Shown here: piece after piece, positions 1 through 64,000 of the stretch
Position numbering within the stretch: position 1 is the stretch's first letter
How the letters are laid out: the number at the start of each line of letters is the position of its first letter
The notes under the pieces: generated by a model
The model's database searches: none
Seen by the model: the letters and a program-made list of their open reading frames with translations, nothing else
Told to the model about the DNA's origin: nothing
From: Candidatus Staskawiczbacteria bacterium
GTDB taxonomy: Bacteria; Patescibacteriota; Minisyncoccia; Minisyncoccales; Staskawiczbacteraceae
NCBI GenBank assembly: GCA_023245155.1
Contig: JAHFKV010000001.1
Coordinates: forward strand, 331,034-395,033
Reading direction: 5' to 3'
Length of the DNA: 64,000 nucleotides
Position numbers and translations under genes: made by a program

Positions 1-308
1 CAGCCAGTATCAGAAGATTTACGGTCCCGTGGACAACAAATGATATTGCAGGCCAAGCTGGCAGCCCGGGATTTTTTGGCATGGTGGTAAGAGAGTGGAG
101 TAATTTTGCATTTGGGCGCTATACCGCCAATTTACATTTGCAATATGGTCAAGACAACAAAGAAGTGGCCGCCAGTTATAGTTTTTTTGTTATTCCCTGG
201 CAGCTGTTGAGTTTGCTCTGCTTGGTATTAGTGGTCGTGCTGTTAGTATTTTCTGTCGGTATTAAAAAATATAATAGATGGATTATTGCCCAGGCTTCAA
301 GAAAATAA
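1..308 (+). CDS. 3' end of a CDS entering from upstream (frame 3); C-terminal membrane anchor; function unknown
   Basis: The frame of the 81..308 ORF stays open back to base 3. The C-terminus LLSLLCLVLVVVLLVFSVGI is hydrophobic and is followed by basic residues. Confidence 0.5.
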   Translation, partial: ASIRRFTVPWTTNDIAGQAGSPGFFGMVVREWSNFAFGRYTANLHLQYGQDNKEVAASYSFFVIPWQLLSLLCLVLVVVLLVFSVGIKKYNRWIIAQASRK

Positions 309-314
309 AAAGAC

Positions 315-1310
315 ATGAAAAAAATCGGCATCTTACTTCTTACTTGCATAGTATTATTGTCTTTTTTTATTGCAAAAAAAATAGCGGCTGATTCACAAAC
401 GGTCAATATTAATGCGACGGTTGTCAGCCTCTGTGGTAATGGTGTGGTGAGCGCCGGCGAACAGTGCGATGGCGCCAGTCTAAATGGCCAAACTTGTTTA
501 ACTCGTGGATTTTCCGGCGGGTTTTTAAATTGCAATAATGATTGTACTTTTGATACCACTTTTTGCACCGCGTCAGCTGGTTCGGTTAGAGGAGGTTCAA
601 ACGCTAGTGCCGTTGCAGCCCAAGCAGCCAGTAGGGCTCAAAACCAGGTTTCTGAAGCTGCAAAAGCTGATACCGCCCTCAATACTATTATTTATCAAAA
701 GATACTAGAAATTTATCAAGAGATTGTAAAACTAGTTGCCGCCAAAAATAATCAACCTGCTTCCTTAGCTAAACCTAGTAAGGCCGCAACCTCCGCCAGT
801 GCGCCTACCCCCCAGGCTCTATTAGAAAACGGACCCGGTTCTTATTTGGCCGCCTTGTTGCCGCCCCAAATTATAGATTATTCCCCCAAATTAAAGGTGG
901 GCGATGATTTGGTAATCAGAGGACACACCAACTATCCTAATGGAAAAGTGCAGGTGTTCATTTCGCAGGAAAATAGCGATAAGCTGGTTATTAGTGACGC
1001 CAAATCTGATGCCAGAGGCGATTTCGTTTTTACATATAAATTGCCACCAGCCTTGGGTTCATCGGGCACGGCAGCTATTTTTGATATTTTTAAGCGAGCT
1101 TATGTTATGAATGTCTGGACGGTGACGCTCGACGAACATGGTAGTCATGGCGACATTGGTAAGAAACTTTCCATTGCGGTTGACCAGCCCTTCGCATCAT
1201 TTTCTCTGGATCCGCAATTGCTGTTTACCGTCGCATGCGGCTTACTGTTGTTGCTTTTGCTGTTGTATATTATTTCACGGCGCTTTAGAGCCAGTCGTGC
1301 GCCAAAATAA
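315..1310 (+). CDS. Secreted/anchored protein with an N-terminal Cys-rich module; function unknown
   Basis: Signal-like N-terminus (ILLLTCIVLLSFFIA). Cys-rich stretch CGNGVVSAGEQCDGASLNGQTCLTRGFSGGFLNCNNDCTFDTTFC. Ala/Ser/Pro-rich linker. C-terminal poly-Leu helix followed by RRFR. Confidence 0.6.
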   Translation: MKKIGILLLTCIVLLSFFIAKKIAADSQTVNINATVVSLCGNGVVSAGEQCDGASLNGQTCLTRGFSGGFLNCNNDCTFDTTFCTASAGSVRGGSNASAVAAQAASRAQNQVSEAAKADTALNTIIYQKILEIYQEIVKLVAAKNNQPASLAKPSKAATSASAPTPQALLENGPGSYLAALLPPQIIDYSPKLKVGDDLVIRGHTNYPNGKVQVFISQENSDKLVISDAKSDARGDFVFTYKLPPALGSSGTAAIFDIFKRAYVMNVWTVTLDEHGSHGDIGKKLSIAVDQPFASFSLDPQLLFTVACGLLLLLLLLYIISRRFRASRAPK

Positions 1311-1326
1311 TTCTCATCATAACAGT

Positions 1327-1788
1327 ATGAAAAAGATACTAACTCTTTGTATCATTCATCAAGATGACAAAGTGTTGCTGGGCATGAAAAAACGTGGGTT
1401 TGGGGTGGGCAAGTGGAACGGGTTTGGCGGTAAAGTTGAACGGGGTGAAAGTATTGAGGAAGCTGCTAGGCGGGAAGCATTGGAAGAAGTTGGCGTTACC
1501 GTGCATGAGATTAAAAAACTGGGAGTTTTGGATTTTTGTTGGAAGGGCAAAGAACAAGATATTTTAGAGGTGAATATTTTCAAAGCCGCTGATTTTGCAG
1601 GCGAACCAAAAGAATCGGAAGAAATGAAACCCCAGTGGTTTAATATAAAAGATATTCCTCTTGAAACCATGTGGTCGGATGACAAATATTGGATGGCATT
1701 ATTTTTAAAAAACAAAAAATTCACTGGTAAATTCATATTTAGCGAGGGAGACACGATTCTTGAGTACGAGTTAAAAGAAATACAATAA
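1327..1788 (+). CDS. NUDIX hydrolase (MutT/8-oxo-dGTPase-like)
   Basis: NUDIX box GGKVERGESIEEAARREALEEVGV. I moved the start to the ATG at 1327 (MKKILTL) because the 1138 start overlaps the upstream CDS. Confidence 0.85.
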   Translation: MKKILTLCIIHQDDKVLLGMKKRGFGVGKWNGFGGKVERGESIEEAARREALEEVGVTVHEIKKLGVLDFCWKGKEQDILEVNIFKAADFAGEPKESEEMKPQWFNIKDIPLETMWSDDKYWMALFLKNKKFTGKFIFSEGDTILEYELKEIQ

Positions 1789-1799
1789 GAATCTCTGCT

Positions 1800-2555
1800 A
1801 TGCAGGTTAAGGCTATCAAGACCAGGAAATTTCTGCCGCCAAAAGATGACCTATTTTCTTTTTTGAAAGAGAGTTTTTCTGGTATCAAATTTAAGGAGGG
1901 CGCGGTGATTGTGGTTACTTCAAAAATTGTGGCCATTAGTGAAGGCAGGTGCGTAAAAATTACCAACACATCTAACAAGCCCGCGCTTATTAAACAAGAA
2001 GCTGATTTTTATATTGATAAAAATAAAGTTTCTGGAAAGATTTCCACATTGACCATCAAAGACAATATTTTAATTTCTTCTTCTGGTATAGACGAAAGCA
2101 ATGGTAACGGTTACTATGTATTATGGCCCCAAAAACCGTTTTTCTGGGCCAAAAAAATCCATGCATTCTTGAAAAAAGAATACGGTCTTGGACAGGTTGG
2201 CGTAATTATTTCTGATAGCCACCGCGTTCCTTTGCGGGAAGGGATTCTGGGCATGGGGTTGGCTTATCACGGCCTTTATCCGTTGCGAGACTATCGCGGC
2301 ACCAAAGATATTTTCGGCAGAGAAATGAAATTCTCCCAAACTAATATTATTGATTCTTTGGCCGCCGCCGCCGTGTTTGAAATGGGGGAGGGGGCAGAAT
2401 GCTCTCCTTTGGCAATTATTGAAAACATTCCTGATATAAAATTTACTTCCCGGGATTTTTCTAATAAAGATTTACTTAAACTAGAGATTTCCCAAGATAG
2501 ATATAATCTTTTCTTAAAGTCACCCATTTGGAAACGGGGCAAACATAAGAAATAA
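1800..2555 (+). CDS. CofE-like (F420-0:gamma-glutamyl ligase family) protein
   Basis: Family-like motifs VVTSKIVAISEGR, SSGIDESNGNGYYVLWP, VIISDSHRVPLREGILGMGLA. Confidence 0.6.
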   Translation: MQVKAIKTRKFLPPKDDLFSFLKESFSGIKFKEGAVIVVTSKIVAISEGRCVKITNTSNKPALIKQEADFYIDKNKVSGKISTLTIKDNILISSSGIDESNGNGYYVLWPQKPFFWAKKIHAFLKKEYGLGQVGVIISDSHRVPLREGILGMGLAYHGLYPLRDYRGTKDIFGREMKFSQTNIIDSLAAAAVFEMGEGAECSPLAIIENIPDIKFTSRDFSNKDLLKLEISQDRYNLFLKSPIWKRGKHKK

Positions 2556-2560
2556 AGTCT

Positions 2561-3247
2561 ATGGCATCAGTAAAACCCACCAGTAGTATCCAAGACTACC
2601 AAAAGTTTGTACAAGAAGTGTATGGCCTCTCCAACAGTCGCTATTTTAGTTTGCAAGACATGCTAACCAACATTGAGCGTTTTGTTACCCGAGCCATGAA
2701 AGGCATTCGCAAGGGAGATAAAGAGAAAATTAAGTTAAACATGATGATAGCCATGAGCTGGTTTATATCTATGATGAATCAGTTGCACATTGATATTGAA
2801 GAAGAGGTGTGGAAGCGGTTTCCATACAAGTGCTCTTACTGTGCTCATTGCCCGTGCGCGTGCAAAGCCAAAAAAATCCAAACCCGTCAGAAAGCGACCA
2901 TTGATAACAAGAAAAGACCAAAGACCATGGCGCAATTTCAGGAAATGTTTAATGAAATTTATCCCGCCACCACCAGAACGTTAGACCACGCCGGCGTACA
3001 CTTGGCTGAAGAAATGGGTGAAATTGCCGAAGCCATTTTAGTTTACCGGGGCAGTCATTTGAATGAAAGTTTTAAAGATGTTGTTTTAGAATGTGCAGAT
3101 TTTGTATCTTGTTCTATGGGAGTGTGCAACTCATTGGGCATTAACTTGGCTAAAGAAATTGCCAAAGAATTCCCCGATAATTGCCACGTTTGTCACAAGG
3201 CTCCCTGTGAGTGCACGTTTACTGACATTGTGCAATTTAAATCATGA
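2561..3247 (+). CDS. MazG-like all-alpha NTP pyrophosphohydrolase-fold protein with two Cys clusters
   Basis: The second half carries HLAEEMGEIAEAI ... ECADFV, which resembles a MazG EExxE/D pattern. Two Cys clusters: CSYCAHCPCAC and CHVCHKAPCEC. Confidence 0.4.
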   Translation: MASVKPTSSIQDYQKFVQEVYGLSNSRYFSLQDMLTNIERFVTRAMKGIRKGDKEKIKLNMMIAMSWFISMMNQLHIDIEEEVWKRFPYKCSYCAHCPCACKAKKIQTRQKATIDNKKRPKTMAQFQEMFNEIYPATTRTLDHAGVHLAEEMGEIAEAILVYRGSHLNESFKDVVLECADFVSCSMGVCNSLGINLAKEIAKEFPDNCHVCHKAPCECTFTDIVQFKS

Positions 3248-3708
3248 AATTTGCCATTGTCTCAGACACGCACGATAATATGGCCAATTTCAACAAAATT
3301 ATTGACTTTTTGAATACGAAAAAAATTACCACTTTACTGCACTGTGGAGACATTTGCAATCAAGAAACCATAGATCAAGCCACCAAAAGTTTCAAGGGCC
3401 AAATTTTGTGGGTCAAGGGCAATGGTGATTATCACTTGCATGATATTGAGGATATGATTGAAGTGGATTTGGGTGGCAAGAAAGTGGCATTTATCCACTA
3501 TCCTGAATTGGCAAAAAAACTGGCGCAATCGGGAAAATATGATTTGGTGTTTTATGGTCACACGCACAAACCTTGGGAAGAAAGAATTGATAATTGCAGA
3601 TTGATTAATCCGGGCGAGGTGGCGGGGCAGCGCTTCAAACCCACGTTTGCTATTTACGACACTAAGATAGACGAGTTAGAGTTGAAAATTTTAGAGAAAC
3701 TGGTATAG
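3244..3708 (+). CDS. YfcE/MJ0936-family metallophosphoesterase
   Basis: Motifs SDTHDN, CGDIC, GNGDY, GHTHKPW. The start overlaps the upstream stop in an ATGA overlap. Confidence 0.85.
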   Translation: MKFAIVSDTHDNMANFNKIIDFLNTKKITTLLHCGDICNQETIDQATKSFKGQILWVKGNGDYHLHDIEDMIEVDLGGKKVAFIHYPELAKKLAQSGKYDLVFYGHTHKPWEERIDNCRLINPGEVAGQRFKPTFAIYDTKIDELELKILEKLV

Positions 3709-3717
3709 TGAACTATT

Positions 3718-5139
3718 ATGCAACAGAAATATTGGATTTTCCTGGTGATTATTATTCTAGCCCTTTTGGCGGGAAATTTTGTTTACCCCAACTATATTGA
3801 TAAGGGGGTGGATTTTGTAAATGCTAAACTCAGCTGGCACTTGCCTCACCTTTGGTCAAAACCGTATGTGTTGGGGCTGGATTTGCAGGGTGGGGTGAAT
3901 TTAGTGTACCAAGCAGATTTAAGCACGGTGCAGGATAAGTCCGGAGCCATGTCCGGGCTGCGTGACGTGATTGAGCGAAGAGTAAATATGTTTGGCGTTT
4001 CAGAGCCGGTAGTGCAAATTCAGGGTTCTGACCGGTTGTTGGTTGAACTTCCGGGCGTGAAAGATGTAAAGCAGGCAATTGATATGATCGGCCAAACGCC
4101 ATACTTGGAGTTTGACGAACAAAGAACTGAAGCAGAGTCAAAGCCGATTTTAGATAAAATAAAAGAAGTGCAGGCGGCCCAGGAAAAAGGCCAGGATATC
4201 ACTAAAATAAAAGACTGGCAGCTGGCGCTGCAGAATCCGTACTTTAAGCCCACCGATTTAACCGGGAAATATTTATCAAAAGCCACGGTAGTGTTTGACC
4301 AAACCACCTATAAACCCCAAATCCAACTGGTGTTTAACGGCGATGGCGCAAAATTATTTGAAGACGTTACTGGTCGTAACGTTGGCAAGTCATTGGAAAT
4401 TTTACTGGACGGTTTTTCCATTATTGATACTAATGGCGATGGAAAAATTGATGCCAATGATGCTTATGCTCCCGTTATCCAGCAAAAAATTACGGGCGGA
4501 ACCGCAGTGATTACCGGAAATATGTCTGCTTTCACGGCCAACTCTATTGCCAGCCGCTTGAATTCGGGAGCTTTACCGGTGAAAATCGGCAGCCCTATTT
4601 CCCAAGAAACCGTAGGACCAACGCTGGGCTCTGTTTCCCTGCAAAAATCTTTGTGGGCGGGAATTTTAGGCCTGGCCGCAGTGATTCTATTTATGGTGAT
4701 TTTTTACCGCCTGCCGGGGCTTTTAGCCTCAATCGCTCTTCTTATATACGTAGCCATTACTCTGGCTATCTTTAAATTGGTGCCGGTTACATTAACCTTG
4801 GCGGGCATCGGGGGATTCATTTTGTCCATTGGCATGGCCGTGGACGCCAACATTTTGATTTTTGCCCGCATGAAAGAGGAAATTAAACAGGGCAAAGCAT
4901 TGGACGTAGCTATCCGCGAAGGATTTGGCCGGGCTTGGCCGTCGATTCGCGATAGCAACTTGAACTCATTGATTGTGTGTGCCATTTTGTTTATTTTTTC
5001 AACATCGTTTATTAAGGGTTTTGCCCTGACGTTATCGCTGGGTATTGTGGTCAGCTTGTTTTCGGCCATTTTTATCACCAGGATTTTATTAATGGTATTT
5101 ATCGGACCGAAATTGGAAAAATTAAAATGGCTTCTGTAA
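3718..5139 (+). CDS. secD: Protein translocase subunit SecD
   Basis: N-terminal TM helix, large periplasmic domain (LGLDLQGG, MFGVSEPVVQ), C-terminal 5-TM block, and secF immediately downstream. Confidence 0.9.
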   Translation: MQQKYWIFLVIIILALLAGNFVYPNYIDKGVDFVNAKLSWHLPHLWSKPYVLGLDLQGGVNLVYQADLSTVQDKSGAMSGLRDVIERRVNMFGVSEPVVQIQGSDRLLVELPGVKDVKQAIDMIGQTPYLEFDEQRTEAESKPILDKIKEVQAAQEKGQDITKIKDWQLALQNPYFKPTDLTGKYLSKATVVFDQTTYKPQIQLVFNGDGAKLFEDVTGRNVGKSLEILLDGFSIIDTNGDGKIDANDAYAPVIQQKITGGTAVITGNMSAFTANSIASRLNSGALPVKIGSPISQETVGPTLGSVSLQKSLWAGILGLAAVILFMVIFYRLPGLLASIALLIYVAITLAIFKLVPVTLTLAGIGGFILSIGMAVDANILIFARMKEEIKQGKALDVAIREGFGRAWPSIRDSNLNSLIVCAILFIFSTSFIKGFALTLSLGIVVSLFSAIFITRILLMVFIGPKLEKLKWLL

Positions 5140-5149
5140 ACCCAATTAT

Positions 5150-6043
5150 ATGAATTTTCATTTTACAAGATATTCAAAAATCTACTACGCTTTTTCCGGG
5201 ATATTGATTGTGGCAGCCCTGGCTTCTTTGATAGTCTATGGATTAAAATTTGGCATTGAATTTACCGGTGGCAGCAACATGGAAGTTGCCTTTACCCAAA
5301 CCAGGCCCAGCAATGAAGTAATTTCAAAAGCTTTGGCGTCATTTAATCTGGGTGAGATAACTGTTCAGCCCACTGGCGCTGATGGCGCGGTACTTAAGTT
5401 CAAGGGAGTTGATGAAGCAACCCATCAAAGTATTCTTACGGCTCTTAATGCCGTATCTTTGGTCCAGGAAAAGGGCTTCCAGTTTATTGGTCCATCAGTT
5501 GGTCAGGATTTAAAAAATAAAACTGAAATAGCCATCGTATTGGCGCTTCTGGCCATTACCATTTACATTGCCTTTGCGTTCCGTAAAGTGTCCCGGCCGG
5601 TAGCCTCCTGGAAGTACGGAGTCACTTCGTTAATTGCGCTGTTTCACGATATTCTCATACCGTTGGGTGTATTTTCCTTGCTGGGTCACTTTTACCATGT
5701 TGAAATTACTATTCCGATTATTGCGGCCTTGCTGACCATTCTTGGATTTTCGGTTCACGATACCATTGTTATTTTTGATCGAATCCGCGAAAATATCATG
5801 CGCCGGGGAATGGGGGAATTTGCTGATACCGTTGACCTCAGTTTAAACCAAACCGTTGGCAGGTCCATTTCAACGGTGTTCACGGTATTACTGGTAATGT
5901 TCTCACTCTTCTTTTTTGGCGGAGAAACGTTAAAATACTTTTCACTGGCATTAATTATCGGAATTACTTCGGGGGCATATTCTTCTATTTTCATTGCCAG
6001 TCCTTTGCTGGTTAGTTGGCAAAAATGGTCAGAAAGAGGGTGA
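5150..6043 (+). CDS. secF: Protein translocase subunit SecF
   Basis: GIEFTGG motif and a 6-TM SecF-like layout (HDILIPLG, VHDTIVIFDRIRE), adjacent to secD. Confidence 0.9.
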   Translation: MNFHFTRYSKIYYAFSGILIVAALASLIVYGLKFGIEFTGGSNMEVAFTQTRPSNEVISKALASFNLGEITVQPTGADGAVLKFKGVDEATHQSILTALNAVSLVQEKGFQFIGPSVGQDLKNKTEIAIVLALLAITIYIAFAFRKVSRPVASWKYGVTSLIALFHDILIPLGVFSLLGHFYHVEITIPIIAALLTILGFSVHDTIVIFDRIRENIMRRGMGEFADTVDLSLNQTVGRSISTVFTVLLVMFSLFFFGGETLKYFSLALIIGITSGAYSSIFIASPLLVSWQKWSERG

Positions 6044-6057
6044 AATGAGGTGGGGTA

Positions 6058-6086
6058 TTGACATATTTAAGGGCTTATGCTAAACT
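6058..6086 (+). promoter_or_regulatory. Putative sigma70-type promoter
   Basis: TTGACA (6058-6063), 17-nt spacer, TAAACT (6081-6086). The TTG that the ORF track uses as a start is the -35 box. Confidence 0.4.
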
Positions 6087-6105
6087 TATCCAACATCCAA
6101 ACTTT

Positions 6106-7158
6106 ATGATGGAAAAGATTAACTATCCACAACTCTATACTAAGCTTACCAAAGGCCTTTCATCAAAAACCAAGGACATTTTTGACCGGCGTTTTGGCAT
6201 TAAGAAATCCGCCAAGAGCAAGCTCGGAAAGGGCCAAACCGTAAGCATTGAAACCTTAGAATCGATTGGCGATGGCCTGGGAATCACCCGGGAGCGCGTG
6301 CGCCAAATCGAAGAGGCTGGTTTTAACTTTATCAAGAAAAACAATAAAGAATTGATTGAAAAAATCTGCGCCGAATACACAGCCTACTTTGAAAGCAAGG
6401 GAGGGTTTAAAAAAGAAGAAAAAGTGCTGGCCGATTTGGGCGGAGATAAAAGCAAGCCTTATGTGTTGTTTTTCCTTTCGTTGTGCGGAAACTTTTCACG
6501 GGTGGCGGGCAAGAAGGATTATGCCTATTTCTGGTCAACCTTGCCCAATGCCGAGAAGCACGTAAAAGAACAGTTGGATAACTTGGTTCAAGGCATTAAT
6601 GAAAAGGGTAAGTTGTTGGAAAAACCGGCTTTGGCTGCTGCCTTTGCTTCCCAATATAGCCCGGAAGCCCTGGCTTCGTATTTGGAAATTTCCAAGAAAA
6701 TCCAGGAAAACAAAGAAGGCAGAATTGGTTTAATCACCTGGCCGGAAATAAAGCCACGGGGAGTGAAAGACAAGGCTTATTTGGTATTTAAAAAGCATCA
6801 AAAGCCGTTACACTTTAACCAGATTACTTCATTCATTGATGAATTAGGGGTCAATGAAGATAGTAAAAAAACCCATGCCCAAACCGTTCATAATGAACTG
6901 ATTAAGGACGCCAGATTTGTGCTCGTAGGCCGCGGAACGTATGCCTTGAAAGAATGGGGATATGTGCCAGGCACCATTAAAGACATTATCACGAAAGTTA
7001 TTACAGAAAAACCACATTTGGTTTCTCAAGATGAAATTGTCAAAGAAGTGCTGGCCCAGCGACTGGTTGCCAAAAATACCGTCATGATCAACCTGAATAA
7101 CAAAAAGTATTTCCAGAAAGACGCCAGTGGAAAATATTTAGTACGGGAATCAGCATAA
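6106..7158 (+). CDS. HTH protein with a sigma-70 region-4-like segment; function unknown
   Basis: LESIGDGLGITRERVRQIEEAGFNFIKK resembles sigma region 4.2. I prefer the ATG at 6106 (MMEKINY) over the TTG at 6058. Confidence 0.45.
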   Translation: MMEKINYPQLYTKLTKGLSSKTKDIFDRRFGIKKSAKSKLGKGQTVSIETLESIGDGLGITRERVRQIEEAGFNFIKKNNKELIEKICAEYTAYFESKGGFKKEEKVLADLGGDKSKPYVLFFLSLCGNFSRVAGKKDYAYFWSTLPNAEKHVKEQLDNLVQGINEKGKLLEKPALAAAFASQYSPEALASYLEISKKIQENKEGRIGLITWPEIKPRGVKDKAYLVFKKHQKPLHFNQITSFIDELGVNEDSKKTHAQTVHNELIKDARFVLVGRGTYALKEWGYVPGTIKDIITKVITEKPHLVSQDEIVKEVLAQRLVAKNTVMINLNNKKYFQKDASGKYLVRESA

Positions 7159-7166
7159 GCAACAAG

Positions 7167-7195
7167 AAAAAATCGCGCCTCTGGCGCGATTTTTT
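7167..7195 (+). terminator. Intrinsic terminator
   Basis: AAAAAATCGCGCC / TCT / GGCGCGATTTTTT hairpin with a T-run. Confidence 0.8.
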
Positions 7196-7216
7196 CTTGC
7201 AAGGTATAATGATGCA

Positions 7217-7441
7217 ATGAGTTATATCTTCTGGGCTTCCATTACGTTGTTTATTGTCACCCTGATCTATTACCTGGTTTGGCTGGGGTTAGTCTGGTAT
7301 TGGCACGAAAAAAAAACTTCTTTATTGATCATACCTCTTTTATACACGTTTGATTTTTTCATCATTGCCTTTTTAGTAATGTCATTAGTGGTGATTGTAC
7401 TTACCTATACCCCCGATATTATTCAACTCATTCAAAAATAA
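7217..7441 (+). CDS. Small 2-TM membrane protein
   Basis: Two hydrophobic helices. It directly precedes the membrane protein/ATPase pair. Confidence 0.5.
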   Translation: MSYIFWASITLFIVTLIYYLVWLGLVWYWHEKKTSLLIIPLLYTFDFFIIAFLVMSLVVIVLTYTPDIIQLIQK

Positions 7442-7442
7442 T

Positions 7443-8840
7443 GTGGCAATAAAAATATCACCATACTTTTTTTGGACGAAGGCATTCAATAAAGTTGCCC
7501 TGCGGCCTTTTTGGTGGGCATGGATTATGCTGGTGGTTTTTTATGTGCCCTTTTTGCGGGTGTGGTGGTGGTTGGTGGCACCTTTGCTTTTATCAATTGA
7601 ATTGAGAAAGCTTTACCTGTGGTGGATTAACTGGGATTATTATTACGCCAAAACCAAGTGGTATATATTAGAAATTATTCCGCCCAAAGAAGTCTTGGTG
7701 CCCCTGAAAGCCATGGAAGATGTGTTTTCCGTGCTTTGGGCGACGTTTTACACTTCGGCGAGTTGGCGCGAACAGTGGTGCGAGGGTGTGATTCAACCTA
7801 ACCCCGATTGGATGTCGTTTGAAATCGCCAGTATTGAAGGTCAGTTACATTTTTATGCACGGGTGATGGCAAGTCACCGCCACACCCTTGAATCTACGCT
7901 TTACAGTCATTACCCTGAACTGGAAGTCCGGGAAGCGGCTGATTACACTAAAAATGTGCCTCAAAACGTTCCGAATGAAGAGTGGGACACCTATGGTGAA
8001 GATTATAAGACGACCAAAGCTTCTTATTTGCCCATTAAAACGTACGAAAGTTTTTTTGAACCGCAGGGAGAAAAGATTGCCGCAGAAGAGAAGCGTATTG
8101 ACCCAATGGCTGCATTATTAGAATTAATGTCAAAATTGGGTCCAGGGGAACAGTATTGGATGCAGTTTATTTTTTTCCCGCTCATGTTAGATGCCGAGGA
8201 AGAATTCAATGAAAAGGGGAAAAAAGCCATTGCCAAGTTGGCGGGCCGTCCCGAAAAGAAACATAAATCGCTCTCACAAGAAATCTTAGATGTTTTTTGG
8301 AATTTAGTGTTAGGGCCCAAGAAAGAAGGTTCCGGTGAAAAAGCAACCTACAAATGGATTGATTCGGCAAAAACCGAGGAAAATGACCGCGAGCTTTTGC
8401 TTACCCCGGGCGAACGCTTAGTGCTCACGGCCGTGGAAAATAAGGTTAAGCAGCCCCAATTTTTCTGTAACATCAAAGGGGTGTATGTGGCCAAGAGGGA
8501 AAATTTTAATTCCGTCCACCGGGTGATTATCCGTTCCTATTTCCCCCACTTTGGAACCACCAACCTCAATGATTTTTTGTTCAGTAAAGTTACCCGGCCC
8601 AAAACCCAGTATGTGTTCCGTAAGCGGATACCTTTTTTACGCAGAAGGCGGATGTTCCGTAATGCCGTGCTGCGTTTTACTCCGTTGTTCCCTGAAAGAA
8701 CCCAGGAAATGGCCATTTTGGATCCGGAGGAAATGGCCACCATTTTCCACTTCCCAATTAAAGTGACCGGCTTAGTGCTTCCCACCATGGCCCGGGTGGA
8801 GAGCAAGAAATCTGGCCCACCGCCAAATTTACCCACATAA
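7443..8840 (+). CDS. Membrane protein partnered with the TraD/VirD4-like ATPase; function unknown
   Basis: N-terminal Trp-rich TM helices (FWWAWIMLVVFYVPFLRVWWWLVAPLLL) and a large soluble domain. The start is uncertain: GTG at 7443 or ATG at 7527. Confidence 0.55.
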   Translation: MAIKISPYFFWTKAFNKVALRPFWWAWIMLVVFYVPFLRVWWWLVAPLLLSIELRKLYLWWINWDYYYAKTKWYILEIIPPKEVLVPLKAMEDVFSVLWATFYTSASWREQWCEGVIQPNPDWMSFEIASIEGQLHFYARVMASHRHTLESTLYSHYPELEVREAADYTKNVPQNVPNEEWDTYGEDYKTTKASYLPIKTYESFFEPQGEKIAAEEKRIDPMAALLELMSKLGPGEQYWMQFIFFPLMLDAEEEFNEKGKKAIAKLAGRPEKKHKSLSQEILDVFWNLVLGPKKEGSGEKATYKWIDSAKTEENDRELLLTPGERLVLTAVENKVKQPQFFCNIKGVYVAKRENFNSVHRVIIRSYFPHFGTTNLNDFLFSKVTRPKTQYVFRKRIPFLRRRRMFRNAVLRFTPLFPERTQEMAILDPEEMATIFHFPIKVTGLVLPTMARVESKKSGPPPNLPT

Positions 8841-8843
8841 CGT

Positions 8844-10598
8844 ATGGAAAATAAAGATACAACTTATTTTGGTCTAACCTCGTTCAGAAATGAACGCAAG
8901 AAATTTGGCATTAAGCGTGACGACCGCCGCCGCCATTTTTATACCATCGGGAAAACCGGCATGGGGAAATCCAACTTAATGGAAAGCATGGCCATCCAGG
9001 ATATTCAAAATGGAAATGGTATTGCCTACGTTGACCCGCACGGCGAGGGTGCCGAAAAGCTTTTGGATTTTATTCCTCAAGAACGTATTAAAGATGTGAT
9101 TTTTTTCAACCCGGCGGATTTGGATTTCCCGATTGCTTTTAATGTCATGGAAAAAGTGGATTTCCGCTACCGTCATTTGGTGGCCGGAGGGTTAATGGCC
9201 GTATTTAAAAAAGTCTGGCCCGATGTGTGGTCTGCAAGAATGGAATATATTTTAAGCAATACCATTTTAGCCTTGCTAGAATATCCTGATTCCACCCTGT
9301 TAGGTGTTAACCGTATGCTTTCAGATCCCGATTATCGTAAGAGGGTGGTGGAACAAGTAAAGGACCCGATTGTCAAAGCTTTTTGGAGTGTGGAATTTGC
9401 CAGGTATAGCCAGAAATATGAAACGGAAGCTACTGCGGCTATCCAAAACAAAGTAGGGCAATTCGTCTCCAATGCCTTGATCAGAAACGTAATCGGCCAA
9501 ACTAAAAGTACCGTCAATATGAGAAAAATCATGGATGACGGCAAAATTTTGATTTTAGATTTGTCAAAAGGCCGCATCGGCGAAGATAATTCCCGATTAT
9601 TGGGGGCTCTGTTAATCACCAAGCTGCAGTTAGCGGCCATGAGTCGGGTAGACATTCCCGAAGACGAACGCAAAGATTTTTATTTGTATGTGGATGAATT
9701 TCAGAACTTTGCAACAGAGTCCTTCGCTAATATTTTATCTGAAGCCCGCAAATACCGCTTGAATTTAATTGTGGGCCACCAATACATTACCCAAATGGAT
9801 GAAATTGTCCGTGACGCGGTGTTTGGTAACGTGGGAACTTTGGCCGTGTTCCGGGTAGGTGCAGAGGATGCCGAATTTTTAGAAAAAGAATTTTCACCCG
9901 AATTTACCGCTGAAGATTTGGTTAACCTTTCAAAATATAATATTTATTTGAAACTAATGATAGACGGGGTGGCTTCACATCCGTTTTCGGCGGGAACGTT
10001 AACGCCGCCCATTCCACTGGCGGAATCAAACCGGGAAGCGATTATTGCTTTTTCACAGGAACATTATGGTGTGAAACGCGAAATGGTGGAAGAAAAGATT
10101 GCTGCTTGGGCAATCGATGGCCAGCCTGCCGTGGTTGCTGGTAAAGCTGGCGGTGCGCCCGCGGGCGCGGCACCAAAAAAATCTCCCGCCCCTTTACCCT
10201 TAATCCAAGAAGACGGCACGGCTCTGTATACCGCCACCTGCGACAATTGCGGTAAAACCACTCGGGTGATTTTTGAACCAACTCCGGGTAAACCGATTTA
10301 TTGCAAATCGTGCCTCAAAAAGATGAAGGCGGCCAAAGTTGCGTCAGAAGACTCTAAATCACAACCAAATCCTAAGCAAATTCCAAATCAAAAATCCCCA
10401 CCGCCAAAGCGAAAAGAAATTAACTTGTCTGAACTGAAAAGTTTAATTGATAAATCATTAGAACATGATAAGCAGATGAAAGAAGAGGCAGAAAAACCAG
10501 AGGAACCTAAACCAGCAGAAGCCCAATTTGAAAAGCCCGGGGAAGACGGCTTAAAAAAGGGGCTCATCAATCCGGGGCAAAAAGTGGATTTAACATGA
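8844..10598 (+). CDS. TraD/VirD4 (type IV coupling protein)-like P-loop ATPase with a C-terminal CxxC-x17-CxxC zinc ribbon
   Basis: Walker A GKTGMGKS and Walker B-like YLYVDEFQNF. ARKYRLNLIVGHQY. Tail CDNC-(17 aa)-CKSC embedded in a Pro/Ala/Lys-rich low-complexity region. Confidence 0.75.
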   Translation: MENKDTTYFGLTSFRNERKKFGIKRDDRRRHFYTIGKTGMGKSNLMESMAIQDIQNGNGIAYVDPHGEGAEKLLDFIPQERIKDVIFFNPADLDFPIAFNVMEKVDFRYRHLVAGGLMAVFKKVWPDVWSARMEYILSNTILALLEYPDSTLLGVNRMLSDPDYRKRVVEQVKDPIVKAFWSVEFARYSQKYETEATAAIQNKVGQFVSNALIRNVIGQTKSTVNMRKIMDDGKILILDLSKGRIGEDNSRLLGALLITKLQLAAMSRVDIPEDERKDFYLYVDEFQNFATESFANILSEARKYRLNLIVGHQYITQMDEIVRDAVFGNVGTLAVFRVGAEDAEFLEKEFSPEFTAEDLVNLSKYNIYLKLMIDGVASHPFSAGTLTPPIPLAESNREAIIAFSQEHYGVKREMVEEKIAAWAIDGQPAVVAGKAGGAPAGAAPKKSPAPLPLIQEDGTALYTATCDNCGKTTRVIFEPTPGKPIYCKSCLKKMKAAKVASEDSKSQPNPKQIPNQKSPPPKRKEINLSELKSLIDKSLEHDKQMKEEAEKPEEPKPAEAQFEKPGEDGLKKGLINPGQKVDLT

Positions 10599-11566
10599 AA
10601 AGCGTTACTGATTTTGATGTACAGGGAAAGCGCGTCTTGGTAAGATGTGATTTTAACGTGCCGCTGTCTGGCGATGGTGAGATTTTAGATGATGCCAAAA
10701 TTCGCGAAGCCCTGCCGACCCTCAATTACTTGCTTGATCACGGAGCCAAGGTAATTGTGATTACGCATCTTGGCGATGGCTCAGAAAGTTTAGATACTGT
10801 GAAGGCCAGGCTATTTGAATTACTTGCCCTGAGCGGAGTCGAAGGGCTGGGCTCAATAGAAGTGTCAGAAAATATCCGTAGTCATAAAGAAGAAACAGAA
10901 AATGATGAAGCATTCGCCAAAAAGCTTGCGGCAATGGGGGATATTTACATTAACGAAGCGTTTGACGTGTGCCACCGCGCTCATGCCTCGGTGGTGGGCG
11001 TTCCTAAATTCTTACCGCACGGCGCTGGTTTTCAGTTACAAAAAGAAGTACAGGTGCTTACTCAAATTATGCAGCGGCCCGAAAGGCCGATGGTGGCTAT
11101 TATCGGTGGAGCCAAAGCAGAAACCAAAGCCAAATTTGTGGAACCTTTTTGCGCTTTTGCCGACGCCGTTATTGTCAGTGGTTTAATAAAGAAAGAATTG
11201 ATAGACAAAAAAATCCATTTAGGATATCCGGAAAAAGTTATAGGCCCTAAAGATGATTTGCAGGCATTGGATATTTCAGTTGCAGACGTAGAAAGAATTT
11301 CCAAGCATATTTTCCAAGCCAAAACCGTGTTTTGGAACGGGCCATTTGGTAAGTGTGAAGATGAAAAGTATAGAGCCGGTACCCTGGCAATTGCCAAAGC
11401 CATTATTGAAAGTGGGGCGTTTTCGGTGGTGGGGGGAGGCCAAACGGTTGAGTTTTTAAAAGAAGAAGGTATGATTGAAAAGTTTAACCATGTTTCAACC
11501 GCCGGTGGGGCAATGCTGGAATTTCTAAGTGGCCAAGAGTTACCAGGGTTAAAAGCGCTGGAATAA
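10595..11566 (+). CDS. pgk: Phosphoglycerate kinase (compact, 323 aa)
   Basis: RCDFNVPL, NEAFDVCHRAHAS, IIGGAKAETK, FWNGPFG, GGGQTVEF, STAGGAMLEFL. Confidence 0.85.
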   Translation: MKSVTDFDVQGKRVLVRCDFNVPLSGDGEILDDAKIREALPTLNYLLDHGAKVIVITHLGDGSESLDTVKARLFELLALSGVEGLGSIEVSENIRSHKEETENDEAFAKKLAAMGDIYINEAFDVCHRAHASVVGVPKFLPHGAGFQLQKEVQVLTQIMQRPERPMVAIIGGAKAETKAKFVEPFCAFADAVIVSGLIKKELIDKKIHLGYPEKVIGPKDDLQALDISVADVERISKHIFQAKTVFWNGPFGKCEDEKYRAGTLAIAKAIIESGAFSVVGGGQTVEFLKEEGMIEKFNHVSTAGGAMLEFLSGQELPGLKALE

Positions 11567-11590
11567 TTAACATTTGTCATCATTGGAATT

Positions 11591-12742
11591 ATGCAAGGAA
11601 AAATAAAAAATTTAACAGAAGCTGCAGAACGTATTAAAGTTGCTGTTAACAGCAACGAGCGGATTATTATTTATGCAGACTCCGATGCGGATGGAATCTG
11701 CTCGGCGGTAATTTTACAAGATGTCCTCAAAAACCTTGGGGCGACTCCGGTTGCCGTGGCTTTTCCAAACCGGGAAGAAGATGGTTATGGCATTAACCAA
11801 AAAGCCCTGGAATTTTTGAAACCCCACGCCCCCGCTTTGTTTATCACCCTAGACTTGGGAATTGGAAACATCAAAGAAGTGGAGCAGGCCAACGCCTTGG
11901 GATTTGAAGTTATTATTATTGACCATCATCAGGTATTAGAAAAAGTTCCGGACGCCAAGGTTGTTGTGGATCCGCAACAAGCAGGGGATGAATCGGGCAT
12001 GCAGTATCTTTGTAATGCGGGGATCGTGTTTACGTTAGCGCAGGAACTGCTGCCGGCCATGCCAGAACTCTTACGCCGCAGTTTGGTTGAGTTAGCCGCC
12101 TTGGCCACTATTTCAGACATGGTGCCCCAAATTTCTGAAAATGTGCAAATTATTTCTGAGGGTTTACGGTCGCTTCCCGGCACCGTGCGTCCGGGCCTGA
12201 AAGCCTTTTTACAACTTCTGCCATCCGCTGATCCGCAAACCCATATGAAAATTATCGGGGCAATGAATTCAGCCGAATCGCTTCATTTTTCCAATGATGC
12301 TTTCAAACTTTTGACCCTTTCAGATGCGGCTGAATGCCGCGAACTGGCCGAAGATTTACTGAGCCGAGTGCGTTTAAAACAAATGCGCATTGAGGCGATT
12401 TTGCAAGACGTGGAGCAGCGCATCAGCCGCAAGGGCAACGACCCAATTATTTTTGAAGGGGATCCGGCCTGGAAACTGATTTTAGCTGGCATGGTGGCAA
12501 GTATTATTGCCCAAAAATACCAAAAGCCCACGTTTATTTTTAAAAAGATGGATGCGGAGTCAGCCGGCTCAGTCCGCAGCTTAAAAGAAGGCCAGAATTC
12601 CGTGGAGGCCATGAAGTCTTGCAAAGATTTATTAATTACCTATGGCGGGCATCCCAAAGCTTCGGGGTTTCGCATTAAAAATGAAAACTTAGAACAGTTT
12701 AAAGCGCGCCTGGAAGAGTATTTTAAGGGAACGAGAACATGA
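11591..12742 (+). CDS. DHH/DHHA1 phosphoesterase, short RecJ-like
   Basis: DSDADGICS, IIIDHH, and the C-terminal DHHA1 motif GGHPKASGF. Confidence 0.75.
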   Translation: MQGKIKNLTEAAERIKVAVNSNERIIIYADSDADGICSAVILQDVLKNLGATPVAVAFPNREEDGYGINQKALEFLKPHAPALFITLDLGIGNIKEVEQANALGFEVIIIDHHQVLEKVPDAKVVVDPQQAGDESGMQYLCNAGIVFTLAQELLPAMPELLRRSLVELAALATISDMVPQISENVQIISEGLRSLPGTVRPGLKAFLQLLPSADPQTHMKIIGAMNSAESLHFSNDAFKLLTLSDAAECRELAEDLLSRVRLKQMRIEAILQDVEQRISRKGNDPIIFEGDPAWKLILAGMVASIIAQKYQKPTFIFKKMDAESAGSVRSLKEGQNSVEAMKSCKDLLITYGGHPKASGFRIKNENLEQFKARLEEYFKGTRT

Positions 12743-13362
12743 AGTGGAAAATAGTTTTTTGGGCACTAATCATATTGGCGGGGGTAGTGGTGTATACGGT
12801 TGATGACCAGCCGGTGCGCCAAATGGAAGCAAAGAAAAATTCACAATTGGCCGCGGTGCTGGCTGAAGCTCCAAAAGTGCTTGTCATTGGCCAGCGGGCC
12901 AAATCAGCCGATTGCCAGTTGAAGGGCTCATTACCAGACCACGAATGCAGCCCCGGTGCCATTTTTGAAAATACCACCAAAGAAATTATTTGTGTGCCAG
13001 GCTACACTAAAACCGTCAGGAAAGTTTCTACCAGTTTGCGTAAAAAGGTTTTTGCTGAATATGGAGTTTCCTGGCCCCAACCTTACGGAAGTTATGAAGT
13101 GGATCATATTATTCCACTGGCCCTGGGTGGCAATAATGACATTGCTAATTTGTTCCCCGAAGCTCTGGAACCCCACCCCGGATTCCAGGAAAAAGACGTG
13201 GTGGAAAATTACTTGCATGAGCATGTCTGTTCAGGGGACATTGATTTAGCTGCAGCCCAAGTGCAAATCGCCAACGACTGGCTGGGGGTGTATCATAATT
13301 TAAGCGAAACCGTAATAAAAGATTATAAAACCCGTTACAAATCATGGGCGGGATCAAATTAA
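12739..13362 (+). CDS. Membrane-anchored/secreted HNH nuclease
   Basis: N-terminal TM helix. HNH core YEVDHIIPLALGGNNDIANLFPE. Confidence 0.7.
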   Translation: MKWKIVFWALIILAGVVVYTVDDQPVRQMEAKKNSQLAAVLAEAPKVLVIGQRAKSADCQLKGSLPDHECSPGAIFENTTKEIICVPGYTKTVRKVSTSLRKKVFAEYGVSWPQPYGSYEVDHIIPLALGGNNDIANLFPEALEPHPGFQEKDVVENYLHEHVCSGDIDLAAAQVQIANDWLGVYHNLSETVIKDYKTRYKSWAGSN

Positions 13363-13365
13363 TTC

Positions 13366-13809
13366 ATGAAAAACATTATTATTTACACTGACGGGGGATC
13401 GCGTGGAAATCCTGGCAAGGCGGCCATTGGGGTAGTTTTTTGTAATGAAATGGGTCAGGAAATCAAAAAATTCGGCGAATATTTGGGCGATGGGTTAACC
13501 AATAATGAAGCCGAGTACCAGGCGGTGATTTTTGCTCTCAAAAAATTCAAAGCGGTTTTTGGAAAAAAGATTGCGGAGGTCAGTGATGTAGAGGTTAGGA
13601 GCGATTCGGAGCTGCTAGTTAATCAAATGAATGGTAGATATAAATTAGAGAATGAAAAGATCCAAAAGTTTTTCATAGAAATTTGGAACTTGAAAATTGA
13701 TTTTAAATCGGTTAAATTTAAGGCAATCAGGCGCGAGCAGAATAAAGAGGCAGACAGGTTGGTAAACGAAGCGCTCGATGGGCAAATGAGCAGCCAAAAG
13801 TTGTTTTAA
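13366..13809 (+). CDS. rnhA: Ribonuclease HI
   Basis: DEDD residues in context: YTDGGSRGNPG, NNEAEYQAVI, SDSELLVNQM, NKEADRLVNEA. Confidence 0.9.
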   Translation: MKNIIIYTDGGSRGNPGKAAIGVVFCNEMGQEIKKFGEYLGDGLTNNEAEYQAVIFALKKFKAVFGKKIAEVSDVEVRSDSELLVNQMNGRYKLENEKIQKFFIEIWNLKIDFKSVKFKAIRREQNKEADRLVNEALDGQMSSQKLF

Positions 13810-13822
13810 AAACTGTAAAAAA

Positions 13823-13854
13823 CAAAAAAATCGATTGAAAAATCGATTTTTTTG
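13823..13854. terminator. Bidirectional intrinsic terminator shared by rnhA (+) and rnpB (-)
   Basis: CAAAAAAATCGATT / GAAA / AATCGATTTTTTTG. It has an A-run and a T-run, and abuts the rnpB 3' end. Confidence 0.75.
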
Positions 13855-13856
13855 TT

Positions 13857-14262
13857 GGACAAGCAAGACTGTAAGCCGAATTCTGTTCCGCCAGCTGGCG
13901 GAAGTGATTATCTATCTGGACTAACCATTACTGATTAGTTCTGGCGAACTACTTTTAACAGATTTTTGAGATGAAACCCAAATTTCTGCTTTGTTCTTGC
14001 ACCCAATAAGGATTTAGCCGTTGCACCCCCATATTACTATGGGATTCCCCGATGAATATCGGGGCCGTAGCCTTTCGGCCTTGGCGTCACTGTTCGCACC
14101 TCGCACCTTACGGTGTATGGCCGTTAGCCATTATTTTTTTATCCCGCCCTTCATTATATTTCTATACGTATGGCGGGAGGGAGTTCGGACTTTCCTCCCC
14201 ATAACCATGTTAGGGGTTTACCCTGAGCGTAGTCGAAGGGCAATCACTCATCTTGCTTGTCC
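13857..14262 (-). ncRNA. rnpB: RNase P RNA (bacterial type A-like)
   Basis: The reverse complement starts GGACAAGCAAG and ends CUUGCUUGUCC (P1 pairing). It contains GGGGAGGAAAGUCCGAACUCC (CR-I) and ACAGAAUUCGGCUUACAG near the 3' end. Confidence 0.9.
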
Positions 14263-14334
14263 GAATAAATAGTATCAAAGTTAAGCTTCTTTGTCAAATT
14301 TGAAAAATTCGCTGAAAAATATTAACATGTCTGT

Positions 14335-16002
14335 ATGGTGAAAGCTTTTATCCATAAAATTTCCAATTATCAAACCGAAAAAATCAGCCTGGCCGCCGGG
14401 ATTATTTCCGCTGCTTCATTCACCAGTTTTTTGCTAGGCTTGGTGCGTGACCGTCTGCTCAGCGGAGCTTTCGGAGTGGGGGATTCATTAGATGTGTATT
14501 ACACTGCTTTCCGCATACCCGATTTTGTCGCCCTAGTGCTGATGATGGGAGCTATTTCAGTGGCCATTATTCCTATTTTCACGCAAAATTTAGTGGAGGA
14601 TAAATCTAAGGCTTTCAAATATTTATCCAACTTTTTGAACGTGGCCACCATATTAATGATTGTGGTGTGCGGCATCCTTTTTATTTTTGCGCCAAACTTT
14701 ATTAAACTCATTGCTCCCGGATTTAACCCAGCCAAAAAAGAAACCACCGTTATGCTCACGCGCATCATGTTTTTGAGCCCTATTTTACTGGGTATTTCCA
14801 ACATTATTTCCGCCGCGCTGATGGTGTTTAAGCGATTTCTCATCACTTCACTTGCTCCGATTGTGTATAATATAGGCAGCATCGTTGGCATCATATTTTT
14901 TGTACCCATGTGGGGGATTGCGGGCCTGGCATGGGGAATTGTATTGGGGGCGCTTTTGCACTTGGTAATCCAAATTCCTTCCTTCTTGAGCATTGGGTTT
15001 ACGTACCAGCCATCATTCAACTTTTTAGAAAAAGATTTTTTACAAACGGTAAAACTCACCATTCCCCGGGCCATTGGTTTAACCGCCGCCCAGGTGAATT
15101 TCATCATCATCACGGCCATCGGTTCCACGTTGCTGGTTGGTTCGGTTACCATGTTTAACTGGGCCAACGATTTGTCTGCCCCTATTGTAGGTTTAGTTGC
15201 CATTCCGTTTGCTACGGCCGTTTTCCCGGCGCTTTCGCTGGCGATAACTAAAAACAATCGCGATGAATTTTTGCAACAATTTTACTTGGCCTTCCGCCAG
15301 ATTTTATTTTTGATTATCCCCGCTAGCGCCCTGGCCTTTGTGTTGCGGGCGCATTTGGTCAGAATTGTATTCGGAACTTCGTACGTTGATTGGACACAAA
15401 CGCGTTTAACTGCCGCCTGCTTTGGCATTTTCATGTTTGCCTTGTTTGCCCAAGGCTTAGTGTATTTGGTTTCGAAAGCCTTTTACGCCATGAAAAATAC
15501 GTTTATTCCCTTGGCCGTCAGCTTGGTGAGCATTGTGGTGTTGCCCGCCCTGGCTTATTATTTCGTGCATGCCTTTCGCGCCTCCAACGTCTTTGCTGAT
15601 GTGATTGCTTCGGCTTTGAAAGTACAGGATATTGCCCATTTCCAGATTTTGGCCTTGCCCTTGGCTATTTCTATTGACGCGGTTATTCAGATTGTTTTTC
15701 TGCTGCTGTTTTTGCGCCTATTTTTCAAAGAAATAAGATATGGCCACATGGTACCATTTTTGTTAAAAGTTTTAGTGGCTACAGCCGGTATGGTGATAAT
15801 TTCATATGGCGTCCGCCAAGTTTTCGGAGGATTTTTGGGAAGCACCACGTTCATGGTTATGTTTATTCAAACGGTTGTTGTCAGTTTAATTGCGGCCCCG
15901 ACGTACGTCGGGGCCGCCTGGCTCCTGCGCCTGCCCGAAATCAACACTATTACGTATTTTATCAACCGCCTTACGGGTGTTAAGACTGGTGAGAAGGTAT
16001 AG
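14335..16002 (+). CDS. murJ: Lipid II flippase MurJ/MviN
   Basis: About 14 TM helices. The N-terminus SFLLGLVRDRLLSGAFGVGDSLDVYYTAFRIPDF is typical of MurJ. Confidence 0.85.
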   Translation: MVKAFIHKISNYQTEKISLAAGIISAASFTSFLLGLVRDRLLSGAFGVGDSLDVYYTAFRIPDFVALVLMMGAISVAIIPIFTQNLVEDKSKAFKYLSNFLNVATILMIVVCGILFIFAPNFIKLIAPGFNPAKKETTVMLTRIMFLSPILLGISNIISAALMVFKRFLITSLAPIVYNIGSIVGIIFFVPMWGIAGLAWGIVLGALLHLVIQIPSFLSIGFTYQPSFNFLEKDFLQTVKLTIPRAIGLTAAQVNFIIITAIGSTLLVGSVTMFNWANDLSAPIVGLVAIPFATAVFPALSLAITKNNRDEFLQQFYLAFRQILFLIIPASALAFVLRAHLVRIVFGTSYVDWTQTRLTAACFGIFMFALFAQGLVYLVSKAFYAMKNTFIPLAVSLVSIVVLPALAYYFVHAFRASNVFADVIASALKVQDIAHFQILALPLAISIDAVIQIVFLLLFLRLFFKEIRYGHMVPFLLKVLVATAGMVIISYGVRQVFGGFLGSTTFMVMFIQTVVVSLIAAPTYVGAAWLLRLPEINTITYFINRLTGVKTGEKV

Positions 16003-16107
16003 CTGAGTTGCTTATGGTTGATTTAGCCTGATCTCGGACTGAATCGGCCGGGCTTTTTTGTTGTAATAGGGCTGGAAATTTGGGGTAAAAAGGGGTAATG
16101 TTGGTGT

Positions 16108-17919
16108 ATGTCCCAAGAACATATCCGAAATTTTTGTATTATTGCACACATTGACCACGGTAAATCCACATTGGCGGATAGGCTTTTGGAATTGACCAGC
16201 ACGGTGGCGGCTAAAAAAATGTCTGCGCAGTTTTTGGACAGCATGGAATTAGAAAAAGAGAAGGGGATTACGATTAAATTAAAGCCCGTCAGAATGGAAT
16301 ACGCGTTAGATGGCAAACAGTACATTTTGAATTTGGTGGATACACCGGGACACGTGGATTTTTCATATGAAGTTTCGCGCTCTTTGGCGGCGGTGGAGGG
16401 CGCAGTACTTTTGGTGGATGCCACGCAGGGGATTCAGGCGCAAACACTGGCCAACATTGAACTGGCTAAAAAGCAAAATTTGGTGATTATTCCGGTGGTT
16501 AACAAAATTGATATGCCTGCGGCCATGGTGGATGAATGCGTTCAAGAATTGGCCACGGTTTTGAATGTGGGCGCAGAGACTGTTTTAAAAATTTCCGCTA
16601 AAAACGGCACCAATGTAGAGGAAGTCTTAAAAACGATTATTGAAAAAGTGCCTTCACCTGAGATTCGTAATCCGGGAGCAGAAACAAAGCCATTCCGCGC
16701 ACTCATTTTTGATTCAACCTATGATTCTTTCAAAGGTGTGTTGGCACTGGTACGGGTAATGGAGGGCGAAATCCGCGACCGGGAAAAAATTGAATTATTG
16801 GCCACCAAAACTCAAGCAGAAGTAAAAGAATTGGGATATTTGCACCCGGGCATTGTGCCAAGTCAGACTATTTTATGCGGTGAAATTGGATATATTGCTA
16901 CGGGAATTAAAGAACCCGGAAAAGTTAGAGTTGGAGATACTATCGCGCGCGTATTGCCTGCAAATTCTCCAAAAAACGTCCCCCTGGGTGGATATCAAGA
17001 GCCCAACCCCATGGTATTTGCCAGTTTTTATCCGGAAGATCCGGAGGAATTTGACGTACTGAAGGTGGCACTGGGTAAATTAAAGTTACAGGATCCGGCG
17101 CTGGTGTACGAACCCGAAATGAAAGAGGCGTTGGGCCGCGGGTTCCGCTGCGGATTTTTGGGAACGCTGCACGTGGAAATTATTTCTGAAAGATTAGAAA
17201 GGGAATTTGGATTGACGCTAGTTATTTCCACCCCGTCGGTAATTTATAAAATTTTTGATAAAAAGGGGATTGAAAAAATAGTATATTCAGCTTCAGATTG
17301 GCCAGACCCCAGCGGTATTGAAAAAATGGAAGAGCCCTGGGTTTTGTTGGAAATTATTTCGCCGCAAAATTATTTGGGTAAATTAATGGAGGCCTTAAAA
17401 GACGTGGGTGGCAATTACTTGGAAACCAGCTATTTATCCGGTGAGCGGTCAATTATCAAATACGAAGCGCCCTTGCGCGCCATTGTGGCTAATTTGTATG
17501 ACAATATTAAAAGTATCAGCCAGGGGTATGCTTCGCTTTCCTACAAAACGCTGGGGTACCGGCCGGCGCAATTGGTAAAAATGGAAATTTGGATTGCCGG
17601 CAGACAGGAAGAGGCCTTTAGCCGCGTGGTAGCCGAGCGCGAAGCCTATGAACAGGGCAAAAAGATTGTAGAAAAATTAAAAGAAGCGTTGCCCATGCAG
17701 CAGTTTTCGGTAGCATTGCAGGCGGTCATTGGCGGAAAAATTATTGCCAGGGAAACCATTTCCGCCCGCCGCAAAGACGTAACGGGGTATTTGTATGGCG
17801 GCGACAAAAGCCGCAAAAAGAAGCTGTTGGAAAAACAAAAGAAAGGCAAAGCACTGATGAAGGATAAAGGCAAAGTCACTGTACCATCCAAGACGTTTTT
17901 GGAGATTTTTAGGGCGTAG
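16108..17919 (+). CDS. lepA: Translation elongation factor 4 (LepA)
   Basis: IRNFCIIAHIDHGKSTLADRLL, NLVDTPGHVDF, VNKIDMP, and the LepA C-terminal domain. Confidence 0.95.
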   Translation: MSQEHIRNFCIIAHIDHGKSTLADRLLELTSTVAAKKMSAQFLDSMELEKEKGITIKLKPVRMEYALDGKQYILNLVDTPGHVDFSYEVSRSLAAVEGAVLLVDATQGIQAQTLANIELAKKQNLVIIPVVNKIDMPAAMVDECVQELATVLNVGAETVLKISAKNGTNVEEVLKTIIEKVPSPEIRNPGAETKPFRALIFDSTYDSFKGVLALVRVMEGEIRDREKIELLATKTQAEVKELGYLHPGIVPSQTILCGEIGYIATGIKEPGKVRVGDTIARVLPANSPKNVPLGGYQEPNPMVFASFYPEDPEEFDVLKVALGKLKLQDPALVYEPEMKEALGRGFRCGFLGTLHVEIISERLEREFGLTLVISTPSVIYKIFDKKGIEKIVYSASDWPDPSGIEKMEEPWVLLEIISPQNYLGKLMEALKDVGGNYLETSYLSGERSIIKYEAPLRAIVANLYDNIKSISQGYASLSYKTLGYRPAQLVKMEIWIAGRQEEAFSRVVAEREAYEQGKKIVEKLKEALPMQQFSVALQAVIGGKIIARETISARRKDVTGYLYGGDKSRKKKLLEKQKKGKALMKDKGKVTVPSKTFLEIFRA

Positions 17920-17937
17920 TATTCTAAAGTTAAAAAT

Positions 17938-18657
17938 ATGAATACAATAGGAAAAAAAGAAAAATTAGAAATTTTGGAAAAGGCCAGACAATGGTGGAGA
18001 GAGGAGCTTGTTCCCGCACACAAGAGAAATTTACTCAAACTGAGTTCTTTAGATGAGTATGATATTAATCCTTTTCTCTGGTCATATTTGGCTTATTTTC
18101 TTGAGGGTAATGACACGCCAGAAACTCTTGCAAAAGTGCTTATTTATCCTAGGGTTTTGGGTACTTCTATTGTCACAACTTTTGGAAGTAGATCTCAGGA
18201 TTTCATATCAAGAGTGTTTGAAGGAGTTTTAGGCTCTGCTATTCCTGGTATTGACTTGGAATTTACTGATAAAATTGATGGGAGAAAGAAATATTGCCAA
18301 GTAAAAGCTGGTCCAAATATCGTTAACCATGACGGGGCAATTAGTATTAAAAATCACTTCAAGAGTGCAAGAATGATTGCGAAAACAAATCATTTACCTA
18401 TCGAAGTGGGTGATTTTATGCTTTGCCTGCTATATGGTGAATCTGGTCAAGAGAATGCATTTATAAAAAATATTGGTAAAGAATACTCTTTGGCGACTGG
18501 ACAGGAGTTTTGGCACAGATTTACTGGTGATCCAGATTTTTATTCCGATCTTATAAAAGTTATTGGTGAAGTAGCAGAAGAGTTTAATATGAAGAGAACT
18601 ATTAATAAAGTTATAAAAGAATTAGCAGAAAAAATTAAAGAAAAATACAGAAAATAG
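17938..18657 (+). CDS. Probable type II restriction endonuclease (recalls the Eco47II/Sau96I-type family)
   Basis: PD-(D/E)XK-like core GIDLEFTDKIDGRKKYCQVKAGPN. Immediately upstream of an m5C methyltransferase. AT-rich. Confidence 0.55.
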   Translation: MNTIGKKEKLEILEKARQWWREELVPAHKRNLLKLSSLDEYDINPFLWSYLAYFLEGNDTPETLAKVLIYPRVLGTSIVTTFGSRSQDFISRVFEGVLGSAIPGIDLEFTDKIDGRKKYCQVKAGPNIVNHDGAISIKNHFKSARMIAKTNHLPIEVGDFMLCLLYGESGQENAFIKNIGKEYSLATGQEFWHRFTGDPDFYSDLIKVIGEVAEEFNMKRTINKVIKELAEKIKEKYRK

Positions 18658-18693
18658 AATTAATTTCTTGAAAAGATATCCACATGGTAACCT

Positions 18694-18722
18694 TTGCATT
18701 ATGCATTGGTTACTTTTATAAT
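18694..18722 (+). promoter_or_regulatory. Putative promoter of the methyltransferase gene, overlapped by an inverted repeat
   Basis: TTGCAT (18694-99), 17 nt, TATAAT (18717-22). The imperfect inverted repeats GGTAACC...GGTTAC and TGCAT-T-ATGCA span the -35 box and spacer. Confidence 0.5.
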
Positions 18723-18751
18723 TAAGATGTAATTATTAATTTCATTACATC

Positions 18752-19984
18752 ATGCAAAACTTTTTAACCATCGCAGACGCTTCAGAAATGATTGGTGTTT
18801 CTCCAGATACCATAAGACGATGGGATAAAAAAGGTTTAATAAAATCGCAGCGCTCAGATTTGAATTACAGAGTTTTCAATGTTGAGGAAATTAGAAGGAT
18901 TCACGATAAGGTTTCGGGAAAACCAGAGGAAAATAATTATAAGATATTAAAATCTAACAAAAAAACAAATTATAAGGTAGTTGAATTATTCGCAGGTGCT
19001 GGTGGTACTGCTCTGGGTCTTGAAAATGCAGGATTGCAACATGTTTTTCTGAATGAATACGACAAGAATGCCGTAGAAACTCTTAAAAAAAATCGTCCAG
19101 ATTGGCAGGTGAATCCTGAGGATGTTAGAGATATAAGTTTTAAGGGTATGCAAGCTGATATTGTTGAGGGAGGATTTCCATGTCAAACATTTAGTTTCGC
19201 AGGAAAAAAGATGGGGTTTGGGGATATTAGGGGGACTATGTTTTTTGAATTCGCTCGTGCAGTTGATGAAATTAGGCCTAAAATTGCAATGGGAGAAAAT
19301 GTCCGCGGTCTTTTGCACCATGATGATGGTAAAACTTTGCAAACAATCGTCAAAGTGTTGCAGGATATGGGTTATAGGGTTGCGCATAAGATTTTACGTT
19401 CGCAATATCTTGATGTGCCACAAAAACGTGAAAGGCTTGTTATTCTTGCAATCAGAGATGATCTTACTGCTCCTTTATTATTTCCAAAGGAACAGGATTA
19501 TACAATTTCAATGCGCAATGCACTAGCGAACTGTCCGTCATCTATCGGCCAACAGTATCCACGTAAAAAACGCGAAATAATGGAAATGATACCGGCGGGG
19601 GGATATTGGAAGGATCTGCCTGAAAATTTACAGAAAGATTATATGGGGGCGAGCTATGGAATGGCCGGCGGTAAGACTGGAATGGCTCGTAGGCTTTCTT
19701 GGGATGAGCCAAGTTTAACTCTAACCTGTGCGCCTGCTCAAAAGCAGACTGAGCGATGCCACCCTGAAGAGACACGTCCTTTAACTGTGCGCGAATATGC
19801 TCGAATACAGACATTTCCTGACAATTGGGAGTTTGCTGGTTCTGCAAATGCTCAATATAAGCAGATAGGTAATGCAGTACCAATAAATCTTGGCTATCAT
19901 ATGGGAAAATGCTTGATAGCTATGCTTGGTAATAAGCCTGACTTGGCGACAATGGACGTTGTTGATCCTATAAAATTGATTTAA
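18752..19984 (+). CDS. DNA (cytosine-5)-methyltransferase with an N-terminal MerR-like HTH
   Basis: HTH LTIADASEMIGVSPDTIRRWDKKGLI. Motif I ELFAGAGG, motif IV GGFPCQTFS, motif VI ENVRGL, motif X QIGNAVP. Confidence 0.9.
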   Translation: MQNFLTIADASEMIGVSPDTIRRWDKKGLIKSQRSDLNYRVFNVEEIRRIHDKVSGKPEENNYKILKSNKKTNYKVVELFAGAGGTALGLENAGLQHVFLNEYDKNAVETLKKNRPDWQVNPEDVRDISFKGMQADIVEGGFPCQTFSFAGKKMGFGDIRGTMFFEFARAVDEIRPKIAMGENVRGLLHHDDGKTLQTIVKVLQDMGYRVAHKILRSQYLDVPQKRERLVILAIRDDLTAPLLFPKEQDYTISMRNALANCPSSIGQQYPRKKREIMEMIPAGGYWKDLPENLQKDYMGASYGMAGGKTGMARRLSWDEPSLTLTCAPAQKQTERCHPEETRPLTVREYARIQTFPDNWEFAGSANAQYKQIGNAVPINLGYHMGKCLIAMLGNKPDLATMDVVDPIKLI

Positions 19985-20035
19985 TATTTCGAAGGTGGGA
20001 TAAAACGTTTTTGGATGTATTGAGCACGTAATTTT

Positions 20036-21196
20036 ATGGTAACAGTTAACATTAAAAAACAAACCAATAGCAGCATAACAAAGAATCTATCTTTTGATTT
20101 AGACGATTATACTATTTTCGCAGGAGAGAATAATAGCGGAAAATCAAATCTCATAAGAGCTATAAAAGCAACCCAAGATTCTAATGGCCTAAAGGATTAC
20201 AAAATCATCTATATTTCGGCTGAGAACACGCAACCACAGAAGGAAGAATTGAAATCTTCAGCGTCTAGTACAGAATTCTACAAACTTCTAGAAGATATCT
20301 TGCAGCCTATTTTCGATAAAAAACTGATAAATAGTCTTATTAAAAAATTTGATAAGGCAAGAGAAAGGAAAAAGTTTGTTAAAACTGTTAACAAATTTTT
20401 AAAAGATTTCGGTGTTAGTGATAAAAGCTTTGACGTAAAAATAGAAGGACAAAAGTTCAGTGAAGATCTTATCGTTAAGATTGTTAAGGCTTTCGTAAAT
20501 GATCTTTATAATAGTTTAATCACAGAAGTTGATTTGAATAATATTGGCATGGGTACTCAAAGATTAATTGTTATGGCTCTTATTAAATATTATCAGGAGA
20601 AAAAAATTGAGGCAGATGAAAAGGTATTAATAATTTTTGAAGAGCCGGAAATATATTTGCATCCAAAGTATAAGGAAAGTCTATATCGGTGTTTAGTTAA
20701 ACTTTCTAAAAGAAAGAATACGATGGTTCTAATAACTACTCATGACCCATACTTTATAGAGCTGGGAGAAAAACAAAAAATTTATAAAATATACCGAAGC
20801 GATGTCCTCACCGACCAACATGCAACTGACATAATAGTTGTCGATAGTGGGAAAACTTTACCGTATAAATCATATTCAGAGATTAATTACAAGATATTTG
20901 GTTTGGCAAGTGAAGCCTATTTCTTAGAGCTTTATGAATATGCAAAGAGAAAAGTTGCAAAGTTTATGGGGAAGAAAGAACTCGATTTTGCGTACCATGA
21001 ATTTGACTTGCTTATGTTTTATCCATATTTAGATGGCCTTGGATTACAACAAAATTATAAGGACGATCGAGGTAATGATGTAACCCCTCTTACCATTTTG
21101 AGGCACATTTTGGCACATGGCAAGAGAAAAAAATACCCTATTGCAAAAAACGAAGCAGTAAAATATCTTGTTGGTTTTGTAGGTTTTATAAACTAA
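20036..21196 (+). CDS. ABC/OLD-type (AAA_15/21-like) ATPase with an uncharacterised C-terminal domain
   Basis: Walker A GENNSGKS, signature-like GMGTQRL, Walker B LIIFEEPEIYLHP, H-loop ITTHD. I do not recognise the roughly 130-aa C-terminus. Confidence 0.65.
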   Translation: MVTVNIKKQTNSSITKNLSFDLDDYTIFAGENNSGKSNLIRAIKATQDSNGLKDYKIIYISAENTQPQKEELKSSASSTEFYKLLEDILQPIFDKKLINSLIKKFDKARERKKFVKTVNKFLKDFGVSDKSFDVKIEGQKFSEDLIVKIVKAFVNDLYNSLITEVDLNNIGMGTQRLIVMALIKYYQEKKIEADEKVLIIFEEPEIYLHPKYKESLYRCLVKLSKRKNTMVLITTHDPYFIELGEKQKIYKIYRSDVLTDQHATDIIVVDSGKTLPYKSYSEINYKIFGLASEAYFLELYEYAKRKVAKFMGKKELDFAYHEFDLLMFYPYLDGLGLQQNYKDDRGNDVTPLTILRHILAHGKRKKYPIAKNEAVKYLVGFVGFIN

Positions 21197-21213
21197 AAAT
21201 TTTAAAGAATAGC

Positions 21214-21285
21214 ATGGAAGGATACGACCTAATTGTAATCGGTGGTGGGGCATCGGGGATGATGGCGTTGGGAAGGTTGCGTTAA
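21214..21285 (+). pseudogene. 23-codon stump of a HI0933-like/FAD-dependent oxidoreductase
   Basis: Translates to MEGYDLIVIGGGASGMMALGRLR*, which is a dinucleotide-binding GxGxxG N-terminus followed by a premature stop. Confidence 0.6.
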
Positions 21286-21289
21286 GAAA

Positions 21290-21847
21290 ATGACCACGAG
21301 AAAAATATTTTTGATAATTATTGGATTACTGGCAGTGCAGGCGGGAGTGCTTTGGCTGTTTGGCCAGCCGGCTATTTGCACCTGCGGGTACGTGAAGGTC
21401 TGGGAGGGAGTGGTGCTTAGCAGCGGCAATTCGCAGCATTTGACTGATTGGTATACGTTTTCACATATTATTCATGGGTTTTTATTTTATTTGTTATTGT
21501 GGCTGGTGTTCCCCAAAATGCCATTTTGGAAAAGGTTGCTGATTACCGCGGGCATTGAAATCGCCTGGGAGCTGATTGAAAACACGCCCATGGTTATTGA
21601 TCACTACCGCCAGCAGGCCTTGGCCCAGGGATACACGGGTGACAGTATTATTAATTCGGTTTTTGACACGCTGGCCATGATTGGCGGGTTTGTGCTGGCA
21701 AGAAAATGGCCTGTTTGGAGCATTGTTGTCATTGGGGTGGGGCTGGAATTGTTTACCGGGTTCATGATCCGCGACGGCCTGGCGCTAAATGTGTTAAACT
21801 TAATTCATGTCTTTCCGGCGGTTTCGCGCTGGCAGGCGGGAGGGTAG
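21290..21847 (+). CDS. DUF2585/UPF0314-like membrane protein
   Basis: GQPAICTCGYVKVWEG...SQHLTDWYTFSHIIHGF and 4-5 TM helices. Confidence 0.5.
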   Translation: MTTRKIFLIIIGLLAVQAGVLWLFGQPAICTCGYVKVWEGVVLSSGNSQHLTDWYTFSHIIHGFLFYLLLWLVFPKMPFWKRLLITAGIEIAWELIENTPMVIDHYRQQALAQGYTGDSIINSVFDTLAMIGGFVLARKWPVWSIVVIGVGLELFTGFMIRDGLALNVLNLIHVFPAVSRWQAGG

Positions 21848-21861
21848 CAGCTTATATATTT

Positions 21862-22263
21862 ATGAAACAAAAACGAACTATCAAAGAACACATTACTCCG
21901 AGCATCTGGCTAATCAGGTACTTCTTTTTTGCCGTGGGCATTGTGGCGACGATTGCCTATCGTATTACGCCATTTTTACAACCGGCTGCAGTGAAAGTTT
22001 GCTGGTATGTGGGCACGATTGGATTTATTTTGTATTTCTGGCACCGCAGCCACATTGATGCCAAACGGGTCAAGCTCATTAAAGAATTTGATTTGGTGGG
22101 CGCAGTAGAGCAGAGCAGTTTGCAGGGCGAACAAAAAGAGGCGGTGGCATACTTGATAAAAACCAGTTTGACTTCCAAGACACGCTGGAATTCTCTGTTC
22201 ATTGTGGTGGCATCGGCGGTGGCTCTCGTTGGTGCCATACTGGTTGATCTGCACGTTTTTTAA
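21862..22263 (+). CDS. Small membrane protein; function unknown
   Basis: I moved the start to the ATG at 21862 (MKQKRTI) because the longer ORF overlaps the upstream CDS. It has three hydrophobic helices. Confidence 0.5.
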   Translation: MKQKRTIKEHITPSIWLIRYFFFAVGIVATIAYRITPFLQPAAVKVCWYVGTIGFILYFWHRSHIDAKRVKLIKEFDLVGAVEQSSLQGEQKEAVAYLIKTSLTSKTRWNSLFIVVASAVALVGAILVDLHVF

Positions 22264-22269
22264 TTTTTC

Positions 22270-22298
22270 TTGACTAGGTTGCCGCAAGGGACTAATAT
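22270..22298 (+). promoter_or_regulatory. Near-consensus promoter of GC-rich mini-cassette A
   Basis: TTGACT (22270-75), 17 nt, TAATAT (22293-98). Confidence 0.6.
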
Positions 22299-22364
22299 GG
22301 TATTACAACTTCCGTGTGGGACGGATGGTTGTTGGAATAGTTCCTTCTTCGCGGAGCGCTTATC

Positions 22365-22607
22365 ATGACCACGATTGTTGAGGAAACCAGTGTTCGTCAA
22401 TGGGTGAAATTCGATGTCACCATCGATAATCAGCTGGCGCAACTGCTGATGGCCGAAATCAATGGCGATCTCAACCGTTTCGGGACTTGGCAAATTTACG
22501 GGGAAGGTTACTCGTTCGATCAGATGGTGCGGCACTATCTGAGTACGGGAGCCTTTGGGAGACTCCTCAAGTCTTACCGTCTGGTATTTGTCAGGCAGCA
22601 GGCGTGA
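22365..22607 (+). CDS. 80-aa protein of unknown function (GC-rich mini-cassette A)
   Basis: GGAG lies 8 nt upstream of the ATG. The ORF is bracketed by a plus-strand promoter and terminator. Confidence 0.5.
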   Translation: MTTIVEETSVRQWVKFDVTIDNQLAQLLMAEINGDLNRFGTWQIYGEGYSFDQMVRHYLSTGAFGRLLKSYRLVFVRQQA

Positions 22608-22620
22608 TCCTTCGTTCTGA

Positions 22621-22655
22621 ATCGTCCAGGTAGGCATTACCTGGACGATTTTTTG
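22621..22655 (+). terminator. Intrinsic terminator
   Basis: ATCGTCCAGGTA / GGCAT / TACCTGGACGAT followed by TTTTTTG. Confidence 0.85.
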
Positions 22656-22697
22656 TTTTTCTATAAAAATGTGCTATTTTTTGGTATTATTAATGCA

Positions 22698-23390
22698 ATG
22701 AAACTACATCGGTTTATTGGGGATTACAATTTGGTTTCTGACCAGGTGGAAATTACAGATATTCAGGTATTAAAGCAAATGAAAAATGTGCTGCGATTAA
22801 AAATCGGTGAGCAGATCTTATTGTGTGACAGAGAGGGAAACGAAGTGCTGGCAAAAATTATAGCTTTTGTAAAAGCTGGCGTAAGCTTACGTGTTTTAGA
22901 GAAAATGGAGAATAAAAACGAGCCGTTAAGGCGCGTGACACTTTATTGCGCGGTGTTAAAGCGCGAGAATTTTGAGTTGGTTTGCCAGAAGGCCACGGAA
23001 ATTGGGGTGAAGGAAATTGTGCCCGTAATTACCAAGCGGACGGTGAAGTTAAATTTAAATTTGGAACGATTGCAAAAGATTATGAAAGAAGCAGCAGAGC
23101 AAAGTGGGCGCCAGATTGTGCCGGTGTTGCACGAGCCGGTTGAATTTGGGGAGGCTATTGAGCATGCCAGGAAAAATGAAGTAAATTATTTTTTTGATAT
23201 TGATGGATCCGCCTTCGTTGAAACTTTAACGGGCACAGCCGGCCTTTTTATAGGAGCTGAAGGCGGTTGGGATGATTCAGAAGTCAAAGCAGTTAAAAAG
23301 GCTGGTTTTCAAATCACCACTCTTGGCAAACTCACGTTACGCGCGGAAACAGCCGCCTTGGTGGCCAGCTATTTAGTAATTGGCCAATGA
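22698..23390 (+). CDS. rsmE: 16S rRNA (uracil1498-N3)-methyltransferase RsmE
   Basis: MKLHRFI start, a PUA-like N-terminus, and the C-terminal SPOUT motifs LFIGAEGGW and LRAETAA. The TTG at 22653 lies inside the terminator, so I rejected it. Confidence 0.85.
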   Translation: MKLHRFIGDYNLVSDQVEITDIQVLKQMKNVLRLKIGEQILLCDREGNEVLAKIIAFVKAGVSLRVLEKMENKNEPLRRVTLYCAVLKRENFELVCQKATEIGVKEIVPVITKRTVKLNLNLERLQKIMKEAAEQSGRQIVPVLHEPVEFGEAIEHARKNEVNYFFDIDGSAFVETLTGTAGLFIGAEGGWDDSEVKAVKKAGFQITTLGKLTLRAETAALVASYLVIGQ

Positions 23391-24490
23391 AATCTTTTAT
23401 TAATTCCTACTACAACCGGGTTAAAAATCTCTATCTGAAATATGAGCATTTGCTGATGTCTGTCACTTTAGTGGGTGGGTTTTTGTTTGATTTCATCTTG
23501 TTTGTCCATATTGATATTCCATTTAAATTCGCGGTACTGACGGTGTATTGGATTGTTGCGGGTCTGGCCATTGCTTTTATGCAGTTGTATGACGCTGGGA
23601 AAATTTCCGAGCGGTTTAAGTATTTACAGTTGTTTATGCCTCTGGCCCTGCAGTGGACGTTTGGAGGATTATTGAATATTTCTCTGATTTTTTATTGGTT
23701 TTCTTCGGCCTTTTCCGTCAGCTGGCCGTTGCTTGCCGCTACGGTTGCCTTGTTGCTGTTCAATGACCGGTTCCGTCACCAATTTTCAAGGCCCTTGGTA
23801 CAAATTGGCGTTTACTTTTTTGTTACCCTTGCCCTATTTTCTTTGGTGTTGCCGTTTTGGTTTGCCTCAGTAAGTGCTTGGTTGTTTATAGCAGCCACGG
23901 CAGCCAGTGTTATTATTTTTGCCATTTACATTTATGGTTTGGCATTTTTGGCCGGTCGCCTACGTTCTTCAACCCACCAGCTTTTTATTTTAGTTATTAT
24001 TATTGCTGCGATTATGCAAGTGTTGTATTTCACCAATATTATTCCGCCCATTCCTTTGGCTATGCGTGAAGCCGGGCTTTATCACAGCTTGCATATTACC
24101 GGTGGGAAATACACCATGCAAGCTGAGCCTGAAAGCCTTTGGCAAGATTTACAAGATGCTGTGTTCGGGCAAACGGTGCATGTGGTTCCCGGTGAAAAGA
24201 TATATTTATATACGGCCATTTTTGCCCCGGCCAATTTAAAAACTACCATTGTTCACCATTGGCAATATTATGATGAGGGCCAAAAGAAATGGGTTGATCA
24301 GGGGGATTTGTCATTTGCTATTAACGGGGGGCGCCCCGAAGGTTACAAGGGTTATTCCTGGCAAACGAATTTGGCGGCAGGCAAGTGGCGGGTGTATGTT
24401 GAGAATCAGCGCGGGCAGGTGTTAGCCCGGGTACGGTTTACGGTTGAAAAAGTTGAGGCGCCAGTGGAATTGCAAGAAATAATAAGGTAA
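23387..24490 (+). CDS. Polytopic membrane protein with a C-terminal soluble beta-rich domain (DUF2914-like)
   Basis: About 8 TM helices, then HHWQYYDEGQKKWVDQGDLSF...GKWRVYVENQRGQVLARVRFTV. Confidence 0.4.
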   Translation: MKSFINSYYNRVKNLYLKYEHLLMSVTLVGGFLFDFILFVHIDIPFKFAVLTVYWIVAGLAIAFMQLYDAGKISERFKYLQLFMPLALQWTFGGLLNISLIFYWFSSAFSVSWPLLAATVALLLFNDRFRHQFSRPLVQIGVYFFVTLALFSLVLPFWFASVSAWLFIAATAASVIIFAIYIYGLAFLAGRLRSSTHQLFILVIIIAAIMQVLYFTNIIPPIPLAMREAGLYHSLHITGGKYTMQAEPESLWQDLQDAVFGQTVHVVPGEKIYLYTAIFAPANLKTTIVHHWQYYDEGQKKWVDQGDLSFAINGGRPEGYKGYSWQTNLAAGKWRVYVENQRGQVLARVRFTVEKVEAPVELQEIIR

Positions 24491-24499
24491 AGTAATCCC

Positions 24500-25345
24500 A
24501 TGGTACAACAAGATAAATACAGTGCAGTGTGGGTGAGCCATAGCTCGATTAATGATTTCTTAAAATGTCCGCGGGCTTATTTTTTACATAATGTTTACAA
24601 AAATGAGCGGAACAAGAAAATTAATATCGTAAACCCGCATTTGTCGTTGGGCATTGCCGTGCACGAAACGCTGGAAGGTTTATTGGCTTACGGGGCAGGG
24701 GACCGGTTTAAAAAACCGTTACTGCAAACATTTGAAGAAAATTGGGCCAAAATTTCAGGTAAAGTCGGCGGGTTTAAAAACGCGCAAGAAGAAATGGAAG
24801 TTAAGGCGCGCGCTAAAAAAATGATAGAGCGGGTAACGGAAAATCCCGGGCCCTTGGAAAAACTGGCGGTTAAATTGGCGGCGCATGCCAATGATATGCC
24901 CCCGAATTTTTATTTGTCAGAAAAAGATAACATCATTTTAAGCGGCAAAATTGACTGGTTAGAATATGTGCCCGAAGACGATTCAGTGCGGGTGATTGAT
25001 TTTAAAACCGGCAAGAACGATGAAGATAAAGATTCGCTGCAGCTGCCGATTTACGCCTTATTGTTGAATGCTTTGCAGAAACGCAAGGTTTCTGGAGCGG
25101 CATATTGGTACATTGACCGGAATAATGAACCAACCGAAGTGCCATTGCCGGATTTATTAACCTCAAAAAACCGGGTGCTGGAAGTGGCGCTAAAAATAAA
25201 AGAAGCCCGGGAAAAACAAGCATTTGCCTGCCCTCATGGAGAAAAGGGATGTTTTGCCTGCAAACCATTTGAAAAAATTCTGAGAGGGGAGGCAGAATTA
25301 GTGAAGGTGGATGAAGCCAGAAAAACGGAGTTGTATATGGTGTAA
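24500..25345 (+). CDS. PD-(D/E)XK nuclease, Cas4/RecB-like, with putative Fe-S cysteines
   Basis: N-terminal CPRAYF, core GKIDW...VIDFKTGK, QLPIYALLL, C-terminal CPHGEKGCFAC. Confidence 0.7.
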   Translation: MVQQDKYSAVWVSHSSINDFLKCPRAYFLHNVYKNERNKKINIVNPHLSLGIAVHETLEGLLAYGAGDRFKKPLLQTFEENWAKISGKVGGFKNAQEEMEVKARAKKMIERVTENPGPLEKLAVKLAAHANDMPPNFYLSEKDNIILSGKIDWLEYVPEDDSVRVIDFKTGKNDEDKDSLQLPIYALLLNALQKRKVSGAAYWYIDRNNEPTEVPLPDLLTSKNRVLEVALKIKEAREKQAFACPHGEKGCFACKPFEKILRGEAELVKVDEARKTELYMV

Positions 25346-25348
25346 ATA

Positions 25349-26605
25349 ATGAATCAAGAGCAAGCGCTGGAAATTTTAAAACGGGGGCACAATGTTTTTT
25401 TGACCGGTTCGCCAGGAGCGGGGAAGACTTTTTTGTTGAATAAATTTATTGACTATTTGCGGGGAACAGAAAAAGTGGTGGCTGTTACAGCCTCAACGGG
25501 TATTGCCGCCACGCATATGAACGGGGTAACGCTGCATTCGTGGAGCGGCCTGGGGATTAAAGAACATGTTACAGACCAGGAAATCCGGGCATTGATAAAA
25601 CGTAAATATCTTTTCAAGCGCATTCGTAAAACCAATGTGTTGATTATTGACGAAGTTTCCATGCTCAAACCCTCCCAGTTTGACGCGGTGGATAAAATTT
25701 GCCAGTATTTCAAAGCCAGTTTTCTGCCGTTTGGGGGCATGCAGGTGGTGTTGTCGGGGGACTTTTTTCAGTTGCCGCCCATTGAAAAGTCTGGCCAAGT
25801 GCATTTTATTACCGAATCTGCCGCCTGGAAACGTCTGGATGTAAAAGTCTGTTATTTGCAAGAACAGTTCCGTCACAATGACAAAAAGTTAGCTCTGTTG
25901 CTGCAATCCATCCGGGAAAATAATATTGAAACATCAAAGGCGCTTCTGGCGGCCGGGTCCGCGGTTTTGGGCGCCGCGGCGCCCAAAACGGCCACCAAAC
26001 TTTACACCCACAATGTGGATGTAGATGCCATTAATGCAGATGAGTTAGAAAAAATACCAGAAGAAGAAATCAAATATGAAATGCAATCATATGGCAAGCA
26101 AGAAGTGGCTGATGTTTTAAAAAAGAGCTGCCTGGCACCCGAACTTTTGGTTTTGAAAAAGGGGGCGCAAGTTATGTTTATAAAAAATAATTTTGATGAA
26201 GGCTATGTTAATGGTACTCAGGGTAAGGTAATTGACTTTGATGCAATGGGCAATCCGATTATTGAAACGCTTTCGGGGGCGAAAGTATCCGCTTCAAAAG
26301 TTTCCTGGAGAATAGAAGAGGAAGGCAAGGTACTGGCGGAAATCACGCAATTGCCGCTGCGCCTGGCCTGGGCAATTACGGTGCATAAAAGCCAGGGCAT
26401 GAATTTAGATGCTGCACAGATTGATTTATCGAAGTGTTTTATTAAAGGCATGGGATATGTAGCGCTCAGCAGATTGCGTTCGTTTGAGGGACTGCACGTG
26501 GTGGGAATCAACGATATGGCCTTTTGTGTTAATGAAGAAGCAGTTGACCTAGATAGCCAATTGCAGCAGGGTTCGGCTCAAACCTTAAAGCTCTTGGGGG
26601 CCTAG
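25349..26605 (+). CDS. Pif1/RecD-family SF1 DNA helicase
   Basis: Walker A GSPGAGKT, LIIDEVSML, GDFFQLPPI, ITVHKSQG. Confidence 0.85.
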   Translation: MNQEQALEILKRGHNVFLTGSPGAGKTFLLNKFIDYLRGTEKVVAVTASTGIAATHMNGVTLHSWSGLGIKEHVTDQEIRALIKRKYLFKRIRKTNVLIIDEVSMLKPSQFDAVDKICQYFKASFLPFGGMQVVLSGDFFQLPPIEKSGQVHFITESAAWKRLDVKVCYLQEQFRHNDKKLALLLQSIRENNIETSKALLAAGSAVLGAAAPKTATKLYTHNVDVDAINADELEKIPEEEIKYEMQSYGKQEVADVLKKSCLAPELLVLKKGAQVMFIKNNFDEGYVNGTQGKVIDFDAMGNPIIETLSGAKVSASKVSWRIEEEGKVLAEITQLPLRLAWAITVHKSQGMNLDAAQIDLSKCFIKGMGYVALSRLRSFEGLHVVGINDMAFCVNEEAVDLDSQLQQGSAQTLKLLGA

Positions 26606-26691
26606 GCGCGCCACTTGCCTTTGATGATTTTTGTGGTAGATTATAACTAGGTCTTTTGGCCACCAATTCACTCTTACCGAGGTAGCTTGCC

Positions 26692-26940
26692 ATGATTTGC
26701 CTTCACGAGCATACTTTGCACAAGTCTCTTGCGCTAGATGACTTCAGAAAAGCTTTCATGGAGAGGATCCCTGAAGGCGAAGTCGTCTTGCAAGAGCAGG
26801 ATGATACCGGCGAATGGAGATGGTTTCTGCACATCTTCTTCCCGGAAGAAAAAAGAGCGGATTTCTTCCGATTTCTGGAAGAATACGCGGCGCTTCACGG
26901 ATGTACGGTGCAACAGGGCTTTAATATGGCCCAGAAGTAA
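26692..26940 (+). CDS. 82-aa protein of unknown function (GC-rich mini-cassette B)
   Basis: GAGG lies 9 nt upstream of the ATG and a terminator follows. Acidic with Trp/Phe-rich stretches. Confidence 0.45.
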   Translation: MICLHEHTLHKSLALDDFRKAFMERIPEGEVVLQEQDDTGEWRWFLHIFFPEEKRADFFRFLEEYAALHGCTVQQGFNMAQK

Positions 26941-26971
26941 GCTGCTAAAAAGACGCCAAGGGAGACACCAG

Positions 26972-27003
26972 GGGGAGTTCAGAGATCTCCCCTTGTTTTT
27001 TTG
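26972..27003 (+). terminator. Intrinsic terminator
   Basis: GGGGAG / TTCAGAGAT / CTCCCC followed by TTGTTTTTTTGTTTTTTTT. Confidence 0.75.
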
Positions 27004-27128
27004 TTTTTTTTATGGTAAAAATACGGCATGCGTAAAGTGCATCATCGCGCCCTGGAGGAATAGTACCTCGGCGGTCTCATAAGCCGCAGGTCCCCGTGCA
27101 ATTCGGGGGGGCGCAACAAATTTTGCGC

Positions 27129-27202
27129 GCCGGGGTAGCTCAGTTGGCAAGAGCGCCACACTCATAACGTGGAGGTCGAGAGTTCGAATCTCTCCCTCGG
27201 CA
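27129..27202 (+). tRNA. tRNA with CAT anticodon (elongator Met, or Ile2 if lysidinylated)
   Basis: Hand-folded cloverleaf: acceptor GCCGGGG/CCTCGGC, D arm GCTC..GAGC, anticodon loop CTCATAA, T arm GAGAG-TTCGAAT-CTCTC. It lacks the initiator hallmarks (3 GC pairs in the anticodon stem, 1:72 mismatch). Confidence 0.85.
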
Positions 27203-27220
27203 CCGGCAGTAATAACACAT

Positions 27221-27295
27221 GCGGGCATGGTGTAGCCTGGTTAACACGCCTCCCTGTCACGGAGGAGACCGGGGGTTCAAATCCCCCTGCTCGCG
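27221..27295 (+). tRNA. tRNA-Asp (GTC)
   Basis: Acceptor GCGGGCA/TGCTCGC, anticodon arm CCTCC-CTGTCAC-GGAGG, T arm GGGGG-TTCAAAT-CCCCC. Confidence 0.9.
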
Positions 27296-27676
27296 CTACT
27301 CGACACGAATCGAAGCTAAAGCTTAGATTTTGTGTTTATTTTGGGTCTTTTTTGTCAGTTCCAACCTTTTATATCTGGCTTCCAGTACAGGATAGTCTTT
27401 TTGAATAGGAATAAACCACTTATTCGGATGAAGATATTCCTTTGGCAGAAGCCATAGGTGCAATTTCAATTAACCTTAATGATTTAGTAGTCCTAAATCC
27501 AATTCTTCTTCCATCATTAGTAATAGTAAGGGATCCACATGAAAATATTATAAAGCAATTATTGGAATGGGAAAAAGTGCCGGATGGTTATTTTGTAACT
27601 AAAGTAAATTAAGATACCAATATTTAATGTAATAGCCAGTAGAAGTCGCTTTTAAAAAAGGCAATTTTTTGATAGA

Positions 27677-28087
27677 GTGATACAAATGGATATCTTTGAA
27701 GAAGTAAAAAAACTCAATCTGCCGCTGGGTAAATATGTGGTAGTCGGAAGCGGAATCATGGCCGCCAAAAGAATGCGTAATATTAACGACATTGACCTTT
27801 TAGTTACCGAAGATGTTTATGAAATAATAAGCAAACAAGAGGGTTGGACTTCGGAACCTAAATCAGACGGATGGACATTAACAAAGGGTATTTATGAAAT
27901 TGATAAAGTGTTTAAATATAAAGAGTATAATCCTGGAACCGATCATCTTATTAAGACTGCTGAAATAATAAATGGAATTCCATTTATGCAATTATCGGAG
28001 CTAGTTAAATTCAAAGAAATATTGAGGAGAGAAAAAGATTTGGAAGATATTGAGTTAATTAAAAAGTATTTAGAAAATGGAGAGTAA
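27677..28087 (+). CDS. Minimal Pol-beta-superfamily nucleotidyltransferase
   Basis: VGSGIMAAKRMRNINDIDLLV matches the G[SG]-x(9-13)-DxD pattern. Start is the GTG at 27677 or the ATG at 27686. AT-rich. Confidence 0.55.
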   Translation: MIQMDIFEEVKKLNLPLGKYVVVGSGIMAAKRMRNINDIDLLVTEDVYEIISKQEGWTSEPKSDGWTLTKGIYEIDKVFKYKEYNPGTDHLIKTAEIINGIPFMQLSELVKFKEILRREKDLEDIELIKKYLENGE

Positions 28088-29366
28088 GGATATTATAATT
28101 ATTGGTGCAGGTATAGCTGGTATTACGCTTGCCATCCGACTTAAAAGAATGGGTATTGACCCAATGGTTTTTGAAGAACACGAAGAATCTGAATTAATTG
28201 ACGGGTATGATAAAAAATCGGTAAATATTACAATTTCTCATCGAGGCATTCAAGCCCTCAAACAGATAGATTGCGCCAAAGAGCTGATAGAAAAATCTAT
28301 GGATATCACCGGAAGAACACATTTTATCGGGGAAGAATCTTATTTCACGCCATACACATCAAAACCAAACTTTTGCCTTTATTCTATTGAAAGGAAAGAT
28401 CTTACAAAAATTCTAATCCAAAGAGCGAAAAAAGAAGGTGTAAAAATACAATTTGGGTTTAAGCTCACAAAAGCAAGATTTGATAAAAAGATTTGCTTCT
28501 TTCTCAATAAGAGAAAAGTTTACGAACATCCTTATGACTTTTTGTTCGGAGTCGATGGAGTGCATTCAAATATCAGAAATTGGCTTCGTATTCCGCATTC
28601 CATAACTCAAAGAGATGTTATCTATAAAAAAATTGACATTGACCCTGCTAATGCAGCCAGATTAAAACTAAATAGTCATTCTGTTAATATTTGGCCTAAT
28701 CCAAAGGGATTATTTTTTACTCTGCCTAATAAAGACGGCAGCCAGTCGGGTCTTATAAATATAAGCAGTAAAATTTTAGATGACATCGAAAGTGATAGCA
28801 ATCTGTTAAATAAATATTTTCCAATCCTTGAAACCGTAGTAGATAATTTTTCTGAAAAGTTTCACACAACTCCACCAGGTTCTTTTAAGGAAGTAGAGTG
28901 TGACGGCTGGTTTGCCAGAAGCAGTGTTCTTTTAATGGGAGATGCTGTCCATGCGATGATGCCTTTTTATGCCCAAGGTGCTAATTGTGCCCTGGAAGAC
29001 GTTTCTATATTTTGTGAGACGCTGAAGAAAAATAATTATGATTTATGGAAAACTTCTTTGGAGTTCCAAAAAGTCAGACCGCCTGTTACAAAAGCCATAA
29101 TTAAACTATCGCGCGGAAATTTAAAAAATCTTAAAGCAGATAAAGACATTGATGAACATCTTAACATTAAAAATATTGAGCTAGGCCTTGAACGGAAATT
29201 CCCAGATTACTTTTCGGAATACTCAATGGTTTCATTTACCGATATTCCATATGATAAGGTTCTTAATATTTTCGAGAAGCGCCAGCCAATTCTAAAAGAA
29301 TATTCAAAGAAGGTAATAGGTGAAGTATCAGATAATTTATTAAGTGAAATATATACAAAATTATAA
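28077..29366 (+). CDS. FAD-dependent aromatic-ring monooxygenase (kynurenine 3-monooxygenase/UbiH-like)
   Basis: IIIIGAGIAGITLAIRL...FEE (GxGxxG) and MGDAVHAMMPFYAQGANCALEDV. Confidence 0.8.
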   Translation: MESKDIIIIGAGIAGITLAIRLKRMGIDPMVFEEHEESELIDGYDKKSVNITISHRGIQALKQIDCAKELIEKSMDITGRTHFIGEESYFTPYTSKPNFCLYSIERKDLTKILIQRAKKEGVKIQFGFKLTKARFDKKICFFLNKRKVYEHPYDFLFGVDGVHSNIRNWLRIPHSITQRDVIYKKIDIDPANAARLKLNSHSVNIWPNPKGLFFTLPNKDGSQSGLINISSKILDDIESDSNLLNKYFPILETVVDNFSEKFHTTPPGSFKEVECDGWFARSSVLLMGDAVHAMMPFYAQGANCALEDVSIFCETLKKNNYDLWKTSLEFQKVRPPVTKAIIKLSRGNLKNLKADKDIDEHLNIKNIELGLERKFPDYFSEYSMVSFTDIPYDKVLNIFEKRQPILKEYSKKVIGEVSDNLLSEIYTKL

Positions 29367-29386
29367 TTACTATTAAACATACAAAC

Positions 29387-30010
29387 ATGGCAAATAATAT
29401 TGAAGTAGAATATCGGGGAACTTTAACCAAAGAGAAGTTTAAAGCATTAAGTGAATTACTGAAGGAAAAAGGAAAGTTTATCAAAGAGAAAGATAGATTC
29501 TCGGTTATTTATTTTCCCAGAGGAAAAGAACGGCTGAAGGTGAGCAAAAGCCCTTTAGATTTAAGAGTGAGAGTTACTAATAAAAAATCCGAGTTAGTTT
29601 TAAAGTATGGAAAAAATAGCGGTAATGACGCAAGGCAAGAATTTTCATTTCCAGTAGATTCTGAACAATTTGGAGAAATGACTGACTTTTTAAAGATATT
29701 AGGATTCTATTATGGCGTACTTCAAGCAACTAAAACCTATGTGTACGAATACAAAGATATTGAATTTGCATTAGTGGACGTTCCTGGCTGGGGCCATTAT
29801 TTTGAAGCCGAAATCATGGCGGAATCTGGTTCAATTAAAGCTGCGGATCAAAAGATTATGGCGACACTTGATGAGCTTGAACTAAAAGTATTGAATGAAA
29901 AGGAATTTTATAAGCTTCTGGATGACTTGAGTAATAGGCCTGGGTTTAGATTTAACTTTAAAAAAGAAAATTTCTCTGATCTTAAAAAGAGATTCGCTGA
30001 CTATTTTTAA
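29387..30010 (+). CDS. CYTH (triphosphate tunnel metalloenzyme, CyaB-like) domain protein
   Basis: N-terminal IEVEYRG (an ExExK-type motif with K replaced by R), LRVRV, LKYGK, YFEAEI. Confidence 0.6.
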   Translation: MANNIEVEYRGTLTKEKFKALSELLKEKGKFIKEKDRFSVIYFPRGKERLKVSKSPLDLRVRVTNKKSELVLKYGKNSGNDARQEFSFPVDSEQFGEMTDFLKILGFYYGVLQATKTYVYEYKDIEFALVDVPGWGHYFEAEIMAESGSIKAADQKIMATLDELELKVLNEKEFYKLLDDLSNRPGFRFNFKKENFSDLKKRFADYF

Positions 30011-30014
30011 AAAG

Positions 30015-30686
30015 ATGAATAATTCAAATGAAATTGGCTCATCGCTTCCAGAAAAAGAAGAAAGTCCTAAACAAGAAAAAATAAGAGAGATAATGAAAAG
30101 AAGCAAACAATTTATTGTCATTTGCGGACCTAGTGGCAGTGGAAAAACGATGGCAATAAAGCATCTTGTTGATAAGTATGGTTTTATTGAGCCACCTTTT
30201 TTAACCACCAGAAAGCTAAGGCCAGGAGAAAAAGAAATTGGCGGAGCTGTTTTAGATGAAGAAGATTTTTCCAAAAAAGAAACGAGCGGAGAAATTTTCC
30301 TACCTGCTCGAAATTATGGGAATGCCTACGGATATGATTTGGACGTGATATTTAATAGTGCGATAGAAGGCAATAATATTGTGGTTGAAGCACCTTCGGT
30401 CAATTTAACCACGGATGTAGCCCACTTCTTACCCGAAAGTACGGTAATCGGAATGCTTCCCCTGAACACTAAAGAAATAGAAGCTCAATTAACCGAGCGT
30501 GGATTAAATAGTGATAGCGATAGAAAAGCTCGATTATCATCTGTTGAAACAGAGAAAGAAAACATTTTGCGCGCATCCGAAACTATGAGTATTTCTCAAA
30601 TAACTCCTACGCATGGAGTTCCTGAAGATACCCTTACTCAAATTGATACCTTAATGGAACAAAAAAGATTTAAAGCAAAAGAATAA
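30015..30686 (+). CDS. Guanylate-kinase-like P-loop kinase
   Basis: Walker A CGPSGSGKT. FLTTRKLRPGEKE resembles the Gmk TTRxxRxGE motif. Confidence 0.65.
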   Translation: MNNSNEIGSSLPEKEESPKQEKIREIMKRSKQFIVICGPSGSGKTMAIKHLVDKYGFIEPPFLTTRKLRPGEKEIGGAVLDEEDFSKKETSGEIFLPARNYGNAYGYDLDVIFNSAIEGNNIVVEAPSVNLTTDVAHFLPESTVIGMLPLNTKEIEAQLTERGLNSDSDRKARLSSVETEKENILRASETMSISQITPTHGVPEDTLTQIDTLMEQKRFKAKE

Positions 30687-30692
30687 TATATT

Positions 30693-31952
30693 ATGAAAAA
30701 AGTTATAAAGTTTTTTCAAACTTACTTTTCTTTATCTTCATATGCCGGCTACGATACAAGGCTAAGGAATGGTTTAGTGTTCGGCCGTCCATGGTCGCCT
30801 TTACGGTTTAGTGGGCGATTTTTTCCTTTTTGGTTTGGAAAATATAACTACAATAATATACTTCTTCATGCAAAGAATATTTCTAACGAAAAAGATATAG
30901 AAATATCTGATAATGGAACATTCAATTTTACCAGGTATCTTGAAAAGAAATTATTATTTAAAATTGTCCAAATGCTTAAATTGCCGTTTAAGCCGTTTTC
31001 AGGATATATTACAAGCGGGGCGACGGAAGCAAATATGTATGCTATGTGGATTGCGAGAGAATGGGCAAAGTCTAAGAAATTAAAGGATTCTAAGGTTTAT
31101 TGGATTATTCCAGATAACGCGCATTATTCAATTGAAAAATCATTAGAGTTGATGGATGTGCGCAGAAATCCTGATAATGAAATAATCCAAATAGAAACGA
31201 ACGCGCTGGGTGACGCAAAATATGAGAAAATCGTAGAATTTATCAAAGAACATAGTAGTAGTCCGATTATTCTACCTCTTACAGTAATGACTACTGAATG
31301 CGGAGCTATCGACCCGGTAAAACAAATAAATGATTTTATTATTCAATCAAAGTTAGATAATATCTTTTTCCATGTTGATGCAGCTTTCTCGGGATTCATT
31401 CTTCCTTTTTTAAATGAGTACAGTAGTATTTTTTCATTAGATTCATTAACCTCAATTAGTGTTGATTTTAGTAAAACAATAGGGGGTAACGTAGGTTCTG
31501 GCGCAGTTATTTTCCGGGCAGGGTTGGAGGAGTATGTTAAGATTCACGCTTCATATTTATCTACTAACGCCGACCAGACTTTAACAGGAAGTAGAAAAGG
31601 TTCGGATGTTATTGCAATGTATAGCATATTATCTGTTAATAGCGACTTTGATATTAAAAAAGACATCTTAAATGCGTTTAAAAAAACTAGATTTTTGGTG
31701 AAAGAAATTTCTAAACTTAATTCTATAAAATTATTTTATGGGCCAAAATTAAACTACATTGTCTTTTCGTTGAATATTGAAAGTGGCACAAAAGGAGAAA
31801 AATTGCGAAAGATTTTGAAATCTTATGCCATAAGTTCTTCAATGGTTAAGATAGAGCATAAAGAGCAGGAGTTATTTAAAATAATATTAAGGAGCGACCA
31901 TAGTTATAAAAATATAAAAAAGCTGATTAATAGCCTCAAAACAGTTTCTTAA
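30693..31952 (+). CDS. Group II PLP-dependent decarboxylase (MfnA/GadB-like)
   Basis: TSGATEANMYAMWIAREW, FHVDAAFSGFILPF, and the Lys-bearing motif SVDFSKTIGG (the usual form is DxHK). Confidence 0.7.
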   Translation: MKKVIKFFQTYFSLSSYAGYDTRLRNGLVFGRPWSPLRFSGRFFPFWFGKYNYNNILLHAKNISNEKDIEISDNGTFNFTRYLEKKLLFKIVQMLKLPFKPFSGYITSGATEANMYAMWIAREWAKSKKLKDSKVYWIIPDNAHYSIEKSLELMDVRRNPDNEIIQIETNALGDAKYEKIVEFIKEHSSSPIILPLTVMTTECGAIDPVKQINDFIIQSKLDNIFFHVDAAFSGFILPFLNEYSSIFSLDSLTSISVDFSKTIGGNVGSGAVIFRAGLEEYVKIHASYLSTNADQTLTGSRKGSDVIAMYSILSVNSDFDIKKDILNAFKKTRFLVKEISKLNSIKLFYGPKLNYIVFSLNIESGTKGEKLRKILKSYAISSSMVKIEHKEQELFKIILRSDHSYKNIKKLINSLKTVS

Positions 31953-31954
31953 AT

Positions 31955-33061
31955 ATGAGTGTAAAGGATTATAAAATTGGCCACCTAACGAATCCTTTAA
32001 AAGCAAAGATCAAAAAAGCTTCCCTGAAAGGGAAAGGCTGTAAGATTATCGTACCTGCTCGGATTAATACGTTTCTTTGCCATCACAACTATTTTGCGCA
32101 TCCTCCAAAACCACAGATCTATCCAGTGGATTCTATTAACTTTGCTATCAGTAAGTTTACGGAGGCTACAGTAACAATAAGGAATGATAGAAAAATTATC
32201 ATTAAGGCTTCCGATAAACATTTAGCAATCATTGAGCATACCGTAAAAATAATGCAAAAGACTTTGGATATAGAAACCGGATTTAACATAACTGCTAGAA
32301 ATTTACACAAAATATCTCATGGTGGATTGGCTTCGTCTTCTGCTATTATGTCAGCCGTAGCGCAAGCCATTAACGTATTAATGGGGAATGTTTTATCTGT
32401 TGAGGATACAACAAAGCTAATTTCCCAGAATTATGGCGAGGAGTCATCAAAGAGAGGTTTTATATCGAGTGCTGCCAGTATCGGCGGATCTACGGCAATA
32501 GGATTATCTAGTAAATCTTTGGCTATTATCGGGGGAGAATCTGAAATATGGTTACTAAATAATTTACCAAAAGAATATTCTGCAGTGCTTTTATATCCAA
32601 AAAAGATAAAAACTATTAGCAAGGCTTTAGATGACGTGCTTAATAAAAAAGAATTTTCTTTATTAGAAACCATAGATGATGGGTGGGGAAGTATCAAAGA
32701 AAACATACTGAAAACAAAAATCATTCCAGCCATCAATAAAAAAGATTACTCAGCTTTATTCAGGACAATTAATATGTATACTATTGGTGCTTATGGAGAT
32801 ATTCCGGGATATTTTAATTCCCGATGGAATTCTTATGGAATATCTTTTAACTCGTTGATATATATTATCTTCTCTAAAATTTTCAGCTCACTTAAAATTA
32901 ATGAACATTGCTTCTTTGTTTCTTCAAATGGTCCGCTTATTGCAGTAATAACCAAAAATCCCAAAAAAGTTGTAGATTTATTTAAAGAATTTGAAAAATC
33001 TTTCTCTATTGAAAGAGTATCATTGTCTGCAAAAACTAGTATCACTCTTTCAAAGAATTAG
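31955..33061 (+). CDS. GHMP-kinase-superfamily protein (beta-RFAP-synthase-like)
   Basis: IIVPARINTFL at the N-terminus. GHMP motif-II-like HGGLASSSAIMSAVAQAI. Confidence 0.5.
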   Translation: MSVKDYKIGHLTNPLKAKIKKASLKGKGCKIIVPARINTFLCHHNYFAHPPKPQIYPVDSINFAISKFTEATVTIRNDRKIIIKASDKHLAIIEHTVKIMQKTLDIETGFNITARNLHKISHGGLASSSAIMSAVAQAINVLMGNVLSVEDTTKLISQNYGEESSKRGFISSAASIGGSTAIGLSSKSLAIIGGESEIWLLNNLPKEYSAVLLYPKKIKTISKALDDVLNKKEFSLLETIDDGWGSIKENILKTKIIPAINKKDYSALFRTINMYTIGAYGDIPGYFNSRWNSYGISFNSLIYIIFSKIFSSLKINEHCFFVSSNGPLIAVITKNPKKVVDLFKEFEKSFSIERVSLSAKTSITLSKN

Positions 33062-33133
33062 GGTCGGGGATATGTAAATACCCTTGATGTGTCCTTATTC
33101 TGGTTCCAACAGCGTCCAGTATGGTGCGCACAG

Positions 33134-33159
33134 AAAAACCGCCTTCCCGGCGGTTTTTT
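33134..33159. terminator. Intrinsic terminator (A-run and T-run, possibly bidirectional)
   Basis: AAAAACCGCC / TTCCC / GGCGGTTTTTT. Confidence 0.7.
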
Positions 33160-33295
33160 GGTAAAACGAGATAACGAGAGTAAAGGCTGAAAAGAGTTGC
33201 TTGGATTTTGGCCTGCCGTTTGATATACTGATGAAAGAAAGGGCGTCGTCGTCCGTCTTCATATAATCGTATTAGTAATATTATATTAAGCTACT

Positions 33296-33760
33296 ATGAA
33301 CAACAAAACACTATATATCGTCATAGCCGTTGCCGTTATCGTAATTGTCGGGGGTGTTTGGTGGTATATGCAAGGCCAATATGTTGGTGCGCCAAATAAC
33401 TATTCAGCCGGGCAAAATTCCAGCCCATCAACTGAATCAACATCAACAACAATATCCTCGGGCACTCCGGCCAAGCTTTCCTATGAAAAGGCTATGGCCT
33501 TATATGGAGACCGGAGAATCCAGTTTGATAGCAAGTGCGTTGTGACTCCGAATTTCCCCACCTTTAAAATAGGCACCACAATCATGCTGGATAATCGTTC
33601 TAATAAAACCAGGATCATTTCTTTAGATGGAGCTGACTATGCCGTTAAAGCCTATGACTACGCAGTGGTCACCTTGCACACGGGCGCTTCATTGCCCCAC
33701 ACCATGTACATTGACTGTGCTAATGGCGAAAGCAATGGAAGGGTTTTATTACAGAAATAA
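33296..33760 (+). CDS. Membrane-anchored exported protein; function unknown
   Basis: N-terminal TM helix, Ser/Thr-rich linker, folded C-terminal domain. Confidence 0.5.
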   Translation: MNNKTLYIVIAVAVIVIVGGVWWYMQGQYVGAPNNYSAGQNSSPSTESTSTTISSGTPAKLSYEKAMALYGDRRIQFDSKCVVTPNFPTFKIGTTIMLDNRSNKTRIISLDGADYAVKAYDYAVVTLHTGASLPHTMYIDCANGESNGRVLLQK

Positions 33761-34348
33761 ATGGAGCAATCTTCTGACCAGCAACTTATTACCAATTATT
33801 TGAAGGGGGATGAGCGGTCGCTCAATCTTTTGATCGGCCGGTACACAAAGCCCATGTATGGCTTTGTGTTTAGCTACGTGAAAAATAAAGAAATCGCCGA
33901 AGACATCACTCAGGAAACCTTTTTGAAGGTGTTCCGCAATATCAGAAAGGTAGACAAGAATAAAAATTTTAAGTCGTGGATATACACCATCGCTAAAAAT
34001 ACCACCTTGGATTTTTTCAAAAAGAAAAAATCTTTATCGTTTTCGTTGTTTGAAGACGCTACTGGCAAGAATGTGCTGGTTGAGGTGTTGGCCGATAAAG
34101 CTAAGCAGCCGCATGAACTTTCTGAAATGTCAGAAAGCAGTAGCTTATTTTTGGGAGCCATTAAAACACTTTCGGCAAAATACCGGCAAATTCTGGTAAT
34201 GTACTACTATGAATATTTCAATTTCCGCGAAATCGCAGAGCAATTAGGGGAGCCCATTAACACGATTAAAAGCCGGCACCGCAGGGGATTAGTCCTGCTG
34301 AAAAAAGCGGTGGTTGCCGCACCAAACCGAAGGCCGTATCCGTACTAG
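33761..34348 (+). CDS. ECF-type RNA polymerase sigma factor
   Basis: Region 2 (DITQETFLKVFRNI, SWIYTIAKN) and region 4 (YYEYFNFREIAEQLGEPINTIKSRHRRGL). Confidence 0.85.
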   Translation: MEQSSDQQLITNYLKGDERSLNLLIGRYTKPMYGFVFSYVKNKEIAEDITQETFLKVFRNIRKVDKNKNFKSWIYTIAKNTTLDFFKKKKSLSFSLFEDATGKNVLVEVLADKAKQPHELSEMSESSSLFLGAIKTLSAKYRQILVMYYYEYFNFREIAEQLGEPINTIKSRHRRGLVLLKKAVVAAPNRRPYPY

Positions 34349-34358
34349 GATAAGGCTT

Positions 34359-34730
34359 ATGTCAGAACTATTTGAGAAAATTATTTTAGCAGTCAAGCAG
34401 GAGCAGGAATTCAGCCAAACCCGAAATTTACTGTCGGTCTTTTTGGTGTTACTTTTTCTGGCTGTGGCCGCTTTGCCATTTACCCTTTCGTTTTTTATAA
34501 GCCAGTGGATAGCATCGGGAACCTCGTATTTTATTCTGGCGGCAATCCAAGCCCACCTGTTTTTTGCTTATTGGCAGGATTTTTTGCTTTCCATTTTTGA
34601 ATCACTGCCGGTCATGGCAATTTTGCTTGTCACGTTAAACATGGCCCTTTGTGTATTTTTATTGCGTTTATTTTTATATAAAAAGGGCCTTATCTTAAAA
34701 TATCTTCAACATGTCTATGGAACCAGATAA
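34359..34730 (+). CDS. Membrane protein, candidate anti-sigma factor
   Basis: Sits immediately after the ECF sigma gene and has three TM helices. I moved the start to the ATG at 34359. Confidence 0.4.
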   Translation: MSELFEKIILAVKQEQEFSQTRNLLSVFLVLLFLAVAALPFTLSFFISQWIASGTSYFILAAIQAHLFFAYWQDFLLSIFESLPVMAILLVTLNMALCVFLLRLFLYKKGLILKYLQHVYGTR

Positions 34731-35148
34731 CCAACAGCAAAAACCAGCCCGGCCGCTAACCATTATCCTCGCGGCGTTATTATTGTTTGCGTTACTGGTG
34801 CTCATGTTTAGTATGGGGGTTTGGGTAGGTCAAAAGCGGGCAGAGTTCTCATCCCGATGGAGGGAAAATTATCGCAAGAACTTTGTTGAATCTGCCAATG
34901 GCCACGGCATTTTCGGGTCTGTCATTAGCATAGATGCTTCAACTATAACGGTTAAAGACCGGGATGGCGTGGAAAAAGTGGTTATTATTTCTGGAGCGGT
35001 AAAACCTGCCAAGATCAGCGTTGGCGATATGGTGGTGGTTATCGGCTCTCCAGACAGCCAGGGGCAGATCAACGCCCGATTTATCCGGGTGTTGCCCCAG
35101 GGGTTTCCTTCGTCAATGGTGAATAATAGTCATCCCTATCAATCATGA
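34711..35148 (+). CDS. Membrane-anchored small beta-domain protein (DUF5666-like)
   Basis: TM helix, then GSVISIDASTITVKDRDGVEKVVI...VGDMVVVIGSPDSQGQINARFIRV. Paralogous in pattern to 38823..39218. Confidence 0.45.
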   Translation: MSMEPDNQQQKPARPLTIILAALLLFALLVLMFSMGVWVGQKRAEFSSRWRENYRKNFVESANGHGIFGSVISIDASTITVKDRDGVEKVVIISGAVKPAKISVGDMVVVIGSPDSQGQINARFIRVLPQGFPSSMVNNSHPYQS

Positions 35149-36797
35149 CACTTTCTAAAAAAATCATAGCGTGGGTGAAAACCCATAAAATTATTTCCGG
35201 AATTGTGTTGCTTCTTCTCGTTGGTGGGGGATACTATTGGCATTATTCAGTTGTGGGAGCTGCCGTGAAAACCAGCTACGTTTCAGAAGCTGCTCAAAAA
35301 GGGACGATTATAGCCTCTATTTCTGGCAGTGGGCAGGTAGCCTCGTCGAATCAAGTTGACTTAAAAAGCAAAGTTTCTGAAAACGTCGTATATGTTGGCG
35401 TAAAAAATGGGCAGCAGGTGCCCGCCGGAACGCTGCTCGTGGAGTTTAATACAACCACCGCGCAAAAAAAAGTACGGGACGCGCAAATTTCTCTAGACAA
35501 TGCTAATTTGGCTTTACAAAAAACTCAGTCGGGTAACACCACCATCCCTTTAACCAAACAACAGGCCGAAGATAATCTTGCCAAGGCGTATGACGACACG
35601 TTCACTGCCATTTCCAATACTTTTTTGGATTTACCCGATGTCATGACTGGTTTAGATGAAACCCTGTTTGGCACGGAAACCAATAAGAGCCTGCAGGCAA
35701 ATCTGTTTTATTACGGCCAGACGTACAGTGGCGTAGCTAATATCTCTTACCAAAAAGCCAAAACTGATTACGACAAAAACTTCACTGATTACCGAGCCAT
35801 ATCCAGGACCGCTGACACCGCCAGTATTGAAGCCATGCTGGCTCAAACCTATCAAACCACCCAAGATATTTCTGATGCCATTAAAACCGCCAATAATATG
35901 ATTCAGTTTTATGAAAATAATGCCACGTCCCAGGGAATGCAGATTAACCCGGTGGCTACCACTCAGTTGGCCGGTTTAAATACCTATGCGGGAAAAGTAG
36001 ATGCTGATCTTTCTAATTTGCTGAACATGAAGTCAACCATCCAGAGCGATAAAGGCGCCATCATTAACGCAGATATTAGTTTGCAATCACAAGGCTTATC
36101 AGTGCAAGGCGCCAATTTATCAGTTACCCAAGCCCAAAATGCCCTGCAAGATGCTAAAGATAATTTAGCCGATTATTATGTGTATGCTCCTTTCAGCGGA
36201 GTGGTAGCGGCAGTACCTTTGAAGGTGCATGATGCCGCTTCATCGGGGGCCACGGCGGTTACCCTTATTACTAACCAAAGCATCACTCAAATTCCCTTTA
36301 ACGAAGTGGATATTATGAAAATAAAAATCGGCCAGAAAGCCACCTTAACTTTTGATGCCCTATCCGACCTTTCTATGGTAGGCCAAGTAGCTGATATTGA
36401 TACTTTAGGAACCGTGACTCAGGGTGTAGTAAATTACAATGTAAAAATCACTTTTGATGCTTCCGGCAGCCAGGTAAAACCGGGTATGTCGGTGACCACT
36501 AGTGTCATTACTGATGTAAAACAAGATGTACTGACCATTCCGAATTCTGCAGTAAAAACTTCTGGCGGTCAAAAATATGTGCAAGTACTGGTGAATGGTG
36601 CGCCCGTGCGCCATGATGTGCAAACCGGCCTGGTTAATGATACCGACACAGAAATTACCAGCGGTTTGAACGAGGGCGATATGGTGATAACCCAAACTAT
36701 TACTTCTTCGGCCGCCAAAACCACCACCGCAACTTCTTCATCCATAAGAATTCCGGGTATTACCGGTGGTGGTGGTGGAGGTTTCCGTGGGAATTAA
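35145..36797 (+). CDS. HlyD/MacA-family periplasmic adaptor
   Basis: N-terminal TM helix, long coiled-coil middle, YVYAPFSGVVAAV lipoyl-like motif, C-terminal beta-barrel, Gly-rich tail. Confidence 0.75.
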   Translation: MTLSKKIIAWVKTHKIISGIVLLLLVGGGYYWHYSVVGAAVKTSYVSEAAQKGTIIASISGSGQVASSNQVDLKSKVSENVVYVGVKNGQQVPAGTLLVEFNTTTAQKKVRDAQISLDNANLALQKTQSGNTTIPLTKQQAEDNLAKAYDDTFTAISNTFLDLPDVMTGLDETLFGTETNKSLQANLFYYGQTYSGVANISYQKAKTDYDKNFTDYRAISRTADTASIEAMLAQTYQTTQDISDAIKTANNMIQFYENNATSQGMQINPVATTQLAGLNTYAGKVDADLSNLLNMKSTIQSDKGAIINADISLQSQGLSVQGANLSVTQAQNALQDAKDNLADYYVYAPFSGVVAAVPLKVHDAASSGATAVTLITNQSITQIPFNEVDIMKIKIGQKATLTFDALSDLSMVGQVADIDTLGTVTQGVVNYNVKITFDASGSQVKPGMSVTTSVITDVKQDVLTIPNSAVKTSGGQKYVQVLVNGAPVRHDVQTGLVNDTDTEITSGLNEGDMVITQTITSSAAKTTTATSSSIRIPGITGGGGGGFRGN

Positions 36798-36853
36798 CAA
36801 GGTATCCAGCGTCCCGCTTAGTGGGACGAGGTTAATAACTTAATTCTAAATTC

Positions 36854-37570
36854 GTGATTGACTGTAAACACATCACTAAAATTTACAAAAGCGGGTCCGA
36901 TGAAACCGTTGTGCTGCGTGACGTTTCTTTTAAAATTAATGATGGGGAATTTGTGGCCATCATGGGGCCTTCGGGCAGCGGCAAATCAACATTAATGCAC
37001 ATTTTGGGGGCGCTGGACTCGCCAACCAGCGGCCAGTATTTTTTAGATAAAAGAGACGTTTCAAGCCTTTCCGATGACGAATTGGCCGTGGTTAGGAAAC
37101 ATAACATCGGGTTTGTGTTCCAAGCGTACAACTTATTGAAACGTGCCAGCGTCTTGCGCAACGTGACGCTGCCCTTGCTGTATGCGGGCGTGCCAACCCG
37201 GCAACGGCAAGAAAAAGCCATGGAAGCTTTAATTTCTGCAGGTATGCCCAAAGACCGCTGGCACTATTTATCCAATGAACTTTCCGGCGGCCAAATGCAA
37301 CGAGTGGCCATCGCCCGGGCTTTGGTTAACAACCCCTCCCTTATTTTAGCCGATGAACCAACGGGAAACCTGGATTCTGTAACCGGGGAAATCGTGCTGG
37401 CTACCTTTCAAAAGTTGAACCAGGAAAAAAAGTGTACGATTATTTTAATTACCCACGAATTATACGTAGCCGAACATGCCGACCGGATCATCCATATTAA
37501 AGACGGCCAGATTACCAAGGATGAAAAAAATAGTAAAAAACGAAACGCAATAATTTCTGAAAAGAATTGA
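36854..37570 (+). CDS. ABC transporter ATP-binding protein (MacB/LolD type)
   Basis: [39 protein letters not shown] start. Confidence 0.9.
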
Positions 37571-37577
37571 ACATTTC

Positions 37578-38801
37578 ATGAATGCAGAAGATATTTTCCA
37601 AGAAACATTTGCTGCGCTTACCGTAAATAAATTGCGGTCCGGTTTGACCATGCTGGGAGTTATTATAGGCATCGCTTCCGTAATTGCCATGATTTCCATT
37701 GGCCAGGGGGCGCAAGGTTCCATCCAAAGTCGCATCCAATCAATCGGCTCAAACCTGATTTTAATTACTCCTGGATTTACACGCGGGGTGGGCACCCAGG
37801 TTTCAACCGGCAGGGGTTCGGCCCAAACCCTCACCTCAGAAGATGCCAGCGCCCTTTCGGGTATTGCGAGTGTTAAGGCCATTGCTCCTGAAGAATCAAA
37901 GCGTTACCAAGTAACTGCCACCGGGAAAAATACCAACACTTCAGTTAATGGCACTGTTCCCGCGTATACTGAAGTGCGGAATTTAGAAATTGACACCGGT
38001 TCATTTATTACCGATGAAAATGTTTCTTCGGCCTCAAAAGTGGCGGTGCTGGGACCAACTACGAGAGATGATTTATTTGGCGTTGGGGCGGGAGATGTTA
38101 TTGGCGAATCTATCCGCATAAACCATATTAATTTTAAAATCATTGGCATTACCAAATCAAAAGGCGGCACGGGTTTTGGCAACCAAGATGATATGATTTT
38201 CGTACCATTATCAACGCTCCAAAAATATCTGTCGGGCGATCATTATGTCACCACCATCAGCGTTGCGGCTCAAAACCAAACCAGCATGGCCCAGGCTCAG
38301 CAACAAATTACCAGCACCTTGCTTGCCCGCCACAATATTTCAGATGCAACCCAGGCGGATTTCCAAATTCTCAACCAGCAAGACATTATTGCCACCGCCT
38401 CATCAGTCACCGGCATTTTTACTATTTTATTGGCATCTATTGCCGGAATTTCGCTGGTGGTCGGCGGCATTGGAATTATGAATATGATGTTGACCACCGT
38501 AACAGAGCGCACGCGCGAGATCGGTTTGCGCAAAGCCATCGGCGCTACCAAAAAAGATATCAGTCTGCAATTTTTGGCCGAATCATTTACGTTAACATTT
38601 GTGGGTGGAGTGATTGGTGTTGCCTTGGGATGGTTTATTTCTTTGGGGGTTGCCAAGTTTGCTAATATTCCCACCCAGGTTTCATTGGGATCAATTATAT
38701 TAGCGTTTGGTGTTTCAGCTTTTATCGGTATTGTGTTTGGCTATTATCCCGCACGCCGGGCAGCCGGATTAAATCCGATTGAAGCGTTAAGGTACGAATA
38801 A
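37578..38801 (+). CDS. ABC transporter permease (MacB/FtsX type)
   Basis: TM1, a large periplasmic domain, and a C-terminal FtsX 3-TM block (ERTREIGLRKAIGA). Confidence 0.85.
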   Translation: MNAEDIFQETFAALTVNKLRSGLTMLGVIIGIASVIAMISIGQGAQGSIQSRIQSIGSNLILITPGFTRGVGTQVSTGRGSAQTLTSEDASALSGIASVKAIAPEESKRYQVTATGKNTNTSVNGTVPAYTEVRNLEIDTGSFITDENVSSASKVAVLGPTTRDDLFGVGAGDVIGESIRINHINFKIIGITKSKGGTGFGNQDDMIFVPLSTLQKYLSGDHYVTTISVAAQNQTSMAQAQQQITSTLLARHNISDATQADFQILNQQDIIATASSVTGIFTILLASIAGISLVVGGIGIMNMMLTTVTERTREIGLRKAIGATKKDISLQFLAESFTLTFVGGVIGVALGWFISLGVAKFANIPTQVSLGSIILAFGVSAFIGIVFGYYPARRAAGLNPIEALRYE

Positions 38802-38822
38802 TAAAATTAACATTTTAAAAAA

Positions 38823-39218
38823 ATGCAGAAAAACACACAGTACATCGTTGCAATCGTGGCCGCATTAATTATTGCCGGCGGAGCTTTTTATGGAGGTATG
38901 ACCTATGCCAAAAGTCAGGTTCCCCAGCGCGCTGGCGGTATGATGGGCGCGAGAAACGGGCAAAGATTTATGGCCGGTGCTAATTTTATTTCCGGCGATG
39001 TGGTAGCCAAAGATGCTCAAAGTGTTACCGTAAAATTGCGTGATGGTAATTCAAGAATTGTGTTTTATTCAACGGCCACTGATGTGGGAAAGTTTGTGGC
39101 AGGTTCCATTGATGATGTTGCGGTTGGTAAAACCGTTATGGTGAATGGCAAAACCAACACCGATGGCAGTGTTACCGCTCAATCCATCCAAATACGACCG
39201 GCTATGCCCCAACCCTAG
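38823..39218 (+). CDS. Membrane-anchored small beta-domain protein (DUF5666-like)
   Basis: TM helix, then [24 protein letters not shown]...[25 protein letters not shown]. Confidence 0.45.
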
Positions 39219-39288
39219 CCGGCAAACTTCCCAACATACTCTGCATTAGCTATACCACAGCCAAAGTAGGGTTTTTCTTTTTGTTTAC

Positions 39289-39316
39289 TTGACAGGTTTT
39301 GCAAGAGGCATATAAT
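39289..39316 (+). promoter_or_regulatory. Consensus sigma70-type promoter (mini-cassette C)
   Basis: TTGACA (39289-94), 16 nt, TATAAT (39311-16). Confidence 0.7.
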
Positions 39317-39361
39317 CAATTTTAATGGGTATCTTGTGATTTTTTCCAGTGGGGATATGCT

Positions 39362-39634
39362 ATGTTGCAGTGTTTCCGGCTTACGCCGCACCAAGAAGAG
39401 TGGATCTCTCGTTGGCTGCGGTACTACCAAACTGGCGTGATTACGTTTGATGACGTTATCAGGCTTTGCGAGGAAAAGTTTGGAGTTGGGCCATGGAAGG
39501 CAGAAATCGCCAAAATGATGCGGCGCAGGTCCCGCGGGGTTCCAACGGGGAACCGCCGGGTTCATCGGAGCAATTTTTGCTCCCGCATTCAACGAAGCCA
39601 CACCGGTTCACTTGGTGTGGCTTGCTTTTTTTAA
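39362..39634 (+). CDS. 90-aa basic-tailed small protein, or a structured small RNA, of unknown function
   Basis: GGGGA lies 6 nt upstream of the ATG. The ORF runs through its own terminator hairpin, and the 3' third contains three hairpins, so coding status is uncertain. Confidence 0.35.
   Translation: MLQCFRLTPHQEEWISRWLRYYQTGVITFDDVIRLCEEKFGVGPWKAEIAKMMRRRSRGVPTGNRRVHRSNFCSRIQRSHTGSLGVACFF
39595..39632 (+). terminator. Intrinsic terminator
   Basis: AAGCCACACC / GGTTCACTT / GGTGTGGCTT followed by GCTTTTTTT. Confidence 0.85.
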
Positions 39635-39660
39635 AGCTATGTATATATTACCATCATCTA

Positions 39661-39689
39661 TTGACAAGGGTATTGGATAGTGATATAAT
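39661..39689 (+). promoter_or_regulatory. Consensus promoter of the DGR target gene
   Basis: TTGACA (39661-66), 17 nt, TATAAT (39684-89). Confidence 0.7.
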
Positions 39690-39746
39690 TAAAATATAGG
39701 GTGAAATATCCTATTTTAAGCACATTTACATCAAAAAAGAGAAGAT

Positions 39747-39796
39747 GGTTATGGCTAAGAGACACCAAACTAATTTGGTGTTTGCTAGCCATAACC
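39747..39796 (+). promoter_or_regulatory. Extended hairpin in the roughly 140-nt 5' leader of the DGR target gene
   Basis: GGTTATGGCTA pairs with TAGCCATAACC (11 bp) and ACACCAAA pairs with TTTGGTGT (8 bp). They are separated by a 4x4 internal loop, with apical loop CTAA. Confidence 0.55.
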
Positions 39797-39835
39797 ACAC
39801 ATGTAGCCTTTACTTTTTCGCCCAAAGGAGTTCCC

Positions 39836-40432
39836 ATGGCCGTCGCAGTCGCAACCGCAAACGCATCTGAAATCCTGTCCGTTCGGGAACTCAATGAGTT
39901 CGCCAAGATGGCAGGTCCCGACAACGTCCGCGCTGTTCTGGCCGGCCACGCCACCCTTACGGTGGAAAGGCTCCTTGTCGAAAAGGGGTTCGTGGACGCC
40001 AAGGCCGTCAAGAGTTTTCTGCCCGCCGACCGTCTCAAAGCTTGCAACATCGGCTTCACGGGCAGCAACTTTGACCGCGTCTTTCTGAAGAAGAACCAGC
40101 CAGCGGCGCCGGCTTGCCGTATGACCCGGTATCACCTGGCCAAGGATTTGCTGGATGACCCCATCCGCAAGGCGCTGGGCGAAGGCCACGAAGGCTCCCT
40201 AGGCTACCTGTTCGATCAAATCGAGCTGCAGTCCCAGGGCCAAGAGGGCGATCTGCTCACCAGCGGCTACGCCAACGTGCTGTACGTCTTCGACGATGAA
40301 GGCAAACCCTGGGCCGTGGGCGCCGGCTGGGTCTCCGTTAGCCGCTTCTGGCGCGTTGAGGCCAGTCCGGCTGGCATTCCCTACGGGTGGGGCAAGGGCG
40401 ACCGGTTCTTCTCTTGCAATTCTAAGCCCTAA
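39836..40432 (+). CDS. DGR variable (target) protein, 198 aa, no signal peptide
   Basis: AAAGGAG-N5-ATG at 39836. The visible GC rise starts here. The C-terminal 37 codons are the VR. I rejected the GTG at 39701 because it lies in the AT-rich leader. Confidence 0.8.
   Translation: MAVAVATANASEILSVRELNEFAKMAGPDNVRAVLAGHATLTVERLLVEKGFVDAKAVKSFLPADRLKACNIGFTGSNFDRVFLKKNQPAAPACRMTRYHLAKDLLDDPIRKALGEGHEGSLGYLFDQIELQSQGQEGDLLTSGYANVLYVFDDEGKPWAVGAGWVSVSRFWRVEASPAGIPYGWGKGDRFFSCNSKP
40308..40417 (+). repeat. DGR variable repeat (VR)
   Basis: 110 bp, collinear with 40763..40872. There are 21 differences, all opposite TR adenines. Confidence 0.9.
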
Positions 40433-40463
40433 GTTGCTTTGCAATTTGGGTGCTTGGAACCTG

Positions 40464-40517
40464 AGACTCTTTGAAATTTTCGTACGAAAGTGCGGAAGTT
40501 ACAAAGAGTCTTTTTTG
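40464..40517 (+). terminator. Terminator/structured element downstream of the VR
   Basis: AGACTCTTTG pairs with CAAAGAGTCT and is followed by TTTTTG. The loop encloses the perfect palindrome TTTCGTACGAAA (40478-40489). Confidence 0.6.
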
Positions 40518-40762
40518 TTTCCAAAAAAGGTGTACAATGCACCTGAGGATCAGCTTGGTACAACTGCCATGGCAATTGTACAGCGCCTTGAGGATACACG
40601 ATACAGAGTCGCCGCGGGCAAGCCCGCGGCGAGAGTTAGCTTGTATTTTTCCAAAAAAGAAAAGAATCGGTGCTATGCGCTGGCGGGCTTTGAAGCCCCA
40701 TATAAGATGCAGTCCTGAGAATATTCAAGGGACAGTGCCAAAGATGGCGCATGGTACATTTT

Positions 40763-40872
40763 CCTGGGCCGTGAACGCCAACTGGAACTCCGATAACCGC
40801 TACTGGAACGTTGAAGCCAATCCGGCTGACAATCCCAACAGGTGGAACAAGGGCAACCAGTTCTTCTCTTGC
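40763..40872 (+). repeat. DGR template repeat (TR)
   Basis: Noncoding copy with 29 adenines. In the target frame it reads AVNANWNSDNRYWNVEANPADNPNRWNKGNQFFSC (7 AAC and 2 AAT codons). Confidence 0.9.
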
Positions 40873-40874
40873 TA

Positions 40875-41255
40875 CTACTTTCTTTCCGGGCGCATATATT
40901 GTTGTGCGTCCGGTTTTATCTGCTTTTGCAGTAAACCTTTTTTCCAGCCACCCACCATTTTTCCTAAATCTTCCATATCGGCGGCAAGGGAGATATACTG
41001 CGGGTTGGAAATCAGCCGTAGCTCCCATAATAATTGAATAAAAAAACGCAGCGAATCAATATGCTCCGACACGCTTTCAAGCAAGATAATCTTTTTATTG
41101 ATAGGTGTGTATCCTGCTTTTCTTAGGAGCTCAAGCAGTTCTAAAAATAATTGATCAACCTTGTTGCCAATACCAAAGCGCGCCGTTCTTTCGATATTGC
41201 GGTGCAACCCGGTCCATATTTTGTAAACAGCTTTAGCTTTTTCCAAAACTGGCAA
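40875..41255 (-). CDS. avd: Avd-like accessory variability determinant (four-helix-bundle protein)
   Basis: An all-helical 126-aa protein with LPVLEKAKAVYKIW near the N-terminus and DLGKMVGGWKKGL near the C-terminus. TTG start with no SD. An in-frame TAA lies just upstream, after the C9 run. Confidence 0.7.
   Translation of the reverse strand: MPVLEKAKAVYKIWTGLHRNIERTARFGIGNKVDQLFLELLELLRKAGYTPINKKIILLESVSEHIDSLRFFIQLLWELRLISNPQYISLAADMEDLGKMVGGWKKGLLQKQIKPDAQQYMRPERK
40886..40920 (+). terminator. Terminator-like hairpin 14 nt after the TR, inside antisense avd
   Basis: CCGGGCGCA / 10-nt loop / TGCGTCCGG (one mismatch), followed by TTTTATC. Confidence 0.45.
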
Positions 41256-41261
41256 CAGTCT

Positions 41262-41270
41262 GGGGGGGGG
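41262..41270. repeat. G9/C9 homopolymer in the 34-bp avd-RT gap
   Basis: The sequence at 41261-41271 reads TGGGGGGGGGT. Confidence 0.95.
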
Positions 41271-41289
41271 TTAGTGGCAACGTATTTTT

Positions 41290-42303
41290 ATGAAAATCCA
41301 ATTGAGCCATAGATTTGAAGATTTGGTGATTATTGATAATTTGCTTTACGCTTGGCAGGAGTTTTTGAAAGGCAAAAAAAATAAGAAAGACGTGCAAGAG
41401 TTCCAATTCAATCTCATGGATAACATACTATCGTTGCATCAAGATCTTGTCAATAAAACCTACCGGCACGGCGGCTATGAAACCTTTAATATTTCCGACC
41501 CAAAGCCGCGAATTATCCATAAAGCCAGTGTGCGCGACCGGTTGCTGCATCATGCCATCTACCGGGTTTTGTATCCGTTTTTTGATGATACGTTTATTGC
41601 AGATTCTTTTTCGTGCAGGAATGAAAAGGGAACCCATAAGGCCATAAAACGCTTTCATGACTTTTACCATATTGTTTCAAAAAATAGTACGCGCCAGTGC
41701 TGGGTGCTAAAATGCGACATCAAAAAGTTTTTTCATTCCATTGATCAAAAAGTATTGCTTCAAATATTACGGGCTTATATTCCCAATCCGGATATTATGG
41801 ATTTGTTACAGAATATTTTGGGCAGTTTTCATGCATCAAAAGAGGGGATTGGCCTGCCGCTGGGAAACTTAACATCGCAGTTGTTTGCCAATGTGTATAT
41901 GAACCAATTTGACCAGTTTGTAAAACACACATTAAAAGCCAAACATTACATACGGTACGCCGACGACTTTGTACTATTGTCAGAAAGTAAAGATTATTTA
42001 GAAAAGTTGGTGCCTTTGATTGGAGCATTTTTACAACAAAAACTAGCATTATCATTACATCCCGATAAAGTATTTATAAAAACATTTTCTTCGGGGGTGG
42101 ACTTTTTGGGCTGGGTGAACTTTAAGGACCATGCCGTGATCAGGGCAACCACCAAAAAGAGGATGTTTAAAAGATTAAAAAAGAATTATAACGCATCAAC
42201 GTTAAGTTCTTACTTGGGGCTTTTAAAGCACGGCAATACGGGAAAAGTGAAAGATAAGATTTTAACCTTATATACAAATCCTCCAACCAATGGCGCGGCA
42301 TAA
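41290..42303 (+). CDS. DGR-type reverse transcriptase
   Basis: SFSCRNEKGTH, CDIKKFFHSID, GLPLGNLTSQLFANVYMNQFD (the DGR hallmark GNxxSQ), IRYADDFVLL, GVDFLGW. Confidence 0.9.
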   Translation: MKIQLSHRFEDLVIIDNLLYAWQEFLKGKKNKKDVQEFQFNLMDNILSLHQDLVNKTYRHGGYETFNISDPKPRIIHKASVRDRLLHHAIYRVLYPFFDDTFIADSFSCRNEKGTHKAIKRFHDFYHIVSKNSTRQCWVLKCDIKKFFHSIDQKVLLQILRAYIPNPDIMDLLQNILGSFHASKEGIGLPLGNLTSQLFANVYMNQFDQFVKHTLKAKHYIRYADDFVLLSESKDYLEKLVPLIGAFLQQKLALSLHPDKVFIKTFSSGVDFLGWVNFKDHAVIRATTKKRMFKRLKKNYNASTLSSYLGLLKHGNTGKVKDKILTLYTNPPTNGAA

Positions 42304-42387
42304 ATTACGCCGGCCCTGTTTTAGCAGCTTGCAATATATTGATTATTTCTTTTGCTGGGAATATGATGCATATGAAGCATTTCAACT

Positions 42388-44202
42388 ATGCAATCTGCCA
42401 ACAATTTTTTAGAAAAACTAAATACCGAATATGCAAAACTCCACAAGACCTATGAAGAGCTGTTTTGGCTTTCATATATGGGTGACCATTTGGTGAACGC
42501 TAAAAAAGACAAAGCTTTAGCCGCCCGGGATGCGTTCCGAAGCAGTAAAGATCATTATGAAAGAGTTAAGCAATTTAAGCTTCAAGATACCAGTTTTAAA
42601 ATTCAAAAGCGTTTAAAGATTTGGCTGGATTTTTTTGAGCGCTACCAGATTCCCTCAGAAGCCTTGGCTCTAAAAAACAAGATTAATGCCCTGGAAACCA
42701 GGATTCTCAAAGGGCAGGGAATCCGCAAGGAAGGCTACCTTGACCCCTATACTAAAAAATTTGTGGAGGCTTCCGCTCTGCGCATGCGGATGATGATAAC
42801 CACCAGCCCAGATGAAAACATCCGCAAAGCTTGCTGGCAGGCGCGCGAAAAATTGGCAACCGGATTTGTGAAAGAATATATTGCCGTGGTCAATTTGCGC
42901 AACCAATTTGCTCGCGCTCTGGGTTTTAAAGATTTTTACGATTTCAAACTGCACCGCGAAGACGGCATGACCAAGCAAGAACTGTTTTCCCTGTTTAATT
43001 CGCTATATGAAAAAACCAAGTATGCGTTTGCTGATATCCGGAAGCTGGAAAAAACGATGCCTGGTTTGCGCAAACCTTGGAATTTTGGGCATTTGATGAG
43101 CGGAGATTTTACCAAAGAAGAAGATCCTTATTTCCAGTTTGACCAAGCCCTTATGCGCTGGGGGCGTTCGTTTGCCGCTCTGGGCATTGATTACAAACAA
43201 GGAGTTTTAACCTTGGATCTGTTGGATCGGAAAGGGAAGTGGAACAACGGTTTTTGCCATTGGCCGGATTTGGTGCACTATAAAAACGGCAAACGTTTAA
43301 CTGGCAGTTCAAACTTTACCTGCAACGTGGTGGCCGGGCAAGTGGGCAGCGGAGTCCAAGGCTATGTAACCTTGTTTCATGAAGGTGGTCACGCCGCCCA
43401 CCTGTTAACTGCACAGCAGCCGGACGTTATTTTAAATCAAGAATACGCTCCCATGAGCACTGCTTGGGCTGAAGTGCAAAGCATGTTTTTAGACACCTTA
43501 TTTTCCAGCATTGAATGGAAAACCCGGTATGCCAAAAACGCAGCCGGCCAACCGTATCCTTTTGAATTATTTGAACGGAAAGTCCGGAAATTGCGTCTGT
43601 TGGCGCCCACCCGGATGAATTCTATTTTATTTGTGGCACAATATGAACGGGAAATATACGAAGCTAAAGATTTGAATACTGCCAAAGTAAAAGCCATTGC
43701 CAAAAAGAATTACCAGAAATATTTTGACATGTCTGAAGATTCCCTGTCTGCCCTCGCCGTGCCCCATATTTATTCATGGGAAAGTTCGGCGGCGTATCAT
43801 GGTTATGGCTTGGCCGAGCTGGGCCTTTCCCAGTGGCGAGAATATTTTTATAAAAAGTACGGATATATTGTAGATAACAAAAAGGTGGGGAAAGAAATGG
43901 CCAAGGTATGGAAATTGGGAGCTACGCACACGTATAAAGCATTTATCAAACTAGCCACGGGCAAGCCTATTTCCGCCGAACCCTTTTTAAGAGAGGTTAC
44001 CAAGCCTGTGGGAAAAGTTTTAAAAAGCGCTCAGGAAAAAATCAAACACTTGGAAAGGGTGCCGCAGCACAGAGGCCCTGTTACGTTAAATGCAAGCGTG
44101 CGCATGGTGCATGGTAAACAAGAAATTGCTAACAGTAAAAAGAGTTTTGAGGATATGGCCAAGCGCTATCAAGAGTGGGTGAGGCGTCAGGCCTCACGCT
44201 AA
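42388..44202 (+). CDS. M3-family oligoendopeptidase (PepF-like)
   Basis: Zinc motif FHEGGHAAH (HExxH). Size and helical architecture fit the M3 family. Confidence 0.7.
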
Positions 44203-44333
44203 CAAACTTTGTCTAAACAAAAATGACACTTTTGGGGGTATTTTTGCATGCACTTGCCAGTTATCCACAGATTAGTGTAGAAGAAAAGTTGACAAATAAA
44301 TTGATTAAATTAAAATGAAGATAACAAACTGCC

Positions 44334-45071
44334 ATGGAAATAATTCCCGCTTTAAAGCAACTGGGTTTTTCAGAAAAAGAAGTTGCTGTATATATGACAC
44401 TTTCAGAGAATGGCCCTTCTTCGGTGCGGGCGTTGGCCAACGCCAGCAATATTAATCGGGGAACCACCTACGACATTTTAAAGTCCCTGCAAGCAAGAGG
44501 GTTAGTGAGTTATTACCATAAAAGTACCAGGCAATTTTTTGCCGCCGAAGATCCAGGTGCCTTAGATAATGCTTTGCAAGAAAATTTGGATAAGTTGGGA
44601 GAGGTAAAAAAACACTTAACCCACATTGTGCCGGAATTACGATCGCTGTTAAGCCGGGCCGGCAAACCGGTAGTAAAATATTATGATGGTTCTGCCGGGG
44701 TAAAAACCGTGCTGGGAGATGTGTTGGAAACTACTAGTCAGGCCAAAGAAAAATTGTACTATGTATTTTCTTCAGCGGCTATCCGCGAATATTTGTACAA
44801 AGCTTTCCCTGATTTTACCAAGCGGCGCATTGCTAAAAAAATCCGTGTCAGGGTTATCGCCCTCGGTCACGAGGGGACTCCCGCTGCTCTTTCCGAAAAG
44901 AAATCACTGGGCGGGCAAAAGAGTTCCCCAACCTACATTTTGCTGTATGCGGGTAAGGTGGCCATGATTTCGGTAAATGCTTATCATCAGCCTATCTCTC
45001 TCATCATTGAAGATGGGGCGCTGTTTTCCACTCAACAGCAACTGTTCAATTTTATGTGGGACAATCTTTAA
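44334..45071 (+). CDS. TrmB-family transcriptional regulator
   Basis: N-terminal wHTH LGFSEKEVAVYMTLSENGPSSVRALANASNINRGTTYDILKSLQARGLV. Confidence 0.8.
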   Translation: MEIIPALKQLGFSEKEVAVYMTLSENGPSSVRALANASNINRGTTYDILKSLQARGLVSYYHKSTRQFFAAEDPGALDNALQENLDKLGEVKKHLTHIVPELRSLLSRAGKPVVKYYDGSAGVKTVLGDVLETTSQAKEKLYYVFSSAAIREYLYKAFPDFTKRRIAKKIRVRVIALGHEGTPAALSEKKSLGGQKSSPTYILLYAGKVAMISVNAYHQPISLIIEDGALFSTQQQLFNFMWDNL

Positions 45072-45073
45072 CC

Positions 45074-46900
45074 ATGTGTGGCATTATGGGATACATCGGC
45101 AAAGAACAAGCCTTACCCCTTCTGATTGAGGGGTTACGCCGGCATAGCTACCGAGGGTACGATTCAAGCGGCGTAGCTGTTTTTGATGGCAATCAAGTTT
45201 CTTTGGTAAGAGCAACCGGCAAATTAGAACAATTAGAGCAAATGCTTGTCCGGCACCCGTTACCAGGCAGTGTTGGTCTGGGCCATACGCGCTGGGCAAC
45301 TCATGGTGGAATCAATGAAACAAACGCCCATCCTCATGCCGATTGTAAACAAAATATTTTTGTCATCCATAACGGTATTTTTGAAAATTATCAAATACTA
45401 AAAGAAAAGTTGCAGGCCCAAGGACACGTATTCGCTTCTGAAACCGACACCGAAGTTTTAAGTCATTTGATCGAACATTTTTTTAAAGGAAATTTGGAAA
45501 ATGCGGTCCGCCAGGCACTGGTATTAATGAAGGGGGCGTATGGGGTGGTGGTATTTGCCAAACAAGACCCAGATAAAATTATTGCCGCCCGGCTTTCTGC
45601 GCCTTTGGTGGTGTGTATGAGCGATGCCGGAGGATTTGTGGCTTCAGATCCAGCCGGGATTCTCTCTCATTCAAATAAAATGGTTTTTTTAGACGATGGA
45701 GAAGTGGCAGTTATCACTAAAGATAGCTTTACGGTAACCGACTTGAAAAACAACCCGAAAGAAAAAACGGTTACGGAAATTGATTGGACGCTGCAAGAAG
45801 CCCAAAAAGGAGGATATGCCCATTTTATGTTGAAAGAAATCATGGAACAGCCAGAAAGTTTAACCAACGCGTTGCGTGGCAGGTTAATGATTGGCGAGGG
45901 TATGGCAAAACTTGGGGGATTGGAAGAATTAAAAAAACAACTGAAAGATGTAAACCGTATCCAGATTATTGCTTGTGGTGGAGCTTCGTATGCGGGAAAA
46001 TTTGGAGAATATATCATTGAAGAGTTGGCCGGTATTCCGGTGCATGCCGATATCGGTTCTGAATTTCGGTATCGTAATCCCGTTTTTGACAAGCACACTC
46101 TTTCCATTTTTATTTCCCAATCTGGCGAAACCGCCGACACGCTGGCCGCATTGCACGAGGCCAAGGAAAGGGGCGGACTGACCATTGGGATTGTGAATGT
46201 AGTTGGTTCAACTTTGGCGCGCGAGGTGGGTTTTGGGGTGTATAATCACTCGGGGCCCGAAGTGGCGGTGGCTTCAACCAAGGCTTTCACTTCTCAGCTG
46301 GCAGTTTTAGTCTTGATTGGTTTATTTTTGGGGCGCCAGCGTCAGCTTTCAATTGCTTCTGGTCAGCAAATTGCCAGAGAGCTTAATGCTATTCCCGGGT
46401 TAGTGAAGCGTATTTTAGAGAAATGTTCTGAAATTGAGATTCTGGCCAAGAAATATAAAGATGTTAATGACTTTTGGTGTATTGGGCGCAAATATAATTA
46501 TCCCATTGCCTGGGAGGGGGCGCTAAAACTAAAAGAAATTTGTTATATTAATGCCAATGGAATTGCCGCGGGAGAATTAAAACATGGCCCCATTGCTTTA
46601 ATTAATGAACAGTTTCCAACGATTGCCATTTGTCCTTCAGATTCAGTATATGATAAGATGATTTCAAACATTGCGCAGATAAAGGCCAGAAATGGAAAAG
46701 TTATTGCCATTGCTACCGAGGGCAATGAAGATATCAAACGTATCGCAGACGATGTAATTTATATTCCCAAGACTCTTGAAATGCTCACCCCGATTTTATC
46801 CACGGTGCCACTACAACTGCTTGCATACTATATATCAGTGCAGCGTGGCCATGACGTAGATAAGCCAAGAAATTTGGCCAAAAGCGTAACAGTAGAATAA
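45074..46900 (+). CDS. glmS: Glutamine--fructose-6-phosphate aminotransferase
   Basis: MCGIMGYIG N-terminal nucleophile, two SIS domains (SQSGETADT), C-terminal KSVTVE. Confidence 0.95.
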   Translation: MCGIMGYIGKEQALPLLIEGLRRHSYRGYDSSGVAVFDGNQVSLVRATGKLEQLEQMLVRHPLPGSVGLGHTRWATHGGINETNAHPHADCKQNIFVIHNGIFENYQILKEKLQAQGHVFASETDTEVLSHLIEHFFKGNLENAVRQALVLMKGAYGVVVFAKQDPDKIIAARLSAPLVVCMSDAGGFVASDPAGILSHSNKMVFLDDGEVAVITKDSFTVTDLKNNPKEKTVTEIDWTLQEAQKGGYAHFMLKEIMEQPESLTNALRGRLMIGEGMAKLGGLEELKKQLKDVNRIQIIACGGASYAGKFGEYIIEELAGIPVHADIGSEFRYRNPVFDKHTLSIFISQSGETADTLAALHEAKERGGLTIGIVNVVGSTLAREVGFGVYNHSGPEVAVASTKAFTSQLAVLVLIGLFLGRQRQLSIASGQQIARELNAIPGLVKRILEKCSEIEILAKKYKDVNDFWCIGRKYNYPIAWEGALKLKEICYINANGIAAGELKHGPIALINEQFPTIAICPSDSVYDKMISNIAQIKARNGKVIAIATEGNEDIKRIADDVIYIPKTLEMLTPILSTVPLQLLAYYISVQRGHDVDKPRNLAKSVTVE

Positions 46901-46908
46901 AAATTTCA

Positions 46909-47694
46909 ATGCCAAACTATCAAAAAATCGCCAACGAGGCGCGCAAGCGGGTTTTACTCATGGTGCACAAAGGCCAAACCAGTCATATTGGGTCCAACTT
47001 TTCTTGCATGGATATTTTGGCGGTTTTGTTTTCTAAATTACATGTTGATAAAGATTTAAAGGCTGATCGCGATAGATTTGTTTTATCAAAAGGTTGGGTG
47101 GCCGCCGCATTGTACTATTTTTTGGCAGAGAAGGGGATTATTCCCAAAGAAGATTTAGAAGAATTCGGCAAAGAAGGGTCAAAATATATTGGGCTTTCAG
47201 AACCGGAAGTGCGCGGCGTTGAAGTAGCCGGTGGGGCGATGGGCCATGGGCTGCCCATTGCCGTTGGCATGGCTATTGCGGCCCAGCGCGGAGGCGAAGC
47301 GTGGAAAACGTATGTGTTAATGAGTGATGGGGAATTGGATTGCGGCACCACGTGGGAATCTGCCCTTTTGGCCGCCCAGCAAAAACTGAATAATCTTACG
47401 GTTATTGTAGACTATAATGGATTTCAAGCTATGGGTATGAAAAAAGAGGTATTGGACATGGAACCACTGGCTGAAAAATGGCGGGCATTTAATTGGGATG
47501 TGGCGGAAATTGACGGACATGATTATGCGGCTATTGAAAAAGCTTTGAATATGCCGCATAAAAACCCGTTAATGATTATTGCCAAAACAACTAAGGGAAA
47601 GGGAGTGAGTTTTTTTGAGGGGAAGTTAGAATGGCATTACAAGACAATTGACGAAGAAAATTATAAAGCCGCTTTGGCACAGCTAAATAAATGA
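46909..47694 (+). CDS. Transketolase, N-terminal (TPP-binding) subunit
   Basis: GHIGSNFSCMDIL, GAMGHGLP, and MSDGELDCGTTWE, which corresponds to the GDGxxxEG motif. Confidence 0.85.
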   Translation: MPNYQKIANEARKRVLLMVHKGQTSHIGSNFSCMDILAVLFSKLHVDKDLKADRDRFVLSKGWVAAALYYFLAEKGIIPKEDLEEFGKEGSKYIGLSEPEVRGVEVAGGAMGHGLPIAVGMAIAAQRGGEAWKTYVLMSDGELDCGTTWESALLAAQQKLNNLTVIVDYNGFQAMGMKKEVLDMEPLAEKWRAFNWDVAEIDGHDYAAIEKALNMPHKNPLMIIAKTTKGKGVSFFEGKLEWHYKTIDEENYKAALAQLNK

Positions 47695-48251
47695 AAGACG
47701 AACAAACATCAATTCCGGGATTTACCAATGGCCTGCCGGGTGAAGTAGCCAAAGAAAAAACGGCTCGCAACGCCCGCGGAGTTTTTATGGAAACCTTGGA
47801 AGAACTGGTAAAAAAAGACCCAAAAATTATTTTGATAGTGGGGGATGTGGGGTTTTCATATATGGCGGAATTTGCAAAAAAATATCCCAAGCAATATCTT
47901 AATACGGGTGTCATGGAACAAACGTTTATGGGAGTAGCCGCGGGGCTGGCGCAATCGGGTTGGAAGCCGTATGTGTATTCCATGGTACCTTTTGTGATGA
48001 TGCGAAATTATGAGCAGCTGCGAAACGACGTGTGCTACGCCAACGCCAATGTAAAACTCATCGGGGCGGTGGGGAATGTCCATTACCGTTTCCAGGGTAT
48101 GAGCCACAACTTGCTGGGCGCAGAAAACGAAGAAGATTTACTAAAAAACTTGCCGAATATTAAACGTTTTTATCCCGAAAACACCGATCAGGTACGTCAA
48201 ATAGTTTTGGAAACCTATAAAAATCCAGGGCCGGTATTTATACGGTTATGA
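47691..48251 (+). CDS. Transketolase pyrimidine-binding subunit, short (186 aa)
   Basis: VGDVGFSYM, NTGVMEQTFMGVAAGLA. It ends soon after the Pyr domain, and I see no recognisable C-terminal domain. Confidence 0.7.
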   Translation: MKDEQTSIPGFTNGLPGEVAKEKTARNARGVFMETLEELVKKDPKIILIVGDVGFSYMAEFAKKYPKQYLNTGVMEQTFMGVAAGLAQSGWKPYVYSMVPFVMMRNYEQLRNDVCYANANVKLIGAVGNVHYRFQGMSHNLLGAENEEDLLKNLPNIKRFYPENTDQVRQIVLETYKNPGPVFIRL

Positions 48252-48670
48252 TTATTCGCAATTTAGAAAAAACAGATGCGTTAGCAGTGGCTCTTTTGAT
48301 TCCGCAGTTAACAAAAAATATTGTTGAACCCGAAAATTTAGTGGCGCGGCTTGAGAATTTGGCCAGCCAGCCAAACTGCCAATACTTGGTGACTTTGGAA
48401 GAAACAACCGTGGTGGGGTTTGGCGGCTTGGCCTGGTATCCGATTCCTTCCAAGGGAACGATTGCCTGGTTAGAAGAAATTGTGGTTGATGAAAAGTTTC
48501 GCGGGCGGGGCATCGCTAAAGCTTTAATTGGTCGTTTGCTGGAAATTGCCGAACAAAAAAATATCAAAACGATTAAACTGACTTCTATCAATAGCGTTAC
48601 CAATAATTTGTATGAAAAATTCGGCTTCGTGCAAAAAGACCACCAATATTTTGTAATGAAAAAATCATGA
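48248..48670 (+). CDS. GNAT N-acetyltransferase
   Basis: Acetyl-CoA motif VDEKFRGRGIAKALI. Confidence 0.8.
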   Translation: MIIRNLEKTDALAVALLIPQLTKNIVEPENLVARLENLASQPNCQYLVTLEETTVVGFGGLAWYPIPSKGTIAWLEEIVVDEKFRGRGIAKALIGRLLEIAEQKNIKTIKLTSINSVTNNLYEKFGFVQKDHQYFVMKKS

Positions 48671-49257
48671 TAGAAGTTGAGAAAAAGTTTATCCTAACCA
48701 AAGATCAAGAAAAAGCCCTCATCGAAGGCGCGGAGTTTTTAGGTGAAAAGAAGTTTACCGATACGTATTATGACGACGTGCATTATATTTTGACAGGGCA
48801 AGATTTGTGGCTCCGCAGCCGCGATGGAAAATTTGAGTTGAAAGTGCCGATGAACCAAAAATTGAAAGAACGGGTTTCTGACCAATATAAAGAATTGGAA
48901 GAAGAGCGTTATATTTTAGAATATTTTCAAGCGCCAGTTGGCCAACTATTTGCCGATTTTATGACCAAGAATGCATTTAATCCGTTTTGTACCATTACCA
49001 CCACCCGCAAAAAGTATAGAAAAGATGGATTTGGGATAGATTTGGATATTACTGATTTTGGATTCACGGTTGCCGAAATAGAATTAATGGCTAAAAATTC
49101 GTCAACCATGGAAGAAGCAACCAATGCCATTCTTGCTTTTGCAAAAAAGCACAAGATTGAGGCCATGGGCGCCCCCTGGGGAAAGGTAATTGAATTTTTA
49201 CGTTTAAACAAACCCGAGCATTTCGAAAGACTTAAGGCACTTTGGATTATTAAGTAA
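48667..49257 (+). CDS. CYTH domain protein (ThTPase-like)
   Basis: N-terminal IEVEKKF (ExExK), LRSRDG, FELKVP, VAEIELM. Confidence 0.75.
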   Translation: MIEVEKKFILTKDQEKALIEGAEFLGEKKFTDTYYDDVHYILTGQDLWLRSRDGKFELKVPMNQKLKERVSDQYKELEEERYILEYFQAPVGQLFADFMTKNAFNPFCTITTTRKKYRKDGFGIDLDITDFGFTVAEIELMAKNSSTMEEATNAILAFAKKHKIEAMGAPWGKVIEFLRLNKPEHFERLKALWIIK

Positions 49258-49261
49258 AAAT

Positions 49262-51013
49262 ATGCTAAACGTTATTCTTCCTCATATCAAAAAAAACAAA
49301 AAAGTTATTTTTCTGGCTTTTGGTACGGTGTTTTTGCAACAGATTTTTTCCTTGATTGATCCACAAATCTTCCGGTTTATTATCGATAACTATGTTACAA
49401 AATTCAATGTGCTGAGTTGGAACACCTTTTTATACGGTACCTTGGGCTTGTTGCTTTTGAGCATGCTCATAGCCCTGGCCGCCCGTATTTCAAAACATCT
49501 GCAAAACTATTATGTTTCTGCCACCAGCCAGAAAATGGGAGCTGGGATTTACGCCCAGAGCATTTCCCATGTGTTGCATTTGCCCTATGAAATTTTTGAA
49601 GACGAGCGGAGCGGGGATTTGCTGGAAAAACTGCAAAAAGCCCGGATTGATTTGCAAAATTTTATTGTGGTGGCCATCAACATGGCTTTTGCACTTTTGG
49701 TGGGCATTGTGGTTGTGGTGGGTTATGGGTTTTATGTGCACCCCGCCATAGGCCTTGGATATTTATTGTTGATACCGGTGTTAACAGCGGTAAGTTTTTA
49801 CATGAGCCGCAGGATTAAAAAAGCTCAAAAACAAATTGTGGCTGAAACGGGAAATTTGGCCGGAGCCACCACCGAAACCTTGCGTAACATTGAACTGGTG
49901 AAAAGTTTGGGATTGGAATCCCGTGAGATTGAACGTTTGAATTACAGCAATGACCGGATTTTAGAATTGGAACTGAAAAAAGTGCGGACGATCCGGTATT
50001 TGGGTTTTATCCAGGACACCATTTTAAACACCCTGCGCAGCGGTATTTTGGTTATTTTGTTCTGGCTGGTGTGGAAGGGCACGGTTTCGGTGGGTAACTT
50101 TTTTACGTTATATATTTATTCGTTTTTCATTTTCAATCCGCTTTCAGATATTGGTACGGTGGCTTCAGGTTACAACGAAGCCAAAGCCGGACTGGAAATC
50201 GTGGAAAAAACGATAGCGAAAAAACAAGATAGAATAAACAATAACCAAAAAATAAAAATTAGCGCCATTGATCGGGTGGAATTTTCCAATGTGGATTTTG
50301 CTTACAAAGAATCCGGGCACCATGTGCTCACGGGCATTACATTTTCTGCCAAAAAAGGGGAGACCATTGCTTTCGTAGGTTCAACGGGCAGCGGTAAAAC
50401 TACTATTTTAAAATTAATGCTGGGGCTGTATCACCCCAAATCCGGCACCATCTCTATTAATGGAGTTGATGCCAAAGAAATTGATTATAGTGCGTTGCGT
50501 TCGCGGGTTGGCTATGTTTCTCAAGATACGCAATTGTTCACCGGTACCATCCGGGAAAATTTATTGTTTGTGAAGATTGATGCAACTGATAAAGAATGTA
50601 TGAAGGCCCTAGAATTAGCTTCGGCCCTGACTATTTTTGAAAAAGGCGGCAGGGGATTGGACACGAAGATTGGCGAAGGGGGATTAAAACTTTCTGGCGG
50701 GGAAAAACAGCGTTTGGCTATTGCCCGGGCGTTGCTGCGCAATCCGAATTTGCTGGTGTTTGACGAAGCCACCAGTAATTTGGATTTAATCACCGAAAAG
50801 TCGCTGAATGACACCATTAGAAACATTGTTTCTAAAAAGTCTGACTTGATTAGTATGATTGTTGCCCACCGGCTTTCCACGGTGGCCCATGCTGATAGGA
50901 TTTATGTGTTAGAAAACAGCCAGATTATTGAACAGGGCAGCCATCAGGAATTATTGGGAAACAAGGGGCTTTATTATGCCCTATGGAGAGAACAGGGCTA
51001 TTCGGGTAATTAG
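49262..51013 (+). CDS. ABC exporter, fused TMD-NBD
   Basis: A 6-TM domain, then GSTGSGKTT, LSGGEKQR, LLVFDEATS. Confidence 0.9.
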   Translation: MLNVILPHIKKNKKVIFLAFGTVFLQQIFSLIDPQIFRFIIDNYVTKFNVLSWNTFLYGTLGLLLLSMLIALAARISKHLQNYYVSATSQKMGAGIYAQSISHVLHLPYEIFEDERSGDLLEKLQKARIDLQNFIVVAINMAFALLVGIVVVVGYGFYVHPAIGLGYLLLIPVLTAVSFYMSRRIKKAQKQIVAETGNLAGATTETLRNIELVKSLGLESREIERLNYSNDRILELELKKVRTIRYLGFIQDTILNTLRSGILVILFWLVWKGTVSVGNFFTLYIYSFFIFNPLSDIGTVASGYNEAKAGLEIVEKTIAKKQDRINNNQKIKISAIDRVEFSNVDFAYKESGHHVLTGITFSAKKGETIAFVGSTGSGKTTILKLMLGLYHPKSGTISINGVDAKEIDYSALRSRVGYVSQDTQLFTGTIRENLLFVKIDATDKECMKALELASALTIFEKGGRGLDTKIGEGGLKLSGGEKQRLAIARALLRNPNLLVFDEATSNLDLITEKSLNDTIRNIVSKKSDLISMIVAHRLSTVAHADRIYVLENSQIIEQGSHQELLGNKGLYYALWREQGYSGN

Positions 51014-51014
51014 T

Positions 51015-51045
51015 GCGGCGTCCCGCCACGGCGGGACGCCGCTTT
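51015..51045 (+). terminator. GC-rich perfect hairpin, weak T tail
   Basis: GCGGCGTCCCGC / CACG / GCGGGACGCCGC followed by TTT. Confidence 0.5.
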
Positions 51046-51078
51046 GCACCCATAAAACTTTTGAGGTATAATGAACTC

Positions 51079-51333
51079 ATGGACATTCTAACCCTTTCGC
51101 AAATTATTTTTAATTTTACCGCAACGCTTGCAATTCTCATTGTGGGCGTACTGATAGGCATTATCGCGTTTGAAATACTGCAGTCTATCCGGGCTACTAA
51201 AAAACTGGCCCGTGACATTCAGCAACAATCGGCCCATTTGTACAGAAAAATAGACAGCTTTTTAGTAGGGATTGCCTCTCTTTCATTTATGTCAAAAATA
51301 TTTAAAAAAAATAAAAAAAATGGCAAAGAATAA
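51079..51333 (+). CDS. Small membrane protein
   Basis: I moved the start to the ATG at 51079 (MDILTLSQ). It has one TM helix followed by an amphipathic tail. Confidence 0.45.
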   Translation: MDILTLSQIIFNFTATLAILIVGVLIGIIAFEILQSIRATKKLARDIQQQSAHLYRKIDSFLVGIASLSFMSKIFKKNKKNGKE

Positions 51334-51640
51334 ATCTAAATTTGTGACGGGGGCAGTGGTGGCTCTGGCGGTAGGCGTGGCCGCAACCATATTTTTGAAT
51401 TCGAAAAAGGGTAAGAAATTGCAGAAGAATGTCAAAGAAGGCCTGGGAGATTTTTACAAAACCGTGGCTCCCAGATTAAAGAAGATGAAAAAAATCGGGC
51501 AGCAAGAATACAAAGCTTTCATGAAACAGGCCGCCCAACAGTATGGCAAAGCTAAGAAAATGGCCGGCCCTAAAATCGCAGAATTAGCGAAGGAGGCGCA
51601 AGATTCCTGGAATCATTTTTCCAAGCATCTGGCCAAATAA
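51320..51640 (+). CDS. YtxH-like small protein
   Basis: N-terminal helix GAVVALAVGVAATIFL, then a Lys-rich helical region. I moved the start to the ATG at 51320. Confidence 0.5.
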   Translation: MAKNKSKFVTGAVVALAVGVAATIFLNSKKGKKLQKNVKEGLGDFYKTVAPRLKKMKKIGQQEYKAFMKQAAQQYGKAKKMAGPKIAELAKEAQDSWNHFSKHLAK

Positions 51641-51642
51641 AC

Positions 51643-51672
51643 AAAAAATTCCACTTGAAAGTGGAATTTTTT
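51643..51672 (+). terminator. Intrinsic terminator
   Basis: AAAAAATTCCAC / TTGAAA / GTGGAATTTTTT. Confidence 0.85.
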
Positions 51673-51702
51673 GTTTTGGGGAAAAAGTGATATGATAACC
51701 CC

Positions 51703-53520
51703 ATGACTAAAATCATTTACCCAAAAGTTACGGTGCTGGATGTGTCCAAAGCTTTTTGGAATGGCATGAAGCCGCAAAAATGGAAATTATTTTTGATGGT
51801 TTTTGCTATCATTGCGATGAATATTGTCTATATCATTACGCCACTTTTTTATAAGCATTTTTTTGATGTCATTGTGGTGGGCGGAAACACTCCGTCTGTT
51901 GTCCAAAACCTTTTTCAAATTATCATATTCGTCGGGCTTTTGCACGGTTTTGCTTGGGCCTGTTCCCGTGTTTCTCATTTGGCCAATAATGTATACCAGC
52001 CTATGACGACGGCAAATTTGAAACAGCAGTCATACAATTATTTAATAGAACATTCGTATGGGTTTTTTACTAATAATTTTGTTGGGTCATTGGTTCAGCG
52101 CGTTAATCGTTTTGGAAGAGCCTTTGAACGACTTTCCGATAATATTATTTGGAATTTATTGCCGCTTATCGTTAGAGTTTTTGGCGTGTTGATAGTTTTA
52201 TTTTTTATTAACAAGTGGATTGATTTGGTTGTTTTAGTTTGGGTGGCTGTTTTTCTTGCTTTTAATATTACGTTTTCGCGCTGGAAATTAAAATATGACA
52301 TTCAGGCTGCTGCGGTGGACTCAAAAGCCACGGGGTACTTGGCCGATACTCTAACTAACCAAAATACCGTCACCCTTTTTAATGGTATTGTGCGAGAAAA
52401 ACAGGGATATAGAAAAGTGATTGGTGAGCAAGCTTCTTTGACACGTTTCAGGTGGAATTTAGACGCAACCATTGATGCGGTCCAAAACGCTCTGTCATTT
52501 GGTATTGAATTTGTTTTATTCTATTTTGCTATCAGGTATTGGAGCCTTGGTATTATTACTGTCGGTGTGTTTGTTTTACTTCAATCATATGCTGGTAATT
52601 TGATAGACCAATTATGGGGTTTTACCCGCATTGTGCGTGATGTCTACGAAGCCTACGCCGATGCCAAGGAAATGGTGGAAATCATGGTGTTGCCCCATGA
52701 AATCCAGGATGCGCCCAAAGCCAAAGACTTGAAATTTACCAACGGTGAAATTGAATTCAAGAATCTACAATTTGCCTTCAACGAAACACGCACCGTTTTA
52801 GAAAATATCAATGTAGTCATTAAGCCCGGGGAAAAAGTGGCACTCATTGGGCCCTCCGGCGCAGGCAAAACCACGTTTGTCAGATTATTATTAAGATTAT
52901 ATTCTGCCACGGCTGGTGAAATTTTAATTGATGGGCAGGATATTGCCAAAGTTACGCAAGCCAGCTTACGGAAAAATATTTCGCTGGTGCCACAAGATCC
53001 GGTGCTGTTCCACAGAACTTTATCTGATAATATTGGCTACGGAAAGCCTGGCGCATCACGTAAAGAAATTGAAAAAGCCGCTAAATTAGCCCATTGCGAT
53101 GAATTTATTAGGACTTTGCCGAATGGTTTGGAAACTTTGGTGGGGGAACGGGGAATTAAGCTTTCAGGCGGCGAGCGCCAGCGGGTGGCCATTGCCCGGG
53201 CTATTTTAAAAAACGCGCCAGTGCTAGTGCTTGACGAAGCCACCAGTAGCTTGGATTCTCATTCTGAAATGCTTATCCAAGACGCTCTTGCCACCCTTAT
53301 GGAAGGTAAAACCGTGATTGTGATTGCCCATCGCTTAAGCACCATCCAAAAAATGGACAGAATTATAGTGATTGATGAAGGTAAGATTATTGAAGAAGGC
53401 AACCATGCCGCACTGTTAGCCAATGAATCCAGTTTGTATAAAAAATTATGGACATTGCAAGCCGGCGGATTTTTGACGGAGGATGAAGATGGGGATGAAA
53501 AAGCGATTGAAGAAGAGTAG
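51703..53520 (+). CDS. ABC exporter, fused TMD-NBD
   Basis: GPSGAGKTT, LSGGERQR, VLVLDEATS. Acidic C-terminal tail. Confidence 0.9.
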   Translation: MTKIIYPKVTVLDVSKAFWNGMKPQKWKLFLMVFAIIAMNIVYIITPLFYKHFFDVIVVGGNTPSVVQNLFQIIIFVGLLHGFAWACSRVSHLANNVYQPMTTANLKQQSYNYLIEHSYGFFTNNFVGSLVQRVNRFGRAFERLSDNIIWNLLPLIVRVFGVLIVLFFINKWIDLVVLVWVAVFLAFNITFSRWKLKYDIQAAAVDSKATGYLADTLTNQNTVTLFNGIVREKQGYRKVIGEQASLTRFRWNLDATIDAVQNALSFGIEFVLFYFAIRYWSLGIITVGVFVLLQSYAGNLIDQLWGFTRIVRDVYEAYADAKEMVEIMVLPHEIQDAPKAKDLKFTNGEIEFKNLQFAFNETRTVLENINVVIKPGEKVALIGPSGAGKTTFVRLLLRLYSATAGEILIDGQDIAKVTQASLRKNISLVPQDPVLFHRTLSDNIGYGKPGASRKEIEKAAKLAHCDEFIRTLPNGLETLVGERGIKLSGGERQRVAIARAILKNAPVLVLDEATSSLDSHSEMLIQDALATLMEGKTVIVIAHRLSTIQKMDRIIVIDEGKIIEEGNHAALLANESSLYKKLWTLQAGGFLTEDEDGDEKAIEEE

Positions 53521-53548
53521 ATTTTATGCTAACGTGAGAGCATACAAT

Positions 53549-54280
53549 ATGATTATTTGGCCGTTAATTTTCTCTCTTTTTACCTTCGCCTCCACCTTCT
53601 TTGGGGGATTATTTGCCGTAAAGTTTAAAAGCAAACTCCATTATATTATGGCTTTTGCAGCGGGGGTATTGCTGGGTATTGTGGCCTTCGATATTTTCCC
53701 CGAAATCATGGAAATGGTAAAAACCTATGATTTTCCGGCTATTCATGTAATGTCCGCCCTGGTTATTGGATTTTTACTTTTCCACGTCTTAGAAAAAACC
53801 ATTTTGATTCACAGTCATCCTGAAGAGCATTTTCCCAGACACAAGCATCCGCACGTGGGGGTTTTCTCTGCTTTAGCCTTGGCAGGACACAGTTTTATGG
53901 ATGGCGTGGCTATCGGCCTGGGGTTCCAGGTTAATTCGGCAATTGGTATATTAATCGCCATTGCAGTTATTTCTCATGATTTTACTGATGGCATGAATAC
54001 GGTCAGCTTGATGCTTAACCACAAAAATACTGATAGAAAGGCAACCTTATTTTTATTCTTAACAGCCGCAACGCCGGTACTGGGAGTGCTATCAACCCTC
54101 TTTTTTGGCGTATCGGAATACTTTTTATTTTTATACCTGGGATTTTTCGCCGGTTTTCTGCTATACATCGGAGCCTCCGACATTTTGCCTGAAGCCCATT
54201 TTGAGCATAGTTCGTATAAGTTAATAGGGTTGACGGTTTTGGGCTCTTTGTTTATCTTTACGGTCACCCGCTTTATGTAA
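53549..54280 (+). CDS. ZIP-family metal transporter (ZupT-like)
   Basis: HSFMDGVAIG and SHDFTDGM motifs, about 8 TM helices. I moved the start to the ATG at 53549. Confidence 0.8.
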   Translation: MIIWPLIFSLFTFASTFFGGLFAVKFKSKLHYIMAFAAGVLLGIVAFDIFPEIMEMVKTYDFPAIHVMSALVIGFLLFHVLEKTILIHSHPEEHFPRHKHPHVGVFSALALAGHSFMDGVAIGLGFQVNSAIGILIAIAVISHDFTDGMNTVSLMLNHKNTDRKATLFLFLTAATPVLGVLSTLFFGVSEYFLFLYLGFFAGFLLYIGASDILPEAHFEHSSYKLIGLTVLGSLFIFTVTRFM

Positions 54281-56193
54281 TGCAGATCCGTGTTTCGCGC
54301 TACATCCAGCCACTTTTGCTGCCCGTTGTGCTGGCAGCACTTTTTGTTATCCAGAACCTTGCCTTTAATAATTGGCTCGGTTTTAACAATCACTATTTGG
54401 GCCGTTTTCTGGCGGTTAATTTTAGTTTGGGGCTGGTGTTGTATTGCCCATCACTATTTTTTGGCAAACGAGGCAGATATGCATATCTTTTTTTGATTTC
54501 GTGTACAGTCTCATTACTATTAGTTTCCCAGTTTTTATACTTCGAATATTCCCAAAGTTTTTTGCAGGCTTCGGCCTTAAAATATATCGGCCAGGCCGCT
54601 TCGGTTACCGGAACGGTTAAAAGTTTGCTTTCAGGTAACCTATTACTGTTCATTGCCAATATTTTTTTGGTTGCGGGAGTTGCAATACTTGTTTGGGCCA
54701 AAAAGTTTAATCGTAACGAAGTTTCCTTATTACCACGGGAAAAAATAATCGTATTTTTGTGCATTGCGGCCTTGGCTTCATCGGGTTATTGGCTGGTAAT
54801 CCAGAAAGAAAAACAAGAATGGGGAGGTTCCAGCCGCCTTTACCTGAATGCGTACGACGTCAACGCGCTGGTGGAAAAAATAGGCATCGCCAACTTTTTT
54901 TTAGAAGATTCTTTTAAATACTTAGCCCGCGTTGATTTGGTTTCCGCTGCTGATAAAAACTTTTTAGCCGATTGGATAAAAAGCCAGCAGCCCGAAACCG
55001 CAAAACCCGCTTCTGCCAAAGGCTACGGGGAGGCAAAGGGTAAGAACGTAATATTCTTACAAATCGAGTCACTAGAAAACGCGGTGATTAACCGCAAAAT
55101 AGATGGCCAGGAAATTACTCCCAACATAAATAAGGCCTCGCAAGAAGGCTTGTATTTTTCCAATTATTATACCCAGGTGGGCCCGGGAAACACCGCTGAC
55201 GCCGAATTTTCTACCTTAAATTCTTTATACCCGCTGCCTGACGATGTGGTCTTCATTGATTATGCTCACAACTATTATAATGCCCTGCCCAAATTATTCA
55301 CTTCCCACGGCTATAGCGCCTACGCCTTGAATGGAGACGTGCCCACGTTTTGGAACCGTTCAAACGTGTATCCTAACTTAGGTTACCAGGAAAAAATCAG
55401 CGAAGACAGCTATATTAAATCTCGCCCGATTGGCAAGGGGCCTTCCAGTTTAGGCGACGAAGATTTTTTACTGCAGTCGTTGCCTAAGTTAGAAAGTTTT
55501 AAACAGCCATTTTTTTCAGTGCTCATTACGGAAAGTTCCCACACGCCTTTTGAGTTACCCGAAGATTTGCAAACGCTAGACATGTCTGGCCCAGCGGCGC
55601 AACATTTAAACTATACCCAGCAGCAATATCTAGAATCTATCCACTACATGGACAAAGCAATTGGAGAGTTTATTGAAAGTTTGAAACAAGCGGGTTTATA
55701 CAATAATTCCGTTATTGCCATATATGGCGACCATCAAAGTTTCACGGGCATTTCAGACCCGCTTGATGCCGGTGACGCCACTTTTCCCGCGTTAAAACAC
55801 AGCCAAGTGCCACTCCTCATTTTGAATTCAGGAATTAAGCCTGCTGAAATTACAACCCCTGCCAGCCATTTGGATTTGTTTCCCACCATAATGAATATGC
55901 TGGGCATTCAACCACCCAAGGACATTTTAGGTCAAGATGTGTTAAATGCCAAAAATCCGGTGGTAGTGCGCCGCAATCTCTCTTCGGGTACTATTAACAC
56001 TATTTTAGGCAACACCTTAGCCTTTATTGCCAATGAAAACGGGGTTTTTGAAGATGGTACATGCCTAAAAATGCCTGTAAAAACTGCGGTTCCCGTGGCC
56101 AACTGCAGAGCATTGTTTGACCGGCAATCAAACAGTGTTAAGGCTTCAGACATTATTATCCGGGGCAACTTGTTGGACAAGTTTGGCAGTTGA
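54280..56193 (+). CDS. LTA-synthase/sulfatase-family phosphoglycerol transferase
   Basis: An N-terminal 5-TM block, then a sulfatase domain (FLQIESLEN, ESSHTPF, YGDHQ). Confidence 0.8.
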   Translation: MQIRVSRYIQPLLLPVVLAALFVIQNLAFNNWLGFNNHYLGRFLAVNFSLGLVLYCPSLFFGKRGRYAYLFLISCTVSLLLVSQFLYFEYSQSFLQASALKYIGQAASVTGTVKSLLSGNLLLFIANIFLVAGVAILVWAKKFNRNEVSLLPREKIIVFLCIAALASSGYWLVIQKEKQEWGGSSRLYLNAYDVNALVEKIGIANFFLEDSFKYLARVDLVSAADKNFLADWIKSQQPETAKPASAKGYGEAKGKNVIFLQIESLENAVINRKIDGQEITPNINKASQEGLYFSNYYTQVGPGNTADAEFSTLNSLYPLPDDVVFIDYAHNYYNALPKLFTSHGYSAYALNGDVPTFWNRSNVYPNLGYQEKISEDSYIKSRPIGKGPSSLGDEDFLLQSLPKLESFKQPFFSVLITESSHTPFELPEDLQTLDMSGPAAQHLNYTQQQYLESIHYMDKAIGEFIESLKQAGLYNNSVIAIYGDHQSFTGISDPLDAGDATFPALKHSQVPLLILNSGIKPAEITTPASHLDLFPTIMNMLGIQPPKDILGQDVLNAKNPVVVRRNLSSGTINTILGNTLAFIANENGVFEDGTCLKMPVKTAVPVANCRALFDRQSNSVKASDIIIRGNLLDKFGS

Positions 56194-56226
56194 ATTTCAT
56201 CCTAACATTTGGTATAAGAAAGCATT

Positions 56227-57366
56227 ATGCACAAAGAAATTCTCATAGACAATTCAGAAGAAAAAGCGCTTATCAAGCAAATTGGGGCGCGCCAAGACAT
56301 TAAAGCTGAAAGATTAAAACGGGTGATGTCACTGCCAGATTTATCTCGCACAGAAGGTAGTCCACTTAAGGCGATTATTGATAAGGTGTTTGCCATCCCA
56401 GATTTTGCTGATTTTGATAATGTGATTATTCCTGAAATTATTCCAACTGATATTTTATTTGATTTGTTTGATTTTGCCAAAGATCATCCAGCGCGCAGTG
56501 AATCAGACACGTATTATGTGGACGAAAAAAATGTGTTGCGCACGCACGACACCGTTTTTTGGTATTACTATTTACATAATCCCGAAATTCAAGAAAGAAT
56601 TACCGCCAGAAAGTCATTCGGGGCTTTTTGCCACGGTAAAGTGTACCGGAAAGACGAAATTGACCGTACCCACATGAATGTGTTCCACCAATTCGGCGGC
56701 TGGTATTTAACTCCCGACTCTGAAAAAATGCTTACCATTGAAGACTTAAAAAGCGCCCTTTCCACCATTGTGAAAGGTATTTTTGGTGAAAATGTGAAAT
56801 TCAGATTCAACCCGGATGTTTTCCCATATACTGATCCAAGTTTGGAAGTAGAAATTGACGTAAACGGCAAATGGCTTGAATTGCTGGGCGGGGGAATGCC
56901 TAAAAAATTGGTACTTAAAAACTTTGGCATTGAAGGCTACAATGGTTGGGCGTTTGGGTTCGGCTTGGAGCGTCTTGCCATTGCCAAAATGGAAATTCCA
57001 GATATCAGGCTGTTTTGGTCACAAGATTCACGCGTGAAAGAGCAGTTAAAAAACTTAGAAAATAAATATAAAGAGGTCAGCAAATATCCGGCCGTTGAGC
57101 GCGACATTTCTTTTGTGATTGATAAAAATATCAGCTTGAATAATTATTATGAATTGGTGCAGGATGTGGCCGAAGGATTAATCGAAGAAGTAAAACTCAT
57201 GGACAGTTACGAAAACGATGAAAAATTCGGCATAGGGAAAAAATCATACACGTTCCACATTGTGTACAGATCTCTAGAAAAAACGCTGACGAATGAAGAG
57301 GTGAACGTGATTCACGACAAAATCGTGGAGAAGACTAAACAAGAGCTGAACGCTATAGTAAGATAG
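56227..57366 (+). CDS. pheS: Single-chain (mitochondrial-type) phenylalanine--tRNA ligase: class II core plus a C-terminal FDX-ACB domain
   Basis: DHPARSESDTYYV, GKVYRKDEIDRTHMNVFHQ, GWAFGFGLERLAIAKMEIPDIRLFW, then SKYPAVERDISFVI...YTFHIVYRSLEKTLTNEEV. Confidence 0.8.
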   Translation: MHKEILIDNSEEKALIKQIGARQDIKAERLKRVMSLPDLSRTEGSPLKAIIDKVFAIPDFADFDNVIIPEIIPTDILFDLFDFAKDHPARSESDTYYVDEKNVLRTHDTVFWYYYLHNPEIQERITARKSFGAFCHGKVYRKDEIDRTHMNVFHQFGGWYLTPDSEKMLTIEDLKSALSTIVKGIFGENVKFRFNPDVFPYTDPSLEVEIDVNGKWLELLGGGMPKKLVLKNFGIEGYNGWAFGFGLERLAIAKMEIPDIRLFWSQDSRVKEQLKNLENKYKEVSKYPAVERDISFVIDKNISLNNYYELVQDVAEGLIEEVKLMDSYENDEKFGIGKKSYTFHIVYRSLEKTLTNEEVNVIHDKIVEKTKQELNAIVR

Positions 57367-57372
57367 TACTTT

Positions 57373-58149
57373 ATGATGGATAATAATATAGAAAAAGGCA
57401 ATAGGGCAGAGAAGCCGGATAGTCTTTTGGGTAAGGAAATAAAAGAAGATAAAAAATCTCTTCTTAAGGAAGAAGCCAAAAGAATAGCTCAGTTGACTGA
57501 AGCGGTAACGCAGGCTCAAAAAAGTGAAACTGGCAAATATGAAAAAATATATGCAGAAAAGGAAAAGTTGAACAGAATGTTTGAAGAGGGTAGTGCGAGT
57601 AGCGTGAAAGAATTGGAAGAAATTCAAGAGAGGGAGCAGTCAGCTGAAGAAAAAGTTGCTGCTTTGGAAGTTGCTGAGCTTAAAGGTATGTCGGTTAATA
57701 CAACTACGTTTGAAGGTGATCCCAATCCGCCATATGGCGTACCAGTATTTCTTGAAGAAGATGGAGACCGTTTATTTTTGGAAGCAGATGGTTATGGAAT
57801 TCCGGTGGATTTTTCTCGGATTGAAAAGGTAGAATTTCCAGAAGTAAATAATCCTACGGTAAAAGAAATTACAGAAATTATAGAAATGATAGGAGGGGAG
57901 TCTCAAGATTACGGTATTGATAGAATGTATTCTGATGATCAGGGAGTTTATCTTCTAGATTTAGTGGTCGAAGGTGAAGGTGGATCTAGGAAGGTATACG
58001 ATTACGCAAGAAAAGGAGAATTTGATACTCATAAGTCTTCGGGAACATCTATGCATGTGACTGAATATGATGGTAGTGGTGATTTTATTAAATACCCCGA
58101 GCATATTGCCGAATTTAACCATCTAACTGGTAAGTGGCAAAAAGTATAA
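57373..58149 (+). CDS. Acidic protein; function unknown
   Basis: Glu/Lys-rich helical N-terminal half and a folded C-terminal half. I recognise no motif. Confidence 0.45.
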   Translation: MMDNNIEKGNRAEKPDSLLGKEIKEDKKSLLKEEAKRIAQLTEAVTQAQKSETGKYEKIYAEKEKLNRMFEEGSASSVKELEEIQEREQSAEEKVAALEVAELKGMSVNTTTFEGDPNPPYGVPVFLEEDGDRLFLEADGYGIPVDFSRIEKVEFPEVNNPTVKEITEIIEMIGGESQDYGIDRMYSDDQGVYLLDLVVEGEGGSRKVYDYARKGEFDTHKSSGTSMHVTEYDGSGDFIKYPEHIAEFNHLTGKWQKV

Positions 58150-58212
58150 TAAGGCAAAAAGCGAGTTGGATGCATTAGTTAGATAATTTTTTGTACTAGG
58201 GAATTCACTTTT

Positions 58213-58238
58213 AAAAACAGGCGTTGCGCCTGTTTTTT
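58213..58238 (+). terminator. Intrinsic terminator
   Basis: AAAAACAGGCG / TTG / CGCCTGTTTTTT. Confidence 0.85.
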
Positions 58239-58357
58239 CAAGGCAAAGAATGTGCAAGCGCTGGATACTTTATAGTATATTATAAGTAATGTCAATAGTT
58301 GCTCCTTGGCCATAATATTGGTAAAATATATACATAATCCCAATCATAATAATACAC

Positions 58358-60478
58358 ATGAAATTAAGCATAAAAGACGCAGAAGAAGAGAAAAAAGCAA
58401 AAACTGCGAAGGTTGTAGAAAAGCCAAAAGCTAAAACAGAAAAACCTGTGGCTATTAAACCCGAAAAAAAGCCTGAACCGAAAGAGGAAATAAAAAAGGA
58501 ATTTGATGCAGTGAAATCAGCTGAAACTCCACGCAAAACTGAAGTAAAAAAGGAGGATGCTTCTGCAGTAACTAAAGCTACAAAAACCGGCTATGGGGCC
58601 AAGGATATTTTTGTTTTAAAGGGCCTTGAGCCCGTGCGCAAGCGCCCGGGCATGTACATTGGTTCAACGGGCGTTGACGGCTTGCATCACTTAATTTGGG
58701 AAGTGGTGGACAATTGTATCGACGAAGCCATGGCTGGATATGCCACTAACGTAGACATTACGTTGTTGCCAAATAATCGTGTAACTATTTCTGATAACGG
58801 CCGCGGTATTCCGGTGGAAAAACACCCGGACACCGGCAAATCCAGCTTAGAAACGGTGCTTACCACCCTACATGCCGGAGGAAAATTCGGCGGCGATGCG
58901 TACAAAGTGTCGGGTGGATTGCACGGGGTGGGAGTTTCGGTGGTATGCGCCTTATCCACCTTCATGGAAGCTGAAGTCAGGCGCGATGGAGGAATCTACA
59001 AACAAGAATATTTCCGCGGTAATCCAAAAGGCGCGGTAAAAAAAGTGGGAGATTCAAAAGAAACCGGTACCACCATTACTTTTGACGCTGACCCGGAAAT
59101 TTTTCCAGAAATAAGATACGACACCAAGAAAATTTTGCAGCACTTGCGCCACCAGGCTTACCTTACCAAAGGTGTAAAAGTTTTATTTAGGGACGAACGC
59201 GAGAAGGGAAAAGAAACTTCCTACGGATTTTACTTTGAAGGCGGAGTTGGCAGCTTTGTAAAATACTTGGTCAATGGCCTCACCCCAAGGCATCCGAATA
59301 TCTTTTTTGCCGCCACTACCAAAGACAACATTTTTGTGGAAGCGGCATTTCAGTATACCCAAGAAATGGAATGTACTGAGCAATCATTTGCCAATAACAT
59401 TTACACACCCGAGGGCGGCACGCATATTTCTGGGTTTCGCACAGCTTTGACTCGCTGCCTGAACGCCTATGCCCGGCGCGAAAACTTTTTGAAAGAAAAA
59501 GATGAAAATTTTACCGGAGATGATGTGCGGGAAGGTTTAACGGCAGTGGTTTCGGTGAAAATCCGGAACCCGCAATTTGAAGGCCAGACCAAGGCTAAAT
59601 TGGGCAACCCCGAAGCCAAACCCGCGGTTGAAGACGCGGTGAATGAAGCCTTGGCCGACTTTTTAGAAAGAAATCCTTCGGATGCCCGCGCTATTATTGA
59701 AAATTGTATGTTAGCCACCAAGGCTCGCTTGGCCGCTAAAGCCGCGCGCGCAACTGTTTTAAGAAAGGGAATTTTAGAAGGTCTGGCCTTGCCCGGAAAA
59801 TTGGCGGATTGTTTAAGCAAAGACCCCGCAGAATCTGAATTATATATTGTAGAGGGAGATTCAGCCGGCGGCAGCGCAAAAATGGCTCGCGACAGGCGAT
59901 TTCAGGCTATTTTGCCTTTGCGCGGGAAGATTTTAAACGTTGAGCGCGCGCGCTTGGACAAAATGCTGGCTAACAAAGAAATCAAAGCTTTGATTATTGC
60001 TTTGGGTACAGCTATTGCCGAAGATTTTAATTTAGAAAACCTGCGCTACCACCGGATTGTGATTATGACCGATGCCGACGTTGATGGCAGCCACATCCGC
60101 ACCCTGCTGCTCACGTTGTTTTACCGGCACTTTAAGCCCATTATGGAAGCCGGTTACATTTACATTGCCCAGCCGCCGCTGTATAAAATCCAGTCTGGCA
60201 AAGCGGTAAGTTATGCGTATACGGAAGAGCAAAAAGAAAAAACCGTGAAGGGCTTGACCAACGTAAGTTTGCAACGATACAAAGGTTTGGGAGAAATGAA
60301 TAGTGAACAGCTTTGGGAAACTACCATGAACCCCGCCAACCGATTGTTATTGAAAGTAGAAATCGACGAGGCCGAAGAAGCCAACAAAACTTTTGATATA
60401 CTTATGGGCGAAGAAGTGGAACCGCGCAAAAAGTTCATCCAGACGCATGCCAAGAGTGTGAAGAATTTAGACATTTAG
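58358..60478 (+). CDS. gyrB: DNA gyrase subunit B with a roughly 75-aa Lys/Glu/Pro-rich N-terminal extension
   Basis: GLEPVRKRPGMYIGST, GHKL ATPase motifs, Toprim EGDSAGG and PLRGKILNVE, C-terminal IQTHA. Confidence 0.95.
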   Translation: MKLSIKDAEEEKKAKTAKVVEKPKAKTEKPVAIKPEKKPEPKEEIKKEFDAVKSAETPRKTEVKKEDASAVTKATKTGYGAKDIFVLKGLEPVRKRPGMYIGSTGVDGLHHLIWEVVDNCIDEAMAGYATNVDITLLPNNRVTISDNGRGIPVEKHPDTGKSSLETVLTTLHAGGKFGGDAYKVSGGLHGVGVSVVCALSTFMEAEVRRDGGIYKQEYFRGNPKGAVKKVGDSKETGTTITFDADPEIFPEIRYDTKKILQHLRHQAYLTKGVKVLFRDEREKGKETSYGFYFEGGVGSFVKYLVNGLTPRHPNIFFAATTKDNIFVEAAFQYTQEMECTEQSFANNIYTPEGGTHISGFRTALTRCLNAYARRENFLKEKDENFTGDDVREGLTAVVSVKIRNPQFEGQTKAKLGNPEAKPAVEDAVNEALADFLERNPSDARAIIENCMLATKARLAAKAARATVLRKGILEGLALPGKLADCLSKDPAESELYIVEGDSAGGSAKMARDRRFQAILPLRGKILNVERARLDKMLANKEIKALIIALGTAIAEDFNLENLRYHRIVIMTDADVDGSHIRTLLLTLFYRHFKPIMEAGYIYIAQPPLYKIQSGKAVSYAYTEEQKEKTVKGLTNVSLQRYKGLGEMNSEQLWETTMNPANRLLLKVEIDEAEEANKTFDILMGEEVEPRKKFIQTHAKSVKNLDI

Positions 60479-60480
60479 TC

Positions 60481-60786
60481 ATGGAATTTAAAGAACTACA
60501 AAAGGGAATGATTAATACGGCGATGAGTTATGGCAAGGAATATCATATTACTATTGATGAAGAGTTTGCATTATTAAAACTACAAGAAGAAGTGGGCGAG
60601 TTAGCACAAGCAGTTTTAATCCACCGGAAAAAGGCCAGACCAGAAAAGTTTTTGCCTGAAGAAAAGTCAAAAGCAGAAATTGGAAAAGAATTAGCCGATG
60701 TGGTTGGCATGGCGGTGCTCAGCGCCCACTTGATGAGCATAGATTTAGAAAAAGCAATTGATGAAAAATGGGTAAATAGGAAATAG
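60481..60786 (+). CDS. MazG-like nucleotide pyrophosphohydrolase
   Basis: LQEEVGELAQAV ... ELADVVGMAV. Confidence 0.7.
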   Translation: MEFKELQKGMINTAMSYGKEYHITIDEEFALLKLQEEVGELAQAVLIHRKKARPEKFLPEEKSKAEIGKELADVVGMAVLSAHLMSIDLEKAIDEKWVNRK

Positions 60787-60792
60787 GATTTG

Positions 60793-60815
60793 AAAACCGC
60801 CGCAAGGCGGTTTTT
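60793..60815 (+). terminator. Intrinsic terminator
   Basis: AAAACCGCC / GCAA / GGCGGTTTTT. Confidence 0.85.
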
Positions 60816-60851
60816 GGTTGCAGTTTATGTTGGAAGGAGTAAAATGGGGGT

Positions 60852-61430
60852 ATGAAAATTCTACATGAAAATAGATGTGATTGGACTGGCTCTGATGAAT
60901 TGATGATAAAATATCATGATACTGAATGGGGGGTGCCGGTGCATGATGATAAAAAATTGTTTGAGTTTTTGGTTTTGGAATCGGCTCAGGCCGGGCTTTC
61001 CTGGAAAATTATTTTGCATAAGCGCCTGGGATATAAAAAATTATTTGCTGAGTTTGATGCCAAGAAAGTGGCAAAGTTTGCTGCAAAAGATGTGGCGCGT
61101 TTACTTAAAGATCCAAGTATTATTCGCAATCGCTTGAAAATTGAGGCGACGGTTAATAATGCCAAGCGGTTTTTAGAAATAAAAAAAGAATTTGGCAGTT
61201 TTTCAAACTACATGTGGCAATTTGTGGATGGCAAGCCAATAGATGGTAAGCGCAAAACCATGAAAGATGTACCCGCAATTACGCGCGAAGCCGAAAACTT
61301 TTCTCTGAATTTAAAAAAGAGGGGATTCAAGTTTATGGGGCCGACGGTGGTGTATGCCCACATGCAAGCGGTGGGAATGGTAAATGATCATGTGATGGAA
61401 TGTTTTAGGTATGCTGTGCTCCGCTATTAA
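60852..61430 (+). CDS. tag: DNA-3-methyladenine glycosylase I
   Basis: RCDW...YHDTEWGVPVHDDKKLFEFLVLESAQAGLSW. Confidence 0.9.
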   Translation: MKILHENRCDWTGSDELMIKYHDTEWGVPVHDDKKLFEFLVLESAQAGLSWKIILHKRLGYKKLFAEFDAKKVAKFAAKDVARLLKDPSIIRNRLKIEATVNNAKRFLEIKKEFGSFSNYMWQFVDGKPIDGKRKTMKDVPAITREAENFSLNLKKRGFKFMGPTVVYAHMQAVGMVNDHVMECFRYAVLRY

Positions 61431-61447
61431 AACTAAAAAAGTATTTT

Positions 61448-62056
61448 ATGAAGATTATAATCGTACGGCATGGGCAAACGGATGAAAATGCTGATGGGGG
61501 GCTAGCTTTACGTACATCAGAAATTTTACTCAATGAAGAGGGGATTTTGCAAGCTGAAAAGTTGGGGCATCATTTAAAAAATCATAAGATTACTCATGCA
61601 TATAGTGGCCCATTAAAGCGCGCCATTGCCACGGCTGAAAAAGTGTTGGCGCACCATCCTGAAGCAAAACTGGTAGCAGTTGACCATTTGGATGAACAAC
61701 ATTTAGGGGTGGCGGAAACTATGCCCAAAGCACAGTGGAAAGAAATTAAGAAAAAGTCTACCGAGCCTTGGTATTTGTTTAAGGCGGAAAAAGGGGAGTC
61801 TTACACCCAAATGCAAGCGCGGGTGAAGAAATTTTTCCATCAACTTTTGCAAACCCACAAGCCAGATGACACGATTTTAATTGTCAGCCATGGCGGGACG
61901 TTGGGAGTTTTACTGTTAGATATTTTGGAAAAAGAATTGAATGAAGAAAATTATCGCGCGCATCAGCCCAAAAATACGGAGTTTACGATTGTAGAAATCT
62001 CACCGGATGGGTTTAAAAAGATTCACGTGTTAAATAGTAGGGAGCATTTAGTGTGA
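61448..62056 (+). CDS. Histidine phosphatase (phosphoglycerate-mutase-like) family protein
   Basis: IVRHGQTDEN and VSHGGT. Confidence 0.8.
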   Translation: MKIIIVRHGQTDENADGGLALRTSEILLNEEGILQAEKLGHHLKNHKITHAYSGPLKRAIATAEKVLAHHPEAKLVAVDHLDEQHLGVAETMPKAQWKEIKKKSTEPWYLFKAEKGESYTQMQARVKKFFHQLLQTHKPDDTILIVSHGGTLGVLLLDILEKELNEENYRAHQPKNTEFTIVEISPDGFKKIHVLNSREHLV

Positions 62057-62064
62057 ATGCTTTC

Positions 62065-62093
62065 TTGACAAAACGGGGGAAGTATACTATTGT
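62065..62093 (+). promoter_or_regulatory. Putative promoter
   Basis: TTGACA (62065-70), 17 nt, TATTGT (62088-93). Confidence 0.4.
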
Positions 62094-62150
62094 TCATACA
62101 GTAATACCACCCTGATTATCCTTTAACAACCAAACCCAACGGAGGTTCCC

Positions 62151-62732
62151 GTGAATTTGACACCGCGCTCTGCCTTGATTATCGCTGTGGTAATTTCCGG
62201 GTACATTCCTTACATCTGCGCAATCTTGCGAGATAGGAATATGCCGAAAGGCGCTCCCGGAAAAACTGAACCCAGCAAAGCTTCGTGGCTTATCTGGACT
62301 GGCTTGGATGTTGTGGTCGCCTTTGGAATGTACATGGAAGGCGCACTTAACGCCCAGATAGTAGCCGTGCTTATTGGCGCATCCATTGCAATCTTTTTCG
62401 TCATGAGGTACGGAATTACCGAGTGGACTGGCACCGATAAGTTCTGCCTTATTGGGGGAGTGGTGGGCATGGGGCTGATACTGTTCAGCAACCCATTGCT
62501 GGGCCTTATCACCAGCCTGGTGATTATGTGCTTGGGGTCAATTCCCACCTTTATTTCCGTGTGGAAGGATCCGGGCCGTGAAAACAAGCTGGCGTGGATG
62601 CTGTTTGCTGCCGGCTCCATTTGTTCCGTTGCCACCATCCCCAAATGGACGTTGGCTGACGCCGCCCAGCCCATTACATTCCTAGCTGTTCAGATTGTTG
62701 TCTTGGGCATTTCGTACGGCAAACCCCGATAG
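62151..62732 (+). CDS. GC-rich polytopic membrane protein; function unknown
   Basis: GGAGG-TTCCC-GTG start context, the same spacer as at the DGR target gene. About 6 TM helices. Confidence 0.55.
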   Translation: MNLTPRSALIIAVVISGYIPYICAILRDRNMPKGAPGKTEPSKASWLIWTGLDVVVAFGMYMEGALNAQIVAVLIGASIAIFFVMRYGITEWTGTDKFCLIGGVVGMGLILFSNPLLGLITSLVIMCLGSIPTFISVWKDPGRENKLAWMLFAAGSICSVATIPKWTLADAAQPITFLAVQIVVLGISYGKPR

Positions 62733-62744
62733 TTAGTATTTAAT

Positions 62745-62781
62745 CCCCAGTGAACTTCGTTTTCACTGGGGGAATTTTTTT
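62745..62781 (+). terminator. Intrinsic terminator
   Basis: CCCCAGTGAA / loop / TTCACTGGGG followed by GAATTTTTTT. Confidence 0.8.
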
Positions 62782-62857
62782 ACAGCGGGTTTGTGCCTTG
62801 GTTGGCTATTTTTAATTATTTACGGGTGGTGTTATAACTAATAAAAAACAACTTTTT

Positions 62858-63190
62858 ATGGCACGGCGTGAATATTTAAAATACAAAGAAGCGGCACGGT
62901 CGCTAGTCAAAAACAGGCTAGCGTATTTTAATGCTTTTTATCAGTTCAAAATTGGACGGGTGGCTATCAAAAATTCGCGAAGTCGATGGGGAAGTGCCAG
63001 TAAAAAAGGAAATTTAAATTTTAATTATAAAGTGGCGCTGCTGCCGCAAGACATGGCCGATTATGTTATTGTGCATGAACTTTGCCACTTGCGGGAATTT
63101 AACCATTCGCCAAAATTTTGGGCGCTGGTGGCGCAAACCGTGCCAAATTGGAGAATAATTAGGAAAAAATTTAAGAAGATAAGATTGTAA
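62858..63190 (+). CDS. Short YgjP/DUF45-like (M48/WLM-type) metallopeptidase domain protein
   Basis: VIVHELCHLREFNHSPKFW (HExxH...H). At 110 aa it is much shorter than my recollection of the family. Confidence 0.6.
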   Translation: MARREYLKYKEAARSLVKNRLAYFNAFYQFKIGRVAIKNSRSRWGSASKKGNLNFNYKVALLPQDMADYVIVHELCHLREFNHSPKFWALVAQTVPNWRIIRKKFKKIRL

Positions 63191-63214
63191 ACGGCGGCCC
63201 GCGGGCCGCCGTTT
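63189..63214 (+). terminator. GC-rich hairpin, weak T tail
   Basis: AAACGGCGGCCC / GC / GGGCCGCCGTTT. Confidence 0.5.
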
Positions 63215-63296
63215 ATGTGCATAAGTTGGCTATTTTCCATTTTGAATGAGTGGTAAAATGAGTGAATAGTATCACTATATTTTTTACTTTAACAAA

Positions 63297-64000
63297 ATGC
63301 AAAATAGGTCGAAAATAATCTTAATAGTCTTAGGAATTTCCGTCTTATTAACGGGTCTTAGTTTTCTTTTTAATAGTAATGGAACTTTCGGTGGCAACTT
63401 ATCTGGTTATCGCGGTTTTCCTGGTCATTTCTATGAATTCAATAGAGGTTCTACCACTATTTTGTGGTCCAATTTCTTTTCGGATGTAATTTATTATATA
63501 TTTTTTATTTCTGCATTTTTGTACTTAATTAAAATGGGTTTTAAGGGCGGTAAATGGTGGCCATTGATTATTGTGATTGTAGGAAGTATCACTTTTCTAT
63601 TGATTAGTTTAGGAAAATCTAGTCAATGTGTAGCTGGTTTTCCTATAGAGTTTTATGTGAAATGCGAAGGAGAAGGTAATATAGGGGCGAGTTATATTTT
63701 ATTTGGATTACTTTTTGATTATGTGTTTTGTTTTTCAATATTTGCAATATTGATTAGTAGTCTATTTGCATTTTTTGATTTAAGTCGATTCAAAAGTTTT
63801 CTTATTCACAGAGACATGCGCATTACTTTTATTGGTGCATGTATAACTTTTACTCTCTTTACTTTGCTTCAAATTATTGGTTCTTCCAGTGAGAAATCAG
63901 GACTATGGATTGTTGGGACGATTATTTTTGGAATACTATCTTTATTAATGTATTTTCACTACCGAAAGAAACCTGAAAATGAAGGCCGAAAACTGTTTTT
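63297..64000 (+). CDS. AT-rich polytopic membrane protein, 3'-truncated by the window edge
   Basis: The frame is open from the ATG at 63297 to the window end. It is absent from the ORF track because no stop is reached. It has multiple hydrophobic helices. Confidence 0.5.
   Translation, partial: MQNRSKIILIVLGISVLLTGLSFLFNSNGTFGGNLSGYRGFPGHFYEFNRGSTTILWSNFFSDVIYYIFFISAFLYLIKMGFKGGKWWPLIIVIVGSITFLLISLGKSSQCVAGFPIEFYVKCEGEGNIGASYILFGLLFDYVFCFSIFAILISSLFAFFDLSRFKSFLIHRDMRITFIGACITFTLFTLLQIIGSSSEKSGLWIVGTIIFGILSLLMYFHYRKKPENEGRKLF

Follow-up and report, generated by a model that had tools for sequence, protein, structure and literature searches.

The 64-kb window (the whole stretch of DNA analysed here) carries, directly downstream of lepA, three genes encoding an endonuclease, a methyltransferase and an ATPase, followed by a flavoprotein gene stump and a DUF2585 gene (Table 1). 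GC content is 0.28–0.37 over most of 17.8–21.2 kb, with 0.40–0.45 in the second (3′) half of the methyltransferase gene, compared with 0.43–0.49 in the flanking DNA. The immediate neighbours of the ATPase gene are the methyltransferase gene, the stump and the DUF2585 gene, and no DUF2779 gene, DUF2130 gene or second ATPase copy is present in the window.

Table 1 Features of the island downstream of lepA and of its borders (window positions).
Feature	Position	Strand	Remarks
lepA	16108-17919		Left neighbour of island
lepA 3′ end (…KTFLEIFRA*) plus 4 nt	17890-17923	+	Left copy of 34-nt imperfect direct repeat bracketing the R-M cassette
Endonuclease gene, 239 aa	17938-18657	+	ORF; start 18 nt past lepA stop
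27-nt near-perfect palindrome GTAACCTTTGCAT-T-ATGCATTGGTTAC	18687-18713		Overlaps -35 hexamer and spacer of promoter-like site
Promoter-like site TTTGCA-18-TATAAT	18693-18722
Methyltransferase gene, 410 aa	18752-19984	+	ORF; start 94 nt downstream of endonuclease gene
lepA 3′-end relic (KTFLDVLST*)	20002-20035	+	Right repeat copy, immediately upstream of ATPase ATG
ATPase gene, 386 aa	20036-21196	+	ORF
ABC ATPase domain, residues 1-261	20036-20818	+	AAA_15/AAA_21, PADLOC, PDB, Foldseek
Walker A GENNSGKS	20123-20143	+
Walker B/D-loop IIFEEPE	20639-20650	+
C-terminal HEPN-like domain, residues 262-386	20819-21196	+	Conserved motif, relatives' Pfam matches, predicted fold
Rx4H motif, R356..H361	21101-21118	+
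23-codon stump, ATG..TAA, translation MEGYDLIVIGGGASGMMALGRLR*	21214-21285	+	HI0933-like FAD oxidoreductase start; homology to relatives' intact genes 21223-21276
DUF2585 gene	21290-21847	+	Pfam 1.9e-68; host-like GC; right flank, outside island, joined to stump

The first two genes form a conventional type II restriction-modification (R-M) pair. The endonuclease matches Pfam PF14511 (RE_EcoO109I) at 7e-30 with 104.7 bits (cutoff 22.5) over profile positions 4-198 of 198, and is 34% identical to the restriction endonuclease beside a homologous ATPase in another locus (L012). In its candidate PD-(D/E)XK segment GIDLEF…CQVKAGPN, K123 and GPN do not vary among three relatives, the residue two before the lysine being Q or G rather than D/E. 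PDB searches with the endonuclease (phmmer) and with a profile of three endonuclease sequences did not reach the sequence of the EcoO109I crystal structure, and an EcoO109I-like specificity of the enzyme is therefore only putative; the endonuclease has no PADLOC family, one chance-level match in NCBIfam (E 0.065) and no match in PHROGs. The methyltransferase matches PF00145 (DNA_methylase; 9.4e-81, 272 bits), TIGR00675 (3.6e-75, 253.6 bits, cutoff 100.65) and PADLOC MTase_II (1.9e-118), shows motifs I, IV, VI, VIII and X of C5 methyltransferases in its translation (FAGAGG, GFPCQ, ENV, QKRER and GNAVP) and is 70% identical to the methylase of L012. A MerR-type HTH at its N-terminus (residues ~6-51, 2.8e-12) probably autoregulates the pair, for which the palindrome listed in Table 1 would be a candidate operator; in the R-M intergenic region of L012, the resemblance to this palindrome is loose, limited to CC(T)TTGCAT, and not convincing.

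Of 125 short palindromes, none is as strongly depleted in the window as GGNCC (113 observed vs 213 expected, 0.53, z -7.7), and RGGNCCY is reduced to 17 observed vs 51 expected (0.33), with no depletion of the composition-matched controls CCNGG and YCCNGGR. The recognition site of the pair thus probably contains GGNCC, although the depletion could instead stem from other systems or codon effects. The pair resembles the EcoO109I system (RG^GNCCY, m5C) in the match of the endonuclease over the full RE_EcoO109I profile, in its pairing with a C5 methyltransferase and in the depletion of RGGNCCY and GGNCC. It differs in that the endonuclease has diverged too far for PDB searches to link it to the EcoO109I structure sequence, and in having no separate C protein, the MerR-type HTH being fused to the methylase instead.

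The third gene encodes an OLD/AriA-type ABC ATPase. Its product matches Pfam AAA_15 (3e-23) and AAA_21 (2.3e-19), the PADLOC models Old (1.3e-29), AriA (4.4e-26) and GajA (1.5e-17), and PDB 6p74 (OLD; 2.4e-8), while a Foldseek search of the full-length model against the PDB returned GajA, retron Eco8, OLD and PtuA, with the ATPase part alone matched. The domain also carries a signature-like GMGTQR and an H-loop TTHD, and 30 homologues show no variation at the residues of Walker A, Walker B and the H-loop. AAA_13 was not matched at E<=0.1 and is absent from the 25 families that most members of the ATPase family match. No Toprim was matched in Pfam or PADLOC, the OLD and GajA matches stopping by about residue 260-297, and the locus contains neither an HNH domain nor an adjacent partner gene (AriB Toprim, GajB helicase or PtuB HNH). 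These results bear out the initial annotation in its description of three AT-rich genes between lepA and the DUF2585 gene, of a type II R-M pair with m5C methyltransferase motifs and of an OLD-like ABC ATPase lacking Toprim, HNH and adjacent partner gene, and they support the defence-island character that it proposed. A housekeeping ABC protein, which it had named as the competing identity of the ATPase, was checked and rejected, transporter models matching only at E>=1e-5 and within the Walker B region.

The C-terminal domain of the ATPase had been described as unrecognised, and the protein as an orphan ATPase without a nuclease domain; neither description is supported, as the domain is HEPN-like by motif, relatives' Pfam matches and predicted fold, and the last ~110 residues are very probably a fused HEPN RNase. 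An Rx4H motif keeps both R356 and H361 in every one of 30 homologues (31-57% identical), R being mostly followed by H or N, and the motif L-R-[H/N]-x-[IL]-[AG]-H occurs in 33/35 C-terminal-domain matches across the surveyed loci. Other conserved residues of the domain are E282, N284, S292, Y295 and the nearly invariant E298. The HEPN assignment rests on homology to relatives that match Pfam models at or below threshold: PF18735 (HEPN_RiboL-PSP) is matched by 12/23 of their C-terminal domains, with best scores of 28.4 bits for P0060 (equal to the gathering score) and 27.6 bits for P0011 and others of 19-26 bits, and PF18737 (HEPN_MAE_28990) is matched below threshold by five. The Las1 and Swt1 models match one family member each, no non-HEPN family recurs, and the window protein's own C-terminal domain matches no Pfam HEPN model. 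An AlphaFold model of residues 262-386 (pLDDT 92, pTM 0.84) contains helices at 280-288 and 293-310 (with E298), an insert, a helix at 351-361 that ends with R356..H361, a loop and a helix at 371-385; judged by the canonical layout and fold criteria of PMC3710099, this predicted fold is the canonical HEPN topology. Foldseek searches with the C-terminal domain model gave no significant match in the PDB (best E 1.3) or among BFVD viral structures (best E 0.84), and a C-terminal profile search of PDB sequences gave nothing meaningful. PADLOC includes PrrC models; its models did not match the C-terminal domains, save for one chance-level match to PDC-M04B, and PHROGs gave no match to the domain. 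Because of the invariant Rx4H, the relatives' HEPN matches and the predicted topology, we regard the third gene as encoding an ABC-HEPN fusion with a predicted nuclease built in, very probably a self-contained predicted defence protein of known architectural type and not an orphan engine.

With 362 clusters (50% identity) among 1.84 billion representatives, the ABC-HEPN family is rare; most of it is found in Patescibacteria. Among the 150 matches listed by an exhaustive search, all eight Pfam-scanned matches longer than 280 aa (8/8) have an AAA_15/21 ATPase N-terminal to a HEPN-like domain, and Pfam scans of shorter ones gave no match. Of 28 distinct family loci, 11 have R-M genes within two genes of the homologue, and these represent at least five kinds (type II, IIG, III, M-S fusion and type IV). 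In over half of the family loci R-M genes are absent from the vicinity, and the gene often stands alone between housekeeping genes; any functional coupling of the ABC-HEPN protein to the R-M pair is therefore only putative. In the loci L011-L013, a 52%-identical ATPase homologue is flanked, in a different gene order, by an endonuclease of the EcoO109I family and a MerR-Dcm methylase (70% identical), and in L030 an EcoO109I-like endonuclease precedes the homologue. A gene for DUF2779 (Cas4-like PD-(D/E)XK) directly follows the homologue in 5/28 loci, with a 4-bp overlap in two. Serine recombinases lie near ATPase homologues in L014 and L023, and distant 490-aa relatives adjoin recombinases on Lactobacillales plasmids. 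Lactococcal Abi systems were considered as a known home of the family and rejected, a 2026 review giving no ABC+HEPN fusion.

The two modules of the island arrived separately, not as one unit. The right copy of the direct repeat that brackets the R-M cassette is 25/34 nt identical to the left copy and is the sole match of >=22/34 on either strand of the window; 0/2000 shuffles of the island reached 25/34, and LepA C-termini of the clade end …KTFLE[IV]F[RK][SAT]. The presence of this lepA-tail relic between the R-M cassette and the ATPase gene therefore indicates assembly in two steps. A search of 92 loci for a donor of the relic, in the form of a lepA or DUF2585 gene beside an ATPase homologue, found none.

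Comparison of the region downstream of lepA, as the initial annotation had suggested, located an intact 420-421 aa HI0933-like gene in relatives with 85-89% identical LepA. The stump matches residues 5-22 of their protein at 16/18 positions, in agreement with its earlier identification as the N-terminus of a HI0933-like flavoprotein, and its 17-nt leader bears a loose resemblance to theirs (~12-nt run). The idea that arrival of the island broke this gene is contradicted by the positions: the island is situated 5′ of the stump's start codon, which is intact, and the break falls at about 21276, on the 3′ side of the stump where the DUF2585 region joins, so the two events were separate. After lepA, relatives carry GNAT and intact HI0933 genes, four small ORFs or other genes, and the region is a variable slot and recombination hotspot. 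When the rest of the flavoprotein gene and GNAT and HD homologues were sought elsewhere in the window, the stump alone matched. Its origin as a duplicate of the FAD_binding_3 gene (28077-29366) was rejected, tblastn with the stump giving no match there and the N-termini differing (MESKDIIIIGAGIAG…).

Among the closest known parallels to the third gene are ABC-HEPN fusions. PrrC and RloC are anticodon nucleases that join an ABC NTPase to a HEPN RNase at the C-terminus, the latter carrying a catalytic Rx4-6H motif, and R-M systems are often adjacent to them (PMC3710099). The protein described here would likewise combine sensor and effector in one polypeptide, with an N-terminal ABC-type NTPase and a predicted C-terminal HEPN domain, and is close to PrrC in size (~390 aa). 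In contrast, its ATPase is of the OLD/AriA AAA_15/AAA_21 type rather than the Rad50/SbcC-like AAA_13 type of RloC and PrrC, its HEPN domain is nearest to the RiboL-PSP and MAE_28990 families rather than to the PrrC/RloC family, and its family is largely confined to Patescibacteria. PrrC sits in, and is silenced by, a type Ic R-M system, whereas the neighbour here is a separately acquired type II m5C pair. Further independent fusions of an ABC ATPase with a C-terminal HEPN domain in mobile defence contexts, compared here by description only, are APECO1_4465 and ERFG_01251 (Anantharaman et al. 2013), although the HEPN domain of ERFG_01251 is a classical MNT-associated one and that of the present protein matches the RiboL-PSP and MAE_28990 models. 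With OLD, PARIS AriA, Gabija GajA and Septu/retron PtuA the protein shares its ABC ATPase subfamily by sequence and fold. It differs from OLD in that the predicted HEPN holds the C-terminal position of the Toprim, from PARIS, Gabija and Septu in having no AriB, GajB or PtuB partner gene, and from all four proteins in a much shorter ATPase insert (386 aa vs 520-600 aa).

On balance, we read the segment as a two-module defence islet, an R-M pair and an ABC-HEPN protein assembled in two steps within a variable slot downstream of lepA in a Candidatus Staskawiczbacteria-like (Patescibacteria) genome. The OLD/AriA-type ATPase would act as sensor and switch and the fused HEPN domain as effector, a predicted metal-independent RNase. 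The analogy to RloC and PrrC suggests that the ATPase may keep the RNase latent until an infection cue alters its nucleotide or dimerisation state, whereupon two HEPN domains could meet to form a composite active site and cleave cellular and/or phage RNA, possibly tRNA. Translation would halt, leading to abortive infection or dormancy, and the protein would serve as a second line behind restriction. Computation shows which domains are present, that the catalytic residues are conserved, what the genes are associated with and how the island arose, whereas RNase activity, trigger, target and any link to the R-M pair are inferences.

A closer dependence on restriction, in which the ABC-HEPN protein is bound and silenced by the neighbouring R-M proteins and becomes active once they are disabled by an anti-restriction protein of a phage, would agree with the architecture and size of PrrC, itself embedded in an R-M locus (PMC3710099), with the recurrence of EcoO109I-family endonuclease and MerR-Dcm methylase around the homologue in L011-L013 and of the endonuclease in L030, and with the 11/28 loci that have R-M genes within two genes. 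We nevertheless consider it unlikely: at least five unrelated kinds of R-M partner speak against a single, specific protein interface, R-M neighbours are missing from most loci, the lepA-tail relic indicates separate arrival of cassette and ATPase gene, the ATPase is AAA_15/21 and not AAA_13, and the HEPN domain matches no PADLOC model. A broader version is equally doubtful, namely that the compact family guards restriction generally in Patescibacteria, as a PrrC-like backup RNase serving many R-M kinds (type II, IIG and III), sensing restriction failure or anti-restriction proteins and in some lineages working jointly with the DUF2779 Cas4-like nuclease.

The invariance of R and H in Rx4H across the family, HEPN models as the only recurrent matches, the canonical predicted topology and the solo occurrence of most family genes make it quite improbable that the ATPase is an orphan whose C-terminal domain serves in regulation or binding, with an effector acting in trans or lost. 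That reading draws on the lack of any Pfam, PADLOC, PHROG, PDB or Foldseek match to the window's own domain, and on the DUF2779 gene following the homologue in 5/28 loci, by which some relatives have a partner nuclease absent here. Very improbable is an addiction or selfish module, whose latent RNase would mainly stabilise the islet through post-segregational killing or competition between mobile elements and not defend against phage. HEPN domains are common as toxins (PMC3710099), the AT-rich gene is scattered over different housekeeping contexts as expected of a mobile cassette, and recombinases accompany it in L014 and L023 and its distant 490-aa relatives on Lactobacillales plasmids; however, the locus has no antitoxin-like partner gene, the fused ATPase suggests signal-dependent control, and the R-M and defence-gene surroundings are typical of defence islands.

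If the prediction of an ABC-HEPN defence protein is true, it would describe a minimal (~375 aa) one-protein sensor and RNase, combining the ATPase of OLD, PARIS and Gabija with a HEPN domain that replaces the Toprim. The effector domain lies outside the PADLOC models, and the family resides chiefly in Patescibacteria, bacteria with small genomes about whose immune systems little is known. Because its members often lie by diverse R-M systems, it would offer a testable case of layered defence, restriction followed by RNA cleavage, beyond the PrrC paradigm of E. coli. Neither the R-M pair nor the gene stump is unusual as such; their main use is as markers of the recombination hotspot downstream of lepA.

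The proposed island of three AT-rich genes between lepA and a DUF2585 gene agrees with the ORF list, the GC profile and the Pfam matches. GC content is 0.28–0.37 across most of the island versus 0.43–0.49 in its flanks, though the methylase gene reaches 0.40–0.45 in its 3′ half. Six assembled contigs from several samples carry the island proteins in unchanged order, which rules out an assembly artefact. Judged by LepA homologues, the host belongs among Candidatus Staskawiczbacteria-like Patescibacteria.

Coordinates of features in the window and in the surveyed loci
Feature	Locus	Position	Strand	Remarks
RNase P RNA, bacterial class A	window	13856–14259	−	Rfam 110.6 bits, full-length; upstream of murJ
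lepA	window	16108–17919	+	ORF list
239-aa endonuclease ORF	window	17938–18657	+	ORF list; lepA strand
R-M intergenic region	window	18658–18751		94-nt spacer
410-aa methylase ORF	window	18752–19984	+	ORF list; lepA strand
lepA 3′ relic	window	20002–20035		34 nt directly 5′ of ATPase ATG
386-aa ATPase ORF	window	20036–21196	+	ORF list; lepA strand
23-codon stump ORF	window	21214–21285		3′ of ATPase gene
High DNA identity to flavoprotein gene	window	21223–21276		within stump
DUF2585 gene	window	from 21290		Pfam 1.9e-68; NCBIfam PRK00944 1.1e-75
PDDEXK_1/Cas4-like protein (281 aa) and PIF1-family helicase (418 aa)	window	24500–26605		pair kept in L093/L094
tRNA-Met, tRNA-Met, tRNA-Asp	window	27046–27296		tRNA cluster
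Second AT-rich block	window	27500–33000		directly after tRNA cluster; GC 0.29–0.38 vs ~0.43–0.48
Region after lepA, another Staskawiczbacteria genome	L096/L097	9888–17812		244-aa MerR-HTH protein, DUF3024, small ORFs, then PIF1; large serine recombinase and Prim-Pol protein close by
R-M intergenic region	L012	1863–1952		
DUF2779 gene	L006	2248–3741		~495 aa, Cas4-like PD-(D/E)XK region
DUF2779 gene	L011	2509–4002		as L006
DUF2779 gene	L014	7159–8637		as L006
DUF2779 gene	L022	7125–8618		as L006
DUF2779 gene	L034	7133–8611		as L006
~490-aa protein, Weissella hellenica plasmid CP042402.1	L098	3191–4666		annotated 'AAA family ATPase'
~490-aa protein, Lactobacillus helveticus pLH1	L099	3485–4957		annotated 'AAA family ATPase'

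The N-terminal ~260 residues of the 386-aa protein are an OLD/AriA/GajA-type ABC ATPase, as first annotated, with matches to Pfam AAA_15 (3e-23) and AAA_21 (2.3e-19) and to PADLOC Old (1.3e-29), AriA (4.4e-26) and GajA (1.5e-17). In the PDB it matches OLD 6p74 (2.4e-8), and Foldseek with the full-length model returned GajA, retron Eco8, OLD and PtuA. Database search yielded ~400 homologues, mostly 370–390 aa long and aligning end to end. The ABC ATPase is intact; in an alignment of 30 homologues (31–57% identical), Walker A residues G30, N32, G35 and K36, Walker B/D-loop residues E202–E205 and H-loop residues T235, H236 and D237 are invariant.

The C-terminal part, residues 262–386, is probably a HEPN domain whose catalytic motif is complete. 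R356 and H361 are invariant in the same 30 homologues within a C-terminal L-R-H-x-I-A-H (Rx4H) motif, as are E282, N284, S292 and Y295, with E298 nearly so, and an Rx4H-type motif is present in 33 of 35 C-terminal-domain ORF matches over the surveyed loci. When 23 C-terminal domains were scanned alone against Pfam, HEPN_RiboL-PSP was matched by 12 and HEPN_MAE_28990 by 5, single domains matched Las1 and Swt1, and no non-HEPN family recurred. The top scores lie at the curated threshold, with homologue P0060 reaching the gathering score itself at 28.4 bits, followed by P0011 with 27.6 and P0021 with 25.6; these matches always cover the motif-containing half of the profile. The window protein's own domain has no Pfam HEPN match, so its HEPN assignment is made by family. 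In the AlphaFold model of residues 262–386 (pLDDT 92, pTM 0.84), helix 1 leads to helix 2, which carries E298; after an insert comes helix 3, with R356…H361 at its end, and a loop then connects to helix 4. This predicted fold follows the HEPN arrangement described as canonical by Anantharaman et al. 2013 (PMC3710099), down to a polar residue following R. Foldseek of this domain matched no solved or viral structure, and no PADLOC model covers it. Given the Rx4H motif, the relatives' HEPN matches and the modelled layout, the initial annotation of an orphan ATPase with an unrecognised C-terminal domain is no longer supported, and we regard HEPN as a likely identity with good confidence. Its further statement that neither a Toprim domain nor a partner gene accompanies the ATPase stands for the window, where the neighbourhood is defence-type.

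The ATPase is common to this protein and OLD, PARIS and Gabija, but the Toprim domain or partner that defines those systems is absent here. In mode of working the protein may be likened to RloC and PrrC, but it falls outside their family, having no AAA_13-type ATPase and no similarity in the nuclease domain. ABC-HEPN fusions have been known as a class since 2013 (Anantharaman et al. 2013, PMC3710099); this Patescibacteria family, which combines an OLD-type ATPase with a RiboL-PSP-like HEPN as an effector domain outside PADLOC, appears uncharacterised so far.

Searched exhaustively with a profile of the C-terminal domain, 1.84 billion representatives yielded only 362 clusters (50% identity), and an AAA_15/21 ATPase precedes the domain in all eight Pfam-scanned matches >280 aa among the matches listed. 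Genome matches are overwhelmingly from Patescibacteria, including Saccharibacteria, Paceibacterota, Minisyncoccia, Nomurabacteria and Staskawiczbacteria. In the 28 distinct family loci, the gene frequently stands alone as an AT-rich insert flanked by housekeeping genes (for example after secDF, ftsEX, terC or the ATP synthase operon). In 11 of them, however, R-M genes lie within two genes, and at least five kinds are represented: EcoO109I-like endonuclease with MerR-Dcm methylase (L011–13) or with N4/N6 methylase (L030), type III mod-res (L031), EcoRI-type methylase with GmrSD-HNH (L015), an M-S fusion (L001), a giant protein combining Dcm, N6 and Eco57I (L010), m5C methylases accompanied by Vsr (L019, L021), a lone m5C methylase (L026), and N6_N4 methylases (L025, L049). 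The L012 endonuclease, methylase and ATPase are 34%, 70% and 52% identical to those of the window, in a different gene order. A DUF2779 (Cas4-like) gene lies directly 3′ of the family gene in 5 of the 28 loci and overlaps it by 4 bp in L006 and L022, and a DUF2130 gene (~505-aa product) lies 5′ of it in three (L001, L014, L034); neither was found in the window. In these loci the ABC-HEPN system may take the form of a variant with two or three genes. The two lactobacillar plasmid proteins (L098, L099), encoded next to recombinase or integrase genes, do not score with the family profile; their alignment to the window protein extends into its C-terminal domain, and by eye they carry the family's SEINY-like and Rx4H motifs, as AEISYFAYNIP…IRNLAHH and GEVTYKAFGVP…VRNEIDHP.

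The type II R-M pair was correctly recognised. The 239-aa protein matches the entire Pfam RE_EcoO109I profile (7e-30, 104.7 bits, cutoff 22.5), but is distant from crystallised EcoO109I, since neither phmmer nor a small profile reached the crystal-structure sequence in the PDB. The 410-aa protein belongs to the C5-cytosine methyltransferases (PF00145 9.4e-81, TIGR00675 3.6e-75, PADLOC MTase_II 1.9e-118) with the standard motifs and, as an addition to the annotation, an N-terminal MerR-type HTH (residues 6–51, 2.8e-12). The spacer 5′ of its gene contains the region's best promoter-like site, TTTGCA-18-TATAAT, whose −35 hexamer and spacer are spanned by a 27-nt near-perfect palindrome, plausibly a candidate operator for the fused HTH. 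The corresponding L012 region has only a short CC(T)TTGCAT in common with it and carries another, perfect 10-nt inverted repeat (AATACCCCTT…AAGGGGTATT), despite nearly identical HTH regions. Of 125 short palindromes in the 64-kb window, GGNCC shows the strongest depletion (113 vs 213 expected, z −7.7), and RGGNCCY occurs at one third of expectation (17 vs 51), while the composition-matched controls CCNGG, YCCNGGR and GGCC showed no depletion there; this pattern fits, but does not prove, an EcoO109I-like or GGNCC specificity. The tetramers TCGA (57 vs 146 expected, ratio 0.39), CTAG (0.50) and GATC (0.61) are strongly depleted as well, a hint that other restriction systems also exert pressure in this lineage. 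Taken by themselves, neither the R-M pair nor the stump is out of the ordinary.

At 25 of 34 positions the relic before the ATPase ATG agrees with the final 30 nt of lepA and the 4 nt that follow. Nowhere else in the window does a match reach 22/34, and the score of 25 was equalled in none of 2000 island shuffles. Its translation, KTFLDVLST-stop, compares with KTFLEIFRA-stop in lepA, and LepA C-termini of the clade all finish …KTFLE[IV]F[RK][SAT]. The ATPase gene therefore formerly lay directly 3′ of a lepA gene, and the 2.1-kb R-M cassette, bracketed by two lepA tails, arrived separately. The region 3′ of lepA is a recurrent hotspot for foreign DNA and recombination: in relatives with 85–89% identical LepA the content differs, with lepA-GNAT-HI0933-like (421 aa)-HD-DUF2914-PDDEXK-PIF1 in L093 and L094, four small ORFs and HI0933-like (420 aa) after lepA in L095, and other genes again in L096, with a serine recombinase and Prim-Pol nearby. 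The suggested comparison of this locus thus recovered the intact HI0933-like gene (420–421 aa, L093–L095), and the stump is indeed its N-terminus (16/18 identical to residues 5–22), but island insertion does not account for its break. Homology stops after 21276, so the break lies on the 3′ side of the stump, at the junction with the host-GC DUF2585 block, and the island lies 5′ of the stump start codon. Deletion of the flavoprotein gene was an event of its own within the hotspot, and insertion of the AT-rich genes does not explain it.

HEPN RNase active sites form across dimers, and ABC ATPases dimerise upon ATP binding. By analogy, the ATPase part would gate the HEPN RNase, an infection-linked cue would free the RNase from this control, and RNA cleavage would halt translation as a backup to restriction, as modelled on established knowledge of HEPN RNases, ABC ATPases, RloC and PrrC (PMC3710099). 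A stricter PrrC-like guard, in which R-M proteins physically silence the ABC-HEPN protein, is possible, but loses weight because the R-M partners are so diverse, many loci are solo, and cassette and ATPase gene were acquired separately in the window.

Outside the island, the PDDEXK_1/Cas4-like and PIF1 pair are backbone genes. The second AT-rich block, encoding a 136-aa protein, a 429-aa FAD_binding_3 monooxygenase-like protein and CYTH, P-loop and PLP decarboxylase-like proteins, has the look of a further island acquired at a tRNA site.

Follow-up and report, generated by a model that had tools for sequence, protein, structure and literature searches.

The window, a 64,000-nt stretch of DNA from a Candidatus Staskawiczbacteria bacterium, contains a DGR, as identified by its TR/VR pair, its DGR-type RT, and Avd. 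Taken as a whole, it is likely an ordinary and apparently active DGR of the CPR clade that has the B3 gene order and whose template would be made as a noncoding RNA (ncRNA) of its own with a length of ~380 nt. The cassette is arranged in the order of target gene with VR, TR, avd on the opposite strand, and RT. The reversed avd between TR and RT is real, but this is the normal and already catalogued layout of CPR DGRs. In the catalogue of Wu et al. (2018; NAR 46:11; PMC5758913), architecture B3 is given as 'TR-(avd)-RT' with a reverse-strand avd (Figure 5 legend), and B3 makes up 90% of the CPR set. The window has the same components in the same order and orientation as the B3 set, with avd opposite to the strand of TR and RT, and its layout shows no difference. 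The labels of the RT homologues and of the genome loci place it in CPR/Patescibacteria, and the closest relatives of its RT are all Patescibacteria MAGs. DGR clade 2, which corresponds to the CPR B3 set, is confined to Patescibacteria (Roux et al., 2021; PMC8144416). The coordinates of TR, avd, RT, the gap, and the hairpin in the initial annotation were all correct on re-check. Its description of the layout as non-canonical or novel is not supported; the layout departs from the BPP-1 paradigm only.

Layout among relatives

The genome sample comprised 80 loci, mostly from MAGs labelled Patescibacteria/CPR and a few with other or generic 'bacterium' labels. Hainich groundwater is among the sources of the metagenome loci. 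A minus-strand avd lies directly upstream of RT in all 75 informative genome loci and in 58 of 59 metagenome loci. All 58 loci with a callable TR have the order VR, ~350 nt, TR, (avd), RT. The distance between TR and the avd stop codon has a median of 12 nt and ranges from -58 to +39 nt, and the avd–RT gap is ~20-60 nt. Hence, the 2 nt and 34 nt that separate these elements in the window are ordinary. An ENA contig from another sample (L081) is 100% identical to the window over 38590-42616, and the VRs of the two are identical as well.

Target gene and repeats

The target gene (39701..40432, + strand) encodes 243 aa from a GTG at 39701, and one ENA gene call starts it at ATG 39836 instead (198 aa). 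A promoter-like site at 39661..39689 (+) reads TTGACA-17-TATAAT with TG and agrees at 12/12 positions, as a consensus match only. The protein has no Pfam or NCBIfam match. The GC content of the gene is ~0.6 versus 0.42 for the window. Recent horizontal transfer specific to the window was considered for this high GC content and rejected, because 55 of 57 relatives have the same offset.

VR (40308..40417, +) is at the 3' end of the target gene, and TR (40763..40872, +) is its direct repeat, with the homology beginning 2 nt earlier at 40761. The repeats span 110 nt and are 81% identical. All 21 mismatches are located at TR adenines; 21 of the 29 TR adenines are changed in VR, comprising 15 A-to-G, 5 A-to-T, and 1 A-to-C substitutions. 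The 64-kb window has no further VR copy. The final 13 nt of VR and TR (GTTCTTCTCTTGC) follow the last A-to-N site and are identical, after which the flanks diverge. This identical end has the position expected of IMH/IMH* and is not GC-rich. Four assemblies of a close relative that are identical in RT show, within 2.3 kb, differences only at VR sites matching TR adenines and by one G of the tract described below. We take the VR differences among these assemblies as in-situ activity of that DGR.

VR is followed by two hairpins. The first is a long imperfect hairpin (40420..40459, +) starting 3 nt past VR, with a folding energy of -22.7 kcal/mol (z = -5.5). The post-VR region of the relatives also folds strongly, with a mean of -17.6 kcal/mol over 62 nt. 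These are single-sequence folds, since alignment-based folding failed on registers that differ, as they do after TR. The hairpin matches in position the inverted repeat downstream of IMH in characterised DGRs, and the hairpin after TR is a different one. The second is a terminator-like hairpin with a T-run (40463..40520, +; -28.7 kcal/mol, z = -7.2), and a comparable element is found past VR in 42 of 59 relatives. It is predicted to end the target-gene transcript ahead of the TR RNA unit.

RT and Avd

RT (41290..42303, +) has 337 aa and matches RVT_1 with an E value of 1e-24. Its translation carries the motif LGNLTSQ, an instance of the signature [LIV]GxxxSQ, which we take to be typical of DGRs. 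More than 8000 homologues were found at E < 1e-20, and the named ones are from Patescibacteria. The close homologues all adjoin TR/VR pairs. A promoter scan returned no strong sigma-70-like promoter for RT. An RT start further upstream, reading through the G tract, was rejected for the window, which has an in-frame TAG at 41272-41274.

The avd ORF (40875..41255, - strand) encodes 126 aa from a TTG start, and its stop codon (40875-40877) is 2 nt past the last TR base. Avd matches Pfam bAvd (PF22296) with an E value of 5e-10 and 40.2 bits (cut-off 40). Residues 1-106 align to positions 1-104 of the 104-position NCBIfam profile DivGenRetAVD (E 2e-16), with a score of 60 bits that is under the curated cut-off of 80. 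The Avd domain is composed of these 106 residues (41255-40938, -), and a non-domain tail of 20 aa follows (40937-40878, -). The tail runs antisense across three elements described below, namely the linker, the hairpin, and the U-tract. The third codon positions of avd are constrained over the tail only, and no extra constraint was seen beyond the U-tract. The overlap of avd with the predicted RNA elements is thus confined to its non-domain tail. Weak RNA constraints beyond the U-tract could be masked by the protein-coding constraint of avd.

Structured leader upstream of TR

The predicted promoter of the TR RNA is an extended -10-like box (TG TACAAT; 40531..40538, +), which is ~225 nt upstream of TR and predicts a start near 40545. 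A -10 hexamer with at least five of the six TATAAT positions is present in 48 of 59 loci, often after TGn. The box is at a fixed distance of 10-11 nt from the conserved leader, and it forms conserved columns in the alignment. The predicted RNA begins with a structured 5' leader (40545..40762, +). The leader contains helices P1 (40563-68/40571-78, +), P2 (40609-18/40623-32, +), and P3 (40670-81/40746-57, +), and P3 encloses helices P3a (40685-88/40695-98, +) and P3b (40712-16/40729-33, +). An A-rich strand (40653-67, +) and an invariant joiner (40664-69, +) precede P3. In a plain MAFFT alignment, 93.2% of the cells of the conserved structure are paired, versus 72.9% in shuffles and 39-57% with slid partners. 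Compensatory changes occur in 48 of the 54 structure pairs, and the observed values were reached by 0 of 500 shuffles. A covariance model of this region (R1) matches the window at 40650-40759 with 99.3 bits (E 1.7e-18). Across 71 + 57 = 128 loci it matches each cassette once, on the strand of RT, and it has no off-target match in ~890 kb. An Rfam search of 39400-42500 with E values up to 1 returned only a chance match to isrA (E 0.89).

The leader also pairs with a strand on the other side of TR. The linker strand just 3' of TR (40879..40885, +) is complementary to the leader at 40656-40662. Among the relatives, all six core pairs of this leader:linker duplex have compensatory changes, and 90% of the cells are paired. 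The duplex has 7 bp in the window, of which two are compensatory relative to the consensus AAATGAAGA/TCTTCATTT. We infer from this covariation that the long-range duplex would clamp the two ends of TR together. The A-rich strand and the hairpin of the window differ in sequence from the clade consensus, and both pair in register. When the TR 3' end was matched to the leader with RNAduplex to find a possible template:primer duplex, the positions were scattered, with a weak cluster near an invariant GGTG.

Hairpin downstream of TR

The TR RNA is predicted to end with an 11-bp hairpin and the U-tract TTTTATCTGCTTTT (40886..40927, +). The hairpin itself (40886-40913), followed by TTTTATCTGC, was flagged by a terminator scan and has 11 pairs, of which 7 are G-C. 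It folds with -21.4 kcal/mol (z = -5.9) on the + strand and -12.8 kcal/mol on the minus strand, where it is weaker because G-U pairs become A-C mismatches. U-G pairs are common in the relatives' hairpins, which have the same strand asymmetry. The minus strand has no U-tract after the hairpin. The whole window contains 5 terminator-like sites versus 4.0 expected, so that a single site is not above chance. Among the relatives, a post-TR hairpin with U-tract is present in 52 of 59 loci, versus 4.2% of background 75-nt windows (binomial P ~6e-64). The position of these hairpins is conserved and their sequence is variable, with 44 distinct 5' arms. RNAalifold returned no structure for the plain MAFFT alignment of the post-TR region, because the hairpins are in different registers, and the enrichment test was therefore alignment-free.

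The initial annotation proposed a discrete TR RNA with its end at the hairpin. These comparative data support the proposal, and the template is probably a structured RNA complete in itself. Its size had been guessed as 0.35 kb and is estimated here at ~380 nt, from ~40545 to ~40927. In the annotation, the whole sequence 3' of TR was also described as antisense avd. Taken literally this is correct, but the nucleic-acid-level constraint past TR extends for ~55 nt only, covering linker, hairpin, and U-tract, and the large structured RNA is 5' of TR. The TR-flanking elements appear to be mostly on the 5' side, since the covarying leader lies there. It is plausible that avd transcripts run antisense into TR. 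Intrinsic terminators can be leaky and are often partial. As no strong RT promoter was found either, some read-through from TR across antisense avd into RT is possible. If priming needs sequence 3' of the hairpin, as in BPP-1, the RNA would need to reach into antisense avd, a region in which we saw no conservation signal for such an extension.

Control region between avd and RT

The avd–RT gap (41256-41289) has 34 nt and contains a homopolymer (41262..41270), which is G9 in the + direction and C9 when read along avd. The tract lies upstream of both start codons, 6 nt from the avd TTG and 19 nt from the RT ATG. It has at least seven G in 68 of 76 genome loci and at least eight in 48 of 58 metagenome loci, and the remaining 552 kb contain just 7 such runs. 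Its length across related loci is 6-14. In one group of otherwise identical assemblies the tract is either G9 or G10. Its length is uniform in the other three assembly groups, the P0055 group being all G9. These exact-protein look-ups are biased for the P0022 and P0053 groups, since the called RT ORF there includes the G tract; the informative RTs are those whose ORF excludes it, namely the group with G9 and G10 and the uniform P0055 group. A sequencing artefact was rejected as the origin of the tract, which is internal and has a conserved position in >110 loci from many studies. A role as the Shine-Dalgarno sequence of RT was also rejected, the spacing to the ATG being 15-25 nt. Between the tract and RT there is usually a -10-like box. 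The initial annotation had stated that a 34-bp gap cannot hold two independent promoters, so that at least one gene must be driven from inside its neighbour. This is reasonable and in part borne out, and the gap is itself a conserved control region in which the G tract is followed by the -10-like box.

A hidden ORF on the avd strand (41233..41310, -) crosses the gap and the C-tract. It starts at an ATG (41310-41308) antisense to RT codon 7 (CAT), is part of a longer ORF (41233..41406), and in the window is shifted by 1 nt from the avd frame. By its sequence, a C8 tract would fuse it in frame to avd. The ORF stays open as far as the tract in 42/42 and 44/44 loci (86/86 together). In a strict subset, its frame is open in 24 of 24 loci versus 15 of 24 and 9 of 24 for the other frames, and the joint P of this openness against shuffles is ~5e-7. 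Relative to the avd frame, the ORF is in frame in 15 of the 86 loci, at +1 in 45, and at +2 in 26. The ORF is putatively translated. That an ORF starting in RT codon 7 is kept open to the tract implies that avd expression would start inside RT. The first codon of Avd is TTG in many loci including the window. In ~40% of loci this conserved Leu is encoded by a non-start codon (TTA, CTA, CTT, and others), and an in-frame start codon near the Avd N-terminus is absent altogether from 10 of 59 loci. The G9-10 tract and the open but mostly out-of-frame ORF suggest a hypothetical switch acting by slippage or phase variation. The tract data would be explained equally well by phase variation, by transcriptional slippage, or by ribosomal frameshifting at CCC-C.

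Discussion

In the mechanism that we propose, the template would be transcribed as its own ~380-nt ncRNA from the -10 promoter at 40531-40538, just past the target-gene terminator, and would end at the hairpin and U-tract at 40886-40927. TR (40763-40872) would be looped out, with P3 abutting its 5' end and the leader:linker duplex abutting its 3' end. The post-TR hairpin would probably serve both as Avd-binding stem-loop and as intrinsic terminator. The counterpart of the 3' structured RNA of BPP-1 (the 140-nt Sp) should sit mostly 5' of TR here, and it is because of this proposed position that avd would be able to occupy the 3' side of TR in antisense. RT and avd would be expressed divergently from the compact control region with the G9-10 tract.

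Other explanations for the region 3' of TR have to be weighed. An assembly error could have inverted the avd segment of a cassette that is truly co-directional as in BPP-1, the window being from a metagenome-type assembly and the reversed avd being only a departure from BPP-1. This is excluded because the same orientation is common to the genome and metagenome relatives counted above, which are independent and come from many studies, and we give it practically no credence. The independent ENA contig is identical across the cassette, B3 as published has this very layout, and the U-tract and hairpin over the avd tail as well as the G tract by the avd start fit the present orientation only. The hairpin at 40886-40913 could also be a terminator of avd or a bidirectional one, and not part of the TR RNA, as it is at the avd 3' end where two transcription units converge. 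Its minus-strand copy, however, is inside the avd ORF upstream of the stop codon, is followed by GGAAAGAAAG with no U-tract, and is the less stable one in the window and in the relatives alike, which makes this role very unlikely.

A further explanation is a single long RNA, made from the target or TR promoter and running through TR and antisense avd into RT, in which the hairpin would only bind Avd and priming would take place inside antisense avd. The location of the BPP-1 priming site and RT-binding elements 3' of TR speaks for such an RNA, and so do the lack of a strong RT promoter in the scan and the partial action of many terminators. Against it, the U-tract after the hairpin is conserved in most loci, avd is free of third-position constraint from the U-tract on, and a -10-like box shortly before RT usually follows the G tract. 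In addition, the large covarying 5' RNA domain could supply the functions that would otherwise be missing. We thus regard the long RNA as unlikely and prefer the separate template RNA.

The BPP-1 DGR RNA has been solved by cryo-EM, which revealed an Avd-binding stem-loop at Sp 3-33 and a flanking duplex (Handa et al., bioRxiv 10.1101/2023.10.23.563531). Its priming site (Sp A56) and RT-binding elements are within the ~140-nt Sp, 3' of TR. The same study reported putative Avd-binding stem-loops just past TR in 207 of 278 Avd-containing DGRs, CPR members included, and looked at only 40 nt upstream of TR. The window shares with BPP-1 (mtd-avd-TR-brt) the adenine-specific differences between TR and VR, the pair of Avd and RT, and a hairpin just downstream of VR. 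It also shares a stem-loop 3' of TR, which has 11 bp in both (Sp 3-33 in BPP-1) and is 14 nt past TR here. This stem-loop has the position of the Avd-binding stem-loop of BPP-1 and is a putative Avd-binding element. In BPP-1, TR is looped out by a flanking duplex, the avd:Sp 'cPRT Stop'. The leader:linker duplex would loop TR out here in a topologically similar way and is putatively equivalent to it.

The differences from BPP-1 concern the position and topology of the RNA elements. In the window, avd is inverted and lies 3' of TR. The structured flanking RNA is ~220 nt long and 5' of TR, in contrast to the 3' Sp of 140 nt in BPP-1. The upstream strand of the duplex is ~95 nt before TR with a three-helix domain in between, whereas in BPP-1 it is ~5 nt away. 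The 3' strand of the duplex precedes the stem-loop here and follows it in BPP-1, and the post-TR stem-loop of the window is then followed by a U-tract. We saw no counterpart of the priming and RT-binding ncRNA of BPP-1 on the 3' side of TR here, the sequence beyond the U-tract being antisense to the Avd domain, with unconstrained third codon positions.

The poly-G/C tracts of Neisseria, Haemophilus, and Campylobacter are homopolymer-driven contingency (phase-variable) loci. The avd–RT gap resembles them in having 9-10 G/C in a row close to a gene's 5' end within a divergent control region, in the varying length of the tract, and in an upstream ATG ORF that is mostly out of frame with the downstream coding region. 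It differs from them in that the tract is known here from assemblies and that TTG is present at the first Avd codon in many loci. In retrons, the separately transcribed structured RNA msr-msd serves a dedicated RT as its template and also as its recognition handle. The likeness to the DGR in the window is in this logic only, with no Rfam match here. Unlike the cDNA of retrons, DGR cDNA serves homing into VR and is not retained as msDNA. In the literature searched, we found no description of the structured leader, the leader:linker duplex, the post-TR U-tract, or the poly-G tract, and no report that ties a poly-G tract to a DGR accessory gene.

The layout itself matters little, because specialists already list it as the usual arrangement in CPR. 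The mechanistic understanding of DGRs comes from BPP-1, in which the essential RNA elements are 3' of TR, and we know of no experimental model for clade 2 (Patescibacteria) DGRs. The comparative data give a concrete RNA for the CPR clade, with defined predicted ends, five covarying helices, a long-range duplex, and an invariant joiner. The conserved poly-G/C tract was unexpected and may regulate Avd. It is possible, and we put it forward tentatively, that two features hold across the CPR DGR clade, the window included: an autonomous DGR RNA that is permuted relative to BPP-1, and an Avd made from the ATG at RT codon 7 and gated by the C9-10 tract. The permuted RNA may have its own promoter and a ~220-nt 5' domain that recruits RT and Avd, and on its 3' side a looped-out TR and a stem-loop doubling as terminator. 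The gating of Avd may be by tract-length phase variation, transcriptional slippage, or ribosomal frameshifting, which would set Avd amount/homing. If true, this would illustrate how a DGR ribonucleoprotein is rebuilt around an altered RNA topology, and targeted hypermutation in tiny-genome bacteria would itself be stochastically gated, with a hypermutable switch on the hypermutation machine. The annotation of avd in the CPR clade would improve as well. Gene callers shorten or miss avd in this clade, with calls of 65 aa and 92 aa and none on a large contig.

Gene order of the DGR cassette

The window holds a complete diversity-generating retroelement (DGR) cassette. Its 110-nt direct repeat (40308-40417 and 40763-40872, both on the + strand) is 81% identical, and all 21 differences fall at adenines of the downstream copy, 21 of whose 29 adenines are changed. 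The downstream copy is therefore the template repeat (TR); the other is the variable repeat (VR) and lies at the 3' end of a 243-aa ORF (39701-40432). No further VR copy was found within the 64-kb window. The accessory gene avd lies on the minus strand (40875-41255; Pfam bAvd, E 5e-10); residues 1-106 of Avd span the whole 104-position NCBIfam profile DivGenRetAVD (E 2e-16), with a score under the curated cut-off. The reverse transcriptase (RT) gene (41290-42303, +) matches RVT_1 with E 1e-24 and encodes an LGNLTSQ motif. The avd stop codon (40875-77) lies 2 nt past the end of TR, the avd TTG (41255) and the RT ATG (41290) are 34 nt apart, and a hairpin at 40886-40913 is followed by TTTTATC. 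Re-derivation of the repeat, ORF, profile and hairpin positions confirmed every coordinate of the initial annotation. A spurious 188-aa ORF (40471-41037, +) crosses the leader, the TR and antisense avd. Its 166-aa shorter form is a called gene in ENA contigs, and in a 429-kb ENA contig the spurious ORF is called where avd should be, avd itself having no call there. A three-tRNA cluster at 27046-27296 (two tRNA-Met with anticodon CAT and a tRNA-Asp) is unrelated to the DGR.

The inversion of avd between TR and RT had been called non-canonical, a description that holds only in comparison with the Bordetella phage BPP-1 system. The order "TR-(avd)-RT", with parentheses denoting the reverse strand, is class B3 in the cassette scheme of Wu et al. 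2018 (PMC5758913), and DGR components on different strands need at least two transcription units (PMC5758913). Homologues of the RT number more than 8000 (E < 1e-20), the named ones being Patescibacteria. We compared 80 related loci from species-representative genomes, mostly labelled Patescibacteria/CPR MAGs. With the window Avd as tblastn query, avd was found on the minus strand directly upstream of RT in all 75 genome loci with upstream DNA. A TR/VR pair with adenine-biased mismatches was detectable in 58 of these, all with the order VR, ~350 nt, TR, (avd), RT, and with everything except avd on the RT strand. In the related loci the distance from TR end to avd stop has a median of 12 nt (range -58 to +39), and avd and RT are ~20-60 nt apart. 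The inverted avd recurs in 58 of 59 loci from an independent set of 80 metagenome loci, and the window cassette recurs without any difference in a contig from a second ENA sample. The orientation shared by relatives and by this second contig rules out an assembly inversion. The layout is the norm of its clade and, being already catalogued, is no novelty.

A conserved hairpin 3' of TR

A hairpin followed by a T-run (stem of at least 6 bp, start -5 to +70 of the TR end, RT strand) occurs after TR in 52 of 59 loci, compared with 4.2% of background 75-nt windows from the same loci (P ~6e-64). Several of the 7 loci without a scored hairpin carry bulged ones there. The stems have 44 distinct 5' arms, such as CTCTCC/GGAGAG, CTTCCGC/GCGGAAG and CCCCGC/GCGGGG, with CCGGGCGCATA/TGTGCGTCCGG in the window; the structure is kept and not the sequence. 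The window hairpin folds with -21.4 kcal/mol (z = -5.9) on the + strand and with -12.8 kcal/mol (z = -3.0) on the minus strand, where G-U pairs turn into A-C mismatches; U-G pairs are also common among relatives. On the minus strand it sits within the avd ORF and has no U-run after it. Together with the strand asymmetry, this argues that the hairpin acts on + strand RNA. The Avd pentamer of BPP-1 grips an 11-bp stem-loop, which comes first among the elements 3' of TR (Sp 3-33, Sp being the RNA region 3' of TR), and Handa et al. list putative equivalents just 3' of TR in 207 of 278 Avd-containing DGRs, including CPR ones (bioRxiv 10.1101/2023.10.23.563531). The most economical reading is that the hairpin serves as a putative Avd-binding stem-loop and, since the U-tract is conserved, would double as an intrinsic terminator.

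RNA 3' of TR is essential in BPP-1, whereas in the window this space is antisense avd. In a codon alignment of 55 avd genes, third-position identity is 0.3-0.6 throughout the Avd domain, which is ordinary variability. Constraint rises only in the tail overlapping the U-tract and hairpin (Avd residues 107-126 in the window, beyond the Avd profile), and third codon positions of these genes give no sign of an RNA element past the U-tract. This absence, combined with the organised VR-TR spacer, appears to resolve the puzzle of antisense avd 3' of TR.

A structured leader 5' of TR

The VR-TR spacer opens with an imperfect 19-bp hairpin (40420-40459, +; z = -5.5), which begins 3 nt past VR and runs across the stop codon of the target gene; strong folding at the corresponding place is also seen in relatives. 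By position it resembles the inverted repeat 3' of IMH, a target-recognition aid in BPP-1 and Legionella DGRs. A terminator-like hairpin with a T-run follows (40463-40520, +; -28.7 kcal/mol, z = -7.2), with an equivalent in 42 of 59 loci, and then an extended -10-like box, TG-TACAAT (40531-38, +), at a fixed distance from the leader. In 48 of 59 loci the box shares at least 5 of 6 positions with TATAAT, many with TGn before it. The last element of the spacer is a conserved leader of ~220 nt.

Pair counts are from 59 sequences in a plain MAFFT alignment; the structure scored combines the RNAalifold helices with the post-TR hairpin and with a long-range duplex added by hand. Paired cells amount to 93.2% (shuffles, 72.9 ± 0.5%; slid partners, 39-57%), and the covariation score is 0.648 (shuffles, 0.263; slid partners, at most 0.18). 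None of 500 shuffles reached the observed values, and 48 of the 54 pairs show compensatory changes. RNAalifold helices P1 (40563-68/40571-78) and P2 (40609-18/40623-32) precede P3 (40670-81/40746-57; 12 bp, 98% paired), which encloses P3a (40685-88/40695-98) and P3b (40712-16/40729-33), all on the + strand. The long-range duplex (40656-62/40879-85, +) joins an A-rich block (consensus AAATGAAGA) to the linker just 3' of TR (consensus TCTTCATTT), with covariation at all six core pairs. The gaps to TR are 5 nt on the P3 side and 6 nt on the duplex side; bracketed so closely, TR would be looped out from a junction, at which an invariant joiner (consensus TACTTGG) also lies.

R1, a covariance model of the A-block and P3 domain, matches exactly once per cassette, immediately 5' of TR and on the RT strand. 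There are 71 matches in the window and genome loci, at least 12 of those loci being outside model building, and 57 in independent metagenome loci; the window match (40650-40759) scores 99.3 bits. No off-target match occurred in ~890 kb, and Rfam had no match to the leader. The span of Handa et al. upstream of TR is 40 nt only (bioRxiv 10.1101/2023.10.23.563531), so the leader would have escaped their notice. We found no description of it in the literature searched, a scope that excludes Paul et al. 2017.

Proposed TR RNA

The target gene would have a promoter, for which 39661-89 (+) is a perfect consensus match, and a terminator of its own. From the conserved -10 box and the hairpin/U-tract, TR RNA is predicted to be a separate unit of ~380 nt, from ~40545 to 40927. 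Its 5' domain and 3' stem-loop would, by analogy with BPP-1, recruit RT and Avd. The leader:linker duplex and P3 may hold the TR ends together in the manner of the BPP-1 cPRT Stop, and cDNA synthesis may halt at P3, which borders TR on its 5' side. An RNAduplex search of the leader for a partner of the TR 3' end, as in a template:primer duplex, gave scattered positions, weakly clustered near the invariant GGTG. The proposal of the initial annotation, a separate TR RNA that ends at the hairpin, gains strong comparative support from the hairpin/U-tract, the -10 box and the covarying leader. Compared with BPP-1, the DGR RNA of this CPR clade may be permuted, with most of its structured part 5' of TR.

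The avd-RT gap and the start of avd

A G9 tract (41262-41270, +; C9 on the avd strand) lies 6 nt upstream of the avd TTG. Of 76 genome loci, 68 have a G7+ run in the avd-RT gap, and of 58 metagenome loci, 48 have a G8+ run; the tract is present in ~85-90% of related cassettes (mode 9-10, range 6-14), and the remaining 552 kb contain only 7 runs of at least 7 G or C. Just after the tract, the + strand usually has a -10-like TAnnAT or cTTAAA box, with RT 15-25 nt further on. At the consensus level this box is compatible with an RT promoter that has a short leader and overlaps the avd 5' end with its upstream part.

Avd 'codon 1' is a conserved Leu, encoded across the two sets by TTG (43 loci), TTA (29) and CTN (14). 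TTA and CTN are synonymous codons unable to initiate, and their use is the first of three observations that make TTG doubtful as a universal avd start. From the upstream stop to codon 16, 10 of 59 loci have no in-frame ATG, GTG or TTG, and 7 further loci have an in-frame start only at codons 7-16. Public avd gene calls in relatives are shortened to 65 and 92 aa and are elsewhere absent. In 86 loci an ATG on the avd strand lies precisely opposite RT codon 7, this codon being CAT in 45 of 59, and the ORF from that ATG is open to the tract in all 86. In a strict subset this frame is open in 24/24, against 15/24 and 9/24 for the other two; with a mean probability of 0.56 for an open frame in shuffled intergenic segments, the joint P is ~5e-7. 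The ORF is in frame with avd in 15 of 86 loci, at +1 in 45 and at +2 in 26. In the window this hidden ORF (41233-41310, -) starts with the ATG at 41310 as MAQLDFHKNTLPLTPP..., and loss of a single C would join it in frame to LPVLEKAKAVYK....

Dependence of avd expression on the tract would agree with these data, with phase variation of the DNA, transcriptional slippage or frameshifting by ribosomes on CCC-C as candidate mechanisms; we regard this hypothesis as possible but less likely than not. Four Hainich groundwater assemblies with an identical RT (L093-L096) come from different filters and replicates. Over the 2.3 kb compared, they differ only at VR positions that correspond to TR adenines (at most 16 substitutions) and in one G-tract base. 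The VR pattern provides direct evidence of target diversification in situ in this DGR clade. The tract base separates L093 from the otherwise identical L094-L096 as a G9/G10 polymorphism, which is suggestive of tract-dependence of avd but may have arisen by homopolymer error. Tract-dependence would support the earlier claim that at least one gene must be driven from inside its neighbour: avd translation would start inside the first RT codons, and the promoter would then lie there too. Promoter-like matches at 41358-41329 and 41453-41425 (-) are matches to the consensus only. We found no description of three features of the CPR DGR clade: the structured leader 5' of TR, the long-range leader:linker duplex, and the poly-G/C tract together with the hidden ORF.

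Composition and start of the target gene

The target-gene body upstream of VR (39750-40500 region) is ~16 GC points above avd and RT of the same cassette. Its GC is 0.59 in the window, against 0.38-0.42 for avd/RT; across loci the means are 0.54 and 0.37, and the target body is higher in 55 of 57. Being clade-wide, the feature does not point to a recent transfer into this genome. An inverted repeat at 39746-39797 (24-nt arms, 88% complementary, 4-nt loop) falls between the consensus promoter match (39661-39689) and the ATG at 39836, which is the target start in one ENA gene call. It may form a 5'-UTR structure, or the 243-aa ORF call may begin too early.
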